64,000 nt of DNA, taken from Actinomycetes bacterium (GTDB taxonomy: Bacteria > Actinomycetota > Actinomycetes > S36-B12). Location: the NCBI GenBank assembly GCA_965278965.1, contig OZ257127.1, positions 39,159 to 103,158 of the forward strand, read 5' to 3'. The notes under the pieces were generated by a model that was not told the origin of the DNA, did no database searches, and was given only the letters and a program-made list of their open reading frames with translations. This document shows, piece by piece, positions 1 to 64,000 of the stretch. How positions within the stretch are numbered: position 1 is the first letter of the stretch; the number at the start of each line of letters is the position of its first letter. Both the position numbers and the translations under genes were made by a program.

Positions 1-471
1 GGCCCGCGACAGCTCGCCCCGGGCGACCTCGTCGTCGTCGACGCCGGCGCGCTGGTCGACGGCTACCACGCCGACATGACGCGCACGTTCGTCGTCGGCG
101 AGCCGGCGCCATGGCAGATCGAGCTGCACGGCCTCGTCCAGGCGGCCCAGGCCGCCGCGATGGCCGAGTACCGCGACGGTGCCGACGTCCGGGGCGTTGA
201 TCAGGTCGCACGCGACCTGATCGCGGACGCGGGCCATGCCGAGCACTTCGACCATGGCCTCGGTCACGGGGTCGGCCTGGAGATCCACGAGCCGCCGTTC
301 GTAGGACCCCGCGCGACCGGTACGATGAGCGCCGGCATGGCGATCACCGTCGAGCCCGGCGTGTACCTCCCGGGCCGCGGCGGAGTTCGCATCGAAGACA
401 CCCTCGTCGTCACCCCGGGGGGCCCGCGTGTGCTCACACCGGCTGCCCGCGGGCTGAGCGTCGTGGGCTGA
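1..471 (+). CDS. Xaa-Pro aminopeptidase (M24 family), 5'-truncated by window edge
   Basis: Motifs D-x-G-x-x-x-D-GYHADMTRT, HGLGHGVGLEIHE, TVEPGVY and GGVRIED; typical position upstream of efp. Confidence 0.9.
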   Translation, partial: GPRQLAPGDLVVVDAGALVDGYHADMTRTFVVGEPAPWQIELHGLVQAAQAAAMAEYRDGADVRGVDQVARDLIADAGHAEHFDHGLGHGVGLEIHEPPFVGPRATGTMSAGMAITVEPGVYLPGRGGVRIEDTLVVTPGGPRVLTPAARGLSVVG

Positions 472-495
472 CACACAGACGCTGGAGCAGAAACC

Positions 496-1059
496 GTGGC
501 CACCACGAACGACCTGAAGAACGGCATCGTCCTCAACCTCGACGGCCAGCTGTGGGCCGTCGTCGAGTTCCAGCACGTCAAGCCGGGCAAGGGCGGTGCG
601 TTCGTCCGGACCAAGCTCAAGAACGTGCTGTCCGGCAAGGTCGTCGACCGCACCTTCAACGCGGGCATCAAGGTCGAGACGGCGAACGTCGACAAGCGCG
701 AGATGCAGTACCTGTACAAGGACGGCGACGACTGGGTCTTCATGGACACGCAGTCCTACGACCAGCTCCCGGTGCCTGCCTCGGTCGTCGGCGACGCCAG
801 CAGGTACCTGCTGGAGAACCAGAGCGCGACTGTCGCGACGCACGACGGGGCGCCCCTGTACGTCGAGCTGCCGCCGTCGGTCGAGCTGATGATCACGTAC
901 ACCGAGCCGGGCCTTCAGGGGGACCGGTCGACCGGCGGCACGAAGCCGGCGACGCTCGAGACCGGCGCCGAGATCCAGGTGCCGTTGTTCATCGAGTCCG
1001 ACACCAAGGTCAAGGTCGACACCCGCGACGGCTCGTACCTCGGCCGCATCAACGACTGA
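496..1059 (+). CDS. efp: Elongation factor P
   Basis: [12 protein letters not shown] loop, [15 protein letters not shown]. Confidence 0.98.
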
Positions 1060-1060
1060 C

Positions 1061-1486
1061 GTGTCAGCCCGCAGCAAGGCCCGTAAGCGCGCCCTCGACG
1101 TCCTCTACGAGGCGGACATCCGCGAGGTTCCCGTTGCCGACGTCCTGGTCGCCGCCCAGGAGCGACGGCATGACGACGGGCAGACGGCGCTGAACCCGTA
1201 CGCGGTCGAGCTCGTCAACGGGGTCCTGGAGCACCAGGAGTACATCGACGAGCTCCTGGGGAGCTACTCGCAGGGCTGGGCGCTGGACCGGATGCCGGCT
1301 GTCGACCGTGCCATCTTGCGGCTCGGCTCGTACGAGCTGTTGTGGCGCGATGACATCCCGGACGCGGTGGCGATCGCCGAGGCCGTCACCCTCGCCCAGG
1401 AGCTGTCGACCGACGACTCCGCGGCGTTCGTCAACGGGCTGCTGGGTCGCCTCGGCGAGCTCAAGCCGCGACTCGCGCTCGGCTGA
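1061..1486 (+). CDS. nusB: Transcription antitermination factor NusB
   Basis: ARSKARKRAL, W-x-L-DRMPAVDRAILR, FVNGLL; follows efp. Confidence 0.97.
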   Translation: MSARSKARKRALDVLYEADIREVPVADVLVAAQERRHDDGQTALNPYAVELVNGVLEHQEYIDELLGSYSQGWALDRMPAVDRAILRLGSYELLWRDDIPDAVAIAEAVTLAQELSTDDSAAFVNGLLGRLGELKPRLALG

Positions 1487-1511
1487 GCGCGAGCCGCAGC
1501 CCGAAGCAGAC

Positions 1512-2024
1512 CTACGACGCCTTGGACGCCGACACCGTCAGAACGGTCTGGCCCTCTGCGCCCATCCCGCTGACGTTGACCGTGTAGCCGTTGCCCTCGT
1601 AGTCGGCCGACGCGAGCATGTCCATGCTCGGCATCGTGCCCTCGGAGGGCTTGAGGGTGAACCCGGCGCCTTGGAGCAGGGCGCCGTACGCGGCGACCGC
1701 GTCGGCCGGGCTCTGGTCGACGGTCCACAGTGCTGATGCGGTGCCGTCCGGCTCGACCGCGGCGGCGTTCAGCGAGCCGGCGTCGTAGGCCGGCACCTCG
1801 GCCGGCCAGCCGTCGGGCAGCTCCACGTTCTCGCCGATCGTCACCGCCTTGCCGCTCTCGTCGGTGATGGTGACGTTGCCGTCGTTGATGTCGACGTCCC
1901 CGCCGATTGCGGCCTCCGCCGCGTTCTCGGCCGCGCTCTCGACGCCCCCGCACGCGGCGAGCACCGGTGCCCCGAGGGCCAAGGTGACGGACAGCAGGAC
2001 GACGGACATGCGTGATCTGTTCAT
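1512..2024 (-). CDS. Hypothetical lipoprotein
   Basis: GGAGG RBS before ATG 2024; hydrophobic signal with LAAC lipobox; ELPDGWPAEVP motif. Confidence 0.7.
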   Translation of the reverse strand: MNRSRMSVVLLSVTLALGAPVLAACGGVESAAENAAEAAIGGDVDINDGNVTITDESGKAVTIGENVELPDGWPAEVPAYDAGSLNAAAVEPDGTASALWTVDQSPADAVAAYGALLQGAGFTLKPSEGTMPSMDMLASADYEGNGYTVNVSGMGAEGQTVLTVSASKAS

Positions 2025-2204
2025 AGTGACTCCTCCTAAGTCGCTCGCGAGCCTACGGAACGGCACCCGCAGCCGCACGGCGGCTCGCGCGGCTATGACC
2101 GCGACGTATCTCACGTGCAGGTCGAATGGTGCGGACGACGTGGTCGTGTCCGCCGTCGATCCGTAGGCTCGCGGTGGGGGGTATTCCAGATGTTGCCGTA
2201 CGCG

Positions 2205-2633
2205 ATGTCGAGCACGGAGCGGTCGACCGTCTCGAAGATCATCCTCACGGTCGTGATCCTCGCGGGGGCCGCCGGAGGTCTCACCGTGAGGTACTACCGG
2301 TGGCGCCGAGCCGTGGTCGCCTATGAGGCCGCGCGGGCTGCTGCCGACCGAGCCGGGCCGCTGCCTCCCGGCACGCCACCTCCGCCTGGGGATGGCTCGA
2401 CGTACGAGAAGCCACCCGACTCCTTCCTTGCGCCGATGGACGGCGACGCCGACCTCGGCAGCTGGAAGGCATGGATGCCGCGGGGCTTCTGGAGCTTCTA
2501 CCGCATGTGGAGGTTCGTCCGGTGGTCGGGCGGTGTTGATCCTGAGGGGTTGCAGGCCTCGATGCCGACGACGTATTGGGCGTTCTCACGCGTGAGAAGA
2601 CTCATCGCTAGGTGGCGAGAGGCACGGCGGTAG
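2205..2633 (+). CDS. Hypothetical membrane protein (start uncertain, 2190 or 2205)
   Basis: N-terminal TM segment IILTVVILAGAAGGL followed by a Trp/Arg-rich tail. Confidence 0.5.
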   Translation: MSSTERSTVSKIILTVVILAGAAGGLTVRYYRWRRAVVAYEAARAAADRAGPLPPGTPPPPGDGSTYEKPPDSFLAPMDGDADLGSWKAWMPRGFWSFYRMWRFVRWSGGVDPEGLQASMPTTYWAFSRVRRLIARWREARR

Positions 2634-2643
2634 GCCGTCCGGG

Positions 2644-2763
2644 GCAAGCGCCCTCTGCCCTCGCTGCGTGCCCCGGGTGTTCGCTCGCTGCGCTCGCTCG
2701 ACCCGTGCCACGCGCTCGGCAAAGTGCGCAAGCGCCCTCTGCCCTCGCTGCGTGCCCCGGGTG
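2644..2763. repeat. 36-bp exact direct repeat (2644-2679, 2728-2763) containing the tRNA-Leu 3' end
   Basis: gcaagcgccctctgccctcgctgcgtgccccgggtg occurs twice, 84 bp apart. Confidence 0.9.
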
Positions 2764-2774
2764 GGATTCGAACC
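2747..2774. repeat. att core, left copy (duplicated tRNA-Leu(CAA) 3' end)
   Basis: gctgcgtgccccgggtgggattcgaacc is identical to 12576-12603. Confidence 0.93.
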
Positions 2775-2878
2775 GAGGCCACGTCCCGATCCGTGAGGGA
2801 AATAGGGCCGAATCCGGACAGACCCTGACACGTATTGGGTGTCTACGGGGGTCTGTTGGTGGTCGCTCGGGGGAGTGG

Positions 2879-2899
2879 TGTGCACCCGATGTGCACCGG
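2879..2899 (+). repeat. Candidate integrase arm-type site (tandem TGTGCACC)
   Basis: tgtgcacccgatgtgcaccgg; 20/21 identical to 12499-12519. Confidence 0.7.
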
Positions 2900-3028
2900 G
2901 GGAGAGCTCCGCCCGTTAGACGGACGACGTCACCCGATCACGCGCAGTAACAGCAAGGCGCCCCGCCCGAGCAGCAATCTCGGACGGGGCTGGCACCACC
3001 TCAATCCCGACTAAGGAAAGGCAGCACC

Positions 3029-3418
3029 ATGACCAGAGTGACAGACGCACTAGACGTCTCCAATGCAGCACACGCCGTCCAGTGGGACGGCTCCCGCCGG
3101 CACGCCAACGCGATCGTCGCTTGGATGCGAGCGCACGGAGTCGACTCCAGGTACGAGGCAGCCAAGCAAGTCACCGGGTGCCTGTACCCGCCGACGATCT
3201 GGCTGAGGATGCCAACCGCTGAGGACCGCCCCGGCCCCATCGCCGATCCCCGAGCGCCCTTCCTGCTGCAGGTCTACGCGGGCGGCTGGATCGTTCGGTG
3301 TCCGGCCGCAATCGACTGCTGGATCGCGGGGCAGCAGCTCGGCGTCGAGGCGCCGTACTGGGACGACAGAGGCGAACGAATCGTCCCGCCGAAGGTTCCT
3401 TCGGCCTACGAGGTTTAG
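3029..3418 (+). CDS. Hypothetical protein (element cargo)
   Basis: 129-aa ORF with AAGGAAAGG RBS-like sequence; AVQWDG motif seen in small phage proteins. Confidence 0.55.
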   Translation: MTRVTDALDVSNAAHAVQWDGSRRHANAIVAWMRAHGVDSRYEAAKQVTGCLYPPTIWLRMPTAEDRPGPIADPRAPFLLQVYAGGWIVRCPAAIDCWIAGQQLGVEAPYWDDRGERIVPPKVPSAYEV

Positions 3419-3470
3419 GACCCTCCGCTACGGGGAAGGCTCCCTACATCCGTGATCCCCCGCGCGGAAG

Positions 3471-3502
3471 CGACGCCCCGGCTGGCAACGGCCGGGGCGT
3501 CG
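3471..3502. terminator. GC-rich hairpin (possible terminator)
   Basis: cgacgccccggc / gccggggcgtcg 12-bp stem. Confidence 0.45.
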
Positions 3503-3517
3503 TGCTGCACTGGGGGC

Positions 3518-3706
3518 GTGATCGACCCTGCGATCGTGTCCGTCGGCCTGGATGATGCAGCCCGGCTCACGGGTGTCTCACGGTCCACGATTGAGCGCGC
3601 CCTGCGATCGGGTGCGCTGATCGCGCACTACCCGACGTCGCGGCCCCTCATCCTGATCCGGGATCTCGAGGCCTGGGTCGAAGCGGCCCCGACGGAGCGC
3701 ACATGA
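3518..3706 (+). CDS. Small HTH (excisionase/HTH_17-like) DNA-binding protein
   Basis: LDDAARLTGVSRSTIERALRSGAL...LILIRDLEAWV; GTG start inferred. Confidence 0.75.
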   Translation: MIDPAIVSVGLDDAARLTGVSRSTIERALRSGALIAHYPTSRPLILIRDLEAWVEAAPTERT

Positions 3707-3900
3707 CCGAGCCCCTGCTGACCGTCGCCGACGTCGCCGAGCTGTTCGGCGTTCGCACCCGGTTCGTCTACCGACTGGTCGACGAGCGCCGCATCCCGTT
3801 CATCAAGGTCGGCCGGTACCTGCGGTTCGACCCGGCGGACGTGGAGGCGTACATCGCTGAGCAGCGAACCGACGTTGCGACGCGATGGCCTCGCTACTGA
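3703..3900 (+). CDS. Excisionase-family HTH_17 protein
   Basis: LLTVADVAELFGVRTRFVYRLV...IPFIKVGRYLRFDPADVEAYI; ATGA-coupled to the previous gene. Confidence 0.88.
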   Translation: MTEPLLTVADVAELFGVRTRFVYRLVDERRIPFIKVGRYLRFDPADVEAYIAEQRTDVATRWPRY

Positions 3901-4850
3901 CTTGGGCGACTCGCCAGGAGAGCCCGAATGACCGCCGGATCGAGGCCCATGACTGGCTGCTCCGGACCCGAGTCAAGGAACCCGCTGTCGCTCGGCGCGA
4001 AGACTGCCTGCACCAGGGTGGCAGTGACGACATCTCGGCCTGCCTCCGTGGTCATTGCCGCCTCAAATAGCGTGTACGTGTTGAGTGCGTTCGCCTTCTG
4101 CTCATTCACGACGGCAGTGTGCATGTTCGACCGGTAGGCCTTGACTGTGAACGACAGTGCGTACGACAGAACGCCGAGAACGACCAACTTGACGAGGGTC
4201 TGTCGGACGAGGTCGACCCAGTCCGTGGTCGTGCTGCCGTCGGGCTCGGAGGTCAGGTACAGCCAGGCGATAAGGCCCGCGGCACCGAGCAGGAAGACTG
4301 CAAGAACGGCGGCGGCGATGAGGAAGTTGCGCGCGGTCTTGCGGTGGGCCGTGGCTTGGTCGGCGTAATGCCTGGAGATCTTCAGGGCTCCGACGTCGCC
4401 GGCAGACTTCTTGACTGTCTCAAGAATCTGAGCGACCTGAGCCTCGGCGGCCTTGGCGCTCTCAAGGGACGCGTCCAGTTCACCAATAAGCGCATTGCTC
4501 TCGACCGTCGTCTTGCGTATCTGGGGCTTGACGTCCTTGAGCACGAAATCGCAGAACGATGTGACTCTGTTCGCAAGGTCCGTGTGCTCGTTGCTTGAGT
4601 TGGGATTGGTCACGTCCAGGTTGCTCATCGCTGTCGTGATGTCTCGCAGGGTGTTCAGACCGGAGTTGAGCGCCGATGTAACCGACGGCGGCACGTCATA
4701 GTCGGATTCGTTCGCGTACTGCTCAATGAACTTCCGTGCCGACCGAAGTTGCTCAACCGAGTTGGCGAAGTTGAGGCTCCCGAGATCCTCCCTTCGGACG
4801 AGTTGATCGAGCTCGTCGTCCGACAGGAACTCCAAATGGAACTCTGACAC
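3894..4850 (-). CDS. Uncharacterised coiled-coil protein with two C-terminal TM helices (cargo, possible defence)
   Basis: 318 aa; helical N-terminus, two hydrophobic segments, NEQKANALNTY tail; visibly more A/T-rich than host genes. Confidence 0.75.
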   Translation of the reverse strand: MSEFHLEFLSDDELDQLVRREDLGSLNFANSVEQLRSARKFIEQYANESDYDVPPSVTSALNSGLNTLRDITTAMSNLDVTNPNSSNEHTDLANRVTSFCDFVLKDVKPQIRKTTVESNALIGELDASLESAKAAEAQVAQILETVKKSAGDVGALKISRHYADQATAHRKTARNFLIAAAVLAVFLLGAAGLIAWLYLTSEPDGSTTTDWVDLVRQTLVKLVVLGVLSYALSFTVKAYRSNMHTAVVNEQKANALNTYTLFEAAMTTEAGRDVVTATLVQAVFAPSDSGFLDSGPEQPVMGLDPAVIRALLASRPSQ

Positions 4851-4922
4851 CGTCCGCCCCCGTTCGAAGACCTTGACGGGGATTATGGCGCGTCCGGCCT
4901 ACAGGCGGCTTCGCAATCGTCG

Positions 4923-5333
4923 TCACAGCTCGGACCCGTCCTGGGCGAGCTCGCGGTCGACGTAGAACGCCTCGGCTTTGGCGAGCGGGTAGCTCGGGGA
5001 CTTCACGGGTCGGATGTCGGCGAGGTCGGCCATGAGGACGACACAGCGGTATGTGGGGGGCCAGGGTCCGCGCCACCACCACGGCGGATCGTCGTCTCCT
5101 AGGTACTGGTTGGCGGGGAAGTAGGGCAGGGCGTGGAGTCCGTGGCCGAGCTGGTTGTCGTCGACCCAGTCCGGCGCCGTGACCGTCGTGCCGACCGTGT
5201 AGGTGACGGGACCTACGCCCGGAGTGCGGGCGTACGACGTCAGGTCGAACTTCACCCGCTTGTACAACGTGATCTGGCCGGCGACGACGAGCGCCCCGTG
5301 TGCGGCGGCCCACGCCGCGGGGTCAGTCGTCAC
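4923..5333 (-). CDS. Hypothetical phage-type protein
   Basis: GTG 5333 overlaps the upstream TGA; LYKRV...YTVGTTVTAPDW...GHGLH pattern recalled from small phage domains. Confidence 0.65.
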   Translation of the reverse strand: MTTDPAAWAAAHGALVVAGQITLYKRVKFDLTSYARTPGVGPVTYTVGTTVTAPDWVDDNQLGHGLHALPYFPANQYLGDDDPPWWWRGPWPPTYRCVVLMADLADIRPVKSPSYPLAKAEAFYVDRELAQDGSEL

Positions 5334-5743
5334 GCCGCGCTCGACCAGGCGCGGGTGGCGGCGAACATCCGGTCCACGTCGTACGGCGGCCCAGTGGGTG
5401 GCGTCACGGCACCGCCGACCGTGCATCCGCTGAGGATGTAGGCGTTCGGGACTCGGCTGATCGGCTGAAGGCTGCTGACCGGCACAGAGACCTCGCGCCA
5501 CACCGCGGAGTAGGTGCCGCCGCTGCGGACGTACGGGCTGGGCGCGAAGCCGATCGCGTCGAGCACGACGTCTCCCTCGTCGGCGGGCACGAACGCGGGC
5601 CTCGAGTAGGTCTGACCGCCGTAGGTCGCGATCCACACCGTGGCGTTGCCGCCAGCGACAGGCACGCCCCAGGCTGCACACCACTGTTCGGCGGTGGGCG
5701 TCCACGTGGCGTCGTGGTAGCGGGGCGGGTAGGTAGTCCACAT
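5330..5743 (-). CDS. Hypothetical protein
   Basis: 137 aa; start coupled to the protease stop, stop coupled to the next GTG. Confidence 0.6.
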   Translation of the reverse strand: MWTTYPPRYHDATWTPTAEQWCAAWGVPVAGGNATVWIATYGGQTYSRPAFVPADEGDVVLDAIGFAPSPYVRSGGTYSAVWREVSVPVSSLQPISRVPNAYILSGCTVGGAVTPPTGPPYDVDRMFAATRAWSSAA

Positions 5744-6375
5744 CAGCCGGCCGCCCGGACGCTGAGGATCTCCGCGCCGCCGTACGCCGGGAACGGCGTG
5801 GGTCCGAACTCGCGGAGCGCGATCTCGGTGCGGGTGACGAGCGTGAGTGAGCCGTCGACCCCGGGACGGAAGCCGCCGCGGGGTGTGCGGGTGTCCTGGC
5901 CGATGATGCCGCCGGACCAGGACATGCCGGTGAGGTCGCCGTTGCGGATCGCCTCCAGCACCTGATCGGCGAGCGGGGTGTTGTTGTAGCGGACCGCGGT
6001 GAGTAGGCCCTTGCCGTCGGGACGGATCTCGACGGGGCTGCCGAGTGGCATGGAGAACGTGTCCGACGGGGCGCCGGACAGCGTCTTGGCGTGGTTGTAA
6101 AACACGCCGAACCGCAGGGCCTTGTTCGCGAGCGCGCGGTTGAACGCGGTCGGTGCGAGCTGCTCCCGGTAGTGGCCTTCCTGGTCGAGGATCTCCGTCG
6201 CCTGGTTGAACACGGCGGCGTATGCCTCGACGGTGCGGCCGGTGCCGTCTGAGCGGATGGCGATGTCGGTGGCGTCGAGAGTGATCGAGCGGGTGACGAG
6301 CACGGCTGGCCTCCTCTCAGCGAGGGGTTGCCCTGGCGGTCCCGCCCAGCCGCGGGACCGCCAGGGAGTCGTCAA
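5743..6375 (-). CDS. HK97-family prohead maturation protease
   Basis: RTVEAYAAVFN, VFYNH (His), NGDLTGMSW (Ser), LREFGPTPFPAY. Confidence 0.92.
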   Translation of the reverse strand: MTTPWRSRGWAGPPGQPLAERRPAVLVTRSITLDATDIAIRSDGTGRTVEAYAAVFNQATEILDQEGHYREQLAPTAFNRALANKALRFGVFYNHAKTLSGAPSDTFSMPLGSPVEIRPDGKGLLTAVRYNNTPLADQVLEAIRNGDLTGMSWSGGIIGQDTRTPRGGFRPGVDGSLTLVTRTEIALREFGPTPFPAYGGAEILSVRAAG

Positions 6376-7862
6376 TGTTTCAGCAGCCGGAACGCATCGG
6401 CGTTGACCGACTCAGCGCCCACGCGGTAGTAGGCGGCGAGGCCCGCGCTGTACGTCGGGCGGTTGTTGTCGCCCATGATCATCGGGACCTCGACGAGCTG
6501 GGTCCCGATCCGGTCGACGACGATGTACTCGCTGAAGTCGCCGATGAGCAGGGAGCGGCTTCCGGAGGTGATCGCGCCGGTCATCTCGGACGCCTCGTGG
6601 ATCGGCTTGCCGACCAGGGTCGGCGGGGTGCCGTTGGCGAGCTGGACCCATAGGTCCGTGCCGCCGGTCTGGTCGAAGCGCCGGATGAGGCTGATGATCG
6701 TGTTGTTCGCCAGCCATGCGGTCTTCGCGCTGGCTCGCGCGCGGGGCGTGAGGGCATCCCAGACCTTGTAGACGTCGCCGACGACGAATGCACCGCCGGT
6801 CGTCGAGTCGACCTTGGAGCCCGTCGCTGCCGCGACCGCGGTCACGATGCCCTGCGGGGCCGTCGTTCCGTTGCCGGTGGCGAACGCTGTGGCCTCTTGG
6901 CGCTGCCGCGCGTCGGCGATGAGCCCGGGGAGCTGCGAGATCGCGTTGGTGTCCTGGAACACCTCGTACGAGCCCGTCAGGTACGCCGCGCCCTTGAACG
7001 TCGGGATCGTGACCCGATCGAAGGTCGGCGACGCGTCGGCCGCCTCCGCGCCCTCCGCGAGCCACTCCGCGGTCACGCCGGCCGAGACCACGCCGTTCCA
7101 GTCCCGCGTGATCGTTTGCTCGACGCGGGCGAGCTGCCGGATCGGGTGCGTTGCCCCGGCGTTGGTCAGCATCACGGTCGGGTCCAGCGACAGCGGCATG
7201 AGGTACCCGCCGTTGGCGTTCGTCAGGCTCATTGCCGCACGGACCGCCTCGACGCGGGCGTAGGACTCCCGCTCCTCCTCGGTCCACAGCATGTGCCCGC
7301 GCCGCGGGTCGCGCATCGCCTTGACGAACGCGCTGCGATACGCCGGGCTGGACAGGGCGATGACGTAGGCGGAGTCGCCGACGAGGTCGTCCCGGTCCAG
7401 GATCTCGGTCAGCCGAGAGCGGGCCGCGTCGTCGAGACCGGGAGCCTGCTCGATAACGGTACGAGCACGGCTCGCCAGCCCCATCGGGGAGTCGATCCGC
7501 ACGACGTCGTCACCGGCACCAGCGGCCCACGGGTCGGTGCGCTGCCGAACCTCGGCGTCGCCGGGTCGCTCCGGGGCGTGAAACGCGGCTTCGACCCGAT
7601 CCGGGTTGGACCGGGCGATGTCGCGAATCCGCTCGATCTGCTCGGCCCGGGTCACCTCTGCCGGCGTCTGAACCTGGCCGTCGTCCTCCAGGAGGAACAC
7701 GGCGCTGCGAGCCTTGTCGATACCGGCCATGAGACGGTCACTGCGCTCGACCTGGCCCGGAGTCCACTGGGACCGGTCGTTGCCCCAGGTCTGGTACATG
7801 CCGTCGAGCTGAGACTGGAGCGACTCGGCTCGGGCGGTCAGGGTGTTGATGTCATCAGCCAC
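6372..7862 (-). CDS. HK97-fold major capsid protein with N-terminal scaffold (delta) domain
   Basis: GGYLMP..LDP, AEWLAEGAE, LLIGDFSEYIVVDR, YYRVG...AFRLL; GGAGG RBS before GTG 7862; resembles M. tuberculosis phiRv1/phiRv2 capsids (from recall). Confidence 0.95.
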   Translation of the reverse strand: MADDINTLTARAESLQSQLDGMYQTWGNDRSQWTPGQVERSDRLMAGIDKARSAVFLLEDDGQVQTPAEVTRAEQIERIRDIARSNPDRVEAAFHAPERPGDAEVRQRTDPWAAGAGDDVVRIDSPMGLASRARTVIEQAPGLDDAARSRLTEILDRDDLVGDSAYVIALSSPAYRSAFVKAMRDPRRGHMLWTEEERESYARVEAVRAAMSLTNANGGYLMPLSLDPTVMLTNAGATHPIRQLARVEQTITRDWNGVVSAGVTAEWLAEGAEAADASPTFDRVTIPTFKGAAYLTGSYEVFQDTNAISQLPGLIADARQRQEATAFATGNGTTAPQGIVTAVAAATGSKVDSTTGGAFVVGDVYKVWDALTPRARASAKTAWLANNTIISLIRRFDQTGGTDLWVQLANGTPPTLVGKPIHEASEMTGAITSGSRSLLIGDFSEYIVVDRIGTQLVEVPMIMGDNNRPTYSAGLAAYYRVGAESVNADAFRLLKH

Positions 7863-8343
7863 GGAGGCCTCCAAGGAAATGCGCGATACGCGCGAGGAAT
7901 GAGGGGAGGCGGCAGGCGCTCGAAGGCGCGGGCCTGGCTGGGTCGAACGGGCCGGGCAGCAGGCCGTCCGGCAGGCCCTCCACGGGCGGGTCGGACGACG
8001 GGCCGAGCAGCGGGCTCGACGCGTCAGCGTCGGGATCAGTGTAGCGCGGGGGTGCGTCATCTAACGAGTCCGACGCAGTCATCTGGAGCAGCCGCGCGGC
8101 CTCGACGGGATCCATCCCGATCAGTTCCGTAGCGACGTCGACCATGAAGTGCCCGCGGTACATCACCCGCAGCGCCTCGTGCAGGTTGCCGGCATCGAAG
8201 TCGCCAAGCTCGTACTGCTGCCGCGCGAGCTCGGCGTGCGTCTCCGCGCGCATCTCAAGCATCCCTCGATCGAGCCGGCGAGCATCAGCCACGTACGAGT
8301 CGAAGATCCGCCGCAGCGTCTCCACCGCTTCCACGGCGCTCAC
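7855..8343 (-). CDS. Hypothetical protein
   Basis: GTG 8343 overlaps upstream TGA; helical N-terminus, Pro-rich tail overlapping the capsid start. Confidence 0.6.
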   Translation of the reverse strand: MSAVEAVETLRRIFDSYVADARRLDRGMLEMRAETHAELARQQYELGDFDAGNLHEALRVMYRGHFMVDVATELIGMDPVEAARLLQMTASDSLDDAPPRYTDPDADASSPLLGPSSDPPVEGLPDGLLPGPFDPARPAPSSACRLPSFLARIAHFLGGLRG

Positions 8344-8606
8344 GCCGCGTCCAACGGGTTGTCGCCGCCGAGCGAAACGATCTCGGCCGCCAGGTCCGTC
8401 AGAGCCACCGCGCGGTACAGCAGCGCGATCCGGGTGTGCAGATCCTCGGAATGGACGTCGCCGCGTTCGTGTGCCTGGTCCCGCAACCATTCGTACAGCT
8501 CCACCGCGTGATCGCAGGTCTCCCGGTCAGCGCTGAGAGCGTGCTCGATGTACGGCTCGGCGAGGGCACGCAGCGAGGCGATCTGGTCAGGGACGGGTGT
8601 GGTCAC
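8340..8606 (-). CDS. Hypothetical protein
   Basis: 88-aa helical ORF, coupled (GTGA) on both sides. Confidence 0.65.
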   Translation of the reverse strand: MTTPVPDQIASLRALAEPYIEHALSADRETCDHAVELYEWLRDQAHERGDVHSEDLHTRIALLYRAVALTDLAAEIVSLGGDNPLDAA

Positions 8607-8935
8607 GGGGTCTCCGATTCGCTGTTGAAGGTGTTGATGGCGGCACGCATTTGCTTGACGATCGAGACGTAGCCGGACAGCGTCGGCGGTGCCGTGTCGA
8701 CGACATGTGCCAGGTAGACGGCCAGAAGTCCCGCCGGGGTGGCGAGCTGCTCCGGGGTGTGGCCTGCCTCCAGTGCGGCCCGGATCGAGCCGGGTTCAGC
8801 GGGAATCGACAGGTCGGGCGGTGACGGCAATAGGCGCACGTTGAACGCCTGCTTGCGGCAGCGCGCCGAGCAGTACCGACGGGTCGATCTCCGCGCCGCG
8901 ATCGGCGCGCTGCACACGCAGCACAGGACGATCAC
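8603..8935 (-). CDS. Putative terminase small subunit-like protein with N-terminal Cys zinc finger
   Basis: CCVC...RRYCSARCR followed by helical LAVYLAHVVD...IVKQMRAAI; lies between HNH and capsid genes. Confidence 0.55.
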   Translation of the reverse strand: MIVLCCVCSAPIAARRSTRRYCSARCRKQAFNVRLLPSPPDLSIPAEPGSIRAALEAGHTPEQLATPAGLLAVYLAHVVDTAPPTLSGYVSIVKQMRAAINTFNSESETP

Positions 8936-9040
8936 GGCTTACCGTTCCTTGGGTTAACCCAGGGGATATATCGGGACATGGGTCCGGGGTTTCCTTCTGA
9001 TTTCCCTGTTTGCGCATCGATGGCCCACCCCCATATGTGG
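8936..9040. other. Candidate cos/packaging site
   Basis: A/T-richer gap between HNH and TerS-like genes; palindromes tgggttaaccca (8950-8961) and gatatatc (8965-8972). Confidence 0.4.
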
Positions 9041-9346
9041 TCACCAGCCAGGCACGAAGCGAGGAGCGCCACGTCTCACCCCCGATCTCGGGTGCCGTGT
9101 GCGCTTGCGTGCTGACCGCCCGTAGTTGCCGGGGCAGCCGAGGTCGGGGTGCTTCCTGCCGTGCGCCGGCCGCCAGTTGGATGCATCCCAGGTGAGCTCA
9201 GGTGCGACGCTGCGTGGCACGACGTGGTCAACGGAGTAGTCCCAGTCAGGGATCTCGTGCCCACACAGCCAGCAGATGTAGCCGAGGTTGAGCTTGCACC
9301 ACGTGACGGCTTGCTGGGCTCTGCGCCCAGACCACGCCGCGGTCAT
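9041..9346 (-). CDS. HNH endonuclease (terminase-associated type)
   Basis: CWLCG, SVDHVVPRS, N-W-R-P-A-H...C..N. Confidence 0.88.
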   Translation of the reverse strand: MTAAWSGRRAQQAVTWCKLNLGYICWLCGHEIPDWDYSVDHVVPRSVAPELTWDASNWRPAHGRKHPDLGCPGNYGRSARKRTRHPRSGVRRGAPRFVPGW

Positions 9347-9438
9347 CGGTCAGCCTCCGAACAGCCGGGTCGGTGTTCGATCGATCGCTCGGGGTACTGA
9401 ACGGCGCCGCACTCGGGGCAGCGAGGCCACGTCGTCAT
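9343..9438 (-). CDS. Small Cys-containing peptide (31 aa)
   Basis: MTTWPRCPECG...HRPGC; ATGA-coupled on both sides, GGAGG upstream. Confidence 0.5.
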   Translation of the reverse strand: MTTWPRCPECGAVQYPERSIEHRPGCSEADR

Positions 9439-10004
9439 GACGCCTCCACGTGCACGCGTCGGTTCTGCTCGGGGAGCTGGCAGCAGCCGGGCGTGAACGG
9501 GTGTGCGGCGAGCGGGAGAGGATGATCTTCTGAGCCCGTCGGGGCGGAGCCACCCGACGTGGCGCCCGGTATGGCCTTGGTAAGGCCTTGGTGGGTTGCA
9601 GCGGGCCGCCACCGTTGCTGTCGAATATTGCCGCCGTTAGCGTCGGATATTGCCGCCGTTGACCCTGTGACACCGGCACTCTGCTGCCGCCGTTGATCCC
9701 CTGACACCGGCACTGGAGTGCCACCGTCGGGGATCGTGAGTCGGTACGTCCGAGCTCGGCCGGGTGCCGTTGGGATGCCGTCCCACTCGATCAGCCCGGC
9801 GACCCTCAGTGCGTTCACCATGGCTCGGGTCTGACGGTCAGCAAGGCCCGCCATGTGGGCCATGCGCGCGGTGCCGGCACGCATGTTCTCGCCGGTCGCA
9901 TAGTCGGCGTGCGTCGACATCACGAGCGCCACGGCCTTGGCCGAGCTCGGGACGTCTGTCCGAGCGACGGCCTCGAGCCAGTCGAGTACGAATGTCCGCG
10001 GCAC
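9435..10004 (-). CDS. Putative replication initiator (N-terminal winged HTH)
   Basis: AKAVALVMSTHAD...RMAHMAGLADRQTRAMVNALRVAGLI...RTYRL; internal DNA repeats as in lambda-O-like initiators. Confidence 0.65.
   Translation of the reverse strand: MPRTFVLDWLEAVARTDVPSSAKAVALVMSTHADYATGENMRAGTARMAHMAGLADRQTRAMVNALRVAGLIEWDGIPTAPGRARTYRLTIPDGGTPVPVSGDQRRQQSAGVTGSTAAISDANGGNIRQQRWRPAATHQGLTKAIPGATSGGSAPTGSEDHPLPLAAHPFTPGCCQLPEQNRRVHVEAS
9607..9728. repeat. Iteron-like array inside the rep gene
   Basis: (t)gcc(g/a)ccgt(t) at 9607, 9629, 9651, 9685, 9719 (spacing 22, 22, 34, 34). Confidence 0.65.
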
Positions 10005-10007
10005 ACG

Positions 10008-10250
10008 TCACCGCCCCCGACGGAATCGGAGGGCGCGACTCATCTCGTCCCTGAGCCGCTTAGCCCGCCCCGGGTGCTCGGACCGGCCACGCCAGATCGC
10101 ATTCAGGTGGTACCGCGGGTAGTCGGGGAACTGACGTCGGATCTCCGCGACGTCGAGCTCGGACTTGGCCGCGTAGACGCCGGGCGGAACCATCGCCGGC
10201 TCGTGCTCGCACGCGAGTGCGTCAACACAGTCGGCGGCCAGGCCGCCCAC
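10008..10250 (-). CDS. Hypothetical protein
   Basis: 80-aa ORF filling the gap between the HTH and rep genes. Confidence 0.5.
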   Translation of the reverse strand: MGGLAADCVDALACEHEPAMVPPGVYAAKSELDVAEIRRQFPDYPRYHLNAIWRGRSEHPGRAKRLRDEMSRALRFRRGR

Positions 10251-10251
10251 G

Positions 10252-10458
10252 TCACCCAGCCTTCGGGGGAGTGATGCCGTTCGACTGAGAGATCCACGCG
10301 GCGACGGTGCCGCGTGAGTAGCGGACGGCCTGGCCGATCTTCACGCCGCGTGGTCCGACGCCACGCTTACGCCAGTCCCGAACGGTTTCCGGGCTGACCT
10401 TGAGCTCGGCGGCGAGCTCGACGGTGGTTAGCCATTCATCGTTGGTGGTCACGGACAC
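10252..10458 (-). CDS. AlpA/excisionase-like HTH regulator
   Basis: WLTTVELAAELKVSPETVRDWRKRGVGPRGVKIGQAVRY; AGGGAGG RBS before GTG 10458. Confidence 0.88.
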   Translation of the reverse strand: MSVTTNDEWLTTVELAAELKVSPETVRDWRKRGVGPRGVKIGQAVRYSRGTVAAWISQSNGITPPKAG

Positions 10459-10570
10459 TGCCGCCTCCCTGTGTTCACGGGCGCATCTATTGCGCTCCCC
10501 ACAGAATCCCCGTACGGTGCCGCAGTAGCAAGAAATCAATACCCCGTCTAAACCCCCAATCGAAAGGGAT

Positions 10571-11383
10571 TTGATGCCTGAGCCGAAGGTCAGGTGGGAA
10601 GCCAAGTTCCCGGAGGTCGTCGGGCCGGCCGTTCGAGTCCAGGTCGTGGCCGAGTTCCCGGATGAGGCGGGCGCAAACTTCGAAATGGATCAGCCGATAC
10701 CCGCGCTGGAGCTAGCGATGTGGAGCGTGGATCAGTCGGGAACGGCTGGACTTACCCTTCACGACGACCCAGCCGGACCGGCGACGCATCGCGTGATGGT
10801 CGAGTGGAAGGGAGTCAGCTCCGGCATCGCGTTCACGAGCGTCACCCTGGTTACCGAACCCGCAGGCGAGCCGATCGACGGCGCCACACTTGGCGAGGTC
10901 GCTGCGAAGTTCGAGCAGTGGTCCGCTGCCCTGCAATCGAAGATCCTCGTCGAGGTTGCGACGCAAAGGCAGAGCTTCTCGATCTCGTTTCCTCACTTCT
11001 CGATCTCGATCGAGAAGGGTGCGGCGACTCTCACGATGGGCGATCGAGTCGCGCACGGTCGCGGCACGCTCCGGTTTGTCGTCGAAGAATCGACGCTCGC
11101 TGGAATGGAGGTCGAGCTCGCCCGACGACAGCGCCTCCAGCTCACCGACGACGACTATCGCGAGGTTGCCAGGGTGTACGCCGATGCCGTGGAGCGTGGC
11201 GCGCCGGTCCTGGCAACGGTTGGTCGAATGTTTGGGGGCGCGAACACCGGCAGCAAGGCGCAGGCGGCGAACCGCAAGCGAGCTGAGCGCTGGATCGCCG
11301 AAGCGAGGTCCCGCGGCTATATCGCCAAGCGCGCACCTGGGCGTCCTGCGAAGAAGCCACCGTCGGCAAAGGAGGTTCGATGA
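10571..11383 (+). CDS. Putative repressor/regulator with C-terminal HTH (DUF6214-like)
   Basis: LTDDDYREVARVYADA...AERWIAEARSRGYI; divergent from the AlpA-like gene, coupled to the integrase. Confidence 0.65.
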   Translation: MMPEPKVRWEAKFPEVVGPAVRVQVVAEFPDEAGANFEMDQPIPALELAMWSVDQSGTAGLTLHDDPAGPATHRVMVEWKGVSSGIAFTSVTLVTEPAGEPIDGATLGEVAAKFEQWSAALQSKILVEVATQRQSFSISFPHFSISIEKGAATLTMGDRVAHGRGTLRFVVEESTLAGMEVELARRQRLQLTDDDYREVARVYADAVERGAPVLATVGRMFGGANTGSKAQAANRKRAERWIAEARSRGYIAKRAPGRPAKKPPSAKEVR

Positions 11384-12540
11384 CCGTCACCGACCGCTGG
11401 CACAGCAGCACGGGGGAGCAGTCCACGGAGTACGGACGCGGCCGACGGTGGCTCGTGCGCTACCGGGATCCGCAGGGCAAGCAGCGCTCGCGTTCGTTCG
11501 ATCGCAAGGCGCAGGCGGACGCCTATGACCTACGGGTGCGCGGCCAGGTCGTCGAGAGCACGTACGTCGACCCGTCCGCCGGCAAGGTCACGTTCGGGGA
11601 GTACGCGCAGGCGTGGCTCGCGTTGCAGACGCACTGGCGGCCGTCGACCCGTCGCAGCCAAGAGCAGATGGTGAAGCTCCGGATGGTTCCGCACATCGGC
11701 ATGACGCCGCTGCGGGTGCTGAACCGCTCGCAGGTGCAGGCGATGGTGAACGCCTGGCGGACCGACTACGCCGCGGCCACGGTCACCACGACGTTCTCGT
11801 GCCTGCGGACGATCCTCGCGTCGGCGATCGACGACAAGGTGATCGCGACCGACCCGTCGACCAAGATCAAGGTCCCGACGCCGCCGCGTCGTCGTGACGT
11901 CCACCTGAGCCACGAGCAGGTGGCGACGATCCTCGGAACCGCCAAGCCCGAGCTGCGACCGTTCTTCGCGTCGCTGGCGTGGTGTGGGCTGCGGCTGGGG
12001 GAGTCGCTGGGGCTCGACGTCGCGGACGTCGACTTCCTGACCGCGACGCTGACCGTGCGCCGGCAGATGGACACCGAGGACCCGGCGGGTCGGATCGTGC
12101 CGTTCACCAAGACCGACGCGGGTCGACGCGAGGTTCCGGTGCCGCCTGAGCTCACCGCGATGTGCTCGGCGTTCCTGGCCGCTCGACGCCGCGCGGACGG
12201 ATCGCTCGAGGGCACGCACCTGTGGCAGGCGCCGAGCGGCGCCCGGCTACTGCGGACGGTCGTCGACACCGAAGTCCGCCGGATTGAACGGCGCACGGGC
12301 ATCACGTTCTCGCCCCACCACCTGCGGCACTACTACGGGGCCAGCCTGATCTCGGCTGGCGTGCCCGTTCCGCAGGTCGCCAAGCAGATGGGCCACGCCA
12401 GCCCACAGGTGACCATGCGCGTGTACGCCTACGCGATGAAGGACGACGCCGACAAGGGTCGCGCAGCCGTCGCAGCGCTCGCCGGCCTCTCTGCGCCATG
12501 TGCACCGGATGTGCACCGGACCGTGGCGGTGAGCAAATGA
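11380..12540 (+). CDS. Tyrosine recombinase / phage integrase
   Basis: Catalytic GLRLGE (R), TKT (K), HHLRH (HxxR), MGH, VYAY (Y); N-terminal WLVRYRDPQGKQRSRSF arm-binding domain. Confidence 0.96.
   Translation: MTVTDRWHSSTGEQSTEYGRGRRWLVRYRDPQGKQRSRSFDRKAQADAYDLRVRGQVVESTYVDPSAGKVTFGEYAQAWLALQTHWRPSTRRSQEQMVKLRMVPHIGMTPLRVLNRSQVQAMVNAWRTDYAAATVTTTFSCLRTILASAIDDKVIATDPSTKIKVPTPPRRRDVHLSHEQVATILGTAKPELRPFFASLAWCGLRLGESLGLDVADVDFLTATLTVRRQMDTEDPAGRIVPFTKTDAGRREVPVPPELTAMCSAFLAARRRADGSLEGTHLWQAPSGARLLRTVVDTEVRRIERRTGITFSPHHLRHYYGASLISAGVPVPQVAKQMGHASPQVTMRVYAYAMKDDADKGRAAVAALAGLSAPCAPDVHRTVAVSK
12499..12519 (+). repeat. Candidate integrase arm-type site (tandem TGTGCACC)
   Basis: tgtgcaccggatgtgcaccgg, matches 2879-2899. 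Confidence 0.7.
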
Positions 12541-12575
12541 CACGGGTGTCTGCCCTGGTCAGGCGGCACATTGGT

Positions 12576-12603
12576 GCTGCGTGCCCCGGGTGGGATTCGA
12601 ACC
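12576..12603. repeat. att core, right copy (within the intact tRNA)
   Basis: Identical to 2747-2774. Confidence 0.93.
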
Positions 12604-12655
12604 CACACTGGACGGTGTTTGAGACCGCTTCCTCTGCCGGTTGGGATACCGGGGC
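12582..12655 (-). tRNA. tRNA-Leu(CAA), short variable arm, CCA not encoded
   Basis: Acceptor GCCCCGG/CCGGGGC-A; anticodon arm GCGGT-CT-CAA-AC-ACCGT; T loop GGTTCGAATCC. Confidence 0.93.
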
Positions 12656-12708
12656 GCGGTCAACCAGAGTAGTCGGGCCGCCGCCGCGGCGCCCGTAGGC
12701 TGACCGGC

Positions 12709-13329
12709 ATGAGCGCCGCGCGGTCCACGGCCCCCGGGGTCGACCCCGTTCCGGTCACCGTGCTGGTCGCCGAGGATGAGGCCCTCATCCGGATGGATCT
12801 CGTGGAGCTGTTGGGGGAGTGCGGGTACGAGGTCGTCGCCCAGGTCGGCGACGGCCAGGCCGCGGTCGAGCAGGCGCGGGCGTTGCGCCCCGACGTCGTG
12901 CTCATGGATGTGGCGATGCCGCGCCGTGATGGCCTGTCCGCTGCGGAGGAGATCCTCGCGGAGCAGATTGCCCCGGTCGTCATGGTCACCGCCTTCGCCC
13001 AGCGCGACACGGTGGAGCGAGCGACCAGCGCCGGCGTGCTCGGCTACCTCGTCAAGCCGTTCGGCAAGGCCGACATCACGCCGGCGATCGAGGTCGCCGT
13101 CGCCCGGTGGCGCCAGCTCGTTCTCCTCACGGAGCAGGCCGCGAGTCTGCGCGAGCGCCAGGCCGCGCGTGAGGTGGTCGACCGGGCCAAGCGGATGCTG
13201 GAGCAGCGCCTCGGGCTGACCGAGCCCGACGCGTTCTCGTGGCTGCGTCGGGCCGCCATGGACGGTCGGATCACGCTGGCCGAAGCCGCCGCGGCCGCGC
13301 TCGCCGATCCGCCCCAGGCCCCGGGTTAG
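12709..13329 (+). CDS. pdtaR: ANTAR-domain response regulator (PdtaR/Rv1626-like)
   Basis: Receiver AEDEALIRMDL, DVAMP, YLVKPF; ANTAR VDRAKRML...AFSWLRRAAMD. Confidence 0.85.
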   Translation: MSAARSTAPGVDPVPVTVLVAEDEALIRMDLVELLGECGYEVVAQVGDGQAAVEQARALRPDVVLMDVAMPRRDGLSAAEEILAEQIAPVVMVTAFAQRDTVERATSAGVLGYLVKPFGKADITPAIEVAVARWRQLVLLTEQAASLRERQAAREVVDRAKRMLEQRLGLTEPDAFSWLRRAAMDGRITLAEAAAAALADPPQAPG

Positions 13330-13370
13330 AGTGGCCAGAACCCCGCCCGCGACCCACCATCGGAGCGCTC

Positions 13371-14762
13371 ATGCCACGCGCGCACGCGCTACGGGCAGTC
13401 TCGGCGCTCGTCGCGGTGGCCGCCCTCGCGCTCGCTGCATGCTCGTCACCGGGCGCCTCGCCTGATCCCAGCCGCGGCGTCCCGCAGCTGACGGACCCAG
13501 CGGCGACCGCCTCGTCGGCGCCCATGCCCAGCGCAGTCCCGACCGCGTCCCTCACGCCGAACGTCCCCCTCTACCTCGTCGACGTGAACACCACTGACGA
13601 GCTGGGCGCCGAGCTTCCGCTCGGCATCCTCACCGGCGTCAAGGGGACGATCCCGGGCGGCGAGGTGCCGGCGCCGTTCCGCGACGCCCTGGCCCAGGTG
13701 GACCCCACGCTCACGTCAGACGCCTACGCGGCCGAGGCGTACGACGCCACGATCCTCGCTGCACTCGGCGCCGCAGCCTCGTCCTCGGACGCCGGCCGCG
13801 ACATCGCGGCCGAGCTCGCCCCGCTGACGAACGGCGACACGGTCTGCACCGACTTCGCCGAGTGCCGTGACCTGGTCGCGGGCGGGACGTCGATCGCCTA
13901 CCAGGGCCGGGCCGGCGCTCTGCGCCTCTCGGCGTCGGGTGAACCGACGCAGTCGACCGTCGGGGTCTACACGTTCGGCTCGGACAACCGGCTCCTCGCC
14001 GACGTCGACTACGCCGATGTCCAGATCCAGCCCGGCAAGGTCGCCGCTCCGCGCGAGGCGAAGGTCCAGGCCGGCGCGGGCGACAAGGTCCTGACGATCG
14101 GCACGCTGCTGGCCGCAGGCGGGAGCCTGTCGTTCATGCGACCCGCTCAGCTCGCCGGCGTCCAACTGGCCGTCCGTGACATCCAGGCCGCCGGCGGGCT
14201 CCCCGGGTTCGACCGCATCGCGGTCATCGACGCCGATGCCGGCGACGGCACCGTGGAGGACGCGTCGATCGGCATGGATGAGCTGATCGCCAGCAAGGCC
14301 GACGTCGTCATCGGGACCGGGGCGATGACGTCGACCGGGGGCGTCGTTCCGCAGGCGGTCAAGGCCGGGATCCTCCTCCTGGCTCCCGTGAACGGGGCGC
14401 TCACACCGATCACCAACGCCTACGACGGTCTGTACTGGCGGATGTCGCCTTCCGGGCTGGCCCAGGGGGCCTTCCTCGGGTCGCTCGTGGTCGAGGACGG
14501 CCACACGCGCGTCGCCGTGATCCACTCGGACGACGAGTACGCCTCCAGCCTGGCCCAGGTCGTCGCTTCGTCGGTACCGCAGTCCGGCGGGACCGTCGTG
14601 GCGAACGCCGACTATGACCCGGCCGCCGTCGACTTCGCCGGAGTGGTCGCCAAGGTCAAGAAGGCCAAGCCGGACGCCGTCGTGCTGATCGGCTTCGACG
14701 AGTCGGCGAAGGTCATCTCCGAGCTCGTCCGGCAGGGAATCGGGCCGAACTCGGCCCGATGA
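13371..14762 (+). CDS. Circularly permuted LivK-type ABC substrate-binding lipoprotein
   Basis: LAAC lipobox; the C-terminal half of the canonical fold precedes the N-terminal half relative to 14916-16265. Confidence 0.85.
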   Translation: MPRAHALRAVSALVAVAALALAACSSPGASPDPSRGVPQLTDPAATASSAPMPSAVPTASLTPNVPLYLVDVNTTDELGAELPLGILTGVKGTIPGGEVPAPFRDALAQVDPTLTSDAYAAEAYDATILAALGAAASSSDAGRDIAAELAPLTNGDTVCTDFAECRDLVAGGTSIAYQGRAGALRLSASGEPTQSTVGVYTFGSDNRLLADVDYADVQIQPGKVAAPREAKVQAGAGDKVLTIGTLLAAGGSLSFMRPAQLAGVQLAVRDIQAAGGLPGFDRIAVIDADAGDGTVEDASIGMDELIASKADVVIGTGAMTSTGGVVPQAVKAGILLLAPVNGALTPITNAYDGLYWRMSPSGLAQGAFLGSLVVEDGHTRVAVIHSDDEYASSLAQVVASSVPQSGGTVVANADYDPAAVDFAGVVAKVKKAKPDAVVLIGFDESAKVISELVRQGIGPNSAR

Positions 14763-14915
14763 GGGCCTGCGGGGGACGCGCTGCGCCGCAAGGTCACAGG
14801 TTGGTCACGAACCGCCAACGAAGTCGCTGCGGGTTACCTGTGCGTAACGAAGGGTCGCATAGGCTCCGGCCATTGCGACGGCACCCGTCGTCGCGTCCTT
14901 TCAAGAGGAGACTGC

Positions 14916-16265
14916 ATGAATCGCACCACGGTCCTTAAGACGGCCGCCGTGCTCAGCGTCGCCTCCCTGGCTCTAGCTGCGTGTTCCAGCAGCTCGTCCA
15001 GCGAGTCGACCACCGCCGCTGCAACCAGCGCCGCCGCTTCCGCGGAGGCAACTGCTGCTGCATCGGCATCTGCTGAGGCCACGGCCGCCGCATCGGAGGC
15101 GTGCACCGCGACCGCCCTCAAGCTCGGCACTCTGCTGCCGCAGACGGGCGACCTCGCCTTCCTCGGCCCACCGGAGTTCGCCGGCGTGAAGCTGGCTGTC
15201 GATGAGATCAACGCGGCTGGTGGCGTCAACGGCGCCCCCGTCGAGGAGATCATCGGCGACTCGGGTGACACCACGACCGACATCGCGTCGCAGACGGTGG
15301 ACTCGCAGCTCTCGCAGGGCGTGAGCGCCATCATCGGCGCGGCGTCGTCGGGCGTGTCGCTCACCGTCATCGACAAGATCACGTCGAACGGCGTGATCCA
15401 GATGTCGCCGGCCAACACCTCGCCCGCGCTGACGACCTACCCGGACAACGGCCTGTACTGGCGTGTCGCTCCGTCCGACGCCCTCCAGGGCGCGGTCATC
15501 GCGGACAACGCCATCAACGCCGGCCTGACCAAGATGGCCGTCGTCGCCCGCCAGGACGCGTACGGCGAGGGCCTCGAGGATGCGTTCGCGAAGAACTTCA
15601 CGGACGCCGGTGGAACGGTCACGAGCCAGCTGCTCTACGACCCCGCCGCAACCTCGTTCGAGGCTGAGGTCTCGGAGATCAAGGCCGGCAGCCCGGAGGG
15701 TGTCGTCGTCATCGGCTTCGACGAGACGACCAAGCTCCTCCAGGAGATGATCAAGCAGGGCGTCGGCCCGCAGGACGTCCAGATCTACCTGGTCGACGGC
15801 AACCTGTCGGCGACCGCGTACAAGGACTTCCCGAAGGGCACCATGAAGGGCGTCCTCGGCACGGTCCCGTCGGGCAACAACGACCTGACCGCGTTCAACG
15901 AGTCGCTGAAGACCGTGGACCCGTCGCTGACGGACTACACCTACGGCGCTCAGTCGTACGACGCGGCGATGGTTCTCGCACTTGCGGCTGAGGCTGCCAA
16001 GTGCGCCGACGGCACGGCCATCGCGGCCATGCTGCCGGAGGTCGCCAACACCGGCGGCGAGAAGTGCACGACGTTCGCCGACTGTGTCGCCCTGCTGCAG
16101 GCCGGCACGAAGATCGACTTCGACGGCGTCACCGGCCCGCTGGACTTCAACGAGTTCGGCGATCCGAAGGAGGCCACCATCTCGGTCAACAAGTACGACG
16201 ACAACGAGAAGTGGACCGAGGTCGACAAGGTGACGGCCGAGGTGCCGCTGCCCGACGCCAGCTGA
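14916..16265 (+). CDS. Branched-chain amino acid ABC transporter substrate-binding lipoprotein (LivK-like)
   Basis: LAAC lipobox, LKLGTLLPQTG, AVDEINAAGGVNG, YWRVAPSDALQG. Confidence 0.93.
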   Translation: MNRTTVLKTAAVLSVASLALAACSSSSSSESTTAAATSAAASAEATAAASASAEATAAASEACTATALKLGTLLPQTGDLAFLGPPEFAGVKLAVDEINAAGGVNGAPVEEIIGDSGDTTTDIASQTVDSQLSQGVSAIIGAASSGVSLTVIDKITSNGVIQMSPANTSPALTTYPDNGLYWRVAPSDALQGAVIADNAINAGLTKMAVVARQDAYGEGLEDAFAKNFTDAGGTVTSQLLYDPAATSFEAEVSEIKAGSPEGVVVIGFDETTKLLQEMIKQGVGPQDVQIYLVDGNLSATAYKDFPKGTMKGVLGTVPSGNNDLTAFNESLKTVDPSLTDYTYGAQSYDAAMVLALAAEAAKCADGTAIAAMLPEVANTGGEKCTTFADCVALLQAGTKIDFDGVTGPLDFNEFGDPKEATISVNKYDDNEKWTEVDKVTAEVPLPDAS

Positions 16266-16284
16266 GCACGACCCGCACATAGCG

Positions 16285-16318
16285 CGAAGGCCCCCAGCCA
16301 CACGGCTGGGGGCCTTCG
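16285..16318 (+). terminator. Intrinsic terminator-like hairpin
   Basis: cgaaggcccccagcc-acac-ggctgggggccttcg 15-bp stem after the stop codon. Confidence 0.75.
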
Positions 16319-16348
16319 TGTGTCCGGGACCAGGCGCCCCCCAACCTC

Positions 16349-16407
16349 GCCACCTTGCCGTTTCAGGCCGCATCTCGGCGATATGCGGCCTGAAACGGCA
16401 AGGTGGC
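16349..16407. repeat. 25-bp perfect inverted repeat (REP-like hairpin A)
   Basis: gccaccttgccgtttcaggccgcat / atgcggcctgaaacggcaaggtggc. Confidence 0.9.
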
Positions 16408-16422
16408 TAAGTAGGCGAGCGC

Positions 16423-17343
16423 TCAGCTGCGTGGGCTCCAGCCAGCCTTTCGCAGCATCGGCCCGACCACGCCAGGGATCCGATCCACCGTGTAGGTGTC
16501 CTCCCACGCGAACCTCAGCAGGACAGCACGAGCCCGCGCCTGCATCACGTTCTGTCGATGGCGATCGGCGAGAAGCGCGTCCGGCAGTTGGTGGATGCTC
16601 CGGCCATCGAACTCGACGATGAGCCAGCTCCCGTCTGGCAGTTCGTAGCCGATATCGCCGTAGCCGGCGAGAGACCCGGTTTCGGTCCGCACGGGAACTT
16701 GGAGCGAGTCCGGTGGCAGACCCGCGTCTTCGAGGATGAGGCGGACACGGGTCTCGCCCGGGGATTGCGAACCCTCTCGTGCTCGGTCCAGGCTCGCCCG
16801 GCCAGTGCGGCAGCCGCGCAGGCCCGCCATCGACGCTCGGATGTCCGGCAGGTCGTCGACGCCGATCATGCGTTGGTCGAGCGCGGAGTCGACCAGGCAC
16901 ACCGCCTGGACGGGTGGGAGCAGGCGACAGACGTCCGCCAGCGTGCGGGCCACGCTGGTCGTCGGCAGGTCGGCGACGTGGACGACGTGCTCTTGGGGCA
17001 GGTCCCACACCCGTAGCTCCATCCCGGGCCGCTGCCGCCGTTCCAGGCCCGGCGGCAAAGCTGCCTGTGGGACCCAGGACGCCGGGAGTCCCTGAAGGCG
17101 GTGGAGGCGTGCGGCCGATCCCAGCACCGCCACTGCCTGGTCGCCGAGGTGTGCGAGTACGGCGCGAATCTCGGCGTGCTCGTCATTGACGTCATGTACG
17201 CGATACACGCCGCGGAACGGGCGCTCTATGTGCCCGCGGTCGGCTTGGCGCTGGAGCTGTGTTCGGGTCAGCCCGAGGTGGGCCGCGTCAGCTGCCCGCA
17301 CGAGGCCGTGCTTGTCGGTGATGGGTCGCTTGGGCGGTCGCAT
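16423..17343 (-). CDS. AbiEi-like N-terminal domain plus DUF559/Vsr-like nuclease domain protein
   Basis: HGLVRAADAAHLGL...RPFRGVY, TTSVARTLAD, SPGETRVRL, IVEFDGRSIH, DRHRQN..LRFAWED. Confidence 0.85.
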   Translation of the reverse strand: MRPPKRPITDKHGLVRAADAAHLGLTRTQLQRQADRGHIERPFRGVYRVHDVNDEHAEIRAVLAHLGDQAVAVLGSAARLHRLQGLPASWVPQAALPPGLERRQRPGMELRVWDLPQEHVVHVADLPTTSVARTLADVCRLLPPVQAVCLVDSALDQRMIGVDDLPDIRASMAGLRGCRTGRASLDRAREGSQSPGETRVRLILEDAGLPPDSLQVPVRTETGSLAGYGDIGYELPDGSWLIVEFDGRSIHQLPDALLADRHRQNVMQARARAVLLRFAWEDTYTVDRIPGVVGPMLRKAGWSPRS

Positions 17344-17432
17344 TCGACAAGGGTCAACGTGATCGGCGGCGGCGCGCGGCCCCGCGGATGTCCTGTGGAC
17401 GCTGACCGTGAGCGGGCGGTTCTGTGCGCCTT

Positions 17433-17495
17433 CGCCGACCTTGGGGTTTCAGGCCCCATCCGGGCCACATGAGGCCTGAAACCCCAAGGTCGGCG
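17433..17495. repeat. 23-bp perfect inverted repeat (REP-like hairpin B)
   Basis: cgccgaccttggggtttcaggcc / ggcctgaaaccccaaggtcggcg; homologous to hairpin A. Confidence 0.9.
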
Positions 17496-17505
17496 GGTGG
17501 GGCGG

Positions 17506-18377
<872 letters not shown>

Positions 18378-18381
<4 letters not shown>

Positions 18382-19280
18382 GCGCCCCCTCCATCCGTGG
18401 TCAGCGACTCGCCGGACTCCGTCAGGGCCTTGTCGTGGTGCGAGCCGAGGTACGCGTCGATGACGGCGCTGTTCGCCATGACGGCCGACGGCGGGCCCTC
18501 GGCGATGATCTGCCCCTGGGCCATCACGATCACCCAGTCGCTGATGTCGTGGACCATGTCCATGTCGTGCTCGACGAACAGGACGGTCGCGCCCTCCTCA
18601 CGCATCCCCTTGATGTGCCGCAGGAGGCTCTGGGTCAGCGCCGGGTTCACGCCCGCCATCGGCTCGTCGAGCATGATCAGCTCGGGGTCGGTCATGAGCG
18701 CGCGGGCCATCTCCAGGAGCTTGCGCTGGCCGCCGGAGAGGGAACCCGCGTAGTCGTCCTGCTTGGGCAGCATCGAGAACCGCTCCAGCAGCACCCGCGC
18801 GCGGGCCGTGACGGCGTCCTCCTGCTTGCGCCACAGGAACGGAAGCGCCGACGCCCAGACCCGTTCGCCGCGCTGGCCGCGAGCCCCCAGACGCATGTTG
18901 TCGAGGACGGACATGCGACTGAGCGCCTTGGTCAGCTGGAACGTACGGACCATGCCCAGCCGGGCGACCTTGTGCGGGGCGACGCCGGCGAGCGGCGTGC
19001 CGTTGAACGTCCAGTCACCGCTGTCGGGGGAGTCGAATCCCGTGAGCAGGTTGAAGAACGTCGTCTTGCCCGCACCGTTCGGGCCGATGAGCGCAGTGAT
19101 CGACCCGCGCTGCACCTCGACGTGGGCGACGTCGACCGCCGCGAGACCGCCGAAGCGCCGAACGACGTCGTCGGCGATGACGATCGGGTCCGGCTTGGGG
19201 ACGCCTGGGGTGTGCGGCACGTCGGCCAGTGCCGAGACGGCCGCTTGTGCGCGCGGGCCGGAGCCTTCGCTATCGACCAT
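18378..19280 (-). CDS. livG: BCAA ABC transporter ATP-binding protein
   Basis: GPNGAGKTT, RTFQ, LSGGQRKLLE, VEHDM. Confidence 0.92.
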
Positions 19281-20256
19281 CGAGAGCCAGCTCCTTCCGG
19301 TCGCCGAAGATGCCTTGCGGTCTGAAGATCATCAGGAGCATCAGGCCGAGGCCGACGAGGATGAAGCGAATGGGGCCGACGTCGGTGGGCTGCAGGAAGT
19401 CGATCCAGCCCGCCTTGATCATCTGGTTGAGGAACTCCCCGACGAAGACGAGAAGGAACCAGAAGATGATCGCGCCGGCGATCGGGCCGAAGACGCGGGC
19501 GGCCCCGCCGAGCAGCACGATCGTGTAGGCGAAGAACGTGACGTCGGGGACGAAGTTGTCCGGCTGCACGGACTGCTTCGCCACGGCCCAGACGATGCCG
19601 CCCATCGCGCCGAGCATGCCGCCGAGGACGAGGGCCTGCATCTTGTACCAGTACGTGTTCTTGCCGAGCGACACCACAGCGTGCTCGTCCTCGCGGATGC
19701 CGCGGATGACGCGGCCCCACGGGCTGCGCACGAGCAGCCACACGCCCAGGGTCAGGACGGCGACGAGGACCCAGCCCACGGTCGCGACCCACAGGTCCTG
19801 CCGGGTGAAGGCCAGGAACGGCAGGCTGATGTCCTGCGGGAACGGGTTGAGGTCGTGGAACTCCTGGCCCATCTTCCCGTTGATGCCGTTGACGCCGCCG
19901 AAGGTGTCACGCAGGGCGATGGAGCGGACGACGAGCCGGATGATCTCGCTGGCGGCGATCGTGACGATCGCGAGGTAGTCCGCACGTAGTCGGAGGGTGG
20001 GGATGCCGAGGATGAGCGCGAGGACGACCGAGCCGAGCAGGCTGACCAGGATCGCCAGCCACAGGTTCAGCCCCATCGTCACGACGATGACGCCGACGCC
20101 ATAGGCGCCCACCGCGACGAACGCGACCTGGCCGAAGTTGAGCAGGCCGGTGTAGCCGAACTGCATGTTCACGCCCATGGCGGCCAGGCAGTAGATGATC
20201 GCGGTGACGCCGATGGCCTGGGTGACGGCCTGGCTGAACACGAACGAGAGGTCCAT
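19270..20256 (-). CDS. livM: BCAA ABC transporter permease
   Basis: GYTGLLNFGQ, LRLRADYLAIVT, SPWGRVIRGIREDE. Confidence 0.92.
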   Translation of the reverse strand: MDLSFVFSQAVTQAIGVTAIIYCLAAMGVNMQFGYTGLLNFGQVAFVAVGAYGVGVIVVTMGLNLWLAILVSLLGSVVLALILGIPTLRLRADYLAIVTIAASEIIRLVVRSIALRDTFGGVNGINGKMGQEFHDLNPFPQDISLPFLAFTRQDLWVATVGWVLVAVLTLGVWLLVRSPWGRVIRGIREDEHAVVSLGKNTYWYKMQALVLGGMLGAMGGIVWAVAKQSVQPDNFVPDVTFFAYTIVLLGGAARVFGPIAGAIIFWFLLVFVGEFLNQMIKAGWIDFLQPTDVGPIRFILVGLGLMLLMIFRPQGIFGDRKELALDGR

Positions 20257-20259
20257 CGG

Positions 20260-21537
20260 CTATCCCACCCTCTCGCGTCGACCGAGGATGCCCTGCGGGC
20301 GGACCAGCAGGATGACGATCATGAGGAACAGCGCGCCGACCGTCTTCATCTCTGTCGGGATGAAGAGCGTGGAGAGCTGGATGAACAGGCCGACGACGAG
20401 TGCGCCGACCAGTGCGCCGTAGATGGTGCCGAGGCCGCCGAGCGTGACGGCCGCGAACATCACCAGCAGCAGGCGCTGGCCCATGTTCCAGGAGACATCC
20501 TGCGTGAGTCCGAGGTAGATGCCGGCGACCGCCGCCAGGCCGGCCCCGAGCGTCCACACCACCGAGATGACGCGCTCGACGTCGATACCGGTTGCAGACG
20601 CGAGTGCCGGGTTGTCGGACACCGCGCGGGTGGCCTTGCCGATGCGGGACCGCTGCAGCCACAGAACGGTCGCCGTCAGCAGGATGATCGCGACGACCGC
20701 CAGGATGATCGCCTTGGGCGTGATGCTGACGGAGCCGATCGTCAGGCCTGCCTGGCCGGCGAACTGCTCGTAGCTGCGCGGGGACCCCTTGAACAGCAGC
20801 AGCATCGTGTACCGCAGCGTGATCGCCAGGCCGATCGTGATGACCATGCTCGCGATGAGCCCGGTGCGGCGACGGCGCAGCGGGCGCCACAGGATCCGGT
20901 TCTGACCCCAGCCCCACAGGACTGCGCTGATGACGACGGCGATCGGCGCGGCAATGATGATGTTGAGGCCGAGCTCGTTCAGGACGATGGCGGTGAACGC
21001 GCCGAGGGTGAGCAGCTCGCCGTGCGAGAAGTTGGTCAGTCCGGTGGTGCCGAAGATGAGGTTCAGGCCGACAGCGCCGAGCGCGATGAGGATGCCCAGC
21101 AGCAGGCCGTCGACGACGAGCTGGGGGATCTGGCTGGTGCCGGTCCCGTCGGTGGCCGTTCCGGAGTTCGTCTCACCGCCGGCGCCGAGGTTGAACAGGA
21201 TCCGTTTCGTCCCGGACAGGACGTTGACCGTGCGCGTGGCCTCGTCGGGGTTGGCTAGCGAGACCCCGTCCGGCAGAGTCGACTCGTCGATGGCAACGGT
21301 GTAGGTGCCGGCCTTCGGGATCGTCACCGAGAAGGTGCCGTCTGCCCCGGACGTGGCGGCCTGGCTGAAGCTGTCGGCGCTGACTGTGACGACGACGCCG
21401 GCGACGGGCTTGCCGTCCGGGGTCTTCAGCGTGCCCGTGATGGCTGTGTCCGCTGCTTGGGCGCCGGGCGCGAACAGGGCGCTGAGGGCGATCAGCAGAG
21501 CGGCCAGGAGCCCGAGGCCCGTCAGGCGCTGCCGCAT
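20260..21537 (-). CDS. livH: BCAA ABC transporter permease with N-terminal extracellular beta-sandwich domain
   Basis: GLNLIFGTTGLTNFSHGE, GKATRAVSDN; signal peptide and ITGTLKTPDGKPVAGV domain. Confidence 0.9.
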   Translation of the reverse strand: MRQRLTGLGLLAALLIALSALFAPGAQAADTAITGTLKTPDGKPVAGVVVTVSADSFSQAATSGADGTFSVTIPKAGTYTVAIDESTLPDGVSLANPDEATRTVNVLSGTKRILFNLGAGGETNSGTATDGTGTSQIPQLVVDGLLLGILIALGAVGLNLIFGTTGLTNFSHGELLTLGAFTAIVLNELGLNIIIAAPIAVVISAVLWGWGQNRILWRPLRRRRTGLIASMVITIGLAITLRYTMLLLFKGSPRSYEQFAGQAGLTIGSVSITPKAIILAVVAIILLTATVLWLQRSRIGKATRAVSDNPALASATGIDVERVISVVWTLGAGLAAVAGIYLGLTQDVSWNMGQRLLLVMFAAVTLGGLGTIYGALVGALVVGLFIQLSTLFIPTEMKTVGALFLMIVILLVRPQGILGRRERVG

Positions 21538-21639
21538 CCGGTCCCTCTCCTCCTACGCCGCCGGCCCGTCGCCCGCCTCGCGTTCGCGGCAGCATAGCCA
21601 CGAAAACGACGGCATTGCGTCGGTTGCGTAAACGCCAGG

Positions 21640-22041
21640 CTACGCCGACCGGATGAGGCAGGTGAGCCTTCCGGTGCAGACCGCGCGACCCTCGCCGTCG
21701 GTGATCTTGACCTCGTAGGAAGTGATAGTCCGGCCGAGCGACAGGGGTTCGGCGACGGCCGTCACGACACCCTCACGGACCCCGCGATGGTGGGTGCACG
21801 AGATGTCGAGGCCGACGACCGCCTTGCCGGGACCGGCGTGCACGGCGGCGCCGATCGACCCGGCGGTCTCCACGAGGACCGCGCTGGCGCCGCCGTGGAG
21901 CAGCCCGAAGGGCTGCGTGTTGCCCGCGACCGGCATCGTCATGACGACCCGCTGCGGCGAGACCTCGACAATCGTGATCCCCATGGTGGCGGCCAGGTCG
22001 CCCACCGGGACGAGCTCCGGCGGCACAGCATCGGATGTCAT
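21640..22041 (-). CDS. PaaI/hotdog-fold thioesterase
   Basis: NTQPFGLLHGGASAVLVET. Confidence 0.92.
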   Translation of the reverse strand: MTSDAVPPELVPVGDLAATMGITIVEVSPQRVVMTMPVAGNTQPFGLLHGGASAVLVETAGSIGAAVHAGPGKAVVGLDISCTHHRGVREGVVTAVAEPLSLGRTITSYEVKITDGEGRAVCTGRLTCLIRSA

Positions 22042-22057
22042 GGGCCGAGCATAGGAT
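22036..22057 (+). promoter_or_regulatory. Possible RecA-NDp (PafBC-type) promoter of polA
   Basis: TGTCAT-N10-TAGGAT, 6 nt before GTG 22064. Confidence 0.45.
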
Positions 22058-22063
22058 CGCCGC

Positions 22064-24742
22064 GTGCCTGGCCCCCGTCTTCTCCTGCTCGACGGGCACT
22101 CGCTCGCGTACCGGGCGTTCTACGCGTTGCCCGTCGAGAACTTCTCGACCACGACGGGTCAGTCGACCAACGCGGTCTTCGGCTTCACCTCGATGCTCAT
22201 CAACGTGCTGCGCGACGAACGGCCCACACACGTCGTGGTCGCGTTCGACGTCTCGCGTCGGTCCTTCCGCACCGAGGAGTACCCGGAGTACAAGGCGACG
22301 CGCTCCACCTCGCCGGCGGAGTTCGCGGGCCAGGTCGAGCTCATCAAGCAGGTCCTCGCCACCCTCGGCATACCGACCGTCGCCGTGGAGGGGTACGAGG
22401 CCGACGACGTCATCGCCACGGCGGTCCGGCGCAGCGGTCTCGACGGGGGCACCGAGGACGGCCCGATGGAGGTCGAGATCGTCACGGGCGACCGCGACGC
22501 CTTCCAGCTCGTCAGCGACCGCGTCACCGTTCTCTACCCGCGCAAGGGCGTCAGCGACCTCGCCCGGATGACCCCGACGGCCGTCGAGGAGAAGTACGGG
22601 CTCACGCCCGAGCAGTACCCGGACTTCGCCGCACTGCGCGGCGACCCGAGCGACAACCTCCCGGGGATCCCCGGGGTGGGGGAGAAGACCGCGGCGAAGT
22701 GGATCCGTGAGTACGGCTCCCTCGCCGCCCTGGTCGACCGCGTCGACGAGGTGGGCGGCAAGACCGGGGACGCTCTGCGCGCGGCCCTCCCGCAGGTGCT
22801 CGTCAACCGCCGCCTGACGGCCCTCGACGCCGAGGTCCCGGTCGAGATCGACCTCACGGCGGCGGCGCTGGAGCCGTGGGACCGGGCTGAGGTCGACCAG
22901 CTCTTCGACACCCTCCAGTTCCGTGCGCTGCGCGAACGGCTCGACGCCGTGCGCCCCGGGCACGAGGACGACGCCGAGGCGCCTGCTGAGGCGGACACCG
23001 ACGTGCCCCTCGTCGAGCTCGCCCCGGCGCAGGTCGCGGACTGGCTCGCGTCGTCAGCGGGCGTCGCGGCGGTCGCGCTGCGCACGACCTGGGGACGCGG
23101 GCGCGCGGTCGTCGACCAGGCGGCGGTCCTGGACGACCGAGGCGTTGCGGGCCTGGTCGACGGGAGCGACCCGGTCGCCGCCGCGGCGCTGCTCGAGTGG
23201 CTCGCCGACCCGGCGGCGGCCAAGACGGTCCACGACGCGAAGCCGGTCGCGCTGGCGGTGGCCACGGCCGGTCACGCCCTGTCCGGCCTGGTCTGCGACA
23301 CCGCGCTCGCGGCGTACCTCGACTCGCCCGGTCAGCGCAGCTTCGCCCTGAACGACGTCGCGCAGCGGGTTCTCGGCGTGTCCGTCGCCCAGCCGGCGCC
23401 GACCGACCAGCTCGCCCTCGACACCGGCGACGACGCGGCGCCTGCGCTGGCCACCGAGGCCGCGGTCGTCCGCGACCTGACCGCGACCCTCCTGCCGCGC
23501 CTGGCAGAGCGCGACCTCCTGCCGCTGCTGACCGACGTCGAACTGCCGCTGGTCACCGTTCTGGCGGCGATGGAGCACAGCGGCATCGCCGTCGACGTCC
23601 CGGGCCTGCAGGACCTGTCATCGGAGTTCGGTGCCGATATGCGGGCGGCGGAGGAGAGCGCGCAGCAGCGTGTCGGACGGCCGTTCAACCTCGGCTCGCC
23701 CAAGCAGCTGCAGGAGATCCTGTTCGACCAGATGAACCTGCCGAAGACGAAGAAGATCAAGACAGGGTTCACCACCGACGCCGAGTCTCTGCAGTGGCTG
23801 TACGAACAGACGAACGAGCCGGTCCTCGCCGACCTGCTCGCCTGGCGCGACCGGTCCAAGCTGCGGCAGACCGTCGACGGGCTGCTGCCGCTCGCGGACG
23901 CCGACGGCCGCATCCACACGACCTTCTACCAGACGGTTGCGGCGACCGGGCGGCTGTCGAGCGCCGACCCGAACTTGCAGAACATCCCGATCCGCACCGA
24001 CGCCGGGCGTCGGATCCGGGGCTGCTTCGTCGTCGGCGGCGGCTTCGAGTCGCTGATGACCGCTGACTACAGCCAGATCGAGATGCGGATCATGGCCCAC
24101 CTGTCGGCGGACGCCGGGTTGATCGAGGCGTTCCGCAGCGGAGAGGACCTGCACACGACGGTCGCCAGTCGGGTCTTCTCCGTGGACGCGGCCGACGTCG
24201 ACGCCGAGATGCGCCGGCGGATCAAGGCCATGTCGTACGGCCTCGCCTACGGGCTGTCGGCCTTCGGGCTGTCGCAGCAGCTCGGGATCAGCCCGGACGA
24301 GGCCCGGGGCCTCATGGAGGAGTACTTCGGCCGGTTCGGTGGGGTGCGCGACTACCTCGGCGAGGTCGTCGAGCGCGCGCGGATGGACGGCTACACCGCG
24401 ACGATGCTCGGCCGCCGCCGCTACCTGCCCGATCTGACCAGCGACAACCGCCAGCGGCGGGAGATGGCCGAGCGGATGGCCCTCAACGCACCGATCCAGG
24501 GGACGGCGGCGGACATCGTCAAGGTCGCGATGCTTCGGCTGCAGTCGGGCCTGGCCGCCGCCGGTATGGCCAGTCGCATGCTGCTGCAGGTTCACGACGA
24601 GCTCGTCCTCGAGGTGGCGCCGGGGGAGCGGGACTCCCTGGAGGCGCTTGTGCGCGACGCGATGGGCTCCGCGGTCGAGCTCGCGGTGCCCCTGGACGTG
24701 TCGGTCGGGGTGGGCGCCAGCTGGCAGGACGCCGCGCACTGA
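22064..24742 (+). CDS. polA: DNA polymerase I
   Basis: LLDGHSLAYRAF 5'-nuclease; DYSQIEMR, KAMSYGLAYG, QVHDEL. Confidence 0.98.
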   Translation: MPGPRLLLLDGHSLAYRAFYALPVENFSTTTGQSTNAVFGFTSMLINVLRDERPTHVVVAFDVSRRSFRTEEYPEYKATRSTSPAEFAGQVELIKQVLATLGIPTVAVEGYEADDVIATAVRRSGLDGGTEDGPMEVEIVTGDRDAFQLVSDRVTVLYPRKGVSDLARMTPTAVEEKYGLTPEQYPDFAALRGDPSDNLPGIPGVGEKTAAKWIREYGSLAALVDRVDEVGGKTGDALRAALPQVLVNRRLTALDAEVPVEIDLTAAALEPWDRAEVDQLFDTLQFRALRERLDAVRPGHEDDAEAPAEADTDVPLVELAPAQVADWLASSAGVAAVALRTTWGRGRAVVDQAAVLDDRGVAGLVDGSDPVAAAALLEWLADPAAAKTVHDAKPVALAVATAGHALSGLVCDTALAAYLDSPGQRSFALNDVAQRVLGVSVAQPAPTDQLALDTGDDAAPALATEAAVVRDLTATLLPRLAERDLLPLLTDVELPLVTVLAAMEHSGIAVDVPGLQDLSSEFGADMRAAEESAQQRVGRPFNLGSPKQLQEILFDQMNLPKTKKIKTGFTTDAESLQWLYEQTNEPVLADLLAWRDRSKLRQTVDGLLPLADADGRIHTTFYQTVAATGRLSSADPNLQNIPIRTDAGRRIRGCFVVGGGFESLMTADYSQIEMRIMAHLSADAGLIEAFRSGEDLHTTVASRVFSVDAADVDAEMRRRIKAMSYGLAYGLSAFGLSQQLGISPDEARGLMEEYFGRFGGVRDYLGEVVERARMDGYTATMLGRRRYLPDLTSDNRQRREMAERMALNAPIQGTAADIVKVAMLRLQSGLAAAGMASRMLLQVHDELVLEVAPGERDSLEALVRDAMGSAVELAVPLDVSVGVGASWQDAAH

Positions 24743-24903
24743 CGGCATGTCCTCGCGATCGGACCGGACGGAACCCGACGTAGCGCCCAGATCGGACGTA
24801 ACCGGATGAACCGGTCGGATTCGCACCGGTCGGTCCAGGCGGGTAGCCTTGGAGGGTTTCGCGCCTGCGGAACGTCCCCTACGACAATCGGATCCCCTAC
24901 TCC

Positions 24904-26364
24904 ATGACCATCTCTACTACTGCTGTCGCGGCCCCGCAGGTCGCGATCAACGACATCGGCTCGGCCGAGGACTTCCTGGCCGCGATCGATGCGACGATCA
25001 AGTACTTCAATGACGGCGACATCGTCGAGGGCACCATCGTCAAGGTGGACCGCGACGAGGTCCTTCTCGACATCGGCTACAAGACCGAGGGCGTCATCCC
25101 CTCCCGTGAGCTGAGCATCAAGCACGATGTCGATCCCAGCGAGGTCGTCTCCGTGGGTGACCACGTCGAGGCTCTCGTCCTCACCAAGGAGGACAAGGAA
25201 GGCCGGCTGATCCTGTCCAAGAAGCGCGCTCAGTACGAGCGTGCGTGGGGCACGATCGAGCGCATCAAGGAGGAGGACGGCGTCGTCGAGGGTCAGGTGA
25301 TCGAGGTCGTCAAGGGCGGCCTGATCCTGGACATCGGCCTGCGCGGCTTCCTCCCGGCCTCCCTCGTGGAGATGCGGCGCGTCCGCGACCTGCAGCCCTA
25401 CGTGGGCAAGACCCTCGAGGCCAAGATCATCGAGCTCGACAAGAACCGCAACAACGTGGTCCTGTCGCGGCGCGCGTGGCTGGAGCAGACCCAGAGCGAG
25501 GTCCGCCAGACCTTCCTCACACAGCTGCAGAAGGGTCAGATCCGCAGCGGCGTCGTCTCGAGCATCGTCAACTTCGGTGCGTTCGTCGACCTCGGCGGGG
25601 TCGACGGCCTCGTGCACGTGTCCGAGCTGTCCTGGAAGCACATCGACCACCCGTCCGAGGTCGTCGAGGTGGGCCAGGAGGTCACGGTCGAGGTCCTCGA
25701 CGTCGACATGGACCGCGAGCGCGTGTCGCTGTCGCTGAAGGCGACGCAGGAGGATCCGTGGCAGCACTTCGCCCGGACCCACCAGATCGGCCAGGTCGTG
25801 CCCGGCAAGGTCACCAAGCTCGTCCCGTTCGGCGCGTTCGTCCGCGTCGAGGAGGGCATCGAGGGCCTCGTGCACATCTCCGAGCTGGCCGAGCGGCACA
25901 TCGAGCTCCCCGAGCAGATCGTCCAGGTCAACGACGACATCTTCGTCCGGGTCATCGACATCGACCTGGACCGTCGCCGGATCTCGCTGTCGCTCAAGCA
26001 GGCCAACGACTCGGCCGAGGGTGTCGGCGCTGAGGAGTTCGACCCGTACCTGTACGGCATGGCCCCGGCGTTCAACGAGGCCGGCGAGTACATCGGGCCG
26101 GACGGCTTCGACCCGGAGACGGGCGAGTGGAAGGCCGGCTCGGAGGACCAGCGCAACGAGTGGGAGCGGCAGTACGCCGAGGCCCACGCCCGCTGGGAGG
26201 CGCACCGCAAGCAGGTCGACGACGCCCGGGCCGCCGAGCAGGCAGCCGCGCTCGCGTCCGGCGAGGCGCCGTCGTCGTACTCCTCGACCGGCGGCGACGC
26301 CGAGGGCACGCTGGCCTCGGACGAGGCCCTGCAGGCTCTGCGGGACAAGCTCACCGGCGAGTAG
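24904..26364 (+). CDS. rpsA: 30S ribosomal protein S1
   Basis: Repeated S1 domains (FGAFVDLGGVDGLVHVSELSW); LASDEALQALRDKL end. Confidence 0.98.
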   Translation: MTISTTAVAAPQVAINDIGSAEDFLAAIDATIKYFNDGDIVEGTIVKVDRDEVLLDIGYKTEGVIPSRELSIKHDVDPSEVVSVGDHVEALVLTKEDKEGRLILSKKRAQYERAWGTIERIKEEDGVVEGQVIEVVKGGLILDIGLRGFLPASLVEMRRVRDLQPYVGKTLEAKIIELDKNRNNVVLSRRAWLEQTQSEVRQTFLTQLQKGQIRSGVVSSIVNFGAFVDLGGVDGLVHVSELSWKHIDHPSEVVEVGQEVTVEVLDVDMDRERVSLSLKATQEDPWQHFARTHQIGQVVPGKVTKLVPFGAFVRVEEGIEGLVHISELAERHIELPEQIVQVNDDIFVRVIDIDLDRRRISLSLKQANDSAEGVGAEEFDPYLYGMAPAFNEAGEYIGPDGFDPETGEWKAGSEDQRNEWERQYAEAHARWEAHRKQVDDARAAEQAAALASGEAPSSYSSTGGDAEGTLASDEALQALRDKLTGE

Positions 26365-26379
26365 CAACGCGTTCGTCAG

Positions 26380-26411
26380 CGAGGGGTCGGACCGGAAGGT
26401 CCGGCCCCTCG
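26380..26411 (+). terminator. Terminator-like hairpin after rpsA
   Basis: cgaggggtcggacc-ggaa-ggtccggcccctcg. Confidence 0.65.
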
Positions 26412-26444
26412 TCGCTTTCGGAGGCGACTGGCTATGGTCGAAGC

Positions 26445-27052
26445 ATGCCTCGCATCGGCCTGACCGGCGGGATCGGCTCGGGGAAGTCGACCGTCGCCGC
26501 CATCCTCGCTGCGCACGGGGCGACCGTCATCGACGCCGACGCCATCGCGCGCGAGCTGGTCGAGCCCGGCGGGGTGGCGCTGCCTGCCCTCGTGAGCGAG
26601 TTCGGACCACGGATCCTGCGCGAGGACGGGTCGCTGTCCCGGGGTGAGCTGGCGGCCCTCGCCTTCAGCGACCCTCGGGCGACTGAGCGGCTCAACGCGA
26701 TCATGCACCCGCTGATCCGGGAGGAGTCCGCCCGGAGGCTGGCCCAGGCCGGCTCGCCGGTGGTGGTCTACGACATGCCGTTGCTGGTCGAGACAGGCCA
26801 GCGCGACCTCGTCGACCTCGTGGTCGTCGTGGACGTTCCCGAGGAGGTCCAGGTCGACCGCGCGGTCCGGCTGCGCGGGCTGGACCTGGAGGACGTCAAG
26901 CGGCGGATGGACGTCCAGGCGACGAGATCGGACCGGCTCGCGCAGGCCGATGTCGTCATCGACAACGCCGGAGATCTGGAGGCCACGACGGCCCAGGTCG
27001 AGGCTCTCTGGCACCGGATCTCGGTGTCGGAGGGATCGAATACGGTGGACAG

Positions 27053-27056
<4 letters not shown>
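26445..27056 (+). CDS. coaE: Dephospho-CoA kinase
   Basis: [36 protein letters not shown]. Confidence 0.96.
27025..27046 (+). promoter_or_regulatory. RecA-NDp (PafBC-type) promoter of uvrB, probably leaderless
   Basis: TGTCGG-N10-TACGGT, 6 nt before GTG 27053. Confidence 0.7.
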
Positions 27057-29122
<2,066 letters not shown>

Positions 29123-29135
29123 GGCGGCCTGGGTA

Positions 29136-30083
29136 GTGGACGTCCCCAGCTGGTTGTGGGCGGCGACGGTCGTCGGCCTCATCGGGGTGATCTGCCTCGA
29201 CCTCGTCATCGTCGACCGTAAGCCGCATGCCTTCGGCCCGAAGCAGGCGGCCCGATGGGTTGCCGTGTACGTCGCGCTCGCGCTGCTGTTCGCGGTGTTC
29301 GTCGCGTGGTACTTCGGCGCCGCCTACGCCGGCCAGTTCGTCGCCGGCTACCTCATGGAGTACTCGCTCAGCGTCGACAACCTGTTCGTGTTCATGGTCA
29401 TCATGACCTCGTTCGCGGTCCCACCCGCGTTGCAGCACCGCGTCCTCCTGGTGGGCATCGTCATCGCCCTGGCACTGCGGGCCGTGCTCATCGTGCTCGG
29501 TGCCTCGCTCATCGAGCGGTTCGCCGGCACCTTCTTCTTGTTCGGTGGGTTCCTGCTGTTCACTGCCTGGCAGGTCTGGCGCTCGGAGGACGACGAGCCC
29601 GACCCGGGCGGCAACGGCTTCGTCCGGTGGGTCGGCAACCGGCTGCCGACGTCACCGCACTATGACGGGACGCGCCTGACGACCCGCGTGGCGGGCCGGC
29701 GCGCGCTCACCCCGATGGCCCTGGTGATGCTGGCGATCGGCACCACCGACCTGCTGTTCGCCCTGGACTCGATCCCCGCCGTCTTCGGCATCACATCCGA
29801 GGCCTACCTCGTCTTCGCCGTCAACGCGTTCGCGCTCATGGGCCTGCGCCAGCTCTACTTCCTCCTGCAAGGGCTCCTCGGTCGGCTGGCGTACCTCAAC
29901 CGTGGGCTTGCGGTGATCCTCGCGTTCATCGGCGTCAAGATGGTTCTCGAAGCCCTGCACGCCACCACCGACCTCGACGTCCCGCTGATCCCGGTCTGGC
30001 TCTCGCTGGTCGTGATCGTCGGGGTGCTCGCGGTGACAACCGTCACCAGCATCTACGCGACCCGTGAACGGAAGGCGACCTGA
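29136..30083 (+). CDS. TerC/Alx family membrane protein
   Basis: EYSLSVDNLFVF, DLLFALDSIPA. Confidence 0.93.
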   Translation: MDVPSWLWAATVVGLIGVICLDLVIVDRKPHAFGPKQAARWVAVYVALALLFAVFVAWYFGAAYAGQFVAGYLMEYSLSVDNLFVFMVIMTSFAVPPALQHRVLLVGIVIALALRAVLIVLGASLIERFAGTFFLFGGFLLFTAWQVWRSEDDEPDPGGNGFVRWVGNRLPTSPHYDGTRLTTRVAGRRALTPMALVMLAIGTTDLLFALDSIPAVFGITSEAYLVFAVNAFALMGLRQLYFLLQGLLGRLAYLNRGLAVILAFIGVKMVLEALHATTDLDVPLIPVWLSLVVIVGVLAVTTVTSIYATRERKAT

Positions 30084-30085
30084 CC

Positions 30086-31090
30086 GTGGACGTGACCCTC
30101 GGCCTGTGGGCCGTGACGATCGCCGGGATCCTCGGCCTCATCGTGCTCGACTTCGTGGCCGTCAGCCACAAGCCGCACGAGGTGCACTTCAAGGAGGCCC
30201 TGCTCTGGTCGATCTTCTACATCGGCGTCGCGGTGGCCTTCGGTGCCGCGATCTGGGCCTGGCAGGGCGGCGACATCGGCACCCAGTACTTCGCCGCGTA
30301 CCTCGTGGAGAAGTCGCTGAGTGTCGACAACCTGTTCGTCTTCATCATCATCCTCACCCAGTTCGCCGTGCCGGTAGAGCTGCACCAGCGTGTGCTCCTC
30401 GTCGGCGTCGTCCTGGCGCTGATCCTGCGCGCGGCGTTCATCGCGGTCGGCGCGGCGGCACTGGCGACCTTCGCCTTCACGTTCGTCATCTTCGGCGCGA
30501 TCTTGATCTGGACCGGTATCCAGCTGGCTCGGCACCGGAACGAGGACCCCGAACCGAAGGACAACGCCGTCGTGCGCATGGCGCGCAAGCGGTTCTCGTT
30601 CACCGAGGACTACGACGGAACCCGGATGCTGACGCGGGTGGACGGCAAGCGCGTCGCCACGCCGATGTTGCTGGTCATCGTCGCGATCGGCTCGACGGAC
30701 CTGCTGTTCGCGCTCGACTCGATCCCGGCGACGTTCGGCGTGACGCAGATCCCGTATCTCGTGTTCGCGGCGAACGCCTTCGCCCTCCTCGGCCTGCGAG
30801 CCCTGTACTTCCTGCTGAAGGGGCTGCTCGACAAGCTCGTCTACCTGTCGACCGGTCTTGCCGTGATCCTCGTGTTCATCGGCATCAAGCTCGTGCTCAC
30901 GTACCTGCACGAGCTGAACCCGTCGATCCCGCACATCTCCACGGTGCAGAGCCTGGTGTTCATCGTCGTCGTGCTCGTCATCGTGACGATCGCGTCCTGG
31001 CTGAAGGTCCGCCGTGATCCCACGGCGACGGCCCACGCCGGCCGGATGACCGGCGGTGAACGGGAGGACGGAGCGGTCGCGGGCGACTGA
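30086..31090 (+). CDS. TerC/Alx family membrane protein (second copy)
   Basis: EKSLSVDNLFVF, DLLFALDSIPA. Confidence 0.93.
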   Translation: MDVTLGLWAVTIAGILGLIVLDFVAVSHKPHEVHFKEALLWSIFYIGVAVAFGAAIWAWQGGDIGTQYFAAYLVEKSLSVDNLFVFIIILTQFAVPVELHQRVLLVGVVLALILRAAFIAVGAAALATFAFTFVIFGAILIWTGIQLARHRNEDPEPKDNAVVRMARKRFSFTEDYDGTRMLTRVDGKRVATPMLLVIVAIGSTDLLFALDSIPATFGVTQIPYLVFAANAFALLGLRALYFLLKGLLDKLVYLSTGLAVILVFIGIKLVLTYLHELNPSIPHISTVQSLVFIVVVLVIVTIASWLKVRRDPTATAHAGRMTGGEREDGAVAGD

Positions 31091-31104
31091 ACGCGGAGCA
31101 GACG

Positions 31105-31386
31105 TCAGGCCGCGTCGCCCTCGGCCAGCGCTCGAAGCGAGCGGTCCGTGCCGCGCCAGCGGCTCCAGGTCAGCAGGGATCCGACGGCCAGCGCGGCCGC
31201 CGGTGCGAAGTACGCCACCCACGCCCAGACCGACACCGAGTCGCCGTCGACCGCGTTGACGATGCCCCAGACGATCCAGCCCACCACCACGACCCAGATC
31301 ACCAAGAGGGCCACCCACACCTGCATCGACCGCCTGGTGCGGTCGCGCTCGCGCAGCAGCTCCTGGACCCGGCCTTCGTGCCTCAC
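31105..31386 (-). CDS. Small two-TM membrane protein
   Basis: Two hydrophobic helices; GTG 31386 overlaps the MBL stop. Confidence 0.55.
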   Translation of the reverse strand: MRHEGRVQELLRERDRTRRSMQVWVALLVIWVVVVGWIVWGIVNAVDGDSVSVWAWVAYFAPAAALAVGSLLTWSRWRGTDRSLRALAEGDAA

Positions 31387-32033
31387 CAGCCCCGCTCCCG
31401 CCACTCACCGAGCGACCCCCGCTCGGCACCGACCGTCGTGTCCCAGCCGTGGCCCGGGTACACCCACGTCTCGTCCGGTAGGCGGTCGAAGACGCGCTCG
31501 ACCACACCGCTGTACAAGGAGTCGAAGTCCTCCGGCGACCCGGTCTTGCCGACGCCGCCGGGGAACAGGCAGTCGCCGGTGAACAGGTGCGGCGGGCCGT
31601 CGGGGTCGTCGTAGAGGAGGGCGATCGACCCCGGAGTGTGACCGACGAGGTGGATCGCCTCGAGGACGACGGAGCCGACCGGGATGGCGTCGCCGTCGCG
31701 GACGACGATGTCGGTCGGCACGGGGATGCCGGGGGCGTCGAGCTCGTGCGCGATCGTGGTAGCGCCGGTGGCGGCGACGACGTCCGCCAGCGCCTGCCAG
31801 TGGTCGGGGTGCCGGTGGGTCGTCACGACCGCGTCGATCCCGTCCGGGCCGACGAGCTCCAGGAGGCGCTCGGGCTCCGCGGCGGCGTCCACGAGGACCT
31901 GGCGCCCGGTGACCCGGCACCGCAGGAGGTAGGCGTTGTTGTTGAACGACCCGACGGCCAGCTTGCTCACGACCAGCCCGGTCAGCTCGTGGACGTCCGC
32001 CGGTCCGCCGACTGTCACACGGCCGTTATACAT
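31383..32033 (-). CDS. MBL-fold metallo-hydrolase
   Basis: THRHPDH, GHTPGS, FTGDCLF, YPGHG. Confidence 0.92.
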
Positions 32034-32034
32034 T
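32013..32034 (+). promoter_or_regulatory. Possible RecA-NDp promoter of uvrA
   Basis: TGTCAC-N10-TACATT about 49 nt upstream of GTG 32083. Confidence 0.55.
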
Positions 32035-32082
32035 CGAGCCCTTCGTCCGAAGATCCCGCACGATACCGCCGGAAGGAACCGC

Positions 32083-34971
<2,889 letters not shown>

Positions 34972-35115
34972 CCGGCGCGCTGGGCGTCGACGGCGGCTTA
35001 ACGGTTGCGACGGGTCTCGTAAACACTCGGTAAAGCCCGGGTGCGGTGACGTCGCCGCGCCACCGCCTCCCGTAGCGTCGGGTTGACCGTTCAACCGTTC
35101 CCGCCAGGAGGACCC

Positions 35116-35580
35116 ATGCCCGTCGAGCGCCGCACCGTCCTGCAGGCAAGTGGCCTGATCGCCGTCGGCGGGCTCGTCGCCGCCTGCGCCGGCAGTTCCG
35201 ACGCCGCCTCGGCGTCGACCCCGGCGAGCAGCGCGCCCGCAGCCGGAGCGTCGTCCGCCCCCGCATCGAGCGCCGCGAGCTCGGCCGCCGCCGGGGCCCT
35301 CGCGAAGGTGTCGGACGTCCCCGTCGGCAGCGGGCTGATCATCGCCGATCCGGCCGTCGTCATCACCCACCCCGAGGACGGCACGATCAAGGCGTTCAGC
35401 GCGATCTGCACGCACCAGGGCTGCCTGGTCGGCAGTGTCGAGAACAACGAGATCAGCTGTCCGTGCCACGGCTCGAAGTTCTCCGCGACCGACGGGTCGG
35501 TCATCCAGGGTCCGGCCACGCAGCCGCTGCCGGAGGAGAAGGTCACCGTCGACGACAACGGCACCATCATCTCCGCCTGA
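35116..35580 (+). CDS. Rieske 2Fe-2S protein with Tat/lipoprotein signal
   Basis: ERRTVLQ, CTHQGC, CPCHGS. Confidence 0.92.
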   Translation: MPVERRTVLQASGLIAVGGLVAACAGSSDAASASTPASSAPAAGASSAPASSAASSAAAGALAKVSDVPVGSGLIIADPAVVITHPEDGTIKAFSAICTHQGCLVGSVENNEISCPCHGSKFSATDGSVIQGPATQPLPEEKVTVDDNGTIISA

Positions 35581-35596
35581 CGGCACCCGACCTCAC

Positions 35597-35618
35597 GGTC
35601 GGTGGGGGTACCTAGGCT
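35597..35618 (+). promoter_or_regulatory. Possible RecA-NDp promoter of uvrC
   Basis: GGTCGG(TG)-N10-TAGGCT, 6 nt before GTG 35625. Confidence 0.55.
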
Positions 35619-35624
35619 GGCGGG

Positions 35625-37541
35625 GTGGCTGACCCGACGACCTACCGACCGGCGGCGGGGGAGATCCCGACCGACCCCGGGGTCTACCGGTTCCGCGACG
35701 GCCACGGCCGCGTCATCTACGTCGGCAAGGCCCGGAACCTGCGGTCGCGGCTGAGCTCCTACTTCGCCGACCTGTCGACCCTGCACCCGCGCACGCGGTC
35801 TATGGTCACGACGGCGGCCGGGGTCGACTGGGTCGTCGTCGCCAACGAGGTCGAGGCGCTCTCGCTGGAGTACTCCTGGATCAAGCAGTTCGACCCCCGC
35901 TTCAACGTCAAGTACCGCGACGACAAGAGCTACCCCTACCTCGCTGTCACGTTGGGCGACGAGTTCCCGCGCGCCGCGGTCGTGCGCGAGGCCAAACGCA
36001 AGGGCACGCGGTACTTCGGGCCGTACGCGCACGCCTGGGCCATCCGGGACACCCTCGACCAGCTGGTCCGCGTCTTCGGCGTCCGGACCTGCCGCGACGG
36101 CGTCTTCCGCCGGGCCGCGCAGGTCGGCCGGCCCTGCCTGCTCGGCTACATCGGCAAGTGCAGCGCCCCGTGCGTCGGGCGTATCGAGCCGGACGAGTAC
36201 GCCGAGCTCGTGAACGACCTGTGCGCGTTCCTGGCCGGCCAGTCCGACCCCTTCCTGCGCGACCTCGAGCGGCGCATGCGGGAGGCCTCCGACCGGATGG
36301 AGTACGAGGAGGCCGCCCGCCTGCGTGACCGCCTCGCCGCCCTCAACCGGGCGCTGGAGCGCAACACCGTCGTGTTCGACGACTCGACCGACGCCGACGT
36401 CATCGCGGTGGCTGACGGCGACCTGCAGATGGGGGTCCAGGTCTTCCACGTGCGTGGCGGACGCATCCGCGGCGAGCGGGGCTTCGTCCTGGAGAAGGCC
36501 GAGGACCTCTCCGAGTCCGGCTACCTCGAGCGGGTCCTCCAGCACGTCTACGACGACGTCGAGGTGACCATCCCGGCCCGTGAGGTGCTGCTGTCCAGCC
36601 CGTTGGAGGAGCCGGCGGCGTGGAGCGCGTGGCTGACGGCCCTGCGCGAGGCGAAGGTGACGATCCGGACACCGCAGCGCGGCGACAAGCGGGCCCTCAT
36701 GGAGACGGCCAAGGCCAACGCGGAGAACACCCTGCGGTTGTACGCGGCGAAGCGCTCCTCGGACCTGACGGCCCGCAGTCAGGCGCTGCGCGAGCTGCAG
36801 GAGTCGTTGGGCCTGCCCGAGCCGCCGCTGCGCATCGAGTGCATCGACATCTCCACGCTGCAGGGCCAGGACACGGTCGCCTCGCTCGTCGTCTTCGAGG
36901 ACGGCCTGCCGCGCAAGGCGGACTACCGGTCGTTCATCATCCGGACCCCGAACGCCGACGACCTGGCTTCGGTCGCGGAGGTCGTGGGGCGCCGCTTCGC
37001 GCACCGGGACGAGGAACCGGCCCCCGACCCGGTCGACGGTGGCGGGCGCCGCCGCAAGTTCGCCTACCCGCCGGCCCTGCTCGTCATCGACGGCGGCGCC
37101 CCGCAGGTCCGGGCGGCTCAGGATGCGCTCATGGCCGCCGGGATGGCCGACCTCCCCGTGGTCGGGTTGGCCAAGCGCCTGGAGGAGGTGTGGCTCCCCG
37201 GCGAGAGCGACCCGGTGATCCTGCCCCGCACGAGCGAAGGCCTGTACCTGCTGCAGCGAGTCCGCGACGAGGCGCACCGCACCGCGATCGCGCTGCACCG
37301 TCGGCGCCGGGGCAAGCGCGCAACCGTCAGCTCTCTGGACTCGATCCCCGGGCTCGGGCCGGCCAAGGCGAAGGCGCTGCTGGCGCACTTCGGCACCGTT
37401 CGAGCCGTGCGCGCGGCGACGGTCGAGGAGCTCCAAGGCGTGCGCGGCGTCGGACCCGCGCTGGCCGAGGCGATCCACTCGGAGCTGAACCCGTCGACCG
37501 GCGTGGTCGTGGACAGCACCGAGGCGCCCGGTGCGCCATGA
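35625..37541 (+). CDS. uvrC: Excinuclease ABC subunit C
   Basis: GIY-YIG (PGVYRF...IYVGKARNL), RIECIDIS, VRDEAHR, HhH. Confidence 0.97.
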   Translation: MADPTTYRPAAGEIPTDPGVYRFRDGHGRVIYVGKARNLRSRLSSYFADLSTLHPRTRSMVTTAAGVDWVVVANEVEALSLEYSWIKQFDPRFNVKYRDDKSYPYLAVTLGDEFPRAAVVREAKRKGTRYFGPYAHAWAIRDTLDQLVRVFGVRTCRDGVFRRAAQVGRPCLLGYIGKCSAPCVGRIEPDEYAELVNDLCAFLAGQSDPFLRDLERRMREASDRMEYEEAARLRDRLAALNRALERNTVVFDDSTDADVIAVADGDLQMGVQVFHVRGGRIRGERGFVLEKAEDLSESGYLERVLQHVYDDVEVTIPAREVLLSSPLEEPAAWSAWLTALREAKVTIRTPQRGDKRALMETAKANAENTLRLYAAKRSSDLTARSQALRELQESLGLPEPPLRIECIDISTLQGQDTVASLVVFEDGLPRKADYRSFIIRTPNADDLASVAEVVGRRFAHRDEEPAPDPVDGGGRRRKFAYPPALLVIDGGAPQVRAAQDALMAAGMADLPVVGLAKRLEEVWLPGESDPVILPRTSEGLYLLQRVRDEAHRTAIALHRRRRGKRATVSSLDSIPGLGPAKAKALLAHFGTVRAVRAATVEELQGVRGVGPALAEAIHSELNPSTGVVVDSTEAPGAP

Positions 37542-37600
37542 TGGTCGTGACGCGCGACCGGATCACCGGATGACCGGCAGGCGCTGCTAGGGAGGCGAGC

Positions 37601-38482
37601 ATGGAGGGCGACCCCGAGGGTCGGCACTCGCTGCGGCTGGCGCTGGTGACCGGGATGTCCGGTGCCGGGCGGACGACCGCGGCCCGTGCACTTGAGGACC
37701 TGGGCTGGTTCGTCATCGACAACATGCCCCCGTCGTTGCTGCAGTCCGCGATCGACCTGGCCCGGCGCACCGCTGACGTCGACAAGGTCGCCGTGGTGCT
37801 CGACGCCCGCGGCGGCGCGTTCTTCCGGCAGGTGCGCGAGGTCGTCGACCAGCTCCCACGCGAAGGCGTCGAGCTGACGACCGTCTTCCTGGAGGCCTCG
37901 GACGAGGCCCTGGTTCGCCGGTTCGAGAGCTCCCGTCGCCCCCACCCGCTCCAGCACGGCCAGCGGATCCTGGACGGCCTGGCGGCCGAGCGGGCGCTCC
38001 TGGCCGATCTACGGGGCGCCGCCGACGTCGTCATCGACACCACCGCGATCAACGTGCACGACCTGCGCCGACGCATCGAGGCCGCGTTCGCCGACGACAG
38101 CGAGGTTCGCCTGACGTGCACGGTCCTGTCGTTCGGGTTCAAGTACGGGATCCCGGTGGACGCCGACATGGTCGCTGACGCCCGCTTCCTGCCCAACCCG
38201 TTCTGGGACGAGACGCTGCGCCCGCTGACCGGCCTGGACGAGCGGGTCGCGACCGACGTCCTGGAGCGGCCGGGAGCCGCGGAATTCCTCGACAGCTACG
38301 AGGGACTCATCCGGATCGTCGCCGACGGGTACCTGCGCGAGGGGAAGCGGTACGTCACCGTCGCCGTGGGCTGCACGGGCGGCAAGCACCGCAGTGTCGC
38401 GCTCACGGTCGCCCTGGCCGCGCGGCTGCGCGCCGCCGGCGTCGACGCCTCCTGCCTGCATCGAGACCTAGGCCGCGAGTGA
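37601..38482 (+). CDS. rapZ: RNase adapter RapZ / P-loop NTPase
   Basis: TGMSGAGR, SFGFKYG, RFLPNP, GCTGGKHRSV. Confidence 0.95.
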   Translation: MEGDPEGRHSLRLALVTGMSGAGRTTAARALEDLGWFVIDNMPPSLLQSAIDLARRTADVDKVAVVLDARGGAFFRQVREVVDQLPREGVELTTVFLEASDEALVRRFESSRRPHPLQHGQRILDGLAAERALLADLRGAADVVIDTTAINVHDLRRRIEAAFADDSEVRLTCTVLSFGFKYGIPVDADMVADARFLPNPFWDETLRPLTGLDERVATDVLERPGAAEFLDSYEGLIRIVADGYLREGKRYVTVAVGCTGGKHRSVALTVALAARLRAAGVDASCLHRDLGRE

Positions 38483-39462
38483 CCCGCCCCCGGCTGCCGG
38501 GGGCTCAGCTCGGCTCCCGGGCACGTCGCCGGGTCGTCGCGCTCGGTGGCGGGCACGGGCTGTCCGCGTCGCTCCAGGCCCTACGCCGGGTGACGGACGA
38601 GCTGACCGCGGTGGTCGGGGTCGCCGACGACGGAGGCTCCAGCGGACGCCTTCGGGCCGAGTTCGGCGTGCTGCCCCCGGGCGACCTGCGGATGGCCCTC
38701 GGGGCTCTGTGCGGGGACGACGCGTGGGGCCGCACCTGGGAGCAGGTGATCCAGCACCGGTTCGGGGGGTCCGGCGAGCTCGGCGGCCACTCGGTCGGCA
38801 ACCTGCTGATCACGGCGCTGTGGGAGCAGACCGGCGACGCGGTGACCGGGCTCGACTGGGTCGGCGCCCTGCTCGAGGCGCAGGGCCGCGTGCTGCCGTG
38901 CAGCGACGTGCCGCTGACGATCGTCGCGGAGGTGCTCGGCCACGACCCGTCGCGCCCGGACGAGGTGCAGGCCGTGCGGGGTCAGGTCGCCGTCGCGACG
39001 ACACCGGGCTCGGTCCTGCACATCGCGCTCGACCCGCCCGAGCCACCCGCCTGCCGTGAGGCGATCGAGGCGGTGCGGCAGGCGGACGCGATCGTCCTCG
39101 GCCCGGGCTCCTGGTACACCAGCGTCATCCCGCACCTGGTCATCCCGGACCTCGCGCGGGCGATCACCGAGAGCCCAGCCCGCCGCATCGTCGTGCTGAA
39201 CATCGACCCGCAGGTGGGGGAGACGACGGGGTTTGCCGCCCACACCTACCTCGACGTCCTCTACAACTACCTGCCCGACCTGCGGGTCGACGTCGTCATC
39301 GGCGACCGGCGGCACGTCGAGGACGTCGACGCGCTCCGCCGCTCCTGCGACGACCTGGGGGCCGAGCTGTTCCTCATGGACGTCGCACGAACCGGGCCCG
39401 GGTTCGCTGGCGTCCATGACCCGCAACGGCTCGCCGTCGCATTCGATACGGTGCTGGCCTAG
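38479..39462 (+). CDS. yvcK: YvcK/CuvA (GlmR) UDP-GlcNAc-binding protein
   Basis: ALGGGHGL, ADDGGSSGRLR, GPGSWYTSV. Confidence 0.93.
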   Translation: MTRPRLPGAQLGSRARRRVVALGGGHGLSASLQALRRVTDELTAVVGVADDGGSSGRLRAEFGVLPPGDLRMALGALCGDDAWGRTWEQVIQHRFGGSGELGGHSVGNLLITALWEQTGDAVTGLDWVGALLEAQGRVLPCSDVPLTIVAEVLGHDPSRPDEVQAVRGQVAVATTPGSVLHIALDPPEPPACREAIEAVRQADAIVLGPGSWYTSVIPHLVIPDLARAITESPARRIVVLNIDPQVGETTGFAAHTYLDVLYNYLPDLRVDVVIGDRRHVEDVDALRRSCDDLGAELFLMDVARTGPGFAGVHDPQRLAVAFDTVLA

Positions 39463-39489
39463 TTCGGTCGAGGAAACGGAGTACGGCGG

Positions 39490-40470
39490 ATGGCGATGAC
39501 GGCGGCCGTGAAGGACGAGCTCAGCCGCGTCGAGATCACCAAGGTGTGCTGCCGGAAGGCGGAGGTGTCGACCCTTCTGCGCTTCGCCAGCGGACTGCAC
39601 ATCGTCGCCGGGCACATCGTGATCGAGGCGGACGTGGACGCCGGGGCGATCGCCCGCCGCCTGCGCAAGGACATCTTCGACGTGTACGGCCACGAGAGCG
39701 ACATCACGCTCGTGCAGGGCGGTGGGCTGCGCAAGGGCACCCGCTACCTGGTGCGCGTCGTCGCGGGGGGCGAGGCGCTCGCCCGGCAGACCGGGCTCGT
39801 TGACGCCAGCGGCCGCCCAGTCCGCGGGCTGCCGCCGGCCATCGTCTCCGGTGGGCTGTGCGACTGCGAGGCGGCATGGCGCGGCGCGTTCTTGGCCCAC
39901 GGGTCGCTGACGGAGCCTGGCCGGTCGTCCTCGCTCGAGGTGACGTGCCCAGGGCCTGAGGCCGCGCTGGCGCTCGTCGGCGCCGCACGCCGGCTGGGGA
40001 TCTCGGCGAAGTCGCGCGAGGTGCGCGGCGTCGACCGCGTCGTCATCCGTGATGGCGACGCGATCAGCGCCCTCCTGACCCGCCTTGGCGCGCACGAGTC
40101 CGTCATGGCCTGGGAGGAGCGGCGCATGCGCCGCGAGGTCCGGGCGACGGCGAACCGGCTCGCGAACTTCGACGACGCCAACCTGCGCCGGTCCGCGCGG
40201 GCGGCGGTGGCCGCCGGCGCGCGGGTGCAGCGGGCCATGGAGATCCTCGGCGACGACGTGCCGGACCACCTCGTGGTGGCGGGCCGGCTGCGGTTGGAGC
40301 ACCAGCAGGCCAGCCTCGAGGAGCTCGGCGCCCTTGCCGACCCGCCGATGACCAAGGACGCGATCGCCGGGCGGATCCGCCGGCTGCTCGCGCTAGCCGA
40401 CAAGCGGGCGTCCGAGCTGGGCATCCCGAGCACGGAGTCCGCGCTCGGCCCCGATCTCATGCTCCCGTAG
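39490..40470 (+). CDS. whiA: DNA-binding protein WhiA
   Basis: [37 protein letters not shown]. Confidence 0.97.
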
Positions 40471-40479
40471 GAGCAGCGC

Positions 40480-41100
40480 GTGTACGTGCCCGAAGCGTTC
40501 GCGACCACCTCGGACGAGGCGCAGGCGTTCGTCGGGGCGGCGGACGCGGGTGACCTTGTCGCCGTCGGCCCGAGCGGCCTCACCGCGTCGTTCGTCCCGT
40601 ATGCCTTCGACCCCGAGCGTGGGAGCGGCGGCGTGCTCCTGGCGCACCTGGCCCGGCAGAACGAGCAGTGGCACGACCTCGACGGGGCTGCAGCCCTGAT
40701 GATCGTGCGTGGGCCTGACGCCTACGTGTCGCCGGGGTGGTACGCGTCGAAAGCCGAGCACGGTCGGGTCGTGCCGACGTGGAACTACGTCACGGCGCAC
40801 GTCCACGGGCGAGTCGTCGTCCACGATGCCCCCGACTTCGTCGAGGACGTTGTGCGCCGGCTCACGGAGCGGCACGAGGCGAAGCGCACGGTGCCGTGGT
40901 CGGTCGACGACGCTCCAGAGCGGTACGTCACCGGGATGCTGCGTGCCGTGGTCGGCATCGAGCTGCAGATCTCCCGTATCGAGCTGAAGGCGAAGCTGAG
41001 CCAGAACCGTCCGGCGGCCGATGTCGAGGGGGTCGTGAGCGGGCTGCTGGCGGACGGTCGCGACGACCTCGCCGAGCTGGTCGAGGACCACCGGTCGTAG
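40480..41100 (+). CDS. PaiB-like FMN-binding negative transcriptional regulator
   Basis: MYVPEAF, HLARQN, GPDAYVSP, VPTWNY, KLSQNR. Confidence 0.92.
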   Translation: MYVPEAFATTSDEAQAFVGAADAGDLVAVGPSGLTASFVPYAFDPERGSGGVLLAHLARQNEQWHDLDGAAALMIVRGPDAYVSPGWYASKAEHGRVVPTWNYVTAHVHGRVVVHDAPDFVEDVVRRLTERHEAKRTVPWSVDDAPERYVTGMLRAVVGIELQISRIELKAKLSQNRPAADVEGVVSGLLADGRDDLAELVEDHRS

Positions 41101-41117
41101 GCGTCGTGGTGGATCCG

Positions 41118-41600
41118 ATGCCGACGATGGGTCGGCTCGTCCTGCGGCTGGCGACAGCGGCGGACGTCGACACGCTCGTCGCGCTGGAACAAGCCTGCGG
41201 GCTGGAGGCCCTCGGCCACGTATTCCCGCCGGCGCAGTTCCCGTACCCGACGGGCGAGGTGCGCGATCGTTGGCAGGTCCGACTGGCGGATCAGGACGCG
41301 ACGACGGTGCTCGCGGTCGATGACGTGGCCGTCGGCTTCGTCTGCGTCCGACGCGGGGTGGTCCACCACCTCGGCGTCGATCCGAGCCGGCAGCGTCAGG
41401 GGATCGGGGCTCTGCTGCTCGACGAGGCGGTGCGGGTCGCCCGCGCCGAGAGCGTCGACCAGGTGTCGCTGTGGTGCCTCGTCGACAACCATCGGGCGTT
41501 GTCGTTCTACGCGGGTCGGGGCTGGCTCGCGACCGGCGAGCGGCGGCCGGCGGAGTTCCCGCCCCATCCGGTCGAGGAATGCCTGGTGCTGGCGGGATGA
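41118..41600 (+). CDS. GNAT acetyltransferase
   Basis: LGVDPSRQRQGIG, N-H-RALSFY..RGW. Confidence 0.85.
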   Translation: MPTMGRLVLRLATAADVDTLVALEQACGLEALGHVFPPAQFPYPTGEVRDRWQVRLADQDATTVLAVDDVAVGFVCVRRGVVHHLGVDPSRQRQGIGALLLDEAVRVARAESVDQVSLWCLVDNHRALSFYAGRGWLATGERRPAEFPPHPVEECLVLAG

Positions 41601-41607
41601 TCGGGTC

Positions 41608-42447
41608 GTGAAGGTCGAACGGATCGGCACGCCGCAGGCGTTCCTCGATGCCACCCGCGGCCTGCGGTCGCGCGAGCCGGTGCTGACGAACGTGATCGGG
41701 TCGGTCGCTACCGATGTCGCGGCGGGGCGGCGGTACGAGAGCCAGACATGGCTCGTCGTTCTCGATGGCGCGGACGTCGTCGGGTGTGCGATCAGGACCG
41801 CGCCGTGGCCGGCGAGCTTGTCACCGATGCCGATCGACGCCGCGGTGCTCGTCGGCCGAGCGCTCGCGGACGTGGAGCCGACCGTCACGGAGGTGACCGG
41901 CCCTGTTGCGGTCGTGCACGCGGCGCTCTCAGGACTGGGCAACCCGCCGTCCGCGGTCGTGATGGCCGACGTCGCGCGTGTTCTGGGGGAGCTGATCCCA
42001 CCACGTCGCCAGCAGTCTGGGACGGGCCGGCCAGCCAGGCCGGGCGACCTCGATCTGGTTTCTGGGTGGCTCGCTACGTTCGCCGCCGAGGTCGGTCTGC
42101 CGGCGCACGACCCCGTCGAGATGGCGACGTCGATGACGGCTGCCGAGCGGTTGTGGCTGTGGGAGGACGACGGCGTTCCGGTCGCGATGGCCGGTCACGC
42201 GCCGACCGTCGAGACCCCCGCCGGGCGAGTGGGCCGGATCGGCCCGGTCTACACCCCGCTGGAGCACCGCCGCCGAGGCTACGGAGAGGCGGCGACCCGA
42301 ACGGTCGCCGAGCACCTGCTCGAGACCTGCAGCACCGTCATGCTGTACGCCGACGCCGACAACCCGGACAGCAACAGCCTGTACGCGGCAATGGGCTTCG
42401 CGGTGGCGGGGGAGATGCTCCACGTTCGACTGGAAGATCGCCAATAG
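41608..42447 (+). CDS. GNAT acetyltransferase (FR47-like)
   Basis: IGPVYTPLEHRRRGYG, N.DSNSLY..MGF. Confidence 0.88.
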   Translation: MKVERIGTPQAFLDATRGLRSREPVLTNVIGSVATDVAAGRRYESQTWLVVLDGADVVGCAIRTAPWPASLSPMPIDAAVLVGRALADVEPTVTEVTGPVAVVHAALSGLGNPPSAVVMADVARVLGELIPPRRQQSGTGRPARPGDLDLVSGWLATFAAEVGLPAHDPVEMATSMTAAERLWLWEDDGVPVAMAGHAPTVETPAGRVGRIGPVYTPLEHRRRGYGEAATRTVAEHLLETCSTVMLYADADNPDSNSLYAAMGFAVAGEMLHVRLEDRQ

Positions 42448-42473
42448 TCGTTGCGGCGCACTAGCCTCGGCGG

Positions 42474-43070
42474 ATGAGCGATCCGGCCGCGCCACTCGTG
42501 TCGATCCGCGACCAGGTCGTCGGTGACGGTCCGGCCGTCGCCGACGTGATCGCCGCGGCCTTCGCCACGCAGCCGTCCGTCGTCGACCTGGAATCTGCTC
42601 TCGCCGCGCGGCCGGACTCCCACGGCTACGTGGCCGTCCATGCCGGCGGAGCCATCGTCGGACACGTACGGCTCACGCGGGGGTGGATCGACGCGCCGGA
42701 GCGGCTGGTCGAGGCGTTGACCCTGAGCCCGCTGTCGGTCGCGCCGGCCCACCAGCGGCGGGGGATTGGCCAGGCCCTCCTCACACACGCCGTCGCCGCA
42801 GCCGCCGGCCTCGGCGCACCGGCCGTGTTCCTCGAAGGCGATCCTCGCTACTACGGCCGGCTCGGCTGGCGGCCCGCCGCGGACGTGGGTGTCGAGCCGC
42901 CGTCAGCGCGCATTCCGGCGCCGGCGTTCCAGGTCGTCGCGCTGCCGGCACACGAGCCGTGGATGCGTGGGCGGTTCGTCTACGCGGAGACGTTCTGGGC
43001 CCACGACAGCGTGGGGCTGCGCGGCGCGGTGCTCGCCGACGTCCGCATGGCCCTCGGACTCGACGCGTAG
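42474..43070 (+). CDS. GNAT acetyltransferase (YhbS-like)
   Basis: LSPLSVAPAHQRRGIG, LEGDPRYYGRLGW. Confidence 0.88.
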   Translation: MSDPAAPLVSIRDQVVGDGPAVADVIAAAFATQPSVVDLESALAARPDSHGYVAVHAGGAIVGHVRLTRGWIDAPERLVEALTLSPLSVAPAHQRRGIGQALLTHAVAAAAGLGAPAVFLEGDPRYYGRLGWRPAADVGVEPPSARIPAPAFQVVALPAHEPWMRGRFVYAETFWAHDSVGLRGAVLADVRMALGLDA

Positions 43071-43131
43071 CAGCAGCCCCGGCAGAGGTTGCTGCCGACC
43101 GACAGCACTCGACGATGCGAAGGAGCACGTG

Positions 43132-43470
43132 ATGCAGCGGTATCTCGTTTCGTTCGACGACGGGTCGATGGTGTTCCCGGAGGAGGACCTCCCGGCCGTC
43201 AGCGAGGCGTCGCATGCCGTGGTCCAGGCCGCGAAGGACGCCGGGGTGTGGATCTTCGGCGGCGGCCTGCTCCGGCAGGTCGCATCGGTGGTCGGCACCG
43301 ACGGGTCGGTCGTGGACGGCCCCGACCCTGAGGTGAAGGTCGCCATCGGCGGCTTCTCCATCATCGAGGTGGAGTCCCGGGACGAGGCGCTTGAGTGGGC
43401 CGCCCGGTTCGCCGTCGCCTGCCGGTGCGCTCAGGAGGTCCGCGAGATCATGTACGACCCGCAGTCCTGA
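43132..43470 (+). CDS. YciI/DGPF-family protein
   Basis: VDGP..E.K..IGGFSIIEVESRDEALEWA. Confidence 0.85.
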   Translation: MQRYLVSFDDGSMVFPEEDLPAVSEASHAVVQAAKDAGVWIFGGGLLRQVASVVGTDGSVVDGPDPEVKVAIGGFSIIEVESRDEALEWAARFAVACRCAQEVREIMYDPQS

Positions 43471-44137
43471 CCGGAGCGAGGGTCTCCAACGCGTCGGGGA
43501 GCGCACCCAGCTCGACGATGCCCAGGTCGGCCTGGGCCGCCTCGGGCCAGGTCGAGTGGATGACCCCCCAGGGGCCGCGCCGCAGGTGCACGGCGGTCAT
43601 CCCGGCGGCCCGCGCGGGCAGGACGTCGTTGTCGACGCGGTCCCCGACATAGGCGATGCGGTCGGCCGGAGAGCCGAGCTCGGCCGCCACCCGGGCGAAG
43701 AACGCGGGCTCGGGCTTCGCCACACCCCACGACGCCGACGTCGCGACGCGGTCGACCGGCAAGGACTGAAGGAACGCCTCGACCTCGATCGGCTGGTTCG
43801 CCATCACGGCGAGCCGGTACCCACGTCGACGGAGCTCCCGCAGCGTCGACAACGCATCGGGGTACAGGTCGTCCGCCGTGACGGACCACCCGAACCCGGC
43901 TGCGGTCTTGCGCCGGACCTCGTCGGCCACGTCGCAGCCCGGCCGGAGCACCGCGAACGCGTCGGTGTGCGGTCGGCGCTCGGCGATAACCGCGCCGAGC
44001 ACGGCGAAGAACGTCAGCGTCGGGACGCCGAACCACGCGGCCCACTCGGCCCAGCTCCGGGTCTCGTCGACGAGGGTCTCGCCAAGGTCGAGGACCACCC
44101 AGTCGACGGGCCGCCGTGACGCGTCGTCCGAGGCCAC
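43448..44137 (-). CDS. HAD-family hydrolase
   Basis: DLGETLVD, KPEPAFF, YVGDRVDNDV. Confidence 0.9.
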   Translation of the reverse strand: MASDDASRRPVDWVVLDLGETLVDETRSWAEWAAWFGVPTLTFFAVLGAVIAERRPHTDAFAVLRPGCDVADEVRRKTAAGFGWSVTADDLYPDALSTLRELRRRGYRLAVMANQPIEVEAFLQSLPVDRVATSASWGVAKPEPAFFARVAAELGSPADRIAYVGDRVDNDVLPARAAGMTAVHLRRGPWGVIHSTWPEAAQADLGIVELGALPDALETLAPVRTAGRT

Positions 44138-44139
44138 CG

Positions 44140-44364
44140 TTACTGCAGGTAGGACTCGACCTCGGAGACCGGCCGCTCCTGCGCCGCCTCCGGATCGCCG
44201 CCGACCTCGCGCAGCGCGTCGCGCTGGCGCAGGAGGTCCCAGATCTGGTCGAGCCGGGTCTCGAGGTCGCCGAGCTCGCGACGGGCGTCATCGTCCATCG
44301 GCCCCTGGCGCAGGCGGTGCTCGGCCTCGACGAGCTCGGTGATCTGGCGGTGCAGGTCGTCCAT
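44140..44364 (-). CDS. DUF2630-like small protein
   Basis: ITELVEAEHRLR...LDQIWDLLRQRDALR...VESYLQ. Confidence 0.85.
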   Translation of the reverse strand: MDDLHRQITELVEAEHRLRQGPMDDDARRELGDLETRLDQIWDLLRQRDALREVGGDPEAAQERPVSEVESYLQ

Positions 44365-44405
44365 CGGGACTCCTCGGTTGGTGGATGCGGGCGCTGGGTC
44401 GAACG

Positions 44406-45131
44406 CTAGGCGCTGGGGCCGAACCGTTCGACGCGGATCGCCGCCGCGTCGACCCCGAGCCCGACGAGCAGGTGCGTCGCCGACTCCGCGAACTGCGCGG
44501 AGCCGCACACGTAGAACGCCTGAGCCGCGTGCAGGTGCGGTTCGAGGTCGGCGGCTGTGAGCCGGCCGGGCGGGCGACCGGACGGACCGGGCTCCCGGGA
44601 CAACGCGACGACGTTGCAGCCACCGAGGATCTCGTCGACGTACGGCAGGTCGTCTCGCGTGGAGCCGGCGGCGACCAGGCAGATGCGGTCCCGCGCATCG
44701 GTGTCGCGGGCGTGCCGCAGCATCGACACGAGGGGGACGACACCGCTCCCGCCGCCGATCGCCAGTGCGGGGGTGGACCCGTCCCACACGAACCAGCCGC
44801 CGAGCGGGCCGCGGACCTCGAGCTCGTCCCCGGGCTGGACCACATCGGCAAGGAACTCGGACACCTCGCCGGTCGCGAGCTGCTTCACGCAGAGCTCGAC
44901 CAGGTCGTCCGACGGCGCGGACGCCACCGAGTAGGAGCGCGACGCCGTGTAGCCGTCGTCGGCGCGCAGCCGGACGACATAGTGCTGGCCGGCCAGATGC
45001 GGCACTCGGTCCTCGACATCGAGGCGGAGCACGGCGAAACGGGGACCGTCACGGCCCACGCTGCTGACGACGGCGCGGCGCCAGCCGCCTGAAGGTGCCG
45101 GCGGCGCCGCGAGACGCGCGACGTCAGTCAC
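44406..45131 (-). CDS. FAD/NAD-binding ferredoxin reductase-like oxidoreductase
   Basis: RSYSVAS, GEVS, GGSGVVP, YVCGS, ERFG. Confidence 0.9.
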   Translation of the reverse strand: MTDVARLAAPPAPSGGWRRAVVSSVGRDGPRFAVLRLDVEDRVPHLAGQHYVVRLRADDGYTASRSYSVASAPSDDLVELCVKQLATGEVSEFLADVVQPGDELEVRGPLGGWFVWDGSTPALAIGGGSGVVPLVSMLRHARDTDARDRICLVAAGSTRDDLPYVDEILGGCNVVALSREPGPSGRPPGRLTAADLEPHLHAAQAFYVCGSAQFAESATHLLVGLGVDAAAIRVERFGPSA

Positions 45132-45729
45132 CCTGGTACCGCTGCTCGAGCCACGGGTCGCCGCGGTCGTGGTAGCCGTTCTGCTCCCAGAACCCCTGCT
45201 CGTCGTGGTCCATCAACGTCAGGCGGGTCACCCACTTCGCGCTCTTCCAGAAGTACAGGTGCGGGACGAGCAGCCGGGCCGGTCCGCCGTGGTCGGGGGA
45301 GAGCGGCGCGTCCTCGTGGCTCCAGGCGACCCACGCCTTTCCACCGCGAAGGTCGTCGAGCGGGAGGTTCGTCGTGTAGCCCGTCGTGGACGTCGCCATG
45401 ACGTACGCGGCCGTCGGCTGGGGGACGGCGGCGTCGAGAAGGACGTCGACGCTCACGCCGCCGAACCAGGTGCCGAGCTTGGACCAGGTCGTCACGCAAT
45501 GGATGTCGCCGCGGTACTCGGACTGCGGGAGCGCGTGCGCCTCGTCCCAGGTCCAGGTGGTCGGGGTCTCGACGAGGCCGTCGACCGTGATGCTCCACCG
45601 CGACGTGTGCAGGTTGGGCGTGACCTCGGCGGTCAGAACTGGCCAGTCGGCGCCGGTGTCGTACTGCCCCGGCGGGAGCCGAGGATCGCGATCTCGGCTG
45701 CGCGAGGAGAACCCGCGGGTAATGCCCAT
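45124..45729 (-). CDS. Sulfite oxidase-like molybdopterin oxidoreductase
   Basis: RLPPGQY, DIHCVTTWSK, HGGPARL, YFWKSAKW, GFWEQNGYH. Confidence 0.92.
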   Translation of the reverse strand: MGITRGFSSRSRDRDPRLPPGQYDTGADWPVLTAEVTPNLHTSRWSITVDGLVETPTTWTWDEAHALPQSEYRGDIHCVTTWSKLGTWFGGVSVDVLLDAAVPQPTAAYVMATSTTGYTTNLPLDDLRGGKAWVAWSHEDAPLSPDHGGPARLLVPHLYFWKSAKWVTRLTLMDHDEQGFWEQNGYHDRGDPWLEQRYQGD

Positions 45730-45766
45730 CGCTGCCTCCCGGGCTCGCCCTCGATGCGCGCAGACG

Positions 45767-46300
45767 CTACCCGATCGGGCACACCCACACCGCGCCACCG
45801 GACCCGTTGAGCGCGTCGGTCGTCCCGAAAGCCTCTTCGCACAGCATGCTCGCCTGCTGCTCGCCGTCAGGCGCGTAGACGAGCGGGAGGTCGATGGCAC
45901 CCAGGTAGTTGGTGCAGTCAGGCATCCCGTATCCGGCCGAGAACGCCGGCAGGCTCCAACCGCCCAGGAAGTTCACCCAGGTGTTCTGCGTCCGTCGCTC
46001 GCAGCCGCCCGAGGGGTAGACGGGGCCGGATCCGGCGTCGGACTCGTAGGCCCAGGTGACCGACCGTGTGCAGGTGAACCCGCCGTCGCCGCCGTTCGGC
46101 CACTGCTCCCACGTGGCGACCCACGGCGACCAACCGGCTGCGGAGTCCTTCGCGGATGTCACGGGGCAGGGTGCGTCGGCCGAGGGGCGGCCGACGGACT
46201 CGTGCCAGATCTGGTCGGCGGACGCGGCCGGTGCAACGGCCAAAGCAGCGCCGGCAACGAGGGTCACCGCCCCGGCAGCGGCAAGCAAGCGGTTCCTCAT
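45767..46300 (-). CDS. Secreted Cys/Trp-rich hypothetical protein
   Basis: GGAGG RBS; signal peptide ending ASA; W..SVGR...C...GW..W..W...GGFTCTR module. Confidence 0.75.
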   Translation of the reverse strand: MRNRLLAAAGAVTLVAGAALAVAPAASADQIWHESVGRPSADAPCPVTSAKDSAAGWSPWVATWEQWPNGGDGGFTCTRSVTWAYESDAGSGPVYPSGGCERRTQNTWVNFLGGWSLPAFSAGYGMPDCTNYLGAIDLPLVYAPDGEQQASMLCEEAFGTTDALNGSGGAVWVCPIG

Positions 46301-46401
46301 GACGTAGTCCTCCAGGTGCCGATGCGGGGGGGGTGCGCGAAACCCTACGTGAACGTCAACGGCCACGGTGTGTCGCCCGCGGTACAAGCGCGGGCGTGAT
46401 C

Positions 46402-46743
46402 TCACAGGCCGAGGTGGCCCTCGGCGACGTACTTCGGGACGACCATCCGCCACGCGTCGAGCACGAGTTCTTCCAGCTCGTCGCGGTCCAGGGCGTCGAG
46501 CCGAACCTCGAGCCAGTTGTAGCGCAGGTCTGAGGGGATCGGTCGGACGAACTTGTCGGGCTCGGCGTCGAGCATCGCCTCGCGCTCCTCCTTCGGGAAC
46601 GCGAAGCCCAGCTGCGACTCGTCCCGGGAGAACGCCAGGTAGACGATGCGGCCGACACGGAACTTCACCCGACCGCGGACGAAGGCCTCGTAGCTGCGCG
46701 GCAGGTCGGACACGATCTCGCGCACGTCCTCGATCGTGGCCAC
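46402..46743 (-). CDS. MmcQ/YjbR-family DNA-binding protein
   Basis: ATIEDVREIVSDLP, KFRVG, ELVLDAWRMVVPK. Confidence 0.85.
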   Translation of the reverse strand: MATIEDVREIVSDLPRSYEAFVRGRVKFRVGRIVYLAFSRDESQLGFAFPKEEREAMLDAEPDKFVRPIPSDLRYNWLEVRLDALDRDELEELVLDAWRMVVPKYVAEGHLGL

Positions 46744-46785
46744 GGACCCCTCCTGCTGGCTGCTCCTGTCCGGCAGTATCGCCGT

Positions 46786-47385
46786 GTGGACGCCGACGTG
46801 CTCAAGGACGACCTTCTCCACTACCTGCAGGTGTCCCGTGACGCGCTGCTCTGGAAGCTGGACGGCCTGTCCGAGTACGACGTGCGCCGCCCGCTGGTGC
46901 CGACGGGCACGAACCTGCTGGGCCTCGTCAAGCATGTGGCGTCGGTCGAGTCGTTCTACCTGGGCGGGGTGTTCGGACGGCCGTTCGGCGAGCCGGTGCC
47001 GTGGTTCGAGGACGGCTCGGAGGCCAACGCGGACCTGTGGGCCACGCCGGACCAGAGCCGCGAGCAGATCATGGGGCTGTACCGGCGCGCATGGACGCAC
47101 TCGGACGCGACAGTCCACGCCCTGGACCTGGACGCCGTCGGCGATGTGCCCTGGTGGCACCCGCACAGCGCGATCACGTTGCACCGCATGCTCGTCCACG
47201 TCGTCGCCGAGACGAACCGGCACGCGGGGCAGGCCGACCTCGTGCGTGAGCTCATCGACGGAGCCGTCGGGTTCACGAGCGGGAACGGCATCCTGGCCGA
47301 CCTTGATGAGGCGGGCTGGTCGGCGCACGTCTCGCGCGTCGAGGCGGCTGCGCGGGAGGCGTCCCGGCGCGCCGGGGAGACGTGA
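46786..47385 (+). CDS. DinB/DUF664-family protein
   Basis: TGTNLLGLVKH, HVVAETNRHAGQAD. Confidence 0.9.
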   Translation: MDADVLKDDLLHYLQVSRDALLWKLDGLSEYDVRRPLVPTGTNLLGLVKHVASVESFYLGGVFGRPFGEPVPWFEDGSEANADLWATPDQSREQIMGLYRRAWTHSDATVHALDLDAVGDVPWWHPHSAITLHRMLVHVVAETNRHAGQADLVRELIDGAVGFTSGNGILADLDEAGWSAHVSRVEAAAREASRRAGET

Positions 47386-47397
47386 GAACGCCGGATC

Positions 47398-48636
47398 CTA
47401 CGGGCGGTGGAGCGCCGGGATCGGCTCGTCCGGTCCCGTCGTCTTGAGCCACCGGAAGATCGCGAAGAACCAGACCGCCATGAGCTCGGCGACCAGGATC
47501 GCGGCCAGCAACCATGGTGGCGGTCGCAGCCAGCCGACCACGAGCGCGAGCGCCACGGCGACCGCGATGGCCCACGCGACCGGGCGGTACACGCGCGCCA
47601 GCCGCACCCAGTCGGCCAGGGACGACATCGTGAGGACGAGCGCGCCGAGCCCGACGGCCACGGTGACGACGAGCAGCTGCGAGATCGTCTCCGGCGTGCG
47701 GGAGTCCTCGGCATGCTCGATGAGGCCGGCCAGCACGGCACCCGATGCCGCGATGCTCATCGTGATCGGGAGGTGGCCGAGGTTCCACCGCGCGAACGCG
47801 CCGCGGCTGACGCGCACCCGTCGGCCGCCTACGAAGTCGAAGTAGGTCCACCAGTAGGCGAACCCGATCATGAGCCCGACCATCCCGGTGGTGACGGCGA
47901 TCGGGGTGCGGTCGGCTCCGGCGATCCCGTTCACGACGCCGACGACAACCTCGCCGAGGACGATGATGGTGAACAGGTCGAGGCGTTCGATGAGCGATTC
48001 CGTGTCCTCGAGCGCCGAGTCCGCCGACGTGCCGGATGCCCACGTGAGCACGAGCAGGCCCACGACCCAGCCCACCACGACGACAGCCCACAAGCTGACT
48101 CTCAGCGGTGACGGGACGAAGGCGCTCGTCCCGACGATCACGATCGAGATGCCCATCCCGACGAGGTACGGCGTCGTCACCGGCCGGAAGCGCTCGTCGT
48201 CCTGGCGGCGGACCGTGTACCAGAGCCACATGAGGACGACGAGAAAGGCGCAGTAGACGAGGGCGAAGGCGCGGCCGTCGTCGCCGGTGGCGTTCGCGGT
48301 GAACACGGCGAGCAGGGCGAGGATCGCCATCTGCAGGAACACGTAGGTCCGGGTGCGGCCGTCGTCGTGCCCGTGTAGCTCGTGGTAGGCCGCCCCGTTG
48401 AGCCAGGCGATCCACACGAGGCCGAAGACGATCGCGAACTGGCCGGCCGCACCCCACGAGATGTGCTCGGCGAGATGGTGCGCCGCCTGCGCGACGACGA
48501 CGACGTAGACGAGGTCGTAGAAGAGCTCGAGGAAGCTGACGCGACGGTCACGGATCAGGTCGCCGTGGGCGCGCGGCGGCAGCCAGAAGTAGCGGCGGAA
48601 GCCGGCCAGGCCGGCGAGGTCTCGGGCGGCGCCCAC
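47398..48636 (-). CDS. Low temperature requirement protein A (LtrA) family membrane protein
   Basis: VSFLELFYDLVYV, ERLDLFTIIVLGE. Confidence 0.9.
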   Translation of the reverse strand: MGAARDLAGLAGFRRYFWLPPRAHGDLIRDRRVSFLELFYDLVYVVVVAQAAHHLAEHISWGAAGQFAIVFGLVWIAWLNGAAYHELHGHDDGRTRTYVFLQMAILALLAVFTANATGDDGRAFALVYCAFLVVLMWLWYTVRRQDDERFRPVTTPYLVGMGISIVIVGTSAFVPSPLRVSLWAVVVVGWVVGLLVLTWASGTSADSALEDTESLIERLDLFTIIVLGEVVVGVVNGIAGADRTPIAVTTGMVGLMIGFAYWWTYFDFVGGRRVRVSRGAFARWNLGHLPITMSIAASGAVLAGLIEHAEDSRTPETISQLLVVTVAVGLGALVLTMSSLADWVRLARVYRPVAWAIAVAVALALVVGWLRPPPWLLAAILVAELMAVWFFAIFRWLKTTGPDEPIPALHRP

Positions 48637-48645
48637 GCGCGGAGG

Positions 48646-49386
48646 CTACTGGACCGCGATCTTCCACCTCTGGTCCTGGTCGGCGTAGATCCTGACGAGG
48701 CCGGGGTCGATCGTGTGCGTCCCGTCGTAGTTCCCGGCGTAGTAGCCCTGGTTGTTGAACAAGAACCCTGGGCCGTCGGGCGTCTCTGCCCAGACGCGGA
48801 GGTTCCCCTTGCCCCGCTGGGTGAAATGGGCCGGCGAGCCTGGCGGGCCGTCGAACCGGACGACGTCGTCGCCACTGCCCTTCACGGTGCCCGATCCGAA
48901 CGTGGGCACGGTGGACACGTCGTCGACTGCGATCGTCCACGTCCCGTCGGTCTTGATCTGCAGCCCGCCCCAGTCGCCGGCGTACGCAAGCCGTGTGCCG
49001 GCGTAGTCACCGACCACGTTGACGAGCTCGTCGACCTTCGTTCCATCGGCACCGAGCATGTACGCGACGAACGTGCCATCACCAGAGTGCGTGATCGTCG
49101 CGACGTAGGGCAGGCCGTCGGTCGTGAACCTCTCGGTCTTGTTCCCGCGGCCCGAGAACGTCATCGGTGCGACGGCGGCCGTGGAGACCGGGCTGGGCGA
49201 CGGGTTCGTCGTCTCGGTCGGCTGGGGGGACGGGGTGGCCGGCGGAGTTGCGCCAGCGCTTGGAGTCGCTGCGGTCGCGATGGACGCCGCCGACGCCTGC
49301 GACGGCGTCTCCTGCGACTCGGCACCTCCCGAGCATGCTGCGACAAGCGCGGCGCAGGACGCGGAGATGATCAGCAGACGACGCAT
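48646..49386 (-). CDS. Hypothetical lipoprotein
   Basis: VAAC lipobox, Pro/Thr linker, two repeated beta modules (FSGRGN.. / VKGSGDDV..). Confidence 0.75.
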   Translation of the reverse strand: MRRLLIISASCAALVAACSGGAESQETPSQASAASIATAATPSAGATPPATPSPQPTETTNPSPSPVSTAAVAPMTFSGRGNKTERFTTDGLPYVATITHSGDGTFVAYMLGADGTKVDELVNVVGDYAGTRLAYAGDWGGLQIKTDGTWTIAVDDVSTVPTFGSGTVKGSGDDVVRFDGPPGSPAHFTQRGKGNLRVWAETPDGPGFLFNNQGYYAGNYDGTHTIDPGLVRIYADQDQRWKIAVQ

Positions 49387-49438
49387 CCGCCCTCCCGTCT
49401 CCGACGCGAGGGTACCGATCCGCGCCGCGGGTTGGCGC

Positions 49439-50290
49439 TCAGTCGACGCGCAGGCGACCTAGCCATTCGACCATCGCGGGGTCGCGGTGGTCGAAGAACA
49501 CGCTGGAGCCGGAATCGAGGCCGGCGATGGTCGCCATGTCGTCCTCAGTGAGCTCGAAGTCGAGAACTCCGAGGTTCTCGGCCATGCGGTCGAGACGAAC
49601 CGACTTGGAGACGACAACCACCCCGCGCTGCATGAGCCACCGGACCACGACCTGGGCGACCGTCTTCATGTGCCGGTGACCGATGGCGGTCAGGGTCGGG
49701 TCGGTGAACAGGTTGTTACGTCCCTCGGCGAAGGGCGCCCACGACTCGATCTGCACACCGAGCTCGGCCATCAGCCGCTGCTCGTCGACCCGCTGGTGGA
49801 ACGGGTTGGTCTCCACCTGGTTGACGGCAGGGGTTACGTCGTTGTGGAGGTTCAGGTCGACGAGCCGGTCGGGGAAGAAGTTGGACACGCCGATCGCTCG
49901 GACGAGTCCGTCGGCGTAGAACTGCTCCATCGCGTGCCAGGCGCTGTAGTAGTCGCCGTAGGGCTGATGCACCAGGTACAGGTCGAGCCGGTCGATGCCG
50001 AGTCGCTCCAGCGAGCTCTCGAACTCACGGCGGACCGTCTCGGCTCCGCCGCGCTGGATCCACACCTTCGTGGTGATGAACAGCTCGTCGCGGGGGATCC
50101 CGCTCGAGGCGAGCGCCCGGCCGACGGCCGCCTCGTTCTCGTAGGCCGCCGCCGTGTCGATCGAGCGGTAGCCGACGGCGAGGGCGTCGACGACGACGCG
50201 CTCGGTCTCATCGGGCGGGACCTGGTAGACGCCGAACCCGAGGACCGGCATCTCGACGCCGTTGTTGAGGGTGACCGTGGGGATCTGCAT
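49439..50290 (-). CDS. Aldo/keto reductase (DkgA-like)
   Basis: [29 protein letters not shown]. Confidence 0.93.
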
Positions 50291-50311
50291 GATGCGATCC
50301 TCCCACCGTCG

Positions 50312-50968
50312 CTAGCCGAGGCTGGGGATGCTCCGCGTGCAGACCCAGCCACCGGTGACCGGGACGGCCCACTCCTGCCACGACGTCGTCCAACCGGCCT
50401 CGCACGTGGTGTCCTTGTCCGCGCGGCCGTAGGCCTGAACCCACCAGGGGACCGGCGTGGATTCTCCAGCACTGGTCCGCGGCCCCGCCCACGTGATCAG
50501 GTGCTGCGGCGCGGCGTCGCCGTGCTCCGCGATGACGGCTCCGACGAACAACGGGGTGCCGACGCCATCCGTGGTGGCGAGCGTCGTCGTGATGACCGTC
50601 GTGCCGCCGCCGGCCGAGTAGGCGTACCAGTCACGCTGGTTGGTGTACCCCGGAACGTTGCCCTGTATCCCGTGCAACGACGAGTTGCCGTACGAAGACG
50701 GGTTCATCAGGTAGCCGGCGGCCGTCGCGCCGCCCGTGCCGTACGGGCCGTTGCCGTTGTACAGCACCGTGCTGGGCGAAAGCGTGCAGGTGGGGCCCAT
50801 CGTGATCACGATGGTGTCGCCGGGATCGGCGACGAGGGGGGTGTCGTTGTGGCAGTCGACGGTCAGATTCACGGTGCCCGCCGCTGATGCAGGCGCCGCG
50901 CCCACGACTCCGAGTCCTGCAACAACCGCCACTGCGGCGACTGCCGCGATCCAACGCCGTGCGCGCAC
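50312..50968 (-). CDS. Secreted hypothetical protein with C-terminal Trp/Cys module
   Basis: Signal peptide ending ASA; WWVQAYGR...C..GW..SWQEW....GGWVCTR. Confidence 0.75.
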   Translation of the reverse strand: MRARRWIAAVAAVAVVAGLGVVGAAPASAAGTVNLTVDCHNDTPLVADPGDTIVITMGPTCTLSPSTVLYNGNGPYGTGGATAAGYLMNPSSYGNSSLHGIQGNVPGYTNQRDWYAYSAGGGTTVITTTLATTDGVGTPLFVGAVIAEHGDAAPQHLITWAGPRTSAGESTPVPWWVQAYGRADKDTTCEAGWTTSWQEWAVPVTGGWVCTRSIPSLG

Positions 50969-51273
50969 GCGATTCCCCGTTCCCGATTGACCGTGACCGC
51001 CGGGGGCGGCTCGCTGGCCGGAAGATGGCGCACGGGCAACGTCGGCGCGGCGCGATGAATCGCGACCACGATGCGTTCACGGCAAAGGCCGCGCCCGCAC
51101 GACCGCACCGGTCGCCGTTCCTGCTTGACATCGAAGGCAGCTGAGGGTCGCTGGCAGATCACGGGCTTCGAAGGTCGCGCGTTCACAATCGGTCTGCCGT
51201 ATCGTTGGACCGACCGTCGACGAACACATCAGTGCAGGCGGCGACCGACGGATAGGTAACGGGGGACTGTTCG

Positions 51274-52293
51274 GTGAGCAGTATGCGACGTGCGGCGATT
51301 GCGATACTGGCGGTCGGCGCATCGCTGGGGGCATTGCTCGTCGGGGCTGGGCCCACGCAAGCTGCGTACCTTGATGTTCTGACACCCGAAGATTCCGTGG
51401 TCATCTCGGCGTGCGGTGGAAGAGGGTATGCCGGCGCCAACGGAACTGTTCAGACTCGCGTGGGCTCCGGTGGTTGGGTCAACCGCGGGCGTACACAGGT
51501 GAACTCACGAGGCTGCATCAGTGAGGTGGTCTGGCCAGCCGACTTGGCTAGTTCCGATGTCGGCCAGATCGCCATTCGCGTGCTCGTTCCACGGCAGAAG
51601 ACCAAGAAGGGCACCGTCCCGACGTGGCGCACCGTGGAGACCGCGTACCGAGTGTGGCCGGCCCCCAGCTCGGGGCGAGAGCCAATCCCGCATCTTGACG
51701 CGTTCGCCGAGAAGTACCAGACCAGCGTGGCGACCGTCCTGTGCTACTCGAGCAGAGGAGGCGGTGCTCAGGGAACGGCATTCCGCGTCCCAGTTACCCT
51801 TGGCGCTCAAGCTCTGGCGACCGGGTACGGGGACGTATTTCTGGTGACGGCGGGACACGTTGTGGCGGAGTGCAACTACTCCGACCACAACGAGGTCACG
51901 GTGGTCTATCGCGGGCAGAACTACCGCGGTGTGGTGTGGAACGCCTTCGACGATCCAGACGTCGCCACGATCATCACCAGCGCTCCGCTGGAACCCGTTC
52001 AGTTGTCACGCGGGGCTCGCCCCCAGATCGGCGACGCCGGGGTGTCGATCGGAACTGCTGGTGGGATCGTGAGCACTACGACGCAAGGAACGATCAACGG
52101 TGTGAGCGACGCGTCGTTGAACACGACGATCCCCTCCGGCCATGGCGCGAGCGGAGGACCGGTGTTCAACAACAGAGGTCAACTCGTGGGCATCATCACA
52201 GCCGGGAACGGCAGCCTGACTGAGGTGACGGCGCTTCCATCGTTCTGCGACACCGTGTACGCGCCAGCGTGGTGCTCCACTCCGGTGTGGTGA
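51274..52293 (+). CDS. Secreted trypsin-like (S1) serine protease
   Basis: Signal peptide; triad TAGHV, DPDVA, GASGGP. Confidence 0.85.
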   Translation: MSSMRRAAIAILAVGASLGALLVGAGPTQAAYLDVLTPEDSVVISACGGRGYAGANGTVQTRVGSGGWVNRGRTQVNSRGCISEVVWPADLASSDVGQIAIRVLVPRQKTKKGTVPTWRTVETAYRVWPAPSSGREPIPHLDAFAEKYQTSVATVLCYSSRGGGAQGTAFRVPVTLGAQALATGYGDVFLVTAGHVVAECNYSDHNEVTVVYRGQNYRGVVWNAFDDPDVATIITSAPLEPVQLSRGARPQIGDAGVSIGTAGGIVSTTTQGTINGVSDASLNTTIPSGHGASGGPVFNNRGQLVGIITAGNGSLTEVTALPSFCDTVYAPAWCSTPVW

Positions 52294-52405
52294 GCCGATC
52301 ATCGTTCGCTCTGCGGCGCGGCGGCGATGTCGAACGCGAAACGCGCGCACGACTAACTCCGTTCCGTCCTGCAGGAGCGACTCGGGCGGTAGATGGACCG
52401 TAGAC

Positions 52406-52447
52406 GAAAGGCCCCTGCCCAGCGTTCCCGCTGAGCAGGGGCCTTTC
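52406..52447 (-). terminator. Terminator-like hairpin downstream of tRNA-Leu(GAG)
   Basis: gaaaggcccctgc...gcaggggcctttc. Confidence 0.65.
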
Positions 52448-52453
52448 TGTCGG

Positions 52454-52539
52454 TGTCCGAGGGGGGACTTGAACCCCCATGCCCCGTAAAGGGCACTAGC
52501 ACCTCAAGCTAGCGCGTCTGCCTATTCCGCCACCCGGAC
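52454..52539 (-). tRNA. tRNA-Leu(GAG)
   Basis: GTCCGGG...TCGGACA; anticodon arm CTAGC-TT-GAG-GT-GCTAG; long variable arm; GGTTCAAGTCC. Confidence 0.95.
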
Positions 52540-52597
52540 GAGTGCCGGACAAGCATACCCATGGCGATCCGGCGACCGAACCCGGCAGGATGGCCGC

Positions 52598-53941
52598 ATG
52601 ACGGACCCCGCCCTGCCGACGACCTGGGAGCCCCTGCCCGACGCCGAGGCGGAGGTGGCGACCCTCACCCAGGAGCTGATCCGGATCGACTCCAGCAACT
52701 GGGGCGACGCGCCGGAGACCGTGGGCGAGGCCGAGATCGCCGACTACTGCGCCGAGCGGCTGCGGGAGGTCGGGTACGACCCCGAGGTCTACACGACGAC
52801 CAGCGACTCCCGTCGCGGCGTGCACCTGCGGATCCCCGGCACGGACCCGGATGCGGGAGCACTGCTGCTGCACGGCCACATCGACGTCGTCCCGGCGATG
52901 GCGGAGGACTGGAGCCACCCGCCGTTCGAGGCGCAGGAGGACGACGGCTTCATCTGGGGCCGCGGCGCCGTCGACATGAAGGACATGGACGCGATGATCC
53001 TGGCCGTGGTGCGCTCCTGGGCGCGCAACGGCGTGCGCCCGCGACGCGACGTCGTCGTCCAGTTCCTCCCCGACGAGGAGGCCGGCAGCCTTCACGGCTC
53101 CCGCTGGCTGGAGACCAACCGCCGCGACATGTTCGAGGGCGTGACGGAGGCCGTCGGCGAGGTCGGCGGCTTCTCCGTGACGATCCGGGACGACCTGCGC
53201 CTGTACCCGATCCAGACTGCCGAGAAGGGCATCCGCTGGCTCCGGCTGCGCGCTCGCGGGCAGGCCGGTCACGGATCCGTGATCAACGATGACAACGCGG
53301 TGACCGCCCTCGCCGAAGCCGTCGCGAAGGTCGGGCGGCACGAATGGCCCCTTCGCCGGACGAAGACCGTCGACCGCTTCCTCGACGAGCTCGGCCAGGC
53401 TTACGGCGTCGACCTGACCAGCGGCGACATCCAGTCCGTGGTCGCCCGCCTCGGCACGCTCGGCTACCTCGTCGGAGCGACGATGCAGAACACCGCCAAC
53501 CCGACGATGCTGAACGCCGGCTACAAGCACAACGTCATCCCGGGCGAGGCCGTCGCTGCGATCGACGGCCGCGTCCTGCCCGGCTACGAGGACGAGCTCG
53601 AGGAGACGATCCGGGCCATCGTCGGCGACGGGATCGACCTGGAGATGGTCGTGGCCGACGACGCGATCGAGGCGCCGTTCGACACCGCCACCGTCGACCT
53701 CATGGCCGCGGTCCTGCGCGCGGAGGACCCGCACGCGAAGGCCGTGCCCTACATGATCTCCGGCGGCACCGACGCGAAGGCGTTCAGCCGGCTGGGTATC
53801 TCCTGCTACGGCTTCTCGCCGCTACAGATGCCCGCCGACCTGGACTACTGGCGGCTGTTCCACGGCGTCGACGAGCGCGTGCCGGTCGACGGCCTGAAGT
53901 TCGGCGTCCGCGTGCTCGACCGGTTCCTGCGCGCCGTCTAG
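52598..53941 (+). CDS. M20/M25/M40 family metallopeptidase
   Basis: HGHIDVVP, WGRGAVDMK, DEEAG, GGTDAK, HGVDER. Confidence 0.94.
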   Translation: MTDPALPTTWEPLPDAEAEVATLTQELIRIDSSNWGDAPETVGEAEIADYCAERLREVGYDPEVYTTTSDSRRGVHLRIPGTDPDAGALLLHGHIDVVPAMAEDWSHPPFEAQEDDGFIWGRGAVDMKDMDAMILAVVRSWARNGVRPRRDVVVQFLPDEEAGSLHGSRWLETNRRDMFEGVTEAVGEVGGFSVTIRDDLRLYPIQTAEKGIRWLRLRARGQAGHGSVINDDNAVTALAEAVAKVGRHEWPLRRTKTVDRFLDELGQAYGVDLTSGDIQSVVARLGTLGYLVGATMQNTANPTMLNAGYKHNVIPGEAVAAIDGRVLPGYEDELEETIRAIVGDGIDLEMVVADDAIEAPFDTATVDLMAAVLRAEDPHAKAVPYMISGGTDAKAFSRLGISCYGFSPLQMPADLDYWRLFHGVDERVPVDGLKFGVRVLDRFLRAV

Positions 53942-53996
53942 CAGTTCGCCGATATCGCCTGCCGCACAACGCGATTCGTCCACAGGCGGTTGCGGC

Positions 53997-54018
53997 TGTC
54001 GGGCCTGTTCGGTACACT
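53997..54018 (+). promoter_or_regulatory. RecA-NDp (PafBC-type) promoter
   Basis: TGTCGG-N10-TACACT. Confidence 0.7.
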
Positions 54019-54033
54019 CGAACACATGTTCGA
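54018..54033. promoter_or_regulatory. LexA SOS box overlapping the start codon
   Basis: TCGAACACATGTTCGA matches the actinobacterial TCGAAC-N4-GTTCGA consensus exactly. Confidence 0.88.
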
Positions 54034-55633
54034 TCACCCGTCCGATCCGCCCCCGGATCCCGGAGACGACCTCCCCGTGGAGGCGTCGCGGGTGGAGGCG
54101 TGGGCGCAGGACGACGCGGAGGCCTACGCCGATCCGCATCCGGCTCCGGATCGCTGGGACGAGGCGTTCGGGGACCCCGACTACGTGCCGACCGCGGGCG
54201 CGCTGCTCGCACAAGCATGTGGGCTGGAGCCCGGCTCGGGCCAGCTGTCCAGCCTCGTCGGAGTCGACGTGTCGACGCTGTCCGCGGACGACGCCGTGAC
54301 GGCGCTCCAGGAGATGCAACGCTTCGTGGCGTATGCCGCCGGCATGGAGACCCGCCTGCGCGCCGAGGTCACCGACGTCGTTCTGGCCCACGTCGAAGGC
54401 CAGTTCGCCGCCGAGGCGGAGCGCGAGCGCCTCGCGAACGCCGAGAGGGCCGCGGCGGGGCTCGCGACACTGCCGTCGCGGCCGCAGTACGTGTGCCCCG
54501 AGCAGGTTGCGTACGCGGAGGTCGCTGCCGCGTTGCGGCTGTCCCCGCGTACGGGGGAGTCGCGAATCCTGGCGTCGCAGGAGCTGACGGGTGCCTGGCG
54601 GGCCCTGCTGGACGCGATGCTGGCCGGAGACCTCACCGCGGACTATGCGGGAGCGATCGGCCGCGAGCTTCGCCACATCCCGGGGTACGGAAGCGTCGAG
54701 CCGGCGACCGTCATCGCCTACGGGAAGGCCTGCGCAAAGGTCCTCGCGGTGGTGGTTCCGTTCGCCCGGACGCACACTCCCGGGGAGGCCGCGCGCAAGA
54801 CCCGCGTCCTGGTCACGGCACTCGACCCCGCAGGCGCTCGCAACCGGCGACGGAAGACGGCCGAGCAGCAGCACGGCGTCTACGTGAACCCGCTAGAGCC
54901 CGGAACGTCCGAGTTCCGAGCAGTGCTGCCGACGGCGTACGCCGAGGCCATGCACGTTGCCGTGCGAACCCTCGCGAAGGACCCGCGGTTCGAGGTTGCC
55001 GACGGGTGCGTGACCGCCGGCCAGCGGCAGGCCGCCGCCCTCGTCGCGCTCACCCTCGGCGACCCGGGCTCAGTCGCTCGCGTCGAGGGGCCAGTGCAGG
55101 AGGCGAAGCTCGCGGTCCACGTCAACGTCCTCGTACCGATCGAGTCGCTTGTCGGGGCGGGGGAGCAGGGCGGCCGCGTCGGCAACGTGCCCGTCCCCGC
55201 GGATGAGATCCGCGACCTGATCGCGCACGCCGCGCTGGAGTCCTCGACCATCCGGCGCCTGGTCACCGAAGCCACCGGTTGCATCCTGGATGCCGGTCGC
55301 AAGAGGTACCTCGCCAGTGACCTGCAGAAGCTCGTCATCCGGTTGCGAGACGGCTACTGCCGGTTCCCTGGCTGCAACGACCCCGCCTGGCGCGGGGAGA
55401 TCGACCACGCCAAGCCGTACGACGCCGGCGGCTCGTCCGATCTGGACAACTTCGGTGTGCTTTGCAAGTTCCACCATCAGCTCAAGACGCATGCGAACTG
55501 GGTCATCATCCAGTCAGCCCGTGACGGGTCGTGCACGTGGAGATCACCGCTCGGTCGGATCTACCAGCACACGCCGCCCGACCTCGTTCCGCCACCGCCG
55601 ACCCCCGTCGAACACGACCCGCCACCCTTCTGA
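54026..55633 (+). CDS. DUF222/HNH endonuclease (13E12 repeat-family-like)
   Basis: EVAAALRLS, GQRQAAAL, RDGYCRFPGC, EIDH..PY..GG.S..DN...LCKFHHQLKT, W.SPLGRIY, PPPF end. Confidence 0.9.
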   Translation: MFDHPSDPPPDPGDDLPVEASRVEAWAQDDAEAYADPHPAPDRWDEAFGDPDYVPTAGALLAQACGLEPGSGQLSSLVGVDVSTLSADDAVTALQEMQRFVAYAAGMETRLRAEVTDVVLAHVEGQFAAEAERERLANAERAAAGLATLPSRPQYVCPEQVAYAEVAAALRLSPRTGESRILASQELTGAWRALLDAMLAGDLTADYAGAIGRELRHIPGYGSVEPATVIAYGKACAKVLAVVVPFARTHTPGEAARKTRVLVTALDPAGARNRRRKTAEQQHGVYVNPLEPGTSEFRAVLPTAYAEAMHVAVRTLAKDPRFEVADGCVTAGQRQAAALVALTLGDPGSVARVEGPVQEAKLAVHVNVLVPIESLVGAGEQGGRVGNVPVPADEIRDLIAHAALESSTIRRLVTEATGCILDAGRKRYLASDLQKLVIRLRDGYCRFPGCNDPAWRGEIDHAKPYDAGGSSDLDNFGVLCKFHHQLKTHANWVIIQSARDGSCTWRSPLGRIYQHTPPDLVPPPPTPVEHDPPPF

Positions 55634-55662
55634 CCGGCGGCCTGCCCGTGGGGCATGCACGG

Positions 55663-55860
55663 TCAGGCGGTTCGTGCCATCCGGTAGACGCGTCGGCGCA
55701 GCCGGATCACCCGACGTCCGTCCGGGTACAGGCGCAGCTGGTCCAGCTCCCAGTGGTCGGTCTCTGCCGCCCCGGTCAGCAGCTGCCGGGTCGCCTCGCG
55801 CGACGTGCCCCGGGGGAACCGGAGCTCCCGGTACTCCCAGGTCGCCGACCGCCGCTCCAC
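55663..55860 (-). CDS. DUF5703-like small protein
   Basis: WEYREL.FPR..SR......LT..AE...WELDQLRLYPDGRR..RLRR. Confidence 0.8.
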   Translation of the reverse strand: MERRSATWEYRELRFPRGTSREATRQLLTGAAETDHWELDQLRLYPDGRRVIRLRRRVYRMARTA

Positions 55861-55868
55861 GTCGCCAC

Positions 55869-56849
55869 CTACCGCCGCTGCGCCCAGCCGGACTCGGGGT
55901 AGCCGAGCGCGGGCGCTGACACGTCGTCCAGCGCGATCGTGATCTCCTCCGGCAGCTCCAGCTCGTCCGCCGCGAGCGCCGCCGCGAGCTGCTGCGCGGT
56001 GCGAGCGCCCACGATCGACGACACAACCCCCGGCCGGTCGCGCAACCACGCCAGGGAGACCTCCGTGGGGGAGGCGCCCAGGCCCTCGGCTGCGGTCGCG
56101 ACCGCATCGACGATGCGCCGGCCCCGCTCGTCCAGGTACGCCTGCACCCAACCGGCCGACTCGGCGTTCGCTCCCCGCGAGTCGCTCGGCATCCCGTGCC
56201 GGTACTTGCCCGTCAGGACACCGCGGCCCAGCGGTGACCACGCGAGGACGCCCATCCCGACTGCCTGCGCTGCGGGGACCACCTCGCGCTCCACGCCGCG
56301 CTCCAGAAGCGAGTACTCGACCTGCGTCGTGACCAGGGGCGCTCGGCCCAGGACCTGTTGCGACGTCGCGGCCCGGGCCATCTGCCAGCCGGCGTAGTTG
56401 CTCACGCCGGCGTAGCGGGCCTTGCCCGAGCTGATGGCCACGTCGATCGCCGCGAGCGTCTCGTCGATCGGTGTCCACGGATCCCAGGCATGCACCTGCC
56501 ACAGGTCGACCGTGTCCGTCTGCAGGCGTCGCAGCGACGCCTCGAGCGAACGGAGGAGGAAGCCGCGGGAGGCGTTCATCCGACGTCCCGCCCCGGGTCC
56601 GGAGCCGGACTTGGTCGCCACGACGACCTCGTCGCGGACCTCGAACTCCGCCAGGAGCTCGCCGAGAAGCGTCTCGGCCGCCCCGTCGGCGTACCCGTCG
56701 GCCGTGTCGATGAGGGTCCCGCCCGCGTCGAGGAACGCGGCGAGCAGGTCCCGCGCCTCGTACTCGTCGGTGCCGCGGGTCCACGTCCCGGTGCCCAGCC
56801 CGAGCCGGCCGACCCACAGGCCGCACCGGCCAAGCGGACGCTGTTCCAT
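55869..56849 (-). CDS. Aldo/keto reductase
   Basis: LGLGT, IDTADGY, SLRRLQTDTVDLWQVH, WSPLGRG. Confidence 0.92.
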   Translation of the reverse strand: MEQRPLGRCGLWVGRLGLGTGTWTRGTDEYEARDLLAAFLDAGGTLIDTADGYADGAAETLLGELLAEFEVRDEVVVATKSGSGPGAGRRMNASRGFLLRSLEASLRRLQTDTVDLWQVHAWDPWTPIDETLAAIDVAISSGKARYAGVSNYAGWQMARAATSQQVLGRAPLVTTQVEYSLLERGVEREVVPAAQAVGMGVLAWSPLGRGVLTGKYRHGMPSDSRGANAESAGWVQAYLDERGRRIVDAVATAAEGLGASPTEVSLAWLRDRPGVVSSIVGARTAQQLAAALAADELELPEEITIALDDVSAPALGYPESGWAQRR

Positions 56850-56921
56850 GGCCGGCAACCTACCCGAGCACCCCGCGAATCGAGCCTGCGTCGCCGCAGA
56901 CGCGCGCAGTACGCTCGCGCC

Positions 56922-57971
56922 GTGCGACTAGGACTGAACCTCGGCTACTGGGGCGCCGGCAACGACGCTGACAACCTCGTGCTCGCCCGGGAGGCCGACC
57001 ACCTCGGCTACTCGGTCGTCTGGGCGGCAGAGGCCTACGGGTCCGATGCCGCAACCGTCCTGACGTGGATCGCCGCGCAGACCCAGAACATCGACATCGG
57101 GTCCGCGGTGTTCCAGATCCCCGCCCGCACGCCGGCGATGACCGCGATGACCGCCGCCACGCTCGACACCTTGTCCGGCGGCCGGTTCCGCCTCGGGCTC
57201 GGCGTGTCCGGGCCCCAAGTGTCGGAAGGCTGGCACGGCGTCCGCTTCGACCGGCCACTGGCCCGCACCCGCGAGTACGTCGACATCGTGCGGCTCGCGC
57301 TGTCGCGCAAGAAGGTCGCCTACGACGGCGACTTCTTCACGCTGCCGCTTCCGGACGGCCCGGGCAAGGCGCTGAGCCTGACCGTCCACCCGGTCCGGGA
57401 GCACATCCCGGTCTACCTCGCGGCGATCGGCCCGAAGAACCTCGAGCTCACCGGCGAGATCGCCGACGGCTGGCTCGCGATCTTCTTCTCACCCGAGCAC
57501 GCCGGCGACCTCATGGCGCCGCTGCGCGCCGGCCGCGCCTCCGTGGGCAAGGACCTCGGCGGGTTCGACGTCGTGCCGACGGTTCCCGTCGTCATCGGCG
57601 ACGACCTCGCCGCCTGCGCCGAGCCGCTGCGGTTCTACACCGCGCTGTACGTCGGCGGCATGGGCAGCAAGGACAAGAACTTCTACAACCAGCTCGCGCA
57701 CCGGATGGGCTACGGCGACGCTGCCGACGAGGTCCAGCGGCTGTACCTCGCGCGCGAGCACCAGGCCGCGATGGCAGCGGTGCCGCAGGAGTTCATCGAC
57801 GCGACGAGCCTGATCGGCCCGCCGGACCGGATCCGTGAGCGCCTGCACGCCTACGCCGACGCCGGCGTCACCACGCTGTCCGTCGCGACGTACGCCTCGA
57901 CGTTGGAGGACCGGCTCAGCACGATCCGCACGATGGCGCAGATCCTCGACGCGTCCGGGCTGGCTTCCTAG
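56922..57971 (+). CDS. LLM-class F420-dependent oxidoreductase
   Basis: WAAEAYGSDA, PARTPAMTAM, GLGVSGPQVSEGWHG. Confidence 0.93.
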   Translation: MRLGLNLGYWGAGNDADNLVLAREADHLGYSVVWAAEAYGSDAATVLTWIAAQTQNIDIGSAVFQIPARTPAMTAMTAATLDTLSGGRFRLGLGVSGPQVSEGWHGVRFDRPLARTREYVDIVRLALSRKKVAYDGDFFTLPLPDGPGKALSLTVHPVREHIPVYLAAIGPKNLELTGEIADGWLAIFFSPEHAGDLMAPLRAGRASVGKDLGGFDVVPTVPVVIGDDLAACAEPLRFYTALYVGGMGSKDKNFYNQLAHRMGYGDAADEVQRLYLAREHQAAMAAVPQEFIDATSLIGPPDRIRERLHAYADAGVTTLSVATYASTLEDRLSTIRTMAQILDASGLAS

Positions 57972-58789
57972 TGGGCTGGTTCGAGGCGATCATCCTGGGC
58001 GTCGTCCAGGGCCTGACCGAGTTCCTGCCGATCTCCTCGAGCGCCCACCAGCTCATCGTCTCCCAGCTGTTCGGCTGGGAGGACCCAGGTGCCGCCTTCA
58101 CCGCCGTCACGCAGATCGGCACCGAGGTCGCGGTCATCATCTACTTCCGCACCGAGATCGTGGAGATCCTGCGCGCGTGGTGGCGCTCTCTGCGCGACAA
58201 GGACGCCCGCAGCGACCCGTCCGCGCGGCTCGGCTGGATGGTCATCATCGGCACCATCCCGATCGTCGTGTTCGGCTTCGCGTTCCGCGACCAGATCGAG
58301 ACGGCGGCCCGCAACCTGTACCTCACCGCGGCGATGCTCATCATCTTCGGCATCGTCCTCGGGGTGGCCGACGCGCTCGGCGCTCGGCGCAAGGACGAGC
58401 ACGAGATCACGGTCCGCGACGGCGTCATCTTCGGGTTCGCCCAGGCCCTCGCGCTCATCCCCGGCGTCTCCCGGTCCGGGGCGTCCATCTCCGCCGGCCT
58501 CGCCCTGGGCTACACGCGCACCGCCGCGACGCGCTACGCGTTCCTGCTCGCAGTGCCCGCCGTCCTCGGCTCGGGCCTGTTCGAGGCACGCAAGATCGGC
58601 GACGACGCGTCCGTCGCGTGGGGTCCGACGATCCTGGCCACGGTCGTCGCGTTCGGCGTTGGGCTCGCGGTCATTGCCTGGCTCATGCGCTGGCTGACGA
58701 CCCGGACGTTCCTGCCGTTCGTCGCCTACCGGATCGGCATGGGCCTGCTCGTGCTTCTCCTGCTCGCTGTCGGCGTCCTGAACGCCTGA
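57971..58789 (+). CDS. uppP: Undecaprenyl-diphosphate phosphatase
   Basis: QGLTEFLPISSSAH, PGVSRSG. Confidence 0.95.
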   Translation: MGWFEAIILGVVQGLTEFLPISSSAHQLIVSQLFGWEDPGAAFTAVTQIGTEVAVIIYFRTEIVEILRAWWRSLRDKDARSDPSARLGWMVIIGTIPIVVFGFAFRDQIETAARNLYLTAAMLIIFGIVLGVADALGARRKDEHEITVRDGVIFGFAQALALIPGVSRSGASISAGLALGYTRTAATRYAFLLAVPAVLGSGLFEARKIGDDASVAWGPTILATVVAFGVGLAVIAWLMRWLTTRTFLPFVAYRIGMGLLVLLLLAVGVLNA

Positions 58790-58790
58790 G

Positions 58791-59813
58791 CTAGAGCCAG
58801 CCGGAGCGCTTGAAGCCGCGGTGCAGCGCGTAGCAGGCGATCGCCATCGTGCCGAGAACCGCCGGGTAGCCGAACTGCCAGTGCAGCTCCGGCATGTCGT
58901 CGAAGTTCATGCCGTAGATCGCGGCGATCGCTGTCGGCACGGCCGCGATGGCGACCCACGCCGAGATCTTGCGAACATCGCGGTTCTGCTGGAGGTCCTG
59001 CAGGGAGGTCGCCGCCATGAGCATCGCCATGAGCAGGTTGTCCGTGGCCTCGACCGTGTCCATCGTCCGCAGCAGGTGGTCCCCGATGTCCGCGAAGTAC
59101 GGCGACAGGTCGTCCGCCACCCACGAGATCTTGGCGTCGGTCGCCTGGTGGGCCCAGCCGACCAGTGGACCGACGGCCCGCCGGATCTCGACGTTCTCAC
59201 GCTTGAGCCGGTAGATCGCGTTCGTCGTCCCGGCATCGGGCTCGGACGAGAACACCTCGGCCTCGAGGTCGGCGACGTCGTCTGTCACCGCGTCCGACAC
59301 CCGGACGTACGAGTCGACCGCAGAGTCGAGGATGGCGTACAGCACGCCCCGTGACCCGTGCCGGCGCAGACGCTCGTCGCCAGCGACGCGCTTCTGGATC
59401 GTGCGCAGGTCGCCGATCTGGCCGAACCGCACGGTGATCGCATATTGCGGGCCGACGAACACCGAGAGCTGACCGGTGTGCACGTCGGACGTCGCCTCGA
59501 CGTAGTCGAGGGTCTTCAGGACGGCCAGCCCGTACCCGTCGGCGTCGAGCTCGAACTTGGCCCGCTGCTGGTCGTTGGAGCAGTCCTCGACGTGCAGCCG
59601 CGAGAGCTGGAAGACACGGGCGACCATCTCCAGCTCGGCCTTCGTCGGCTCGAACAGGCCGAGCCAGACGAACTCGTCCGGGTTCTCGTCGCAGCGGTCG
59701 ATGAGCTCGCGCAGCTTCGGCTCGGGATGGCCGTCCCCGGGCTGCTGCCAGCTGCGCACGTCCTCGACCGCGACCACCTTCTCGGGGCTGTACAGGCCCA
59801 GGCCGCGGATCAT
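58791..59813 (-). CDS. corA: Magnesium/cobalt transporter CorA
   Basis: YGMNF signature, MPELHW, two C-terminal TMs. Confidence 0.92.
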   Translation of the reverse strand: MIRGLGLYSPEKVVAVEDVRSWQQPGDGHPEPKLRELIDRCDENPDEFVWLGLFEPTKAELEMVARVFQLSRLHVEDCSNDQQRAKFELDADGYGLAVLKTLDYVEATSDVHTGQLSVFVGPQYAITVRFGQIGDLRTIQKRVAGDERLRRHGSRGVLYAILDSAVDSYVRVSDAVTDDVADLEAEVFSSEPDAGTTNAIYRLKRENVEIRRAVGPLVGWAHQATDAKISWVADDLSPYFADIGDHLLRTMDTVEATDNLLMAMLMAATSLQDLQQNRDVRKISAWVAIAAVPTAIAAIYGMNFDDMPELHWQFGYPAVLGTMAIACYALHRGFKRSGWL

Positions 59814-59874
59814 GGCCCCAGTGTGCTGCACCCGTGCGGACCCAGCCGTAGCGCCACGATCTACGCTGGCCAAC

Positions 59875-60573
59875 GTGTCGACGGTCGTCTTGGTCCGCCA
59901 TGGGCGGACCGCCGCCAACGCCACCGGTGTGCTCGCCGGCTGGACCCCCGGGATCGCGCTGGACGAGACCGGGGTCGCCCAGGCGACGGCGCTGCGCGAA
60001 CGCCTCGCTCCTGTCCCGCTCGTTGCGGTCGTCACGTCGCCGCTGGACCGGACGGTCCAGACGGCGGCCGTCATGCTCGGGGAGCGCGACGTCCCCGTGC
60101 ACCACGACGAGCGCCTCGGGGAGTGCCGTTACGGCGACTGGACCGGGCAGCCGCTGAAGACCTTGGCCAAGGACCCGCTCTGGCGCGTCGTGCAGTCCCA
60201 CCCCAGCGCCGCCGTGTTCCCCGGCGCCGAGGGGGAGCCGATCCCGCAGATGCAGCACCGGGCGGTGACGGCGGTCCGCGAGTGGAACGAGCGCCTGGGC
60301 GCCGACGCGGTGTACGCGGTCGTCAGCCACGGCGACGTCATCAAGGCGATCCTCGCCGACGCGCTCGGCATGCACCTCGACCAGTTCCAGCGCCTCCACG
60401 TCGACCCGTGCTCGGTCAGCGTCGTCAGTTACACGCCGATGCGGCCGTTCGTCCTGCGGACCAACGACACCGGCGGCGACCTGTCGAGCCTCGCCCCGAA
60501 GGCGGCGCGCAAGGGCCGCCGCTCGCGCAAGGCCGAGGCCGACGCGGTCGTCGGCGGAGGTGCGGGCGCATGA
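59875..60573 (+). CDS. Histidine phosphatase / MSMEG_4193-like phosphomutase
   Basis: LVRHGRT, SHGDVIK. Confidence 0.9.
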   Translation: MSTVVLVRHGRTAANATGVLAGWTPGIALDETGVAQATALRERLAPVPLVAVVTSPLDRTVQTAAVMLGERDVPVHHDERLGECRYGDWTGQPLKTLAKDPLWRVVQSHPSAAVFPGAEGEPIPQMQHRAVTAVREWNERLGADAVYAVVSHGDVIKAILADALGMHLDQFQRLHVDPCSVSVVSYTPMRPFVLRTNDTGGDLSSLAPKAARKGRRSRKAEADAVVGGGAGA

Positions 60574-61127
60574 GCCGCACCGTCCTCGCGTACGACCGGC
60601 CGACCCGTTTCGTCGTCGGCACGGTCGGCATGCCCGGCGAGCGTGCCTTCTACCTGCAGGCCCGGGACGGCGCCCTGGTCACCAGCGTCGTCCTCGAGAA
60701 GGCGCAGGCGGCGGCACTCGCCGAGCGGGTCGACGAGCTGCTCGACCAGGTCGCGTCGACGGGCATGACCGTGCCGAGCAGCGCGCCGGCGGACTTCGTC
60801 GACATCGACCCGCTGGACCTGCCACTCGACGAGGAGTTCCGGGTCGGTGCGATGGCGCTCGGCTGGGACGAGGCGACGGCGCGGGTCGTCGTGGAGGCCT
60901 ATGCCGTCGCCGAGGACGAGGCCGAGGTCCCCGAGCTCGGCGATGACGATGCCAACGGACCGGACACCCTGCGCGTCTGGATGACGGCCGGCTACGCGCG
61001 GTCGTTCGCTGCCCGCGCCCGCCAGGTCATCGCCGCCGGCCGGCCCGAATGCCCGTTCTGCAACGGTCCGCTCGACCCGTCGGGCCACATCTGCCCGCGG
61101 GCCAACGGGTACCGCCGGCGGAGCTAG
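60570..61127 (+). CDS. DUF3090 family protein
   Basis: GTVGMPGERAFYLQ, GRPECPFC..PLDPSGHICPRANG. Confidence 0.9.
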   Translation: MSRTVLAYDRPTRFVVGTVGMPGERAFYLQARDGALVTSVVLEKAQAAALAERVDELLDQVASTGMTVPSSAPADFVDIDPLDLPLDEEFRVGAMALGWDEATARVVVEAYAVAEDEAEVPELGDDDANGPDTLRVWMTAGYARSFAARARQVIAAGRPECPFCNGPLDPSGHICPRANGYRRRS

Positions 61128-61128
61128 C

Positions 61129-61908
61129 GTGGCGCTCCTCGCCGACCTCGCACGTGCACCCCTGCAGGTCGAAGGTCGGCTGCACGGCGCGTCGAACGCG
61201 ACGCTGCGGTGTCAGGTCGAGACGGCCGGCGGACTCCTGGACTGCGTCTACAAGCCGGTAGCCGGTGAGCGGCCGCTGTGGGACTTCCCCGACCAGACCA
61301 TCACGCGGCGCGAGCTGGCGGCCTACGAGCTCGCGCAGGCCGCCGGCTGGGACATCGTCCCGCCGACCGCGTGGCGCGAGGACGGCCCCGCCGGAGCCGG
61401 CATGTGCCAGCTATGGGTCGATGACGACCCGTCCGCCTGCCCCGTCGACGTGGTCCGCCCACGCGCCGTGCCGGCGGGCTGGATCGCGGTGCTGGAGGCT
61501 GAGGACGGCGCCGGTCGGCCGGTCGTCCTCGTGCACGCCGACGACCCCCGGCTGCAGCGAATCGCCGTCTTCGACGTGCTGGCGAACAACGCCGACCGCA
61601 AGGGCGGGCACCTGCTTGCCGACGCCGCGGGAGATCTGTGGGCGATCGACCACGGCGTCTCCTTCGCCTGCGACGACAAGCTCCGCACCGTCCTGTGGGG
61701 GTGGGCCGGGCAGGAGGTCCCGGCCCCGCTGCTCGCCGAGGTCGCCGCGCTCGCGGACCGGCTCGGCGCGGCCTACGACCCCGTGGACCGCTGGCTCGCC
61801 GACGACGAGCAGGAGGCGCTGCGTGAGCGGGTGCACGACCTCCTGCGCTCCGGCTGCTTCCCCACCCCCAGCGGCCACTGGCCGGCGGTCCCGTGGCCGA
61901 TCTTCTGA
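61129..61908 (+). CDS. SCO1664 family protein (PI3/4-kinase-like)
   Basis: VYKPVAGERPLWDFP, NNADRKGGH, IDHG. Confidence 0.9.
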   Translation: MALLADLARAPLQVEGRLHGASNATLRCQVETAGGLLDCVYKPVAGERPLWDFPDQTITRRELAAYELAQAAGWDIVPPTAWREDGPAGAGMCQLWVDDDPSACPVDVVRPRAVPAGWIAVLEAEDGAGRPVVLVHADDPRLQRIAVFDVLANNADRKGGHLLADAAGDLWAIDHGVSFACDDKLRTVLWGWAGQEVPAPLLAEVAALADRLGAAYDPVDRWLADDEQEALRERVHDLLRSGCFPTPSGHWPAVPWPIF

Positions 61909-61931
61909 CAGTGCCGCTCTAGGCTGCGGAC

Positions 61932-63158
61932 GTGAAGTCGTGGCCCGCCGTACCTGTCCCCGTCCTGCCCGGAAGCGGTGGGCCGCTCCGGCTGTTCGAC
62001 ACGGGGCGACAGGCGGTCGTCGCGACCGAGCCCGGGCCGATCGCCCGGATGTACGTCTGCGGGATCACCCCGTACGACGCGACCCACATGGGTCATGCGT
62101 TCACGTACGTGACGTTCGACCTCGTGAACCGAGCGTGGCGCGATGCCGGCCACGAGGTCCACTACGTCCAGAACGTGACCGACATCGATGACCCGCTGCT
62201 CGAGCGGGCCGTGCAGACCGGCCAGGACTGGCAGGAGATCGCCGAGCGCGAGACCGCGCTGTTCCGCGAGGACATGGCCGAGCTCCACGTCCTGCCGCCG
62301 CGCGAGTACGTGGGCGCGGTCGAGTCGATCCCGTCGGTCGCCTCGCATGTGCAGACGCTGCAGGAGCGGGGCGCGATCTACGCGGTCGAGGACGACCTGT
62401 ACTTCCGGGTCCGCAGCGACGACGCGTTCGGCTCCGTCGCGGGCCTGTCCGAGGAGCAGATGCGGACCGTGTTCGCCGAGCGCGGGGGCGACCCCGACCG
62501 CCCGGGCAAGCACGATCCCCTCGACTGCCTGGTCTGGCAGGCGGCGCGGCCGGACGAGCCCTCGTGGGACACCCCGCTCGGTCACGGACGGCCCGGCTGG
62601 CACATCGAGTGCGCGGCGATCGCCCTGGACCACCTCGGCATGGGGATCGACGTGCAGGGCGGCGGGACCGACCTGGCCTTCCCGCACCACGAGATGAGCG
62701 CGGCCGAGGCGCAGGTCCTGCGCGAGGAGCACCCGTTCGCCCGCCACTACGTGCACTCGGCGATGGTCTCGTGGCAGGGCCACAAGATGAGCAAGTCCCG
62801 CGGCAACCTCGTGTTCGTGTCGGCGCTACGGCACGAGGGCGTGGACCCCATGCAGATCAGGCTCGCGCTGCTGGCGCACCACTACCGCGCCGAGTGGGCG
62901 TGGACCGACCAGGGCCTCGCCGGCGCGGGGGAGCGGCTCGCGCTGTGGCGCGCGGCGGTCGCCTCGCCGACCGGGCCGGACGGCGCCGCGGTGCTGGCGA
63001 GGGTCCGGGCGGCGCTCGCCGACGACCTGCGCACGCCCGAGGCGCTCGACGCGATCGACGACTGGGCTCGGCGCGCGACGGCCGGTGAGGGCGAGGACGC
63101 AGGCGCGCCGGCGCTGGTCCGCGACCTCGTCGACGCGCTCCTCGGCGTCCAGCTCTAG
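61932..63158 (+). CDS. mshC: Cysteine:GlcN-Ins ligase (mycothiol biosynthesis)
   Basis: [29 protein letters not shown]. Confidence 0.95.
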
Positions 63159-63186
63159 GCCGACCGCCGCCCGAACCCCCGGCCGG

Positions 63187-64000
63187 CTAGCCCTTCTTCT
63201 CGTCGTGGCCGCCGAACTCCTTGCGCATCGCGCTGAGGAGCTTGTCGGCGAACAGCGCGTTGCCCTGCGACTCGAACCGCTCGAACAGCGCGGCCGACAG
63301 CACGGGCGTCGGTACGCCCTCCTCGATCGCGGCCATCGCCGTCCACCGGCCCTCGCCGGAGTCCGACACGCGCCCGCCGAACTCGTCGAGGTCGGGGGAG
63401 CGGTTCAGCGCAAGCGCCGTGAGGTCGAGCAGCCATGAGCCGACGACGCTGCCGCGACGCCAGACCTCCGCGATCGCCGGGATGTCGAGGTCGTACTGGT
63501 AGAACTCCGGGTCGCTCAGCGGCGCGGTCTCCGCGTCGGCGTCGCGCGAGACGGTGCCGGCGTTCGCGTGCTTGAGGACGTTGAGCCCCTCGGCGTACGC
63601 GGCCATGAGGCCGTACTCGATCCCGTTGTGGACCATCTTCACGAAGTGCCCGGCGCCGCTCGGGCCGCAGTGCAGCCAGCCGCGCTCGTCCGGAGTCGGG
63701 TCACCGGTGCGGCCGGGGGTGCGCTCGGCGGCGTCCACGCCGGGAGCGATCGTGTCCCACAGCGGGCTGAGGCGGTCAACCGACGCGTCCGCGCCACCGA
63801 TCATCAGGCAGTAGCCGCGCTCGCGGCCCCAGACGCCGCCCGACGTGCCGACGTCGAGGTAGTCGATCCCCTTGGCCGCCGCGGACTTCCCGCGACGGAT
63901 GTCATCGCGGTAGTAGGAGTTGCCGCCGTCGATGAGGCAGTCGCCGGCCTCGAGCAGGCCGATCAGCTCGGTCACGACAGAGTCGGTGATGTGCCCGGCC
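63187..64000 (-). CDS. gnd: 6-phosphogluconate dehydrogenase (decarboxylating, short form), 5'-truncated by window edge
   Basis: IDGGNS, GTSGG, GAGHFVKMVHNGIEYG, DSGEGRW, MRKEFGGH. Confidence 0.93.
   Translation of the reverse strand, partial: AGHITDSVVTELIGLLEAGDCLIDGGNSYYRDDIRRGKSAAAKGIDYLDVGTSGGVWGRERGYCLMIGGADASVDRLSPLWDTIAPGVDAAERTPGRTGDPTPDERGWLHCGPSGAGHFVKMVHNGIEYGLMAAYAEGLNVLKHANAGTVSRDADAETAPLSDPEFYQYDLDIPAIAEVWRRGSVVGSWLLDLTALALNRSPDLDEFGGRVSDSGEGRWTAMAAIEEGVPTPVLSAALFERFESQGNALFADKLLSAMRKEFGGHDEKKG

Follow-up and report, generated by a model that had tools for sequence, protein, structure and literature searches.

A capsid-encoding island without a portal gene in tRNA-Leu(CAA) of an uncultured actinobacterium, a candidate phage satellite

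The window, a 64-kb stretch of DNA from an uncultured Actinomycetales-like bacterium, contains a discrete, site-specific insertion at a tRNA gene (Table 1). The insert is bounded by an exact 28 bp direct repeat, GCTGCGTGCCCCGGGTGGGATTCGAACC, as the initial annotation had described, and measures 9,829 bp from the start of one copy to the start of the other. The right copy comprises the 3′ 23 nt of tRNA-Leu(CAA) and 5 nt past the tRNA. A tyrosine integrase placed the element in the 3′ end of this gene. The sequence ATGTGCACC has four matches in the window (0.28 expected), three of them at the ends of the element. Repeats near attL and attR, a pair also present in an island of the related genome G006, are candidate arm-type sites for the integrase. 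An empty site in relatives, which had been proposed as a check, was found in 15 of 24 genomes of the same genus by coordinates (flanks within about 3.5 kb) and was verified directly in one genome, G005. By the same coordinate reading, four others (G013, G018, G019, and G021) retain only a 3′-end stub of the integrase beside the tRNA. Three different islands occupy this att site in the genus (9.83 kb for the element, 7.79 and 9.61 kb for the others), and each carries int, an HTH_17 gene and a capsid gene, but no portal. The islands of G006 and G010 have 23 bp repeats of the same att core.

Table 1. Features of the element, in window coordinates, with the supporting matches (E-values in parentheses).
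Feature	Position	Strand	Evidence or remarks
attL	2747..2774		Displaced copy of tRNA-Leu 3′ end; exact repeat of 12576-12603
Candidate arm-type site of the integrase beside attL, TGTGCACCCGATGTGCACCGG	2879..2899		95% repeat of 12499-12519
orf129	3029..3418	+	Opens small plus-strand operon at attL end
HTH_17/excisionase-family DNA-binding protein, 84 aa	3452..3706	+	PF12728 (2.1e-6)
Excisionase (Xis/RDF) candidate, 65 aa	3703..3900	+	PF12728 (3.6e-15); phrog_1840 excisionase (1.3e-7)
Membrane protein, 318 aa	3894..4850	-	Lowest GC of element, 0.606 vs 0.677
orf136	4923..5333	-	Last gene of long operon; GTGA overlap with orf137
orf137	5330..5743	-	Conserved; 5.8 billion proteins yield two homologues, 72% and 58% identical
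HK97-family prohead serine protease (S78), short form, 210 aa	5743..6375	-	PF04586 (4.5e-16); TIGR01543 (1e-17)
HK97-fold major capsid protein, 496 aa	6372..7862	-	PF05065 (4.2e-39), 279/280 positions; TIGR01554 (3.2e-48)
orf162	7855..8343	-	Helical domain paralogous to orf88, Pro-rich tail
orf88, small helical protein	8340..8606	-	78% identity to G006 island ORF
Zn-ribbon protein znf110, in TerS slot	8603..8935	-	phrog_6975 (1.3e-5)
Candidate cos site	8936..9040		105-nt gap, the operon's one sizeable intergenic stretch
HNH endonuclease, 101 aa	9041..9346	-	phrog_338 (1.3e-9) and seven other HNH PHROGs
Zn-ribbon mini-ORF, 31 aa	9343..9438	-	ATGA overlap at either side; kept in three islands
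Rep candidate	9435..10004	-	N-terminal winged-helix domain; iterons in 3′ half of ORF
Iteron cluster, candidate replication origin	9607..9718		Tandem 22-nt and 34-nt repeats
orf80	10008..10250	-	1-nt and 3-nt spacing to neighbours
HTH_17 (MerR/excisionase-type) protein	10252..10458	-	PF12728 (7.3e-11); first gene of long operon
orf270, 270 aa	10571..11383	+	Overlaps int by 4 nt; divergent from long operon
Tyrosine integrase, 386 aa	11380..12540	+	PF00589 (1.3e-18), PF14659, PF22022; phrog_1 (2e-59)
Candidate arm-type site of the integrase beside attR, two copies of ATGTGCACCGG	12498..12520		
attR	12576..12603		Inside intact tRNA-Leu(CAA) gene, 12581-12655, minus strand

The integrase, HNH endonuclease, HK97 capsid and protease had been named from the sequence, and all four identities hold by Pfam, PHROGs or NCBIfam. 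The integrase shares 89% identity with that of G006 and 60% with that of G010, at the same site. The gene coupled to it, orf270, had been called a regulator, but it matches no family in Pfam, PHROGs, NCBIfam or PADLOC, and the Atlas returned only hypothetical actinobacterial clusters for it. A divergent control region separates orf270 and int from the long operon, and the position of orf270 is that of Stl in SaPIs. At the attL end, orf129 has weak PHROG matches only (E above 0.004). Two HTH_17/excisionase-type genes (3452-3706 and 3703-3900) and the membrane protein gene (3894-4850) were absent from the initial gene list. The 84-aa product matches TIGR01764 under the family cut-off (7.7e-6), while the 65-aa product matches the same "excise" model at 1.1e-13 (51.3 bits vs a cut-off of 28.8) and is the best excisionase candidate of the element, which encodes three proteins of this type in all. 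The membrane protein has weak matches to DUF6161 (6.7e-5, under cut-off) and AbiZ (2.8e-5); its gene probably represents accessory cargo and may act in abortive infection.

The rest of the element is a single, tightly coupled operon without frameshifts, as first described. Its 12 minus-strand genes, from 10458 to 4923, contain no internal stops, and neighbours overlap or lie at most 3 nt apart, the one exception being a 105-nt gap after the HNH gene. The order is HTH_17, orf80, the Rep candidate with its iterons, the 31-aa Zn-ribbon ORF, HNH, the gap, znf110, orf88, orf162, capsid, protease, orf137 and orf136. The HTH_17 protein was initially called AlpA-like; the HTH stands, but it is of the HTH_17/excisionase-MerR type. 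Its gene starts with GTG behind an AGGGAGG ribosome-binding site, and its product, a candidate activator, is 52% identical to the first gene product of the G006 and G010 islands. The mini-ORF is 64% identical to its G006 counterpart and 38% to that of G010. No family match was found for orf80 or orf137 in Pfam, PHROGs or NCBIfam; the structure model of orf137 is unusable (pLDDT 42), and orf136 has a weak match to a PHROG of unknown function (phrog_15773, 3.8e-6). The designation "rep" draws on weak family matches (phrog_26991, 1.4e-7; phrog_270, replication initiation, 0.006) and on the adjacent iterons. Homologues of the N-terminal part are 61-75% identical, and PF13730 is present in one; the protein has no primase or helicase domain. 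Three of the four exact copies of AACGGCGGCA in the window lie at 9629-9694. The winged-helix protein and the iterons may thus form a replication module of the element's own.

The genes on either side of the gap resemble the recognition end of a cos phage. The HNH endonuclease also has a weak PF14279 match (0.0037). The neighbouring znf110, initially described as TerS-like, has 62 relatives with E-values of 0.001 or below, and 45 of 47 family members match phrog_6975. One member, P0047, matches 78 of 78 actinophage records, at gene 1, immediately ahead of TerL; all 30 matches listed fall at nt 58-526, covering the gene numbered 1 wherever genes carry numbers. The znf110 protein itself is 31% identical (E 3e-9) to gene 1 of phage Charlie, which abuts TerL. 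In Charlie the HNH gene is the last gene and the genome ends lie between it and gene 1, the same order as HNH, gap and znf110 here. What stands of the TerS label is the slot and the gene-1 family; the structure model of znf110 (pLDDT 95) matched no TerS structure. From its gene position we propose that znf110 is the small terminase or cos-recognition subunit, and by the same analogy the gap is a candidate cos site. Because znf110 belongs to the actinophage gene-1 family and the order is that of Charlie, the three would form a cos-type recognition module without its motor.

About 200 N-terminal residues of the capsid protein occupy the delta-domain position. The protein is a PF05065 member that groups with phage capsids, and it is 40% identical to Gordonia phage capsids over 74% of its length. 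The protease keeps the catalytic H95 and S152 that are invariant in an alignment of seven sequences. The five proteases of phages and prophages in that alignment have a long C-terminal tail, which the element's protease lacks. The capsid-then-protease order is the reverse of that in six protease-bearing comparison loci and in phages Kita and Charlie; either this order or the missing tail could reflect decay. Next to the capsid, orf162 resembles orf88 (29% identity across 80 aa, E 6e-10), and a homologue search with it turned up no further relative. A precedent for a satellite capsid homologue is Ccm of SaPIbov5, which has an HK97 fold and a delta-like N-terminus and, as described in PMC5052747, changes the size of the capsid without being able to stand in for the phage's own capsid protein. 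The element's capsid homologue could likewise co-assemble with or perturb a helper capsid, giving small heads and helper interference with a mainly helper-made shell. We give this a small but real probability, given the lack of a portal in the island, the tail-less protease and the SatelliteFinder PICI model, which includes a "capsid morphogenesis" component, with HNH and serine protease as occasional PICI genes (PMC10085698). However, Ccm is only distantly related to the helper capsid protein (19.2% identity is quoted in the fold-comparison passage of PMC5052747), whereas the element capsid is 40% identical to major capsid proteins of plaque-forming phages and aligns with the whole Pfam model. 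A protease with intact catalytic residues is also not obviously needed by a mere modifier.

Apart from capsid and protease, the element carries no recognizable morphogenesis genes. Pfam, PHROGs and NCBIfam gave no match to portal, TerL, head-tail, tail or lysis families, in line with the initial annotation, which had also raised the possibility of degraded portal or TerL fragments among the ORFs. When the element was searched by tblastn with 123 query proteins, 112 of them taken from five related prophages and 11 from phage Kita, the capsid and protease alone were matched significantly, and no fragments of portal, TerL, tail or lysis genes appeared; the same portal queries recover portals at 37-43% identity in two phage contigs. 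Lacking a portal, large terminase and tail, the element most probably depends on a helper phage. No helper was detected in its own genome, a single contig of 3.68 Mb (97.9% complete), where neither a PF04860 or PF05133 portal nor a second capsid is present. PF03354 and PF20441 are absent as well, which is weak evidence because no Pfam match was obtained for the proteins at the TerL position in the related prophages.

Decay of a prophage or satellite that lost TerL, portal and tail, and is now immobile with stops not yet accumulated, would also explain such a gene set. The rearranged capsid-protease order, the truncated protease, the several orphan ORFs and the decay seen at this very site as integrase stubs would fit, as would the lack of a helper or sibling; two metagenome scans, and one genome scan with orf137, found no siblings. 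The capsid type occurs in 2 of 33 genomes of the genus, plus one weak match. Ten other capsid matches at class level comprise five prophages with a portal, three small portal-less islands and two fragments, the last again in keeping with decay. In two small islands (L015 and L034) a tape-measure-like gene adjoins the capsid, a layout that resembles an internal prophage deletion. Even so, we consider a remnant unlikely. The att repeats are exact, start-stop overlaps are kept through 12 uninterrupted genes, and no trace of portal or TerL is present in any frame. The module for replication and regulation does not resemble that of phages and recurs in the other islands at the site, whose sizes cluster with the element's at 7.8-9.8 kb. 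The capsid is only 51% identical to that of the G006 island, yet both are full length. None of the relatives examined carries this block within a full-length prophage, the arrangement that would have marked a deletion remnant in the initial annotation; the occupied sites in the genus hold the two small islands.

The same portal-less layout is found beyond this site, which likewise speaks against a remnant. A separate capsid clade (support 100/99) is present in 17 small loci from many genera across Actinomycetota, with an integrase within about 6 kb in 15 of 17 and a portal or TerL in none. Only one of the 17 has a protease. Such widespread capsid-only islands, together with the weak AbiZ-like cargo gene and the lack of a known helper, could also mean that capsid and protease serve a role other than phage-borne transfer, as a cell-made particle or compartment, or within an anti-phage defence island without mobility of its own. 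We find this very improbable: the HNH and gene-1-family protein in the exact cos-phage arrangement argue for DNA packaging, a cycle of excision, replication and packaging is indicated by the integrase, the excisionase candidate and the iterons, and the capsid is of phage type.

We therefore favor, with moderate confidence, an integrated and apparently intact helper-dependent satellite of the PICI/phiRv type. The exact att repeat, site-specific insertion and empty sites argue for it, as do the missing motor and tail genes beside the element's own recognition and replication modules, and the recurrence of portal-less capsid islands at the site and across Actinomycetota. Intactness is argued by the uninterrupted, overlapping genes, the retained H95/S152, and the near-complete capsid, full length despite its divergence from that of G006. 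The reading is weakened by the lack of a detected helper, the rarity of the element, the rearranged order, the tail-less protease, the purely positional TerS role and a Rep without primase or helicase domain.

The literature offers a parallel. PMC12268328 describes phiRv1 as an element of 10 kb that encodes an integrase, an excisionase, a primase, a terminase, a protease and a capsid, a gene set that the present island parallels, so the phiRv-like layout first noted holds. The class had been called poorly characterised, but SatelliteFinder files phiRv elements as PICIs (PMC10085698), and integrase-plus-capsid regions of Mycobacterium are proposed as candidate PICIs in PMC10654092. This kind of element had already been proposed in mycobacteria, though never shown to work.

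Under the satellite reading, infection by a cos-type siphophage helper would derepress the operon. Int, with the 65-aa excisionase-type protein from the opposite end, would excise the island, and Rep would fire the iteron origin. The large terminase of the helper would find its cos site within the 105-nt gap, marked by the gene-1-family protein together with HNH. The island capsid protein and protease could build a small shell on the helper portal, alone or jointly, with room for about 10 kb but not for the helper genome, and the helper would provide portal, TerL, connectors, tail and lysis. New here is the assignment of the "TerS-like" gene to the actinophage gene-1 family that precedes TerL.

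The element at 2747-12603 is probably a helper-dependent satellite of the PICI or phiRv kind, judging from its boundaries and gene content. A repeat search of the window recovered the exact 28 bp repeat of the tRNA 3′ end that the initial annotation had proposed as its boundary, with the right copy in a tRNA-Leu(CAA). Between the starts of the two repeats, the insert spans 9,829 bp, with a GC content of 0.677 (window, 0.700). EF-P and NusB lie on its left flank and an ANTAR response regulator on its right, the latter named from the equivalent genes in the G006 and G010 island loci (L014 and L015). The empty tRNA-Leu site that was to be sought in relatives exists. The coordinates of a DNA search of 40 relatives place both flanks on one contig, no more than ~3.5 kb apart, in 15 of the 24 same-genus genomes listed, and in G005 we verified the empty site directly; here the tRNA is followed by three tandem units. 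EF-P is 84–91% identical to the proteins of MAGs labelled Actinomycetales or Actinomycetota and 84–87% identical to those of Cellulomonas and Actinotalea, identities that put the host among uncultured Actinomycetales-like lineages. A ATGTGCACC-based repeat lies ~105 nt inside attL and ~57 nt inside attR, and the G006 island has the same repeat. These repeats are candidate integrase arm sites. Among Logan contigs, the element occurs in four runs (X1–X4), all from one sample, with no RNA run among them. One contig covers 2734-12628 and is broken at the repeats, and a second runs from 2734 through attR and represents the integrated form. The junction of an excised form was not seen in those contigs; their joints, with sides of 21–23 nt, match neither attP nor an empty attB and count neither for nor against excision.

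Features of the element and its insertion site, with positions in the window
Feature	Position	Strand	Evidence or character
Left 28 bp direct repeat	2747-2774		Exact copy of the right repeat
318-aa membrane protein	3894-4850		Lowest-GC stretch of the island (0.606); weak AbiZ (2.8e-5) and DUF6161 matches
S78 prohead protease, 210 aa	5743-6375	minus	Invariant His95 and Ser152 retained
HK97-family major capsid protein	6372-7862	minus	PF05065 4.2e-39; TIGR01554 3.2e-48
TerS-slot protein, 110 aa	8603-8935	minus	N-terminal CxxC...CSxxC zinc ribbon and helical C-terminal part
HNH endonuclease	9041-9346	minus	Pfam/PHROGs/NCBIfam
Rep candidate	9435-10004	minus	Conserved N-terminal winged-helix domain; phrog_26991 1.4e-7; phrog_270 0.006 (weak)
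HTH_17 protein, first gene of the operon	10252-10458	minus	PF12728 7.3e-11; weak MerR_1 and phrog_2474 'MerR-like' matches
Tyrosine integrase	11380-12540		PF00589 1.3e-18; phrog_1 2e-59
Right 28 bp direct repeat	12576-12603		Overlaps the 3′ end of tRNA-Leu(CAA)
tRNA-Leu(CAA)	12581-12655	minus	

Gene families were called with Pfam, PHROGs and NCBIfam, and the calls bear out the integrase, the HK97 capsid and the protease read in the initial annotation. The operon comprises twelve genes from 10458 to 4923, joined by overlaps of 1–8 nt or spacers of 1–3 nt. The sole exception is a 105-nt gap between the HNH gene and the next. The gene that heads the operon had been described as an AlpA-like HTH; an HTH gene is present there, but it does not match the AlpA family (PF05930). 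Two further HTH_17 genes lie at the attL end, and the 65-aa product of one of these clears the NCBIfam 'excise' cut-off (51.3 bits vs. 28.8). The product of orf270, in the Stl position, matches no family and returned hypothetical clusters only in the Atlas. The homologues of the Rep candidate are 61–75% identical to it, and one of them carries PF13730; no primase or helicase domain was found in the candidate. The 3′ half of its ORF contains tandem 22-nt and 34-nt repeats around AACGGCGGCA, which has four exact copies in the window, three of them within 9629-9694. This repeat cluster is a candidate iteron origin. The 318-aa membrane protein may be an abortive-infection cargo gene. A promoter and terminator scan was uninformative, with no promoter-like sites and four terminator-like ones (3.0 expected). 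A 31-aa zinc-ribbon mini-ORF (CxxC...C) is common to all three islands at the att site (window 9343-9438; L014 ~6214-6339; L015 ~8832-9014), at 64% and 38% identity. In the window it is translationally coupled on both sides.

The capsid protein aligns over 279 of 280 Pfam positions and is 40% identical to capsids of plaque-forming Gordonia phages. The protease aligns without the C-terminal tail that brings five phage and prophage proteases to ~270–310 aa. The protease of another island, L035 (10889-11539), is likewise short (216 aa) and retains the catalytic His and Ser. Capsid precedes protease in the element, whereas the order is reversed in six protease-bearing comparison loci and in the actinophages Kita and Charlie. 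Two small ORFs, orf88 and orf162, occupy the place of TerL and portal and are paralogues (29% identity over 80 aa, E 6e-10). The first is 78% identical to a G006 gene; the search with the second returned no homologue other than itself. The head genes are followed by orf137 and orf136, which have no family match and no assignable fold. Two homologues of orf137 were found (72% and 58% identity), its Atlas search gave unnamed clusters only (at 0.88), and its AlphaFold model, from three sequences, has a pLDDT of 41.7.

The reading that portal, large terminase, head-tail, tail and lysis genes are missing from the element held up. No family match to portal, large terminase, connector, tail, lysis or holin was found in it with Pfam, PHROGs or NCBIfam, which leave five small ORFs without assignment; the longest such ORF of the operon is 162 aa. 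In a tblastn against the whole element with 123 queries (five related prophages supplied 112 and Gordonia phage Kita 11), the capsid and the protease were the only significant matches. All portal and TerL rows have E ≥ 0.02, which is chance-level for portal, and the six TerL-position queries (five prophages and Kita) gave a single row, from the Kita query (E 0.72). The portal search has power, because the same queries recover portals at 37–43% identity in two phage contigs (L040 and L041). The TerL-position proteins of the five prophages (L030, L031, L033, L036 and L037; ~490–550 aa) have no Pfam match at 1e-5. Thus, Pfam-based statements that TerL is absent are unreliable in this group.

The TerS-slot protein, which the initial annotation had called TerS-like, belongs to a phage family of characteristic position. 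An exhaustive HMMER search gave 62 relatives at E ≤ 0.001, mostly of 124–145 aa, and 45 of the 47 sequences in the family alignment (the protein itself and 46 relatives) match phrog_6975 ('unknown function'). One member, P0047, matches 78/78 phage records, by name 75 Mycobacterium, two Gordonia and one Mycolicibacterium phage. The match lies at nt 58-526 in 30 of the 30 rows listed, and the gene is labelled 1 wherever the row is numbered. Gene 1 of Mycobacterium phage Charlie is 31% identical to the TerS-slot protein (E 3e-9) and abuts TerL; the annotation of the first 12 genes names no other small terminase. At its right end, the Charlie genome closes with an HNH endonuclease gene. The circularised order in Charlie is HNH, ends, gene 1, TerL, portal, protease, capsid; the order in the island is HNH, 105-nt gap, gene-1 homologue, two small genes, capsid, protease. 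From the position of gene 1 before TerL in phages, we read the TerS-slot protein as a candidate small terminase or cos-recognition subunit and the 105-nt gap as the candidate location of cos, an argument that is positional and not proof. The HNH proteins of the element and Charlie share no significant similarity. The TerS-slot protein matched no TerS family in Pfam, PHROGs or NCBIfam. Its model has a pLDDT of 95; in PDB and BFVD, Foldseek aligned this model over the 35-aa N-terminal zinc ribbon and no further, with no TerS among the matches, and the helical-bundle matches from VIA-align wide (Z ≤ 6.3) are within the background range.

Three lines, namely the islands at the same att site, a survey of the class, and a capsid tree, point to a type and not an accident. 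Two other islands occupy the same tRNA-Leu site in the genus, with related integrases, HTH_17 genes and the zinc-ribbon ORF. The G006 island (7,789 bp, 23-bp repeats) has an integrase 89% and a capsid 51% identical to those of the element, as well as a DUF3631 replication-type protein; no protease or HNH was found in it. The G010 island (9,613 bp, 23-bp repeats with one mismatch) has an integrase 60% identical to the element's, a capsid from a different lineage and a PHROG match to replication initiators. A portal was found in neither. Relatives of the element capsid at E ≤ 1e-20 occur in 11 of 401 genomes of the class, its own included. Of the ten other loci, five belong to prophages, in which the capsid adjoins a PF04860 portal and is followed by tail genes (in three, an S78 protease was also detected between portal and capsid). 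Another three are small islands that have a serine or tyrosine recombinase and no portal, and the last two are capsid fragments.

In a tree of 15 capsids, the window's capsid groups with that of G006 (100/100), and a phage contig stands beside the pair (97/95). Four other island capsids (L032, L001, L034, L035) form a clade of their own (100/99). The G010 capsid joins that of Charlie (99/98), on long branches. A profile from a two-sequence capsid alignment of the island clade found 17 loci (L128–L144), two of them already known, in Nocardioides, Streptomyces, Gordonia, Actinoplanes, Jiangella, Nocardiopsis, Geodermatophilus, Actinoallomurus, Sphaerisporangium, Acidimicrobiia-type MAGs and a Gaiellales MAG. 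The flanks compared reached 9 kb from the capsid, or the contig end where that came first; in them, seven queries each for portal and TerL matched none of the 17 loci by tblastn (E ≤ 1e-4). Integrase queries matched 15, the two others being cut by contig ends, and protease queries matched one. On these matches, the capsid clade is specific to integrase-linked small islands and reaches many actinobacterial orders. At least three capsid lineages are represented among the portal-less islands found repeatedly in Actinomycetota, a pattern that supports regarding them as a functional class. At L032, a T2SSE-type ATPase gene is split via a serine recombinase.

Decay at the same site, islands with a tape measure, and the rarity of the exact lineage speak against a satellite type. 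In G013, G018, G019 and G021, the DNA-search coordinates cover ~60–360 nt from the 3′ end of the integrase gene, next to the tRNA, and leave the island body unmatched; these stubs look like decayed copies. A 904-aa tape-measure-like protein lies beside the capsid gene in the G010 island (L015 3860-6574; phrog_1686 1.3e-15), and one of 569 aa beside that of the G112 island (L034 1789-3498; phrog_991 5e-29; 38.6% identical to the L037 tape measure). Such pairs look like the internal deletion of a prophage, or else they are satellites with their own tape measure. Siblings of the element were found neither by megablast against phages, nor with the orf137 profile in genome and metagenome contigs, nor with the window and G006 capsid profile in metagenome contigs, and in these searches the exact lineage is rare. 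The viral contigs L040 and L041 were rejected as siblings; they proved to be pieces of ordinary phages that encode TerL, portal, protease and capsid.

Islands that encode a capsid but lack a portal, phiRv1/2 among them, have been on record since the late 1990s, and we found no demonstration of a helper, particle or transfer for them in the literature searched. No M. tuberculosis locus was among those returned by two of our scans. The element integrase is of the tyrosine type, at a tRNA, whereas that of phiRv1 is of the serine type. The element also differs from phiRv in its capsid-then-protease order, its HNH, its Rep (a small winged-helix protein with candidate iterons, not a primase) and its distant, uncultured actinomycete host, and it matches the phiRv 'terminase' by gene position only. 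phiRv1 is described as 10 kb long and as encoding an integrase, an excisionase, a primase, a terminase, a protease and a capsid, without evidence of particles (PMC12268328). By described gene content, the likeness to phiRv1 and phiRv2 consists in an integrated element of ~10 kb with integrase, excisionase, replication gene, prohead protease and capsid; the descriptions list no portal, TerL or tail and show particle formation for neither (PMC12268328, PMC10085698). SatelliteFinder, whose Mycobacterium elements are likened to phiRv1/2, files the latter as PICIs. Under its definition, a PICI carries an integrase, TerS, a primase-replicase, a gene for capsid morphogenesis and a regulator that is a homologue of alpA, merR or stl; it may not carry genes for tail, holin, portal or connector, and HNH and serine protease are occasional (PMC10085698). 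The element has the integrase and the capsid gene, no match to tail, holin, portal or connector, and an HTH_17 protein with weak MerR-type matches in Pfam and PHROGs. The Hatfull laboratory treats integrase-plus-capsid regions of Mycobacterium as candidate PICIs and states that their induction by a helper is not demonstrated (PMC10654092). The element has the integration machinery and capsid gene of that operational definition, and its tyrosine integrase lies at a tRNA between attL and attR, like those of three of the four mapped examples there; as a kind, the islands have diverse capsids common to phages (PMC10654092). It lies outside Mycobacterium, however, and a putative packaging-recognition module (HNH, gap, gene-1 family) is identified in it.

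The statement of the initial annotation that cf-PICIs encode portal and TerL agrees with PMC10690885, where the Streptomyces satellites MulchRoom and MiniFlayer also have both. The element shares with cf-PICIs its own capsid, protease, HNH and TerS-position gene and a left half of int, candidate regulator and candidate rep (PMC10085698, PMC10690885), but the defining TerL, portal and head-tail adaptor/connector were not found. Therefore, it is not a cf-PICI, nor does it belong with MulchRoom and MiniFlayer. At 9.83 kb, it is also not an intact temperate siphophage, which would have TerL, portal, tail, lysis and at least 35 kb. Cluster N and related cos actinophages, e.g., Charlie, have the same arrangement of HNH, genome end and gene-1-family protein. 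In the 43-kb Charlie genome, genes for TerL, portal, protease, capsid, connectors and tail come next, whereas the element has two small paralogous helical proteins in place of TerL and portal.

The main mechanistic rival, by analogy, is that the capsid homologue of the element would redirect the capsid size of a helper. Ccm of the cos-dependent island SaPIbov5 is a capsid homologue described as acting in this way, and SaPIbov5 resembles the element as a small island with an HK97-fold capsid homologue, a delta-like N-terminus, cos-helper dependence (proposed for the element) and neither portal nor TerL (PMC5052747). Ccm is, however, a distant homologue of the helper capsid that is described there as unable to replace it (PMC5052747), whereas the element capsid is full and phage-grade and has its own protease, HNH and TerS-slot gene. 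We find a satellite of some mechanism, the Ccm-like variant included, quite likely, and lean modestly toward the full mechanism as proposed, in which the element makes its own head and borrows portal, TerL and tail from a cos-type helper. If that mechanism works, a satellite can supply the shell and borrow just portal, motor and tail.

More tentatively, and with the odds rather against it, the element could represent a distinct strategy between classical PICIs and cf-PICIs. The phage-grade capsid protein and protease would form a complete shell-building set and the HNH and gene-1-family protein a cos-recognition set. Paralogous helical proteins of the orf88/orf162 type would stand in for TerL and portal, recruiting the helper portal and motor or adapting them to the small satellite-made capsid. 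If so, the many portal-less integrase-plus-capsid islands of Actinomycetota would be working 'shell-only' satellites and not relics, including the 17 one-clade loci, none with portal or TerL. Free of apparent decay, the element offers a clean example from a host other than Mycobacterium, and its parts are readable: att sites, candidate arm sites, a putative iteron origin and a cos-type HNH, gap and gene-1 module. From this module, the helpers to look for would be cos siphophages in which a gene-1-family protein adjoins TerL. The sequence evidence newly points to this module and to portal-less capsid islands being widespread in Actinomycetota. The result is incremental and annotation-level, and not a new kind of system.

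The genome of the element is a single contig of 3.68 Mb and 97.9% complete. No PF04860 or PF05133 portal was found in the whole of it, and its one PF05065 capsid is the element's; thus, no resident helper was detected. PF03354 and PF20441 were not found in this genome either, which is weak evidence since the TerL-position proteins of related prophages escape Pfam. Tyrosine-recombinase matches number four: two strong ones elsewhere, presumably XerC/D, the element integrase and one fragment. The fragment (G000:C1:2375775-2376109, outside the window; 21.8 bits, below the cut-off) adjoins a tRNA-like stretch 82% identical to tRNA-Leu(CAA), and together they are probably the remnant of another island.

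The host locus 3′ of tRNA-Leu(CAA) contains tandem units, each opening with the final tRNA nucleotides. In the window, copies of a 36-nt repeat lie at 2644-2679 and 2728-2763 (stretch 2644-2763), G005 has three 76-nt units (L016 2246-2428), and G010 has a 20-nt repeat with copies 91 nt apart (L015 2191-2301). Such units may be scars left by successive rounds of integration and excision, or they may be a terminator present in several copies.

Follow-up and report, generated by a model that had tools for sequence, protein, structure and literature searches.

Two adjacent genes in the 64,000-nucleotide stretch of actinobacterial DNA analysed here (the window) encode lipoproteins of the LivJ/LivK type that are circular permutants of each other. 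P0002 (449 aa) has the canonical order, in which the N-terminal two thirds of the chain (block A) precede the C-terminal part (block B). P0001 (463 aa) is a clean permutant of it with the order B-A, and B-A proteins are a conserved actinobacterial family. We consider it likely that P0001 is a lipid-anchored, permuted LivJ/LivK-type “Venus flytrap” that serves as a second binding protein with altered specificity and whose chain order goes back to repeated A-B-A-B fusion.

A circular permutant beside its canonical paralog

An earlier, sequence-only reading of the window had claimed a B-A protein beside an A-B protein, with an almost exact break point. The ORFs and translations match its description, and its start coordinates are right (V65 of P0001 begins at 13563 and L241 at 14091). 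The protein dot-plot that it proposed, done here as a BLASTP comparison of P0001 with P0002, gave two offset diagonals, one pairing P0001 241-463 with P0002 68-289 (36% identity, E 4e-43) and the other P0001 64-219 with P0002 287-443 (36% identity, E 1e-21). P0001 ends opposite residue 289 of P0002 and its block B begins opposite residue 287, so the break is exact within ~3 residues. Instead of the canonical collinear order, with strand 1 first and the C-terminal part last, P0001 has the ~155-residue C-terminal part at its N-terminus and strand 1 in mid-chain at residue 240. The Pfam Peripla_BP_6 profile is half covered in P0001 (positions 2-216 of 343 only, residues 241-458), and P0002 matches it over positions 2-311. 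Block A of P0001 matches Pfam PF13458 at E 4.3e-26, and family homology was found for both lobes, in the case of block B via P0002. The lipobox cysteines are C24 in P0001 and C23 in P0002 (Table 1).

Table 1. Features of the locus, in window coordinates
Feature	Position	Strand	Evidence and remarks
REC-ANTAR response regulator (PdtaR-like architecture)	12709..13329	+	Pfam Response_reg E 2.1e-26, ANTAR E 4.5e-14; directly upstream of P0001
P0001, B-A LivJ/LivK-type lipoprotein, 463 aa	13371..14762	+	GGAG 7 nt upstream of ATG
P0001 signal peptide and lipobox, to Cys24	13371..13442	+	C24 invariant, A22/A23 nearly so, in 72-sequence B-A alignment
P0001 Pro/Ser/Ala-rich tether, residues 25-63, predicted disordered	13443..13559	+	pLDDT <50 for model residues 1-62
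P0001 block B, residues 64-219, equivalent to canonical C-terminal part	13560..14027	+	BLASTP to P0002; first strand carries invariant Asp71
P0001 linker, old C-terminus to old N-terminus, residues 220-240	14028..14090	+	G235, A236 and D238 invariant in B-A alignment
P0001 block A, residues 241-463 and stop codon, equivalent to canonical N-terminal two thirds	14091..14762	+	Ends 4 residues past GIGPN
P0002, A-B LivJ/LivK-type lipoprotein, 449 aa	14916..16265	+	Peripla_BP_6; AAGAGGAG ribosome-binding site before ATG
ORF with AbiEi_4 antitoxin-type N-terminal domain, between P0002 and livF	16423..17343	-	Pfam AbiEi_4 E 3.8e-10; outside the transporter
LivF-type ABC ATPase	17506..18381	-	Pfam ABC_tran, BCA_ABC_TP_C
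LivG-type ABC ATPase	18378..19280	-	Pfam ABC_tran, BCA_ABC_TP_C
LivM-type permease	19270..20256	-	Pfam BPD_transp_2; only close copy in genome
LivH-type permease with extra N-terminal CarboxypepD_reg-like domain	20260..21537	-	BPD_transp_2 at 141-410, CarboxypepD_reg at 33-86
4HBT-family thioesterase, conserved right-hand flank	21640..22041	-	Pfam 4HBT; same position in many related loci

The AlphaFold2 models of P0001 (pLDDT 83.2, pTM 0.80) and P0002 (pLDDT 85.7, pTM 0.82) are both confident, and their element lists, compared by eye, suggest that the main helices and strands follow in matching order after rotation. Among the Foldseek and VIA-align matches listed for the P0001 model in the PDB, ~200-240 positions are aligned within residues 235-463, where they pair with the N-terminal portion of solved canonical LivJ-type chains (Z 12-15.4). 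These listed matches include no collinear full-length structure and not the natural permutant TpMglB-2 discussed below, though permuted structures may still exist in the PDB. A PDB sequence search with P0001 returned canonical chains only, via block A only. All the sequence and structure matches listed for P0001 are LivJ/LivK-type or related receptors, though a more distant MglB-type fold match may exist. P0002 is collinear with solved Leu/Ile/Val-binding proteins, such as 4n0q over query 68-371, and its D294 (D71 of P0001) falls opposite the Glu of the G-E-G motif in leucine-bound 4n0q.

It is next to impossible that the swapped order is an artefact of assembly or gene calling. The genome is one contig of 3.68 Mb, and Logan contigs of two runs (5.3 and 15.4 kb in size across the region) reproduce the gene order with zero differences (X3 record 9 over 12600-16500 and X1 record 3 over 12630-16500). 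Both runs come from one sample, possibly the source of the window, so their support is not independent. The order also recurs in 103 of the 119 database homologues of P0001 among the matches listed, and in dozens of separate assemblies.

Around these genes, an Rfam scan of the whole window at gathering thresholds found two tRNAs only, with no ANTAR-target or other RNA family; a promoter and terminator consensus scan of 12500-17600 found nothing; and the 153-nt P0001-P0002 spacer has a predicted fold no better than that of shuffled versions (z -0.42). The window's own genome holds two other LivM matches, at 26% and 32% identity. As for other sequencing runs, contigs of metatranscriptome X5 cover mostly the P0002 part (~14946-16102) and leave P0001 almost uncovered, a pattern from an RNA library whose contigs can neither rank genes nor show transcription; runs X6 to X21 contain small shares of the stretch only.

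B-A proteins are a conserved family at Liv loci

The earlier reading had called the permutant stable and proposed to look for B-A-ordered homologues in other genomes. Besides the database homologues counted above, such proteins were found, at E<=1e-50, in 33 of the 390 genomes of the order, confined to 3 of its 50 genera, and in 29 of the 32 genomes of the window's genus (G000 not counted). Two single-contig genomes (G010 and G020) each gave only a single match to P0001, in B-A order. A 72-sequence alignment of B-A proteins shows invariance at D71, at a disulfide-type Cys pair (C159, C165) and at many Gly and Pro positions.

Eighty loci, including the window, were classified by the binding-protein genes that they carry: 35 have an intact B-A gene only, 3 a B-A gene split over two ORFs, 4 both B-A and A-B, 36 A-B only, and 2 are fragmentary. 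The first two groups make up the 38 B-A-only loci, in which the B-A protein is the sole binding-protein gene beside the transporter. Their usual order is a REC-ANTAR regulator, the binding protein and then convergent LivF-G-M-H; the REC-ANTAR gene lies upstream of the binding-protein gene in 27 of the 38 and in most A-B-only loci, and convergent LivF lies downstream in 31 of the 38. The position of the ANTAR regulator directly upstream of P0001, which had been noted before, is thus part of an arrangement conserved with both chain orders.

The ligand motifs AASSG, SPANTS and YLVDGN are common to B-A-only and canonical proteins. Because B-A proteins keep these motifs where they are the sole binder of a Liv locus, the permutant would normally work in transport. 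On synteny and motifs, we infer that B-A proteins deliver amino acids to LivHM just like canonical ones. The non-transport role suggested earlier is thus unlikely for the family as a whole.

Origin of the B-A order

The B-A order most likely arose by in-frame tandem fusion followed by truncation, and did so more than once in this subfamily. In a first step, a tandem duplicate would have been fused in frame into an A-B-A-B protein; in a second, the first A and the last B would have been lost, leaving B-A. In P0001, the signal peptide and tether lead into the strand that follows the canonical GIGPN loop and bears the G-E-G-equivalent Asp. The old C-terminal part, a linker of ~20 residues and the old strand 1 come next, and the chain closes with the old N-terminal two thirds and a stop shortly past GIGPN. 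The composition of the P0001 linker agrees with this route, resembling a canonical C-terminal tail joined to a canonical pre-strand-1 segment. Natural A-B-A-B fusions are also found, with four representatives, one of them standing for a cluster of 17 members with a RefSeq protein among them. In single-block trees, the two halves of each A-B-A-B protein are mutual nearest relatives, and support in the A and B trees is too weak to place the fusion halves relative to B-A proteins.

Evidence for more than one origin comes from a wider sample of B-A proteins, which fall into two breakpoint classes. AU tests, on groups named after the trees were seen (all trees being quick IQ-TREE searches with LG+G4 or PMSF), reject monophyly both of the full set of 37 B-A representatives (p 1.2e-5) and of the 22 in class 1 (p 0.0039), the representatives having been sorted by block-A and block-B HMMs built from this same family. 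Among close relatives, the B-A label needs one change only (branch support 80), so the claim of several origins rests on the deeper, less certain representative set.

It was also conceivable that the canonical gene next door gave rise to the B-A gene here recently, through tandem duplication, fusion and truncation. The two genes are neighbours on the same strand, 153 nt apart, and the break point is nearly exact. However, P0001 and P0002 are just 36% identical, and typical B-A proteins are nearer to P0002 in block A (~52-56%) than P0001 is. In a tree of re-ordered blocks, P0001 is nested inside a B-A clade, among proteins from loci without a canonical neighbour, and P0002 falls in a separate canonical clade; moreover, most genomes of the genus carry B-A alone. 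We therefore regard a recent local origin as extremely improbable. Of the duplication-fusion-truncation claim made earlier, the route stands as plausible from the linker composition and the A-B-A-B proteins, whereas the block tree indicates that P0002 is neither the parent nor a recent duplicate of P0001.

The transporter genes belong with the canonical protein

P0002 and LivFGMH agree in lineage, and both match the canonical systems found in the family's other genera. The window's permeases are much closer to those of three A-B-only metagenome loci (L107, L109 and L113; LivM 81-82% and LivH 73-74% identical) than to those of same-genus B-A-only loci (LivM 56-59% and LivH 51-55%). A tree of concatenated LivMHGF places the window within the canonical clade (SH-aLRT 99-100), and an AU test on the enlarged set, again with groups named once the trees had been inspected, rejects uniting its Liv genes with those of the same-genus B-A-only loci (delta lnL 354, p 6e-108). 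A first AU test, run without the close canonical loci, had not rejected vertical descent of these genes (p 0.159). The ANTAR flank of the window groups with its own genus. The window's genome lacks the type of LivHM found alongside B-A genes of the same genus.

Canonical P0002-type proteins occur in 11 of the 16 genera of the family, yet in 5 of the 32 genomes of the window's genus, and the locus carries both a B-A and an A-B gene in the window's genome and in a small subclade within that genus. The lineage may have regained the canonical cassette or kept it from the ancestor of the family.

P0001 has a changed pocket and evolves quickly

The sequence-only reading had pointed to different pocket segments in the two proteins (GAASSGVS/SPANTS versus GTGAMTST/APVNGA), and these differences are real. 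P0002 has the ligand motifs of the subfamily (AASSG, SPANTS, DxYG and YLVDGN), which are missing from P0001 and its 6 closest relatives. This group of 7 sequences has FMRPA, PVN and mostly YASSL instead, in loops that are modelled in P0001 with lower confidence (10-residue blocks with pLDDT 67-79), and the Asp of the YLVD strand (D71) is kept. As the replacement motifs are conserved within the subclade, P0001 probably serves as a second binder whose specificity has changed, and we infer that it docks on the same LivHMGF. The new ligand proposed earlier is accordingly plausible for the small subclade holding P0001, but not for the rest of the family, which keeps the canonical motifs.

Pairwise dN/dS of the B-A gene is 0.35-0.42, a sign of purifying selection. 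The A-B gene gives 0.12-0.23 in pairs drawn from the window, L045 and L053, and LivF, LivG, LivM and ANTAR give 0.09-0.17 in pairs that include the window. The values of the B-A gene could also be read as those of a decaying, functionless relic, redundant beside a canonical binder with matching LivFGMH and losing its ligand site. For the same genome pair, dN is 0.25 in P0001 and 0.05 in P0002, or about five times faster, and P0001 exceeds the neighbouring genes 2-3-fold in dN/dS. Its subclade sits on long branches (0.34 and 0.44), the signal peptide varies among the window, L045 and L053, and the loss of AASSG, SPANTS and DGN fits relaxed selection on a redundant gene too. Nevertheless, seven distinct sequences with 61-82% identity all retain an uninterrupted ORF, as does every DNA copy examined, and dN/dS stays well under 1. 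The replacement motifs are conserved inside the subclade, the lipobox Cys, the C159/C165 pair and many Gly and Pro are invariant, and the structure model is confident. On balance, we find decay unlikely.

That P0001 acts in sensing outside the cytoplasm instead of in transport, say as input to a signalling pathway tied to the REC-ANTAR protein, seems to us somewhat less probable still. B-A modules do form the C-terminal domains of some Ser/Thr protein kinases (P0251 and P0283), so this topology has a sensing use elsewhere; the co-evolved type of LivHM is missing here; and the amide sensor AmiC is among the structural matches of P0001 (Z 13.8-13.9), whose gene lies directly downstream of the REC-ANTAR gene. 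That adjacency, however, is equally conserved beside ordinary canonical binding proteins and so is not specific to the permutant. P0001 carries a lipoprotein signal and, once exported, could not touch a cytoplasmic ANTAR protein directly, and the genes annotated between 12709 and 22041 include neither a kinase nor a chemoreceptor.

With P0001 taken as a second binder, a broader picture can be put forward, which we hold tentatively and with some doubt. The loop and strand after GIGPN would be a permutation hotspot of LivJ/LivK proteins, from which B-A forms arose several times independently via A-B-A-B proteins and differing truncations, giving the two breakpoint classes. The permutants would serve as sole Liv binders and as sensor domains of kinases, and in the window a permutant without its co-evolved permease would have been re-tooled, with a new conserved pocket, to bring a different ligand into a canonical-type transporter. 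If so, one permease accepts partners of both chain topologies.

Comparison with known systems

The repeated B-A swap in actinobacteria appears to have had multiple origins, and we found no description of it in the literature searched, though the CIRPIN supplements may list the family. B-A proteins are now annotated as ordinary ABC binding proteins, and Pfam spans half of each only.

The cytoplasmic LivJ-fold amide sensor AmiC of Pseudomonas aeruginosa directly binds the ANTAR antiterminator AmiR, and AmiC/AmiR structures (1qo0, 1pea and 1qnl) are among the structural matches of the P0001 model. As in that system, the gene of a LivJ-fold protein adjoins that of an ANTAR-domain regulator. However, P0001 and P0002 have lipoprotein export signals rather than a cytoplasmic location and lie beside a full ABC importer, and, unlike AmiR, the ANTAR protein of the window has a REC domain. 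In E. coli, LivJ and LivK share one LivHMGF transporter. The window similarly has two paralogous binders with different pockets, encoded beside one LivHMGF-type importer; here, though, one partner is permuted and differs in lineage from the permeases, which the two binders would presumably share.

Periplasmic binding proteins are a model of fold evolution and the main scaffold of biosensors, in which positions for new termini have to be found by trial and error. In the B-A family, nature would supply working permutants whose break sites are defined, together with extant fusion intermediates and matched canonical relatives from the same locus, so that duplication-fusion-truncation can be tested directly as a route.

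TpMglB-2 (Tp0684) of Treponema pallidum is the nearest precedent, though in another subfamily and with another breakpoint. Brautigam et al. (2016, PMC4990184) describe a natural permutant, proposed as “Type Ic / Cluster Bc”, in which the first three N-lobe strands (~70-100 residues) have moved to the C-terminus. The protein still binds ligand and changes conformation, its topology also occurs in homologues from other bacteria, and membrane tethering is named as a possible reason for it. On that account, P0001 is likewise a natural permutant of a Type I / Cluster B binder and a lipoprotein encoded beside ABC transporter genes. Unlike the MglB-related, glucose/galactose-binding TpMglB-2, it belongs to the LivJ/LivK amino-acid (Peripla_BP_6) group, and in its case ~155 C-terminal residues have moved to the N-terminus, with the break after the GIGPN loop. 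Two breakpoint classes, evidence for several origins, and A-B-A-B and kinase-fused forms further set the B-A family apart from TpMglB-2 as described there. TpMglB-2 has a known ligand, and the B-A proteins are known here from sequences and models.

Permutants and permuted halves of periplasmic binding proteins have also been engineered in biosensor and fold-evolution work, PMC9815098 and PMC6335823 being examples. Unlike these laboratory constructs, the B-A proteins are natural and conserved, and they are apparently working binders of their transporters.

Results

The two binding lipoproteins encoded side by side in this high-GC window (see table) are built from the same two blocks in different order: block A, the N-terminal two thirds of the canonical protein, precedes the C-terminal block B in P0002 (A-B) and follows it in P0001 (B-A). 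BLASTP gave two offset diagonals, with P0001 241-463 aligning to P0002 68-289 (36% identity, E 4e-43) and P0001 64-219 to P0002 287-443 (36% identity, E 1e-21). This confirms the circular permutation that a sequence-only reading had proposed, with block starts at 13563 and 14091 and an almost exact break point; in the BLASTP alignments the two blocks meet to within about 3 residues. The Pfam profile Peripla_BP_6 is covered over 2-311 in P0002 but only over 2-216 in P0001.

Coordinates of features in and beside the binding-protein locus
Feature	Position	Strand	Remarks
HTH_17 excisionase-like ORF	10252-10605		
Tyrosine integrase	11380-12540		Phage_integrase with SAM-like and central domains
tRNA-Leu(CAA) gene	12581-12655	minus	
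P0001, permuted binding protein	13371-14762	plus	463 aa; same strand as P0002
P0002, canonical binding protein	14916-16265	plus	449 aa; same strand as P0001
306-aa ORF	16423-17343	minus	AbiEi_4 antitoxin-type N-terminal domain; between P0002 and livF
LivH-type permease	20260-21537	minus	Extra N-terminal CarboxypepD_reg-like (beta-sandwich) domain, residues 33-86, ahead of BPD_transp_2

AlphaFold2 models built from family alignments were confident for P0001 (pLDDT 83.2, pTM 0.80; residues 1-62 disordered) and P0002 (pLDDT 85.7, pTM 0.82). Read side by side, the two lists of modelled helices and strands suggest an identical succession after rotation, and they place the break point in the loop between P0002 helix 271-280 and strand 289-293. 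Against the PDB (Foldseek, VIA-align), the P0001 model matched over only about 200-240 positions, all within residues 235-463; in canonical Leu/Ile/Val-type binding proteins these align with the N-terminal part (Z 12-15.4), and no full-length collinear match was among those listed.

A misassembly, which the sequence-only reading had considered, does not explain the order. The genome is one 3.68 Mb contig, and Logan contigs of two runs span the region without differences (X3 record 9, 12600-16500; X1 record 3, 12630-16500), although both runs come from one sample, possibly the source of the window, and thus represent a re-assembly rather than independent data. Independent backing comes from other assemblies: among the listed matches to P0001, 103 of 119 are B-A and 16 are A-B. 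The order is not an artefact. Of 390 genomes from the same GTDB order, 33 carry a B-A match at E<=1e-50, and these belong to only 3 of 50 genera; in the window's genus, 29 of the 32 genomes other than its own have one. Most same-genus genomes, including the single-contig G010 and G020, have a single P0001 match at E<=1e-10. Within the genus, genome G023 lacks a B-A gene and has just a canonical A-B one (57% identical to P0002), and in G017 a B-A gene is joined by a distantly related canonical one (47%) on a different contig.

Scanning one genome per species gave 79 loci, or 80 with the window: 35 with B-A only, 3 with B-A split over two ORFs, 4 with B-A then A-B (the window, L021, L045 and L053), 36 with A-B only, 1 with A-B split over two ORFs and 1 fragment. 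B-A and A-B loci share one architecture, in which a REC-ANTAR regulator precedes the binding protein and convergent LivF-LivG-LivM-LivH genes follow, often ending with a 4HBT thioesterase. In the 38 B-A-only loci (35 single-ORF and 3 split), LivF follows the binding protein in 31 and ANTAR lies upstream in 27; of those lacking LivF, L044 has LivG-M-H and the other six stop at a contig edge. The AASSG, SPANTS, DxYG and YLVDGN motifs are common to B-A-only and canonical proteins. P0002 D294, in the YLVDGN strand, aligns with the Glu of the G-E-G motif in leucine-bound 4n0q. In LivJ, this residue presumably binds the amino group of the ligand. Because the B-A proteins share both this locus architecture and the canonical motifs, we infer from synteny and motifs that they are probably working binding proteins of their Liv importers.

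The integrase, the excisionase-like ORF and the tRNA gene (9435-12655) lie directly left of the ANTAR gene, and this stretch looks like an element integrated at the tRNA. Related integrases occupy the same place elsewhere (89% identical in L053/L019, 59% in L015/L023). In L053, on a contig of genome G006 shared with L019, the gap from integrase to B-A gene is only about 450 nt, and no ANTAR gene was detected between them at the coverage cut-off. Related loci match the window LivH from residue ~24-44 on. Contigs from the freshwater metatranscriptome library X5 match the P0002 gene (window 14946-16102), some of them differing at one position or none over 155-215 nt, which shows that near-identical sequence is present in the library; this presence is no evidence of transcription.

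A tree built from the blocks after re-ordering (110 rows) puts P0001 inside the B-A clade, where long branches (0.34 and 0.44) lead to its subclade, and P0002 in a separate canonical clade. The sequence-only interpretation of P0001, a stable permutant made by duplication, fusion and truncation, is partly supported: the B-A order is kept in other assemblies, but the neighbouring P0002 is not its parent. With same-genus B-A-only loci, the window shares only 56-59% identity in LivM and 51-55% in LivH, no more than with Nocardioides or Mycobacteriales loci. A first AU test on LivMHGF, run before close canonical loci were added, was compatible with vertical descent (p 0.159). Scanning metagenomes with P0002 then yielded the A-B-only loci L107, L109 and L113, with LivM 81-82%, LivH 73-74%, ANTAR 64-69% and thioesterase 62% identical to those of the window. 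In this enlarged set, the window LivMHGF is nested in their canonical clade (support 99-100), and the AU test rejects its grouping with the same-genus B-A-only loci (delta lnL 354, p 6e-108). A weakly supported grouping (81-91) joins the ANTAR flank of the window to the same genus. Of the 16 genera of the family, 11 have P0002-type proteins, yet within the window's genus just 5 of 32 genomes do, and a genome search found no second close LivM in the window's genome. From tree, AU test, distribution and the single LivM, P0002 and LivFGMH therefore form one coherent system, and P0001 is left without the permease type with which it co-evolved. The canonical cassette may have been either regained or retained. 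Among the sequences compared, same-genus B-A-only proteins have signal peptides much like those of P0002-type proteins, and in a second B-A clade they are similar to canonical ones from other lineages, a likeness that points to recombination within this conserved locus.

Pairwise NG86 comparisons, run on the selection question raised with the permutation, gave dN/dS of 0.35-0.42 for P0001 orthologues and 0.12-0.23 for the A-B proteins among pairs of window, L045 and L053. Values with the window were 0.13-0.17 for LivF and 0.09-0.18 for LivG (L045, L053, L021 and L103), 0.11-0.17 for LivM (L045, L053, L021) and 0.11 for ANTAR (L045). Between the window and L045, P0001 has a dN of 0.25 versus 0.05 for P0002. 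In the P0001 group (7 sequences), the canonical motifs are replaced by FMRPA, G.GA(M/T)T, PVN, mostly YASSL, and YLVD(V/I)N; in L021, the B-A partner is less strongly altered. Raised dN/dS could also be read as slow decay of P0001, which we consider rather unlikely beside replacement motifs common to sequences only 61-82% identical to P0001. Because the ratio is raised and the replaced motifs are shared within the group, we read P0001 as a protein that probably was released from constraint once redundant and then acquired a new, selected pocket.

How the B-A order arose is suggested by its ends. In both close clades, B-A proteins end 1-4 residues past GIGPN and start just ahead of PLYLVDGN, and the canonical relative L087 reads across the same point as GIGPN, two residues and PLYLVDGN. 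The B-A linker, in which G235, A236 and D238 are invariant, resembles the canonical C-terminal tail plus the canonical G-D-G segment preceding strand 1. Searching 1.84 billion cluster representatives with a profile gave 1506 matches at E<=1e-30; sorted by block HMMs, the best 150 comprised 103 A-B, 36 B-A, 4 A-B-A-B, 4 A only, 1 B only and 2 with repeated A blocks. The A-B-A-B tandem fusions (P0244, P0308, P0345, P0352; 813-1034 aa) contain two full Peripla_BP_6 units each, and the halves within one protein are mutual nearest relatives. P0244 belongs to a cluster of 17 members seen on many contigs, one of them a RefSeq protein of Candidatus Poriferisocius sp. from a 3.57 Mb genome. P0345 also has a C-terminal YceI-like domain, and the repeated-A proteins P0278 (1943 aa) and P0382 (3020 aa) have five and seven block-A matches, without a block-B match at the coverage cut-off. 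The B-A module also lies C-terminal to a Ser/Thr protein kinase domain (P0251, P0283) or after a Bmp/PnrA-type binding protein (P0269, P0302), in small clusters of 1-2 members where looked up; the Bmp cases may be gene-call fusions.

With P0001 included, and P0251 shifted by hand from class 1 to class 2 for its C-terminal tail, two breakpoint classes can be told apart among the B-A representatives: 22 P0001-like sequences (class 1) and 15 that start about 20 residues later and keep the YGVDGN strand at the C-terminus (class 2). One origin is enough among close relatives (branch support 80). In the broad set, the starred branches require class 1 to have changed at least 5 times and class 2 at least 2 times, and AU tests rejected a single clade of all 37 B-A rows (delta lnL 259, p 1.2e-5) and of the 22 class-1 rows (delta lnL 154, p 0.0039), on groups named after tree inspection and trees from quick searches. 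Because the groups are post hoc and the trees quick, we regard several origins as likely, not proven.

Discussion

Full-text searches, with subscription journals outside their reach, found no paper on a natural LivJ/LivK-type permutant and none treating PdtaR, branched-chain amino acids and ANTAR jointly. By term search, periplasmic, solute and ABC-transporter proteins are absent from the main text of the 2026 CIRPIN permutation survey (PMC13552848). According to Brautigam et al. 2016 (PMC4990184), the founding circularly permuted Type I binding protein is TpMglB-2, a sugar binder with the first three N-lobe strands shifted to the C-terminus. On that description, P0001 differs from TpMglB-2 in both subfamily and break.

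Follow-up and report, generated by a model that had tools for sequence, protein, structure and literature searches.

A putative REP/RAYT-like partnership between long palindromes and a gene for an AbiEi-type protein with a predicted Vsr-like nuclease domain in an actinobacterium

Results

The locus and its flanking hairpins

The window analyzed here is a 64,000-nt stretch of an actinobacterial contig. It carries a gene for a predicted nuclease among genes for a periplasmic binding protein and branched-chain-type ABC ATPases, and this gene is bracketed by two related palindromes (Table 1).

Table 1. Features of the palindrome-bracketed gene and its surroundings (positions in the window)
Feature	Position	Strand	Description
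Terminator-like hairpin	16285..16318	.	Perfect 15-bp stem directly after the periplasmic binding-protein gene; -23.4 kcal/mol, z -8.1
Downstream palindrome	16349..16407	.	TCAGGCC inner-stem subtype; GCC/GGC outer-stem variant
Nuclease gene (predicted)	16423..17343	-	306 aa; only family-matched ORF between the palindromes
AbiEi-type DNA-binding module (predicted)	16777..17340	-	Residues 2-189; winged-helix N-terminal part and AbiEi C-terminal domain
Vsr/DUF559-like PD-(D/E)xK nuclease domain (predicted)	16438..16764	-	Residues 194-302; predicted fold and profile match
Spacer from upstream palindrome to start codon	17344..17432	-	89 nt
Upstream palindrome	17433..17495	.	TCAGGCC inner-stem subtype; GGG/CCC outer-stem variant

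The preliminary description of this DNA had reported perfect inverted repeats of 25 and 23 bp on the two sides of the gene, and both sets of arms were confirmed. In the downstream hairpin, perfect 25-bp arms (16349-16373 and 16383-16407) enclose a 9-nt loop and extend imperfectly out to 16334-16422. The upstream hairpin also has a 9-nt loop, with 23 perfect pairs, one mismatch and three further pairs. Single-stranded folding energies were -38.7 kcal/mol (z -8.9) for the downstream hairpin and -32.9 kcal/mol (z -8.4) for the upstream one; none of 200 shuffles folded as well as either. Compared over 53 nt, the two agree at 81% of positions. Their common core, already noticed in the preliminary description, occurs four times in the window, that is, in the four arms, against 0.01 occurrences expected, and the CC versus GG difference between them is mirrored in the opposite arms and is compensatory, as had been claimed.

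The downstream palindrome lies 15 nt from the stop codon of the nuclease gene, and the upstream palindrome stops 10 nt short of the stop codon of the convergent ABC ATPase gene. The perfect stem after the binding-protein gene agrees with the earlier statement that this gene has its own terminator; the terminator hairpin falls outside the palindrome superfamily described below and has a counterpart in the same position at an empty site in a related genome (G006). No T-tract was found after the flanking hairpins. The 89-nt spacer contained no sigma-70-type consensus, and a promoter and terminator consensus scan gave 0 sites. The spacer does carry the motif GTCCACAGG (17392-17400, minus strand), which may be a promoter or operator element; all 15 units under comparison keep it in this position, either once or twice. 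An Rfam search (E ≤ 1) gave nothing above gathering score, the sub-threshold matches being to generic hairpin (microRNA precursor) models only.

The encoded protein

The structure of the 306-aa protein was predicted with a pLDDT of 91 and a pTM of 0.88. By predicted fold and profile, the protein is a fusion that joins a complete AbiEi-type DNA-binding module to a nuclease domain of Vsr/DUF559-like type. AbiEi_4 was the only Pfam family above threshold (E 3.8e-10). PADLOC AbiEi models matched residues 10-202 (best E 4.7e-20), and no other PADLOC model matched the protein. Foldseek paired the predicted AbiEi module with 6y8q_A (E 8.5e-7), which VIA-align superposed with a Z of 12.5 over 181 aligned residues.

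For the predicted nuclease domain (residues 192-302), the best VIA-align match was 3r3p_B (Z 11.2, rmsd 2.5, 95 residues aligned), and 3hrl_A (Z 9.7) and 1cw0_A (Z 8.9) matched as well. A profile of 46 relatives searched against PDB found 3hrl_A at E 1.1e-5, and the acidic residues E197, D230, E244 and D246 are invariant among the 46 aligned relatives. The protein did not reach the Pfam cut-offs for DUF559 or MTES_1575 (PF04480 and PF18741; 15 bits for MTES_1575 vs. a cut-off of 38.2), so the nuclease assignment is based on the predicted fold and the profile match to PDB 3hrl. The earlier label "AbiEi/DUF559-like" therefore holds for AbiEi_4 and for a Vsr-type fold, and fails as a Pfam DUF559 assignment; distant paralogs in the same genome do exceed the DUF559 cut-off. 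NCBIfam gave no match to the protein. At E ≤ 1e-30 the AbiEi-Vsr-like family comprises 16,194 representative clusters.

The gene is under purifying selection (dN/dS of 0.16 against the orthologue in G022). Protein identity between the genome studied (G000) and G022 is 74%, compared with ∼88% for the neighboring binding protein and 99% for the ATPase (partial).

A palindrome superfamily in the genome

Both hairpins belong to a superfamily with 40 copies in the 3.68-Mb genome, about one per 92 kb. The palindrome is ∼63 nt long (repeat lengths 57-69 nt). Its 16-bp outer stem is conserved; its inner stem is variable and shows covariation. Each inner-stem column holds at least three pair types, and changes on both sides were counted in 155 cells vs. 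64 in shuffles, a value reached by 0 of 500 shuffles. Copies standing alone number 34, among them 10 with the TCAGGCC-type inner stem found at the studied gene; the remaining six flank three close paralogs, and both members of each pair are of the same subtype. Subtypes with no resident gene make up 12 of the 40 copies. According to crude gene calls, 25 of the 34 solo copies are no more than 40 nt away from the 3' end of a gene, and 30 of the 34 lie between convergent or tandem genes. No target-site duplications or flanking direct repeats were seen at the 40 copies.

A superfamily copy lies no more than 120 nt away on either side of each close paralog. Around four paralogs of greater divergence the bracketing pairs come from unrelated palindrome families, and overall seven of the 10 family members in the genome have a flanking pair, drawn from four unrelated palindrome families. 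The hairpins are strongly enriched beside this gene family; the preliminary description had proposed looking for stand-alone copies of the core and for cognate pairs around paralogs, and both are found in this genome, the pairs also in its genus.

Bracketing, subtypes and co-occurrence in the genus

We compared 19 homologous loci in the genus. Palindromes flank the gene on both sides in 15, on the downstream side only in one and on neither side in one, and two loci are truncated where their contigs end. At 14 of 18 loci the reading frame terminates in a TGA that belongs to the conserved arm of the downstream palindrome. Every genome with a strong gene match (15 in all) contains 22-145 palindrome model matches; among the 18 genomes lacking such a match, 12 hold none, four hold 2-10 and two, with fragmented or incomplete assemblies, hold 30-50, and since the genomes compared are kin, these co-occurrence counts overstate independence. 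Outside the genus, three of 144 genomes gave 1-2 marginal palindrome matches.

Palindrome subtype tracks the protein tree, and sister proteins carry the same subtype. The complete genome G010 has 52 copies and one gene, which is flanked by the TGGCAC subtype (six of the 52); it also has ∼38 near-uniform copies of the GGCGTG subtype with no gene of their own, a subtype that flanks sister proteins in G020, G003 and G043. In G020 the two palindromes around one gene differ in subtype. A strict rule of one gene to one subtype is weakened by G010 and by the mixed G020 pair. A constant orientation of the flanking copies is likewise unsupported: judged by their loops, they are direct in four units and inverted in three, with the rest undecided. 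Distant homologues were drawn from many genera; of their 25 evaluable loci, 19 have a repeat that stands before the gene and recurs behind it, and at least nine have clear hairpin pairs.

Gain and loss between relatives

At the studied site the palindrome-gene-palindrome unit is present in G000 and G022 and absent from G006, G013, G023 and G017. The interval between the binding-protein and ABC-ATPase genes, where the preliminary description had looked to relatives for presence or absence, is 85 nt long in G006 and holds the terminator only. The gene is thus not vertically fixed here. The empty G006 site contains no palindrome, and insertion into a pre-existing solo copy is therefore unsupported at this locus. 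At the site of unit 3, G024 has one intact solo palindrome at the junction where G000 has palindrome, gene and palindrome, and the site is empty in G006 and G013. We also compared two solo sites: G006 carries a palindrome of another subtype at both, and in G022 and G013 the synteny or the intergenic sequence was too changed for the edges to be defined. More generally, orthologous sites hold different palindrome subtypes in different species, and the gene itself occupies different sites in different species. In G043 a 19-kb polysaccharide gene cluster is bracketed by two near-identical copies, and G003 has one copy there. Compared with sister species, the unit represents an insertion or deletion, and it is gained or lost as a block.

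Discussion

A partnership between palindromes and a predicted nuclease

We consider it somewhat probable that the gene is inherited together with its two palindromes as a single unit, within a genus-wide partnership between palindromes and AbiEi-Vsr-like proteins, a counterpart of REP/RAYT in genomic logic. The likeness lies in genomic pattern and not in enzyme family. A hairpin-plus-nuclease system analogous to REP/RAYT had been suggested at the outset, and the genomic pattern supports it, the activity being putative. In such a partnership, the AbiEi-type half of the protein would bind the palindrome, by analogy with AbiEi proteins, and the upstream palindrome together with the conserved spacer motif may serve as an operator. 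The Vsr-like nuclease would nick or cut at palindromes, and the breaks would be repaired by copying from other palindrome copies. Such copy-repair could spread the palindromes and keep them uniform, exchange inner stems while the conserved outer arms stay in place, and occasionally bring the gene to a site along with both of its palindromes; if two copies recombined, the DNA between them would be deleted and a solo palindrome left. No transposition intermediate was seen. Against the partnership speak the two genomes with 30-50 palindrome matches and no strong gene match, the subtypes without a resident gene in G000 and G010, the mixed pair in G020, the lack of a palindrome at the empty G006 site, the mixed orientation of flanking copies and the lack of target-site duplications.

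Alternative explanations

The bracketed unit could instead be the sole mobile entity, a homing-endonuclease-like or otherwise mobile cassette of palindrome, gene and palindrome, in which case the solo palindromes would be relics comparable to solo LTRs, left when the flanking copies recombine and the gene is deleted, and would not have been spread in trans by the protein. Gain and loss as a block, the solo copy in G024 at the junction of a full unit, the single G003 copy corresponding to the 19-kb segment between two G043 copies, the persistence of subtypes with no resident gene, and the homing endonuclease 3r3p_B as best structural match of the nuclease domain (Z 11.2) all agree with it. It is nevertheless unlikely in our estimate: copies outnumber genes 40 to 3 in G000 and 52 to 1 in G010, which would need dozens of insertions and losses per genome, orthologous sites differ in subtype between species, and the 38 near-uniform geneless copies in G010 look more like amplification of a short element.

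Another possibility is that the palindromes are host elements, namely REP-like terminators, mRNA stabilizers or nucleoid sites, and that the protein is a domesticated, autoregulated caretaker. Such a protein might, for example, nick mismatched or extruded palindromes whose arms are then repaired against each other, the pair at its own gene acting as operator and terminator. The position of most solo copies close behind genes (25 of 34) and between convergent or tandem genes (30 of 34) would suit this, as would the unusually perfect palindromes with their compensatory differences and the purifying selection on the gene. In the portions of the literature available, AbiEi proteins are described as autoregulating through inverted repeats, and the accessible part of one report presents Vsr as a mismatch-specific nicking enzyme (PMC3424549). 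On the other hand, the unit and the palindromes are wholly missing from 12 of 33 genus genomes and are thus dispensable, the location of the gene changes from species to species, the hairpins lack a T-tract behind them, and the neighboring gene already has its own terminator hairpin. This reading strikes us as quite improbable, a step below the mobile cassette.

A single-protein defense or toxin-antitoxin-like module, in which an AbiEi-type sensor or regulator is fused to a nuclease effector and the palindromes are insulating terminators of a horizontally moving cassette, we regard as very unlikely. The N-terminal 190 residues do match defense-library AbiEi models (∼E 1e-20) and an AbiEi structure, and the presence of the cassette is patchy between species. 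However, an AbiEii family match is absent from the genome, PADLOC models besides AbiEi do not match, and the units sit singly among housekeeping genes, not in defense islands. A defense role would also leave unexplained the cognate pairs from many unrelated palindrome families, the dispersed solo copies and the way in which subtype follows the protein tree.

Chance adjacency of two common terminator-like hairpins and an unrelated gene has next to no probability: the hairpins do lie at gene ends, as terminators would, yet with about one copy per 92 kb the close paralogs, all three of them, have a copy closer than or at 120 nt on either side, both flanks are present at 15 of 19 loci of other genomes, and unrelated palindrome families likewise flank the distant paralogs.

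Comparison with known systems

RAYT proteins are HUH/Y1 tyrosine transposases related to the TnpA of IS200/IS605. The term REPtron is said to be Ton-Hoang's, from 2012; the locus shows a flanking cognate pair and dispersed, gene-linked palindromes as a REPtron does, the enzyme is not a RAYT, and the flanking pair is mixed in orientation rather than always inverted. REP/REPIN sequences with RAYT genes are the closest known system, as far as the accessible parts of the two reports go (Nunvar, 2010; Bertels & Rainey, 2011). The traits given for RAYT genes in the accessible part of the first are flanking repeats, co-evolution, faster evolution than neighbors and a correlation between gene and repeat abundance (Nunvar, 2010). 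The partnership proposed here is alike in several respects: short palindromes are scattered over extragenic DNA, for the most part behind genes; a copy of the cognate repeat stands on either side of the enzyme gene; the type of repeat varies with the protein; the gene diverges more quickly than the genes around it; abundance of the repeat goes along with presence of the gene; and one genome holds several independent repeat-gene pairs. It differs in its enzyme, which is predicted to be an AbiEi-type binder with a Vsr-like PD-(D/E)xK nuclease and not an HUH/Y1 transposase, so that the chemistry cannot match that of REP/RAYT. It differs further in its repeat, a single long near-perfect palindrome (57-69 nt) with conserved outer and variable inner stem, in copy numbers of tens, not hundreds, in a stop codon that usually lies inside the repeat, in the gain and loss of the unit itself between species, and in its actinobacterial host.

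I-Bth0305I (PDB 3r3p) is presented in the available portion of its report as a Vsr-like (EDxHD) homing endonuclease (PMC3239194). Besides the structural match (Z 11.2), it shares with the present gene the character of a selfish-looking nuclease gene with an added DNA-binding part and the presence or absence at a defined site. The gene studied here lies outside any intron or intein, its protein has E-F-D-G-R-S-I-H instead of the contiguous EDxHD motif, and complete palindromes bracket the gene and often occur alone; no split recognition site was seen.

AbiEi antitoxins, according to the parts of the literature available, bind inverted repeats in their own promoters. The N-terminal two thirds of the protein have the AbiEi fold (predicted) and sequence signature in common with AbiE type IV toxin-antitoxin systems. 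In contrast to these systems, a predicted nuclease is fused in place of AbiEii, and the inverted repeats take the form of long palindromes, which flank the gene and also occur at other places in the genome. AbiEii (PF08843) gave 0 matches next to the gene or anywhere in the genome, while control genomes did match; the preliminary description was right that no cognate AbiEii toxin is adjacent, and its inference that this is not a toxin-antitoxin gene gains from the genome-wide result. The toxin-antitoxin reading fails because the genome has no AbiEii family match; in addition, there is one gene between the palindromes and its neighbors are transport genes.

DUF559/Vsr proteins (3hrl, 1cw0) share the predicted fold, whereas the protein studied here has a 190-residue AbiEi module in front and shows no evident connection with Dcm methylation or T/G repair. 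With IS200/IS605 elements, MITEs and integron cassettes the present system has in common hairpin-forming ends around one gene, short derivatives that are non-autonomous, and a cassette-like organization with a single gene; its units differ in being single, not arrayed. No Y1 or DDE transposase or integrase was found in or beside the unit. We therefore rejected an IS element or MITE (no transposase family match, no target-site duplications) and an integron cassette (no integrase, no arrays). CRISPR was rejected as well, the copies being single and dispersed. Within a limited coverage of the literature, we found no description of a palindrome-bracketed AbiEi-Vsr-like gene.

Implications

We know of one documented case in which a bacterial enzyme gene is tied to genome-wide short palindromes, namely REP and RAYT. 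The genus-wide partnership would follow the same genomic logic with another enzyme and in another phylum, and the protein family concerned is very large, its members being usually annotated as antitoxin fragments, hypothetical proteins or repair endonucleases. If the partnership is functional, a common mis-annotation would be corrected, these proteins not being orphan antitoxins, and tens of thousands of unexplained genes would gain a role. It would also explain the families of long perfect palindromes in high-GC genomes, identify the junctions at which gene clusters, for example the 19-kb polysaccharide cluster between two copies, are gained and lost, and offer sequence-programmable, palindrome-specific nucleases for study.

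A broader reading is more tentative, and we place it a little short of an even chance: the ∼300-residue AbiEi-Vsr-like family may be the enzyme partner of an unrecognized class of nuclease-driven palindromic repeats, each lineage nicking its own palindrome. Break repair would then copy, homogenize and reshuffle the palindromes, the protein's own cassette and occasionally gene clusters between copies. If so, this would be a second, independently evolved REP-like system, with a chemistry unrelated to that of HUH transposases, and the intergenic DNA and gene content of actinobacteria, perhaps also of other phyla via small DUF559 proteins, would bear its mark.

Separately, a quick look at E. coli ycjD gave no matched palindrome pair on both sides. 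CT-rich inverted arms lie downstream and overlap the 3' end of the gene, and the perfect 17-bp hairpin at its 5' end is a different one.

Palindrome-Gene-Palindrome Unit in the Window

The two hairpins of the preliminary description were found exactly where it had placed them (16349–16407 and 17433–17495), and a single gene, encoding a protein of 306 aa, lies between them. Folded as single-stranded DNA, the first and second hairpins gave −38.7 and −32.9 kcal/mol (z −8.9 and −8.4), respectively, and 0 of 200 shuffles folded as well as either. The two are 81% alike over 53 aligned nt, and the claimed compensatory CC/GG change is confirmed, the difference being mirrored in the opposite arms. Within the 64-kb window the hairpin core is confined to these four arms (expected, 0.01). 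The neighbors of the unit are a periplasmic binding protein gene, with a perfect hairpin at the position proposed for its own terminator, and branched-chain-type ABC ATPase genes. For two of the latter (17506–18381 and 18378–19280), Pfam lists AAA_21, "putative AbiEii toxin". The listing comes without a matched stretch and therefore reflects generic ATPase similarity at both genes; the label could lead an annotator astray, to see a toxin partner beside the unit.

AbiEi_4 at the N-terminus was the only Pfam match of the protein (E = 3.8e-10), MTES_1575 and DUF559 being sub-threshold, and AbiEi models of PADLOC covered residues 10–202 with E values down to 4.7e-20. An AlphaFold2 model from an alignment of 46 relatives was confident (pLDDT 91, pTM 0.88). 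In this predicted structure, residues 2–189 resemble the AbiEi antitoxin 6y8q (Foldseek E = 8.5e-7; structural alignment Z 12.5). Residues 194–302 align best with the catalytic domain of homing endonuclease I-Bth0305I (95 residues at an rmsd of 2.5, Z 11.2), followed by the DUF559 protein 3hrl (Z 9.7; also matched by sequence profile, E = 1.1e-5) and Vsr (Z 8.9). The residues E197, D230, E244, and D246 do not vary among the 46 sequences. The AbiEii toxin family had 0 matches in the whole source genome (G000), control genomes being positive. The absence of an AbiEii family match thus extends genome-wide; it sets the unit apart from AbiE pairs, a reading that we rejected on this ground. An antitoxin with a missing partner was rejected as well for the 306-aa protein. 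On the basis of the Pfam, PADLOC, predicted-fold, and AbiEii results, the protein as modeled joins a complete AbiEi-type DNA-binding module to a Vsr-like nuclease domain. The initial label of AbiEi/DUF559-like nuclease stands in respect of AbiEi_4 and the predicted Vsr/DUF559-like fold, whereas its DUF559 part falls below the Pfam threshold. Compared with the orthologue in G022, a relative in the genus, dN/dS was 0.16 at a dS of about 1; by this measure the gene is under purifying selection.

Coordinates of the unit and of related features (L numbers are extracted loci, with positions counted inside each locus)
Feature	Position	Strand	Description
First hairpin, window	16349–16373 and 16383–16407		Perfect 25-bp arms, 9-nt loop
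Second hairpin, window	17433–17495		23 perfect pairs, one mismatch, three more pairs
Nuclease gene, window	16423–17343	minus	306 aa, sole gene between hairpins
Hairpin of upstream binding-protein gene	16285–16318		Perfect, 15 bp
GTCCACAG(G) motif, window	17392–17400	minus	Between upstream palindrome and start codon
Unit 1 (window's gene)			Bracketed by two subtype-A copies
Paralog, G000	972.5 kb		Bracketed by two subtype-B copies
Paralog, G000	2574 kb		Bracketed by two subtype-C copies
Distant-paralog hairpin pair	L011:2286–2343 and 3430–3483
Distant-paralog hairpin pair	L010:2204–2296 and 3273–3336
Distant-paralog hairpin pair	L006:10792–10853 and 11838–11899
Distant-paralog hairpin pair	L215:667–730 and 1710–1769
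Orthologous intergenic palindromes	L112:2271–2331, L105:1415–1476, L205:1454–1515		Different inner stems
Copies bracketing 19-kb cluster, G043	L220:754–816 and 19804–19866

Palindromes and Paralogs in the Source Genome

The G000 genome is one 3.68-Mb contig of 71% G+C. Nine copies in it have the exact hairpin core, and a profile search placed them in a wider superfamily with a constant 16-bp outer stem and differing inner stems; iteration converged at 40 copies. By reading, the inner stems fall into subtypes A (12 copies), B (10), C (6), D (6), E (2), F (3), and G (1). The genome-wide search for stand-alone copies thus returned 34 solo copies among the 40. Outer-stem pairs are near-invariant in the alignment, and each of seven inner-stem pairs shows at least three pair types. 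Changes on both sides of the whole stem numbered 155 cells vs. 64 in shuffles (0 of 500 as high), and slid controls collapsed. This covariation fits hairpin formation and dimer recognition of the duplex palindrome alike and cannot separate them. The shortest palindrome common to nearly all 40 copies is 57 nt; flanking direct repeats were not seen around the 40 copies. According to our own crude gene caller, a gene 3′ end lies within 40 nt of 25 of the 34 solo copies, and their gene arrangement is tandem for 20, convergent for 10, and divergent for 4. Ordinary housekeeping genes adjoin the solo copies that were scanned. At four solo copies (e.g., L008:2190–2258) the crude calls put the nearest gene end at −10 or −11; there the palindrome arm seems to contain the stop codon of an ordinary host gene, as with the nuclease genes.

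A tblastn search revealed two close paralogs (58% identity) and five weak ones in G000, and a DUF559 family search added two, giving ten family members. Convergent genes stand on either side of the units of the window's gene and the two close paralogs (units 1–3). Four members, at 289, 3401, 248, and 1870 kb (the last a remnant of 83 codons), are bracketed by long-hairpin pairs from unrelated sequence families; for the member at 2583 kb a hairpin was found on just one flank, and for those at 878 and 1173 kb on neither. A cognate pair, which had been proposed as a thing to look for at each paralog, was therefore present in 7 of the 10 members. At least one unrelated palindrome family is dispersed too: its arm matched 38 places, or about 23 loci by our reading. 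A common outer stem with a different inner part, the design of the window's superfamily, recurs in the families at L010 and L006. In a second family (e.g., L011:2270–2345), an extra short stem-loop often directly adjoins the main palindrome, so its elements are composite.

Units Across the Genus

Strong protein matches (E 1e-99 or better) were obtained in 15 of 33 genomes of the genus. Superfamily palindromes flank both sides at 15 of the 19 loci of this clade; among the other four, one has a downstream copy only, one, the most divergent of the 19, has none, and two run into a contig end on the upstream side. The start codon lies 64–117 nt past the end of the upstream copy. Eighteen genes have a downstream copy, and 14 of them (L098, L084, L026, L085, L028, L086, L087, L031, L088, L089, L090, L091, L092, and L093) stop at a TGA inside the conserved CTTGAGG arm, so that the repeat supplies the final codons of the protein; the four that do not include the window's gene and the orthologue in G022. 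The spacer carries GTCCACAG(G) in all 15 aligned units, whatever the palindrome subtype, in one copy or in two that are often about 30 nt apart; this motif may be an operator or promoter element. By fixed spacing, shared spacer motif, and a stop inside the arm, gene and palindromes make up one inherited unit.

Inner stems are mostly alike within a pair and unlike between genes, the G020 pair being mixed. Sisters on the protein tree share a subtype (G000 unit 1 and G022; G003 and G043; G004 and G007). Judged by the loops, four units have their flanking copies in direct orientation and three have them inverted, the remaining units being undecided.

Gain, Loss, and Join Points

The suggested comparison of the interval among relatives located the window's unit at the same place in G022 (orthologous binding-protein gene 91% identical). 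The interval to the ATPase gene in G006 (85%) is about 85 nt, with a terminator hairpin only and without a palindrome of the superfamily; in G013 a different gene occupies the site, and G023 and G017 have short intervals. The unit-3 site holds one solo palindrome of a different subtype in G024, with the same left junction; G022 contigs break inside a palindrome, and G006 and G013 are empty. The unit-2 site is empty in G024. At two solo sites of G000, G006 has a different-subtype palindrome at the same position, so the subtype present at a given intergenic site can vary with the species. Differing inner stems at orthologous sites point either to insertions that recur at the same positions or to replacement of the inner stem within conserved outer arms.

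A 19-kb polysaccharide-biosynthesis cluster of G043, in which no recombinase was detected, lies between two near-identical copies; in G003 the flanks (93% identical to those of G043) join at a single copy, L223:1501–1563. From the unit and 19-kb comparisons, we concluded that palindrome copies are break-and-join points, at which the unit, like longer stretches of DNA, is gained and lost.

Co-Occurrence of Gene and Palindromes

A covariance model of the 40 G000 copies was run over the genus genomes, with matches counted on both strands and 150 candidates scored per genome. All 15 genomes with a strong gene match had 22–145 palindrome matches each, and the 18 without had none (12 genomes), 2–10 (four), or 30 and 50 (two, one genome being 71% complete and the other in 540 contigs), counts that are not independent since the compared genomes are related. 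G013, third-closest by binding-protein identity (80%), had 3 matches and no strong gene match. Elsewhere in the order, 1–2 marginal matches were obtained in 3 of 144 genomes. Gene and palindromes co-occur and co-vary. G010, a complete genome of 3.5 Mb, contains 52 copies (about 38 GGCGTG, 8 CCGCCC, and 6 TGGCAC); TGGCAC flanks its only nuclease gene, and GGCGTG flanks the sister-protein genes in G020, G003, and G043. G010 speaks against a strict one-to-one rule of gene and subtype. The 22-kb surroundings of its nuclease gene (G010:C1:653301–674903) contain five palindromes of the superfamily.

Interpretation and Known Systems

At the level of genomic pattern, the proposed REPtron-like hairpin-plus-nuclease interpretation is supported. 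We lean toward a functional partnership of protein and palindrome of the bind-cut-repair kind. The AbiEi half would bind the palindrome; known AbiEi proteins, in the cases described, bind inverted repeats in their own promoters. The nuclease half would nick or cut there, and repair from other copies would spread and homogenize the palindromes and could swap inner stems between conserved outer arms. Recombination between two palindrome copies would delete the intervening DNA. That the numerous solo copies are merely relics of a mobile cassette is conceivable, if doubtful. The protein, with its signs of constraint, might also have been domesticated as a caretaker or regulator of the host's palindromes, which we consider unlikely. 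A defense module, the AbiEi similarity included, seems highly improbable, and chance adjacency of gene and palindromes can practically be dismissed.

For RAYTs, Nunvar (2010) gives as traits two flanking REPs, co-evolution with REPs, faster evolution than neighboring genes, and correlation with REP abundance; these four have counterparts in the AbiEi-Vsr-like unit. Its enzyme, in contrast, is no member of the RAYT family and has AbiEi_4 and a Vsr-like fold instead. The predicted nuclease domain has its nearest structural match in a Vsr-like homing endonuclease, whereas the gene lies outside introns and no split target was seen. The available text of the PD-(D/E)xK survey (PMC3424549) mentions DUF559 only as a Vsr-like clade. 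Literature searches found no published description of the palindrome-nuclease arrangement, which is absent from print as far as they reach.

Generality of the Arrangement

A distant paralog searched against 151 genomes of the order had matches in 49. Among its 30 best loci, 25 were evaluable on both sides, and 19 of these had a repeat common to upstream and downstream (blastn E ≤ 1e-3); at least nine loci are clear long-hairpin pairs, with a sequence particular to each locus. Among 1.84 billion proteins, the family profile matched 16,194 representative clusters (E ≤ 1e-30), and nearly all of the best 150 align over almost their full length. In a word-indexed search, close relatives were unnamed or "hypothetical", and remote ones were named PDDEXK nuclease or very-short-patch-repair endonuclease. 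A quick look at ycjD, a small DUF559 gene of E. coli K-12 (L219:5041–5830), showed no matched flanking pair. CT-rich inverted arms lie downstream, overlapping the 3′ end, the region contains a 39-nt, 90%-identical duplicate of part of that end, and a different, perfect 17-bp hairpin is located at the 5′ end.
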